A stretch of DNA of 10,505 bases, taken from NCBI GenBank assembly GCA_020137815.1, contig WFME01000035.1, positions 1-10,505 on the forward strand, read 5' to 3'. This document shows, in pieces, positions 1 to 10,505 of this stretch. The number at the start of each line of letters is the position of its first letter. The stretch's first letter is position 1. The notes under the pieces are model-generated. The model was not told the DNA's origin. It worked only from the letters and a program-made list of their open reading frames with translations, and searched no databases. This DNA is from Hormiphora californensis. Taxonomy: Eukaryota > Animalia > Ctenophora. The position numbers were made by a program, and so were the translations under genes.

Positions 1-625
1 ATCGTAGCAATAAGTACTTTCGCCACAGAAATCTTTAAAACCGACTAGTTGACGAGGAACTTGACAGGGCGCCGCGGAAACTCGTTAGGATCCAATGATT
101 TCCTACCGACAGCACAGATAGACTACCGTAGCACCATACACAACTCGGTAGGAGATCCGTGAAATAGGAAGGAATAATGTGGGTTCTATCGTTTGTGTTA
201 TAACCGGAAAAAAACTGAAACAAACTCTTTGTTGTGTGAAATAAAAGTAATAAAAGAAATACAGGAGTCTTTAGTACAAAACCCCATAAAAACCATGACG
301 TAACACAACCATGTGCTCCGTTTCTTGATAATTTGCTACAGCTAATCAGCTACAAAGATTTTAGAAAAAAGGTCCCCTCTGTAATAGTCAAATCAGATAT
401 CAGTATTGGATCGACTGCAACTTGTACAGTTGTCTAAAAAATTACTTGCCACAACCCCAAACTCTTTGTATCTACTTCGACTATTACTACAACCGGACAG
501 CAAAACAGCAGACAGAGACAAGGTACGCCACTAATCAGCAGCCACTAGTATTCACCACGATCACACTCATAACACAAACGATAGCGGACACAACACCTCT
601 AAAAGGTCCCAGAGTGCATAAACAC

Positions 626-631
626 TTTATT
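626..631 (-). promoter_or_regulatory. Putative polyadenylation signal AATAAA overlapping the stop codon
   Basis: The minus strand reads ACT TAA TAA AG at the end of the CDS. Confidence 0.4.
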
Positions 632-3600
632 AAGTCCTTCTCTTCTTCCGGCCAGAGAGAAGCTGTTTCACCGATTTGTTAGACCGTCTAACAGACCGTT
701 TGTTAGACCGTTTGGCAGGGACATTTTCTTTCTCTTCATCAGACTCAGACAGTATCAATGAATCCTCAGATTCCTCCTCATTGTTGTCTTCAGAATCAAT
801 ATCCTCCACAATATCTTCCGGATTTGGCCTCTCACTATCGATCCCTAGGCATACGAAGTTTAGATACAAGAGTGAATGTCAAAAACATCATCTTTAATTC
901 ACTCTATACTATAGCTGTCAATTATCATGTACATATATAACAACTCACCCTTTTCATGATTACAGAGACATCTCATGAGTACCTGGACGTACTCAACATC
1001 AACTTTCGTCCGCCGGTCCAAGTAATAGTGCTCGAGACCTGTTTCTGCCGCGTGACCTGCACTTGCAGCGATGGTTTTCACAATCTGCAATTAAAGAAAC
1101 AAAAATTATTTTTTAGCTTGGGTCAGGTTGAATCAAAACAGACAAACGATTAGCGGAATTGTCCCAAAACTGTCTCGGACATGCAACTATTAAATATTTT
1201 ACCTGTTCTTCCTTGTCACGAGCTCGAATCAGGTCAATACTCAGGGTCCAGAAATACTGTCGCAACGCAGTGGGAGAAATTTTCCTCCCAGCCGTGAAGA
1301 GATCTGATAGTCCAGCTTCCTTCAACCCTTTGATTAGCTGAATTGGAAATTTGATTAAATTGGAATAAATGCCGCTTTCTGTTTTTGAGAGCAAGTATTA
1401 GTAGGCCGAAAGAGATACCTAACTCCTAACGGAGTTTAATCTATTTAAATCCTAATCCAAATTATAACTAACAAATGAGTCACATCAAACGGGCCTTACC
1501 AATCGGCACGCATTGTTGGTTGTCCTTGGCGTCCCATCCCACCGGCACAGCAGCTGTTGACAGCCTTCTGGTTGATTTTGAATCACCTTTGCCATCACCT
1601 AAAATGGGGTCTCGAGAAGGGGCTGAATGGGGCAATCCTTGCGCTTACGAGCGCAGTGGTTATCCAAACTCAACAGCATTTAGTAACATACCTGTAAGTA
1701 GGCTGAAACCAACTTCATCATATTTTCTGTAAGAAATATGTTGGGTGCCCCTTTGCTGCGAATGGTCTTCAGACAACCGAATTGTTTCAGCACGGTCTGT
1801 AAGGAAAGCACAATGATTATATATATTATCAATAAACCTGGGTTTATATGTCGCGGGTCACCCGCTAGGGTGATTCGCTAGACCATATACTGCCCGACCT
1901 GCGAAGCAGGGAGGGTTGTATATGGTATAAAACCCGACCAAAGGGAGGGGTTTATACTTTATATAAGCAAGGATTTATTGATTATAAGTTTTAGCGGCAA
2001 AAACATCCATGATTTTTATAGCGGGCGGGGTATATATCACCCGCTAACATTTATATATATACATAACAGGCGGGAGGTAGTTTGGCCCCCATTGGTAATA
2101 ATTGAGCCCAAAATTTACGTTATTCATAAAAAGTTTAAACTTACATTTTCCGGATCATCATGTAACTTAACACGTACTCGGAACAGGGTACCTCTTTCAG
2201 TTTCTACGGATACCTGAAAGATCAATGGCAGGGTTTAGAAATTTGGATATGGTAGACTAAAGATTGTCTTGTCCGTAGTGTCCGCTATGTGATGCACATA
2301 GCAACCGTACGTGAATACGTGTTCTTGAGTCTAGAGGCAGTGAAATTTCTAGTTCTTACCCTGTCGATTACATCCTTCAGGCTCACTGTAAGCGGCTCAC
2401 TTGCCCTAGTCGGTCGGCAGAGCAGCATGCCGAAATAAATCAGGCGCACAGCTCTGCTGTGTAATTCAGGGGTCCATCGTCTTCTCTGGATTTCTGAAGC
2501 AACTTCGGAAAACCTCTTACATTCTAACATCGCTAACCAATCCTTTAAGGCAAACATATGCCGCGACTTAGTCTCCTTATCGATCTCCAGTTTGGATTTC
2601 CTGGAAACAAAAGAGCTAGGTCAAATTACTGAAACGACCCTTAGTAATATTGCAGGTGCAAAATTCATTATCGACCTTCGCCTACCTCTCTGATTCTTGT
2701 CTCTTTTTGTATAAGTTCAGGTCTGTTGAAAGTATATCAACATGGTCTCCGTTCAAAAACTGTTTGTACTGCAGGAACTTTATAAACTGAAACACAAAAA
2801 ATGTTAGTTGCTTAGAATGTTCCACTGGTAGGGTATCAGTGGGTTATGATGAAACTTGACTGGTGGGATATCAGTGGGTTATGATGAAACTTGACTGGTA
2901 GGATATCAGTGGGTTATGCCCTAGTTATACCACCGATATCCTACCGGCAGAGGTTTAGGACCAGGCAGTACAGGTGGGATATCAGTGGGTTATGATGAAA
3001 ATTGACTGGTAGGATATCAGTGGGTTATGCCCTAGTTATACCACCGATATCCTACCGGCAGAGGTTTAGGACCAGGCAGTACAGGTGGGATATCAGTGGG
3101 TTATGATGAAACTTGACTGGTGGGATATCAGTGGGTTATGACCTAGTTATACCACCGATATCCTACCGGCAGAGGTTTAGGACCAGGCAGTACAGGTGGG
3201 ATATCAGTGGGTTATGATGAAACTTGACTGGTGGGATATCAGTGGGTTATGACCTAGTTATACCACCGATATCCTACCGGCAGAGGTTTAGGACCAGGCA
3301 GTACAGGTGGGATATCAGTGGGTTATGATGAAACTTGACTGGTGGGATATCAGTGGGTTATGACCTAGTTATACCACAAATATCTCATCGGATAGAACAT
3401 ACACACGCCGCACGGTTTTTACTTACGTTCAGCAGGTGAGAACATGTCTGAGACTGGAGAGAAGGTCCTGCGATTCTTGTGCCATTTAGATTATTGTTTG
3501 GTATTAATGTTATTACCACCTTGATTCCATCCGTTGTGAGGAATTTCTCCAAAAATTGCTCACCATTATCTGGATCCACGTTAACTACTCTACACTGGAA

Positions 3601-6600
3601 ATACAATTTGATTAATCGATTTTTGAGACTTAAATGAACAGAACCTTTATAACCAGATTGATATATTAGTTACTCACCCATTCTTTTAATAACTGATATA
3701 AGCGATTGAACTCAGTCTTCTTCTGTTGATCTGATACAGTTGCAAGTTTCCGGTGTTCCACCCACCCTTCAAGCGCAGTTTTCATAGTCCATCGATAGTG
3801 GTCGATGATCACTAGGTTTTGACCGAGACGCGACGAGTCTAAAACCATCTGAAACATAAAAGGCTGATACTATGATAGCATAAATAGTGCTATATATTAT
3901 CCTTTAAGACCAGATATTTTCACGAGCAGCTTGCTAATACACCATGCATTTTGAGAAAAACTTACTGCACTGGCTGGTCTTCGCGGAACCAAAATTCCTG
4001 ACTGGTCGAAATTTCCCACTTGCAGCTGTTCCCAGTTAGCACTAAAAACAAAATTTTGATTAAAGCTACGAAGTGAAAGCTTTACATAGTAACACAATAG
4101 TCTTTCTATAGCAACTTTACCTCGTTACAATATCATCGTTACTCAATAGCTCCATGTATGAAGAAGAAGGAGGTGAAGCCATGTTCCTGAAGAAACCATG
4201 TTCCTGAAGATAGAATATTGTTACACCAAACAGCTACGTTATCGGTTAGAAGTAGCTAGTCGTGAGAAACTGAAATAGACTTTAGACAGATGAGACCGTG
4301 TGATTTACACTGAATTCCGCGGTAGAAAGGGGTTGAAGGTCTCTCTCTCCCAACAAAGCCAAGGATGATGAAGGCTGCTCCTCATTATTTCCAGCTGCTT
4401 CTACTACGGTATAGCCACTGAGGTTTTCCAGTTCTTCCCTGGCTCTAGCTGCTTCATTCTCTTCCTGAAGATAGAAAATTGTTACACCAAACAGCTACGT
4501 TATCGATTAGAGGTAGCTAGTCGTGAGAAACTGAAATAGACTTTAGACAGATGAGACCGTGTGATTTACACTGAATTCCGCGGTAGAAAGGGGTTGAAGG
4601 TCTCTCTCTCCCAACAAAGCCAAGGATGATGAAGGCTGCTCCTCATTATTTCCAGCTGCTTCTACTACGGTATAGCCACTGAGGTTTTCCAGTTCTTCCC
4701 TGTCTCTAGCTGCTTCATTCTCTTCCTGAAGATAGAAAATTGTTACACCAAACAGCTACGTTATCGAATAGAGGTAGCTAGTCGTGAGAAACAAGTGACT
4801 TGTAAACTTGATATGCGGCTCCTCATAACCCACTGATATCCCACCTGTACTGCCTGGTCCTAAACCTCTGCCGGTAGGATATCGGTGGTATAACTAGGGC
4901 ATAACCCACTGATATCCTACCAGTCAATTTTCATCATAACCCACTGATATCCCACCTGTACTGCCTGGTCCTAAACCTCTGCCGGTAGGATATCGGTGGT
5001 ATAACTAGGGCATAACCCACTGATATCCTACCAGTCAATTTTCATTATAACCCACTGATATCCCACCTGTACTGCCTGGTCCTAAACCTCTGCCGGTAGG
5101 ATATCGGTGGTATAACTAGGGCATAACCCACTGATATCCTACCAGTCAATTTTCATCATAACCCACTGATATCCCACCTGTACTGCCTGGTCCTAAACCT
5201 CTGCCGGTAGGATATCGGTGGTATAACTAGGGCATAACCCACTGATATCCTACCAGTCAATTTTCATCATAACCCACTGATATCCCACCTGTACTGCCTG
5301 GTCCTAAACCTCTGCCGGTAGGATATCGGTGGTATAACTAGGGCATAACCCACTGATATCCTACCAGTCAATTTTCATCATAACCCACTGATATCCCACC
5401 TGTACTGCCTGGTCCTAAACCTCTGCCGGTAGGATATCGGTGGTATAACTAGGGCATAACCCACTGATACCCTACCAGTCAATTTTCATCATAACCCACT
5501 GATATCCCACCTGTACTGCCTGGTCCTAAACCTCTGCCGGTAGGATATCGGTGGTATAACTAGGGCATAACCCACTGATATCCTACCAGTCAATTTTCAT
5601 CATAACCCACTGATATCCCACCTGTACTGCCTGGAAGTTTATGCATACTACATATCTTTAACTACACATGCTGACGTGAGTCACGTGACCCTACCTTTAC
5701 TCTGTTGTTGACGAGTGCTCCGTACTCTTTGTTGTAATCTTTTTCCGTCTCGAAGAATGACGTAAACGTCATACATGAATACTTCTCAATAACCTTTAGT
5801 GCCTGGCGGCGAAAGGTAAAAGGATCATACTCAATTTATGAGAATTTAGTAACAAAAACGGACGTAAGGAAAATGTTTGCAGGCCCGAATTGATGTCACT
5901 CACCTGGGGATGCGATTTTCGAATGTGTATTGAACAATAGTTTTCGGAGTAACTTCTGGCACAGATGTAACATATCACGGGTGTTTTTTTACTTCTTAGC
6001 TTTGATCGTTCAACAGCTGGGTCCAAGCCTGAAAATCGAGAGTTGTGTTAGGATCGAGCAGTAGCAAAGAAAATGTACAGCAGTGAGTTTCCAGCAGAGA
6101 GTTAGAACCAGGTGGGTAGTTATACCACAGATTATATCCACACAGTACATTCTGTCATTTACCTTTTAAAGTTATAACTTTACACCGGGTCTTGCCGGTC
6201 TTAGAGTCGTACACATGTCTAAAAAGGCTTTGCAGTGACATTTCCTCACTGCAATGGGGACACTTTCTTTTCTCACCCTAAGAAAAGAGCATGAATTATA
6301 ACATCATTTTGATTTTTATCAAAAAAATCTTACACCCGACACGGGTACAAAGAATTCTAGCAAATTCAGTTTTGAAGCGAAGTGAAGTTGGTGATTGGTG
6401 AAAGGAATACATACTCGCTTCAAGTTTTTCTCGATTCTTCTTTCTGAAAATAATTGAAACTAAGTTAGATAGATTGAGATAGAGAGGGATGGAGGAGCGA
6501 GATATATGAAGAGAGAGAGAGAGAGACAGAGAGAGAGACATTTCAGAAGAAGAGAATTCACCAAGAATTACTTACTAGTATTTGGAGATTGGGGCAACTG

Positions 6601-8208
6601 CTCAGCTACATGTTCCGCAAGTTCCGGGGCCGCAAGTTCCGGGGCCACGCGTTCCGCAAGTTCCGGGGCCGCAAGTTCCGGGGCTACGTGTTCCACAAGT
6701 TCCGGGGCCGCAAGTTCCGGGGCTACGTGTTCCGCAAGTTCCGGGGCTACGTGTTCCGCAAGTTCCGGTGCCGCAAGTTCCGCAAGTTCCGGTGCCGCAA
6801 GTTCCGGGGCTACGTGTTCCGCAAGTTCCGGGGCCGCAAGTTCCGGGGCTACGTGTTCCACAAGTTCCGGTGCCGCAAGTTCCGGGGCTACGTGTTCCAC
6901 AAGTTCCGGTGCCGCAAGTTCCGGGGCTACGTGTTCCGCAAGTTCCGGGGCCACGCGTTCCGCAAGTTCCAGGGCCGCAAGTTCCCTGGCTACGTGTTCC
7001 GCAAGTTCCAGGGCCGCAAGTTCCGGGGCTACGTGTTCCACAAGTTCCGGTGCCGCAAGTTCCGGGGCTACGTGTTCCACAAGTTCCGGGGCCACGCGTT
7101 CCGCAAGTTCCAGGGCCGCAAGTTCCGGGGCTACGTGTTCCGCAAGTTCCGGGGCCGCAAGTTCCGGGGCTACGTGTTCCACAAGTTCCGGGGCCGCAAG
7201 TTCCGGGGCTACGTGTTCCGCAAGTTCCAGGGCCGCAAGTTCCGGGGCTACGTGTTCCGCAAGTTCCGGGGCCGCAAGTTCCGGGGCTACGTGTTCCACA
7301 AGTTCCGGGGCTACGTGTTCCACAAGTTCCGGGGCCACGCGTTCCGCAAGTTCCGGGGCCGCAAGTTCCGGGGCTACGTGTTCCACAAGTTCCGGGGCCG
7401 CAAGTTCCGGGGCTACGTGTTCCGCAAGTTCCGGGGCCGCAAGTTCCGGGGCTACGTGTTCCACAAGTTCCGGGGCCGCAAGTTCCGGGGCTACGTGTTC
7501 CACAAGTTCCGGGGCCGCAAGTTCCGGGGCCACATGTTCCGGGGCTACGTGTTCCGCAAGTTCCGGGGCCGCAAGTTCCGGGGCTACGTGTTCAGCCTCA
7601 TTTCCACATTCGACCTGTACAAGGGGTGTGTTAGTCACTATTTAGTGTGCCAATTGTGTGATGTCACAGGTGTGATAATATGTGTGGCAATATAATACCC
7701 CAGATGGTACAATTTTTTAATATTTTGAAGAAGCAACATGCTGACACCGGGGTCTCAGATAATTAACAGCTGATGACTTTTCTAGCGTTTCTTCTAGGCG
7801 GTTCTTACCTCATAAGTCCCCTTTTGTTTGACATCGTTAGTCCATTTAAATAACCCGTCTTCATCGAAGATTACTTTGTACCTCAAGCCTGAGAATAATA
7901 AATTTCAATTAATATGTCTGTGTAGCATAGTGCATAATACTACGGTTAATGTAGTTCATTATCATAATAATAAATTTGTTCAGCTTTGAGCTCAAATACA
8001 GATTGTTCAGTTTTTTCATTTAGATATAAACCAAGAACAGATAGAGAGAGAGGGGGGGATAGAGATATCGGGGGGGGGGGGGGATAGAGATATCGTTTTC
8101 ATTACCTCTTTTTTTGGTTGCTACTATGGTAGCATCGTACCAATAACCTTGATATTTAGCTATTATCTTATCGTGCTTAGAAAACTTCAGCTGTTTCCTA
8201 GTTGACAT
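630..8208 (-). CDS. Spliced gene (21 exons, ~1169 aa): Tudor-like + Zn-finger + tyrosine recombinase (phage-integrase family; Crypton-like) protein
   Basis: Hand-built model; every intron is GT..AG and phases are consistent. Exons: 8208-8106, 7888-7809, 7614-6576, 6443-6415, 6277-6163, 6028-5904, 5802-5695, 4725-4570, 4464-4309, 4203-4121, 4041-3966, 3848-3678, 3594-3427, 2786-2686, 2600-2360, 2213-2145, 1796-1692, 1598-1500, 1337-1203, 1084-949, 844-630. Total 3510 nt with no internal stop, ending in TAA at 632-630. Many minus-strand ORFs in the track are these exons plus intron read-through. Uncertain points: exon 13 may contain a small in-frame intron, and an upstream exon is possible (CAG acceptors just before ATG 8208). 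Confidence 0.85.
949..2786 (-). CDS. Tyrosine recombinase region (exons 14-20 of the gene above)
   Basis: The spliced translation shows YR motifs in canonical order: LLCRPT-R-ASEPLTVSL (R at 2407-2405), CL-K-TIRSKGAPNIFL (K at 1769-1767), LLCRWDGTP, ISPTAL-R-QYFWT (HxxR box with T in place of H; R at 1262-1260), IAASAG-H-AAETGLEH-YY (H at 1054-1052, YY at 1027-1022). Motif recognition by eye; no HMM was run. Confidence 0.8.
1830..1980. mobile_element. Short palindromic MITE-like element, copy 1 (intron 16)
   Basis: Begins caataaacc and ends ggatttattg (imperfect terminal inverted repeats). Internal hairpin accatatac...gtatatggt. Homologous to 8266-8390. Confidence 0.6.
2824..3384 (+). repeat. 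Intronic tandem array of a 111-bp unit (~4+ copies, preceded by 35-bp subunits)
   Basis: ccgatatcctaccggcag recurs at 2933, 3044, 3155 and 3266 (period 111). A 35-nt subrepeat gactggtRggatatcagtgggttatgatgaaactt is at the left end. Confidence 0.95.
4201..4791. repeat. 261-bp tandem duplication (~2.3 copies) of an exon+intron unit
   Basis: ttcctgaagatagaa occurs at 4201, 4462 and 4723. Each full unit holds a 156-nt phase-0 exon and a 105-nt intron, with few substitutions. Confidence 0.95.
4824..5633 (-). repeat. Intronic tandem array of the same 111-bp unit in inverted orientation (~7.3 copies)
   Basis: cccacctgtactgcc recurs every 111 bp from 4840 to 5617 and is the reverse complement of the 2824-3384 unit. 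Copies are nearly identical. Confidence 0.95.
5904..6277 (-). CDS. Two zinc-finger-like motifs (exons 5-6)
   Basis: Exon 5 gives CPHC-SEEMSLQSLFR-H-VYDSKTGKTR-C (C2HC-like). Exon 6 gives CYIC-ARSYSENYCSI-H-IRKS-H (Cx2C-x11-Hx4H, C2H2-like). Confidence 0.65.
6480..6540. repeat. (GA)n-rich microsatellite in intron 3
   Basis: gagagagagagagagacagagagagagac and an adjacent purine-rich stretch. Confidence 0.7.
6608..7593. repeat. Coding minisatellite of 24-nt and 15-nt units, encoding (ELAEHVAP/ELVEHVAP/ELAAP)n on the minus strand
   Basis: Interspersed gcaagttccggggctacgtgttcc (24 nt) and gcaagttccggggcc (15 nt) units. It lies within exon 3, bounded by ttgtacAG|GTC (7614) and ACTA|GTAAGT (6576) in the phases the neighbouring exons require. 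Confidence 0.95.
7809..8208 (-). CDS. N-terminal Tudor/Royal-family-like domain (exons 1-2)
   Basis: Spliced peptide MSTRKQLKFSKHDKIIAKYQGYWYDATIVATKKRGLRYKVIFDEDGLFKWTNDVK fits the Tudor pattern F..G/H..V/I.A.(W/Y)...(W/Y)Y.A.I......Y.V.F.DG, with candidate aromatic-cage residues. Confidence 0.7.
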
Positions 8209-8265
8209 TCTCCTGATGAGAACCTGATGAGACAGAATTAGCAATAATATGCAAATGTATACAAC

Positions 8266-8390
8266 CAATAAACCCGGGCATGTATGTAGGGGGTCATCCG
8301 CAAGGATAATTCGCTACACCATATACTGCCCGACCTGAGAAGCAGGGAGGGTGGTATATGGGATAAAAAGGGTGGGGCACGGATTTATTG
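8266..8390. mobile_element. Short palindromic MITE-like element, copy 2 (just upstream of the ATG)
   Basis: Same termini, and shares attcgcta.accatatactgcccgacctg.gaagcagggaggg..gtatatgg.ataaaa with 1830-1980. Confidence 0.6.
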
Positions 8391-9081
8391 CTAACAAATA
8401 TACGTGCTTTACAAAGTGGGCAGACGTTCACCAGCTAGGGAAAAAACAATAATAATGATAATAGAATATGCTTCATGCTAGTTTCATACATAAATATCGG
8501 CACAATATGCTTCATGCTAGCTTTAAACACACTATCAGCATTCTAGTTCAGCACACCAACCCTGAACGAGTTTGGGCATGTGACGGAAGGATGTAAAACT
8601 AAGAGCGTCACCAAGGTAGCGTGTTCCATTGGATGTATCGTACCGCATCTAGGATGAATTGAACATCGGGGTACCTTTCATTGCTAAAGGCTTCACTAAA
8701 GAAGGAAACAACACAACACGATGCATAACTAAATAAACACACAACACAAGATGCATCGGGAAAACGTCAAAGTCTGGGTGCCTTTCATTGCTAACAATTC
8801 GTAGTTTTAGCGCGCACGACAGGTTAGGGCTATCCTTTAGGGCGTGGTTAGGTTTGGTTTGGGGATATCGGTTAGGGTTATCGATTCTCTAACAGATACC
8901 GTTTAGTTTACTCAAATTGGCAATGTGGTTGCGTAGCTAAAGCCGTTGGAAAAAAGTTGGTCTAAGTGTACACTTTTGGTAGCGCACACCTGTAAACAGG
9001 TTGCAAGGCACCCAGATTATAATCACGCCCGATGCATCGCCAAACTTTCTGCAAAACACTCCGCGAAATTGGCATACGTTG

Positions 9082-9113
9082 CAGGCCCCTTATAATATAA
9101 TATAAGGGGCCTG
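9082..9113. other. Perfect 13-bp inverted repeat with a 6-bp AT spacer
   Basis: caggccccttata-atataa-tataaggggcctg, read directly from the sequence. Confidence 0.85.
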
Positions 9114-9149
9114 GAGGGAATACCGCGCTGGGGGGGAATACATAATCAA

Positions 9150-9270
9150 TCATATCTCCGGTTCCAGATAAGGTACAGAAATCGTTTTGGTAGCGTTGGA
9201 AAGAGGAAGATAAGAGCTTTTAAATGCAACCGGTTTCAGGTCTATATCTTATCAGGAACAGGAGATATGA
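9150..9270. repeat. Inverted repeat (21/23 matches), probably the internal palindrome of a non-autonomous DNA transposon
   Basis: tcatatctccggttccagataag (9150-9172) versus cttatcaggaacaggagatatga (9248-9270). Confidence 0.6.
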
Positions 9271-9359
9271 ACCAAACTCCGCAAAATCGAGTGCGGTAAA
9301 ATCGAAATTTGAATGAAATTTAAAAAAAGGTGTCCCTGCAGGAATTTGTGACGTCACTT

Positions 9360-9872
9360 TAACCCTAACACCTAAACCTAACCAACCTAACCCTAAACCC
9401 TAACCCTAACCCTAACCCTAACCCTAAACCCCTACCCCTAACCCTAACCCTAACCAACCCTAACCCTAACCCTAACCCTAACCCTAACCCTAACCGCCTC
9501 CTAACCCTAACCCTAACCCTAACCCTAACAACCCAACCCTAACCCTAACCCTAACCCTACCCTAACCCTAAACCTAACCCTAACCCTAACCCTAACCCTA
9601 ACCCTAAACCTAACCTAACCCTAACCCTAACCCTAACCCTAACCCTAACCCTAACCCTCCTAACCCTACCAACCCTAACCCTAACCCTAACCCAACCCTA
9701 ACCCTAACCCTAACCCTAACCCCCAACCCCAACCCACCCTAACAACCCTAACCACCCTAACCTAACCCTAACCCAACCCTAACCCTAACCCTAACCCTAA
9801 CCCTAACCCTAACCCTAACCCTAACCCTAACCCTAACCCTAACCCTAACCCTAACCCTAACCCTAACCCTAA
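9360..9872. repeat. Telomeric repeat tract (CCCTAA)n / (TTAGGG)n, internal to the window
   Basis: About 510 bp of ccctaa units. Variant units occur in the left and middle parts; the run is perfect from ~9777 to 9872. Confidence 0.97.
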
Positions 9873-10069
9873 TTAGAACCAACAGGTTTCCTACCAAGGA
9901 TATCAGTGAAGTTGGTAGGATATCGTAATTTTTCACTTATTTTACCGGTAGTGAAGATTTCCTGCCTCTTTGACAGGTTCCTTCCATTGTCACCGATATC
10001 CTACCAAACGGTTACAACCACTGGTAGGATATCTTTGAAAAGGCTGGTAGGATTTCGGTTGGTTCTAAT
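9872..10069. mobile_element. ~200-bp TIR element (MITE-like) abutting the telomeric tract
   Basis: Perfect 12-bp TIR attagaaccaac (9872-9883) / gttggttctaat (10058-10069), extending to 21/25 matches. Internal ggtaggatatc / gatatcctacc motifs are shared with the 111-bp repeat. No clear TSD. Confidence 0.6.
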
Positions 10070-10505
10070 CGTTGTTGCAGCAGTAACGCGCGTAGATTAC
10101 TAAAATAAAATGCGTCGCGCATGTCTTTTTGAGCGCCGCGCATATTTTTTTAGTTTAATTTTTCTTTTTTAAACGGTTTTTTTTTTCAATTTTTCCAATT
10201 TTTCAATTTTTTCAATTCATATTTCGCGGATTGGAATGCGCTGCAGTCCCCTCATGCGCGCACCCCCGCAACGAGGGGACTGAAGGGAATGCCGCGCGCG
10301 CGTTTGGCCTGAGCCCGGCTGGTCGAAGATAACTTTGCGGCTCGAAAAAACGGCGGTGCTTATCTTTGGCTCCTGTAGTCCGTTTGACTTGATTCTTTCA
10401 ACCAGTTGTTAATGACTGACGATTATCTACCTTGCTGTTTTTGAGAGAAGTTAATTGGACTTAAGGAGGCTGAGCAATAGCCGTTGAAATGGGTTTGTTT
10501 TTCAA

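What the first reader, a model, noticed from the sequence alone, without database searches (positions are those of the whole stretch)
630..8208. Hidden 21-exon gene fusing a Tudor-like reader and Zn fingers to a tyrosine recombinase
Seen: the ORF fragments splice through 20 GT-AG introns into one intact ~1169-aa frame with Tudor-like, Zn-finger-like and YR motifs. Known: eukaryotic YRs mostly come from Crypton DNA transposons, DIRS/Ngaro/VIPER retroelements, some polinton-like viruses and fungal Starship captains; Tudor domains often read methylated Lys/Arg. No RT/RNase H or capsid gene is visible, and the many introns argue against a retroelement. Inference: either an intron-rich YR DNA element that targets integration through chromatin marks (analogous to chromovirus integrase chromodomains) or a domesticated recombinase. 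I do not recognise this architecture as a named family.
Basis: partly seen in the sequence, partly recalled or inferred. Interest (0 to 1): 0.9.

Follow-up and report, generated by a model that had tools for sequence, protein, structure and literature searches.

The report
Intron-rich recombinase with Tudor-like reader
This DNA hides a predicted 21-exon gene that likely joins a Tudor-like domain and two probable zinc fingers to a DNA cut-and-join recombinase, probably the engine of a jumping DNA element that chromatin marks would steer.

Summary
The gene model holds: 21 minus-strand exons, 20 GT-AG introns, one open frame of 1169 aa. A profile of 83 bacterial tyrosine recombinases (YR) matches the spliced C-terminal half; none of 3000 shuffles reaches its score. 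R902, E905, K950, R1034, H1064 and Y1073 fall on catalytic columns, but Thr1031 replaces the H-x-x-R histidine. A Tudor-knot profile matches aa 8-44 (0 of 3000 shuffles). Both zinc fingers score below Pfam cut-offs. One contig of a relative, from a run guessed to be RNA, shows the exon 15-16 join, skips exon 17, and is long enough to hold the Tudor half. No RNA covers the link between the halves, and a rival acceptor 17 nt downstream in exon 10 would break the fusion. Only three relatives were found, all unnamed exon fragments. No element ends, reverse transcriptase or capsid gene were found. Best reading: a Crypton-type YR DNA transposon gene with a chromatin-reader module; domestication is the main rival. 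The scan holds no look-alike stretch; it noted a different spliced YR beside telomere repeats in an amoeba.

The parts
630..8208 (-). Predicted 21-exon gene, 1169 aa
   Evidence: splice statistics
8106..8208 (-). Exon 1, first part of Tudor-like barrel. An acceptor-like sequence just upstream of the ATG suggests a further 5' exon may exist
   Evidence: Pfam TTD E 0.08; Atlas Tudor/Agenet clusters at 0.79, lead only
7809..7888 (-). Exon 2, rest of Tudor-like domain (profile match aa 8-44 crosses the exon 1-2 junction)
6576..7614 (-). Exon 3, 346-aa A/E/L/P/V/H-rich minisatellite linker
   Evidence: 48 of 48 anchor spacings are multiples of 3 (24, 15, 39, 9 nt); 4 of 6 frames are open, so openness alone proves nothing
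6415..6443 (-). Exon 4, short basic exon
6163..6277 (-). Exon 5, zinc-finger-like motif (C423, C426, H438, possibly C449)
   Evidence: zf-Di19 E 1.1e-4, 22.8 bits, below cut-off 27.5
5904..6028 (-). Exon 6, C2H2-like motif (C475, C478, H490, H495)
   Evidence: zf-C2HC_2 E 1.1e-3, 19 bits, below cut-off 27
5695..5802 (-). Exon 7
4570..4725 (-). Exon 8, acidic linker; in-frame stop 8 codons past its donor
4309..4464 (-). Exon 9, tandem copy of exon 8 (261-bp unit; 1 of 156 nt differs)
4121..4203 (-). Exon 10. Starts in a 17-bp tandem duplication that offers a rival acceptor at 4186; holds M645 (4182), a possible start of a 525-aa YR-only protein
3427..4041 (-). Exons 11-13 (4041-3966, 3848-3678, 3594-3427), likely the core-binding region before the catalytic domain
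   Evidence: extended YR profile aligns from aa 748 (E 1.1e-5)
2686..2786 (-). Exon 14
2360..2600 (-). Exon 15, YR box I (R902, E905)
   Evidence: global alignments; motif shared by P0001-P0003; not significant against bacterial YRs alone
2145..2213 (-). Exon 16
   Evidence: matched at 55 of 64 nt by contig X2 record 2, with loose ends at both exon borders
1692..1796 (-). Exon 17, candidate catalytic Lys K950; absent from the relative's contig
1500..1598 (-). Exon 18
   Evidence: start matched by the X2 loose end
1203..1337 (-). Exon 19, box II with T1031-x-x-R1034
949..1084 (-). Exon 20, H1064 and nucleophile Y1073
   Evidence: Atlas nearest named cluster PF00589 at 0.91, 24% of members
630..844 (-). 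Exon 21, acidic then basic tail, stop and overlapping AATAAA (631-626)
   Evidence: X1 contig identical over 612-831
9082..9113 (.). Perfect 13-6-13 inverted repeat, the geometry of a YR core site; candidate element end, or just a hairpin of a dispersed repeat
   Evidence: only arm of 10 bp or more in the window; 0 of 200 simulated sequences reach 12 bp; sister hairpin at 10241-10285 has a 19-nt loop
9360..9872 (.). (TAACCC)n array, 88.5 copies, telomere-type; link to the gene not shown

Best explanation
This is a predicted 21-exon gene that likely makes one protein joining a Tudor-like domain and two probable zinc fingers to a tyrosine recombinase, most likely the transposase of a Crypton-type DNA transposon whose reader module would steer it to marked chromatin. 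Shown: the splice model, the YR-like C-terminal half, the Tudor-like N-terminus, relatives that share exon 15, and splicing at the exon 15-16 border in one relative. Inferred: the recombinase would excise the element as a circle and reinsert it by site-specific recombination at a short target through Y1073, as proposed for Cryptons; the zinc fingers would add DNA contacts; the Tudor-like barrel would bind methylated histone tails; the repeat linker is a spacer; skipping exon 17 or using the rival exon 10 acceptor would give non-cutting forms that could limit activity.
For: One open frame across 20 canonical introns. YR profile 15.4 bits against a best shuffle of 10.9, 0 of 3000; single exons score at most 2.2 and unspliced frames at most -3.2. 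Six of seven active-site positions kept (list of seven from PMC13465315 passages), whereas domesticated DUF3504 genes all lost the Tyr and second Arg (PMC3212892 passage). All eukaryotic YRs known to that 2011 paper are on mobile elements (section 3). Relatives at 70, 68 and 41% identity, one (P0002) looking damaged, plus a fourth different copy in X2. No AATAAA or ATTAAA between intron 2 and exon 12, and only 105 nt between exons 9 and 10, so little room for two genes; exons 7, 8 and 9 all end in phase 0 and fit exon 10. The X2 contig holds about 799 nt ahead of its exon 10 equivalent; exons 1, 2 and 4-8 sum to 716 nt.
Against: No element ends, target repeat or second copy of this element can be shown; no genome is held. 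Thr replaces a His present in 79 of 83 bacterial YRs and never Thr, so catalysis is not assured. Box I alone is not significant (356 of 1000 shuffles reach exon 15; hhalign P 0.14), and HH probabilities are only 50-77%. The rival acceptor at 4186 stops the frame at aa 653 and exposes M645 in a good start context. The upstream part of the X2 contig was not seen. The one spliced relative lacks exon 17. Repeats in introns 7, 13 and 16, an exon duplication and a minisatellite show long residence at one place. The Tudor match covers aa 8-44 only and was made with bacterial domains; methyl binding is untested. The species of P0001-P0003 are unknown, so they may be orthologues.
Confidence: 0.45

Rival explanations
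1. A domesticated host gene or small gene family: the fused protein is real but no longer mobile, and works as a chromatin-bound DNA-binding factor or a host recombinase.
For: 20 introns, repeats inserted in three of them, no visible ends. His to Thr change. A relative's contig lacks the exon with the candidate catalytic Lys. Crypton YRs were domesticated several times next to zinc fingers (PMC3212892 abstract and passages).
Against: Catalytic Tyr and both Arg are kept, unlike DUF3504 genes. No named protein relative among 1.84 billion representatives or in the 5.8-billion set, so it is not a widely conserved gene. In P0001 the read-through of intron 15 is about as similar as the exon, which does not point to strong selection between these two copies (not tested statistically).
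Confidence: 0.25
2. Two reading frames, not one protein: exons 1-8 make a 593-aa Tudor/zinc-finger protein that ends at the stop in intron 8, and a 525-aa YR starts at M645.
For: In-frame stop 8 codons past the exon 8 and 9 donors. The in-frame acceptor depends on a 17-bp duplication; the other acceptor is out of frame and precedes an ATG with A at -3 and G at +4. No RNA was laid on exons 4-7 (uninformative).
Against: No poly(A) hexamer and only 105 nt between the halves; phase match; exon 7 can join exon 10 directly in frame; length of the X2 contig.
Confidence: 0.2
3. A recombinase left by a DNA virus or polinton-like element, or a decaying copy that no longer cuts DNA.
For: Some eukaryotic DNA viruses carry YRs (recalled). 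His to Thr change; damaged relative P0002.
Against: No capsid, polymerase or other gene in the window; no relative in IMG/VR; the frame is intact across 21 exons.
Confidence: 0.1

Closest known systems
Crypton DNA transposons in general (Kojima and Jurka 2011, PMC3212892: abstract, sections 3, 5, 8 and passages read)
   Same: YR as the only recognisable enzyme, no RT or DDE transposase; animal Cryptons have no terminal repeats, so unseen ends are expected.
   Different: Tudor-like domain, two zinc-finger-like motifs, long repeat linker, 20 introns, Thr for the box II His; no GCR1_C. No tree could be built.
CryptonV (Kapitonov and Jurka 2012, Repbase Reports; not seen, known from a passage and reference in PMC8869645)
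   Same: YR DNA transposon; some families insert in microsatellites, and a (TAACCC)n array lies 1.15 kb upstream here. I recall animal YRs of this type with T-x-x-R in box II and extra chromatin domains such as SET; this comes from no call.
   Different: No CryptonV sequence was available for comparison; the array is not shown to be a target site.
Glomhopper CryptonA elements (PMC13465315, passages)
   Same: Crypton YR genes with up to 20 predicted introns; same open question of mobile versus domesticated.
   Different: Fungal, single DUF3504 ORF, keep the box II His, no consistent intron positions; here the intron 15 position is shared with relatives.
WOC/ZMYM2-4, KCTD1, KIAA1958 (domesticated DUF3504 genes)
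   Same: Multi-exon chromatin genes that join zinc fingers or other domains to a YR-derived C-terminus.
   Different: They lost the catalytic Tyr and second Arg; this gene keeps both.
Gypsy-10_Ec32 of Ectocarpus and chromoviruses (PMC12477816, passages)
   Same: A Royal-family reader on a transposon protein; the paper calls Gypsy-10_Ec32 the first reported TE with a Tudor domain.

Membership tests
Tyrosine recombinase superfamily | Sequence match to the catalytic domain | tested here: met
   15.4 bits, E 6e-7 for one sequence, 0 of 3000 shuffles; Atlas PF00589 lead. Pfam on single exons gave no PF00589 hit.
Tyrosine recombinase superfamily | Both Arg, the second His/Trp and the Tyr nucleophile | tested here: met
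   R902, R1034, H1064, Y1073 align to the conserved columns; R902 by global alignment only.
Tyrosine recombinase superfamily | His of H-x-x-R (R-H-R-Y tetrad) | tested here: not met
   Thr1031; column holds H 79, Y 3, V 1 of 83 bacterial YRs.
Tyrosine recombinase superfamily | YR fold | not testable with these tools
Crypton (any group) | YR without RT or DDE transposase in the element | tested here: met
   No such Pfam hit in 18 exon peptides or 19 other frames; limited to this window.
Crypton (any group) | Dispersed copies, defined ends, short direct repeat or target | not testable with these tools
   No genome held; no ends recognised.
CryptonF | C-terminal GCR1_C domain | tested here: not met
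   Exons 20 and 21 have no Pfam hit; the tail is low-complexity.
CryptonA / DUF3504 | DUF3504 match | tested here: inconclusive
   No hit on single exons, but PF00589 was also missed at that length.
Domesticated DUF3504 genes (WOC/ZMYM, KCTD1, KIAA1958) | Loss of catalytic Tyr and second Arg | tested here: not met
   Y1073 and R1034 present; feature from PMC3212892 passage.
CryptonV | YR clade and insertion in microsatellites | not testable with these tools
   No reference sequences; only one side of any insertion could lie in the window.
DIRS / Ngaro / VIPER | RT and RNase H genes, long terminal repeats | tested here: not met
   None found; 20 introns.
Polinton-like viruses | Capsid and packaging genes beside the YR | tested here: not met
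   None in window; no IMG/VR relative.
Starship captains | DUF3435 YR at the start of a large fungal element with cargo | tested here: inconclusive
   No DUF3435 hit on single exons; no cargo gene in the window.
Tudor Royal family | Sequence match to the barrel | tested here: met
   21.7 bits, best shuffle 10.8, 0 of 3000; 9 of 10 best named Atlas hits in one clan, scores 0.79.
Tudor Royal family | Aromatic cage that binds methyl-Lys or methyl-Arg | not testable with these tools
   Y19, Y24, F42 and E44/D45 are candidates by recalled analogy with 53BP1; no call tests binding.

The most novel reading that the evidence does not exclude
An undescribed group of eukaryotic YR DNA transposons whose intron-rich recombinase reads methylated histones with a Tudor domain, inserts at telomere-type repeats, uses the 13-6-13 dyad at 9082-9113 as its recombination site, and restrains itself by splicing out the catalytic Lys exon.
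Probability: 0.12. Interest if true: 0.87.

Novelty: new variant of a known kind. Interest (0 to 1): 0.62.

Why it matters
A 2025 paper calls a Gypsy element the first reported transposon with a Tudor domain (PMC12477816, passage). A Tudor-like domain on a tyrosine recombinase would extend chromatin-guided insertion to YR DNA elements, whose mechanism a 2026 review says has not been shown experimentally (PMC13565253, passage). If it is a host gene instead, it would be a rare domesticated YR that keeps its nucleophile. Either way the gene is invisible to exon-level Pfam and to prokaryotic gene callers, so such families are probably undercounted. A site-specific recombinase with a built-in chromatin reader could also be a useful tool.

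Tried and rejected
No RNA holder listed for 600-2820. No contig of X1 or X2 lay on exons 4-7 at 80%; uninformative. The X1 contig ends 14 nt past the AATAAA, but contigs cannot show RNA ends, so I do not count it. Protein searches: A1 among longer proteins none (weak by the tool's own warning); exon 19 frame none; A1 near length 3 of 4891 candidates. P0004 and P0005 were dropped as repeat proteins, leaving 3 of 5 hits. L001 is a bacterial chance match, dropped. IMG/VR: 0 of 34 pattern matches. PDB sequence searches gave HEAT-like repeats by a short motif, weak SH3/Tudor barrels at E 0.1-1.5, nothing useful for exons 2 and 20. PHROGs nothing below E 0.08. Rfam none. The 80 lambda-like loci were too alike and were not used. 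PF05641 found 1 of 301 genomes and was not used for the profile. The long open frames at 6473-7695 are by-products of the minisatellite; the Pfam Mor hit on exon 3 is a repeat artefact. No fold or complex job was run. Eight literature searches found no YR-Tudor fusion; Repbase Reports and subscription papers are outside the library, and I read no supplements, where Crypton domain tables could change the novelty call.

Full report
Gene model. Splice sites fit the consensus far better than background GT and AG sites, though I chose them by eye. Exons are richer in GC than introns (44 versus 37%), and the only exonic AATAAA overlaps the stop. Exon 3 is a minisatellite whose 48 of 48 anchor spacings are multiples of three; it is needed for phase, since exon 2 ends in phase 0 and exon 4 starts in phase 1. 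Exon 9 is a tandem copy of exon 8. The host is a eukaryote with short introns and TTAGGG-type repeats; one 230-nt contig from a seawater run is identical over 612-831 (one study), which suggests a marine organism. No genome is held.

Recombinase. Pfam on single exons found no YR, so I built a profile from 83 distinct YR domains taken from 92 loci. It matches aa 958-1073 of the spliced protein. The region aa 838-1098 scores 15.4 bits; none of 3000 shuffles reaches it (best 10.9), the reversed sequence scores -0.8, single exons at most 2.2, and unspliced frames at most -3.2. The native exon order ranks third of 720 orders, and the two above it keep exons 17-20 in order, so the signal lies there. 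Global and extended alignments put R902 and E905 on box I, K950 near the catalytic Lys, R1034, H1064 and Y1073 on their columns, and reach back to aa 748. Box I alone is not significant. Thr1031 stands where 79 of 83 bacterial YRs have His. The Atlas gave PF00589 as the nearest named cluster for exon 20 (0.91; 10 of 10 best named hits in one clan), a lead only.

N-terminal domains. A profile of 23 bacterial Tudor-knot-like domains from 15 loci hits only aa 8-44 of the protein; aa 1-64 score 21.7 bits against a best shuffle of 10.8 of 3000, most of it from exon 1 (20.0 bits). Pfam TTD (E 0.08), UHRF1 and SH3 chains and Atlas Tudor/Agenet clusters point the same way, each weakly. Exons 5 and 6 have zinc-finger spacing and Pfam hits below cut-off. 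Binding to methylated histones is an inference from the family.

Relatives. Exon 15 found 5 proteins at E up to 0.001 among 1.84 billion; three are true relatives (P0001-P0003, 70, 68 and 41%), all unnamed ENA fragments that stop resembling the protein at the exon border. P0001 continues into a similar intron 15. P0002 looks damaged. In run X2 (guessed RNA, added by species label) one 2666-nt contig matches exon 16 at 55 of 64 nt. Read by hand, its upstream loose end keeps an L-K-D motif in the register of the exon 15-16 join, and its downstream loose end matches the start of exon 18 (21 of 30 nt, 7 of 10 aa), not exon 17 (12 of 30 nt at best). So a relative is spliced, and this form lacks the exon with K950. 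This is one contig.

Is it one protein? For: no poly(A) hexamer between intron 2 and exon 12, 105 nt between exons 9 and 10, phase 0 ends on exons 7, 8 and 9, and about 799 nt of the X2 contig ahead of its exon 10 equivalent, against 716 nt for exons 1, 2 and 4-8. Against: a stop 8 codons past the exon 8 and 9 donors, and a 17-bp duplication that offers a second acceptor at 4186, which ends the frame at aa 653 and exposes M645. Nothing was laid on exons 4-7. I put the fusion at about 70%.

Element or host gene? No other gene lies in the window. The flanks and introns 7, 13 and 16 hold small repeats. Upstream lie a perfect 13-6-13 dyad (9082-9113; 0 of 200 simulations), matching the 11-13 plus 6-8 geometry given for YR sites (PMC3212892 section 3), and a (TAACCC)n array of 88.5 copies. 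A sister hairpin at 10241-10285 with a paired base change but a 19-nt loop suggests the dyad belongs to a dispersed repeat, and the array may do so too. Some CryptonV families insert in microsatellites (PMC8869645 passage). Active Cryptons recombine a short terminal motif with a like target (PMC9977147 passages). Kept catalytic residues and a scatter of diverged copies favour an element; intron load and the His change favour domestication.

Papers. PMC3212892: abstract, sections 3, 5, 8 and passages. PMC8869645, PMC5753468, PMC9977147, PMC13565253, PMC12477816, PMC13465315, PMC13269885, PMC4738411: passages only; the last two added nothing. Eight searches found no YR-Tudor fusion; Repbase was not searchable and no supplements were read. 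The likeness to CryptonV box II motifs and to the 53BP1 cage is recalled. Earlier scan notes hold no look-alike of this window.

Verdict. The gene works most likely like a Crypton transposase with an added reader module, but membership in any named Crypton group is untested. New variant of a known kind; interest 0.62.

Noticed in passing
window 2862-3384 and 4823-5634: Two arrays of one 111-bp unit (4.7 and 7.3 copies, 98-99% matches) in opposite orientation in introns 13 and 7; they could pair as a long stem around exons 8-13. They share short motifs with the element at 9872-10069.
   Followed up: partly
window 9872-10069: MITE-like unit with 25-bp inverted ends (84%) starting right at the end of the telomere-type array; a related short stretch lies at 85-174.
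   Followed up: partly
window 1819-1932 and 8255-8368: Two copies (84%) of a palindromic small repeat, one in intron 16 and one about 50 nt upstream of the ATG. It reminds me of non-autonomous Crypton elements (recalled, untested).
   Followed up: partly
window 186-201 and 569-584: Perfect 16-bp inverted repeat 367 nt apart, just past the stop codon; MITE-like or an element end.
   Followed up: no
window 9060-9130 and 10222-10298: Two related hairpins flank the telomere-type array; a G-C pair in one is T-A in the other.
   Followed up: partly
window 9360-9872: The array is degenerate on the left and pure from about 9777, the reverse of a normal chromosome end on this strand; could be read error, a join, or a microsatellite inside a repeat. 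A short inverted degenerate copy lies at 8822-8880.
   Followed up: partly
window 6605-7593: Variants among exon 3 repeat units look like C-to-T changes at CpG (seen by eye, not counted).
   Followed up: no
L207-L221: Bacteroidota proteins carry one to three Tudor-knot-like barrels, found in 2 of 401, 12 of 401 and 3 of 254 genomes in three overlapping samples.
   Followed up: no
L084-L115: Near-identical lambda integrase sequence sits on small contigs of many unrelated GTDB genomes, likely spike-in contamination.
   Followed up: no
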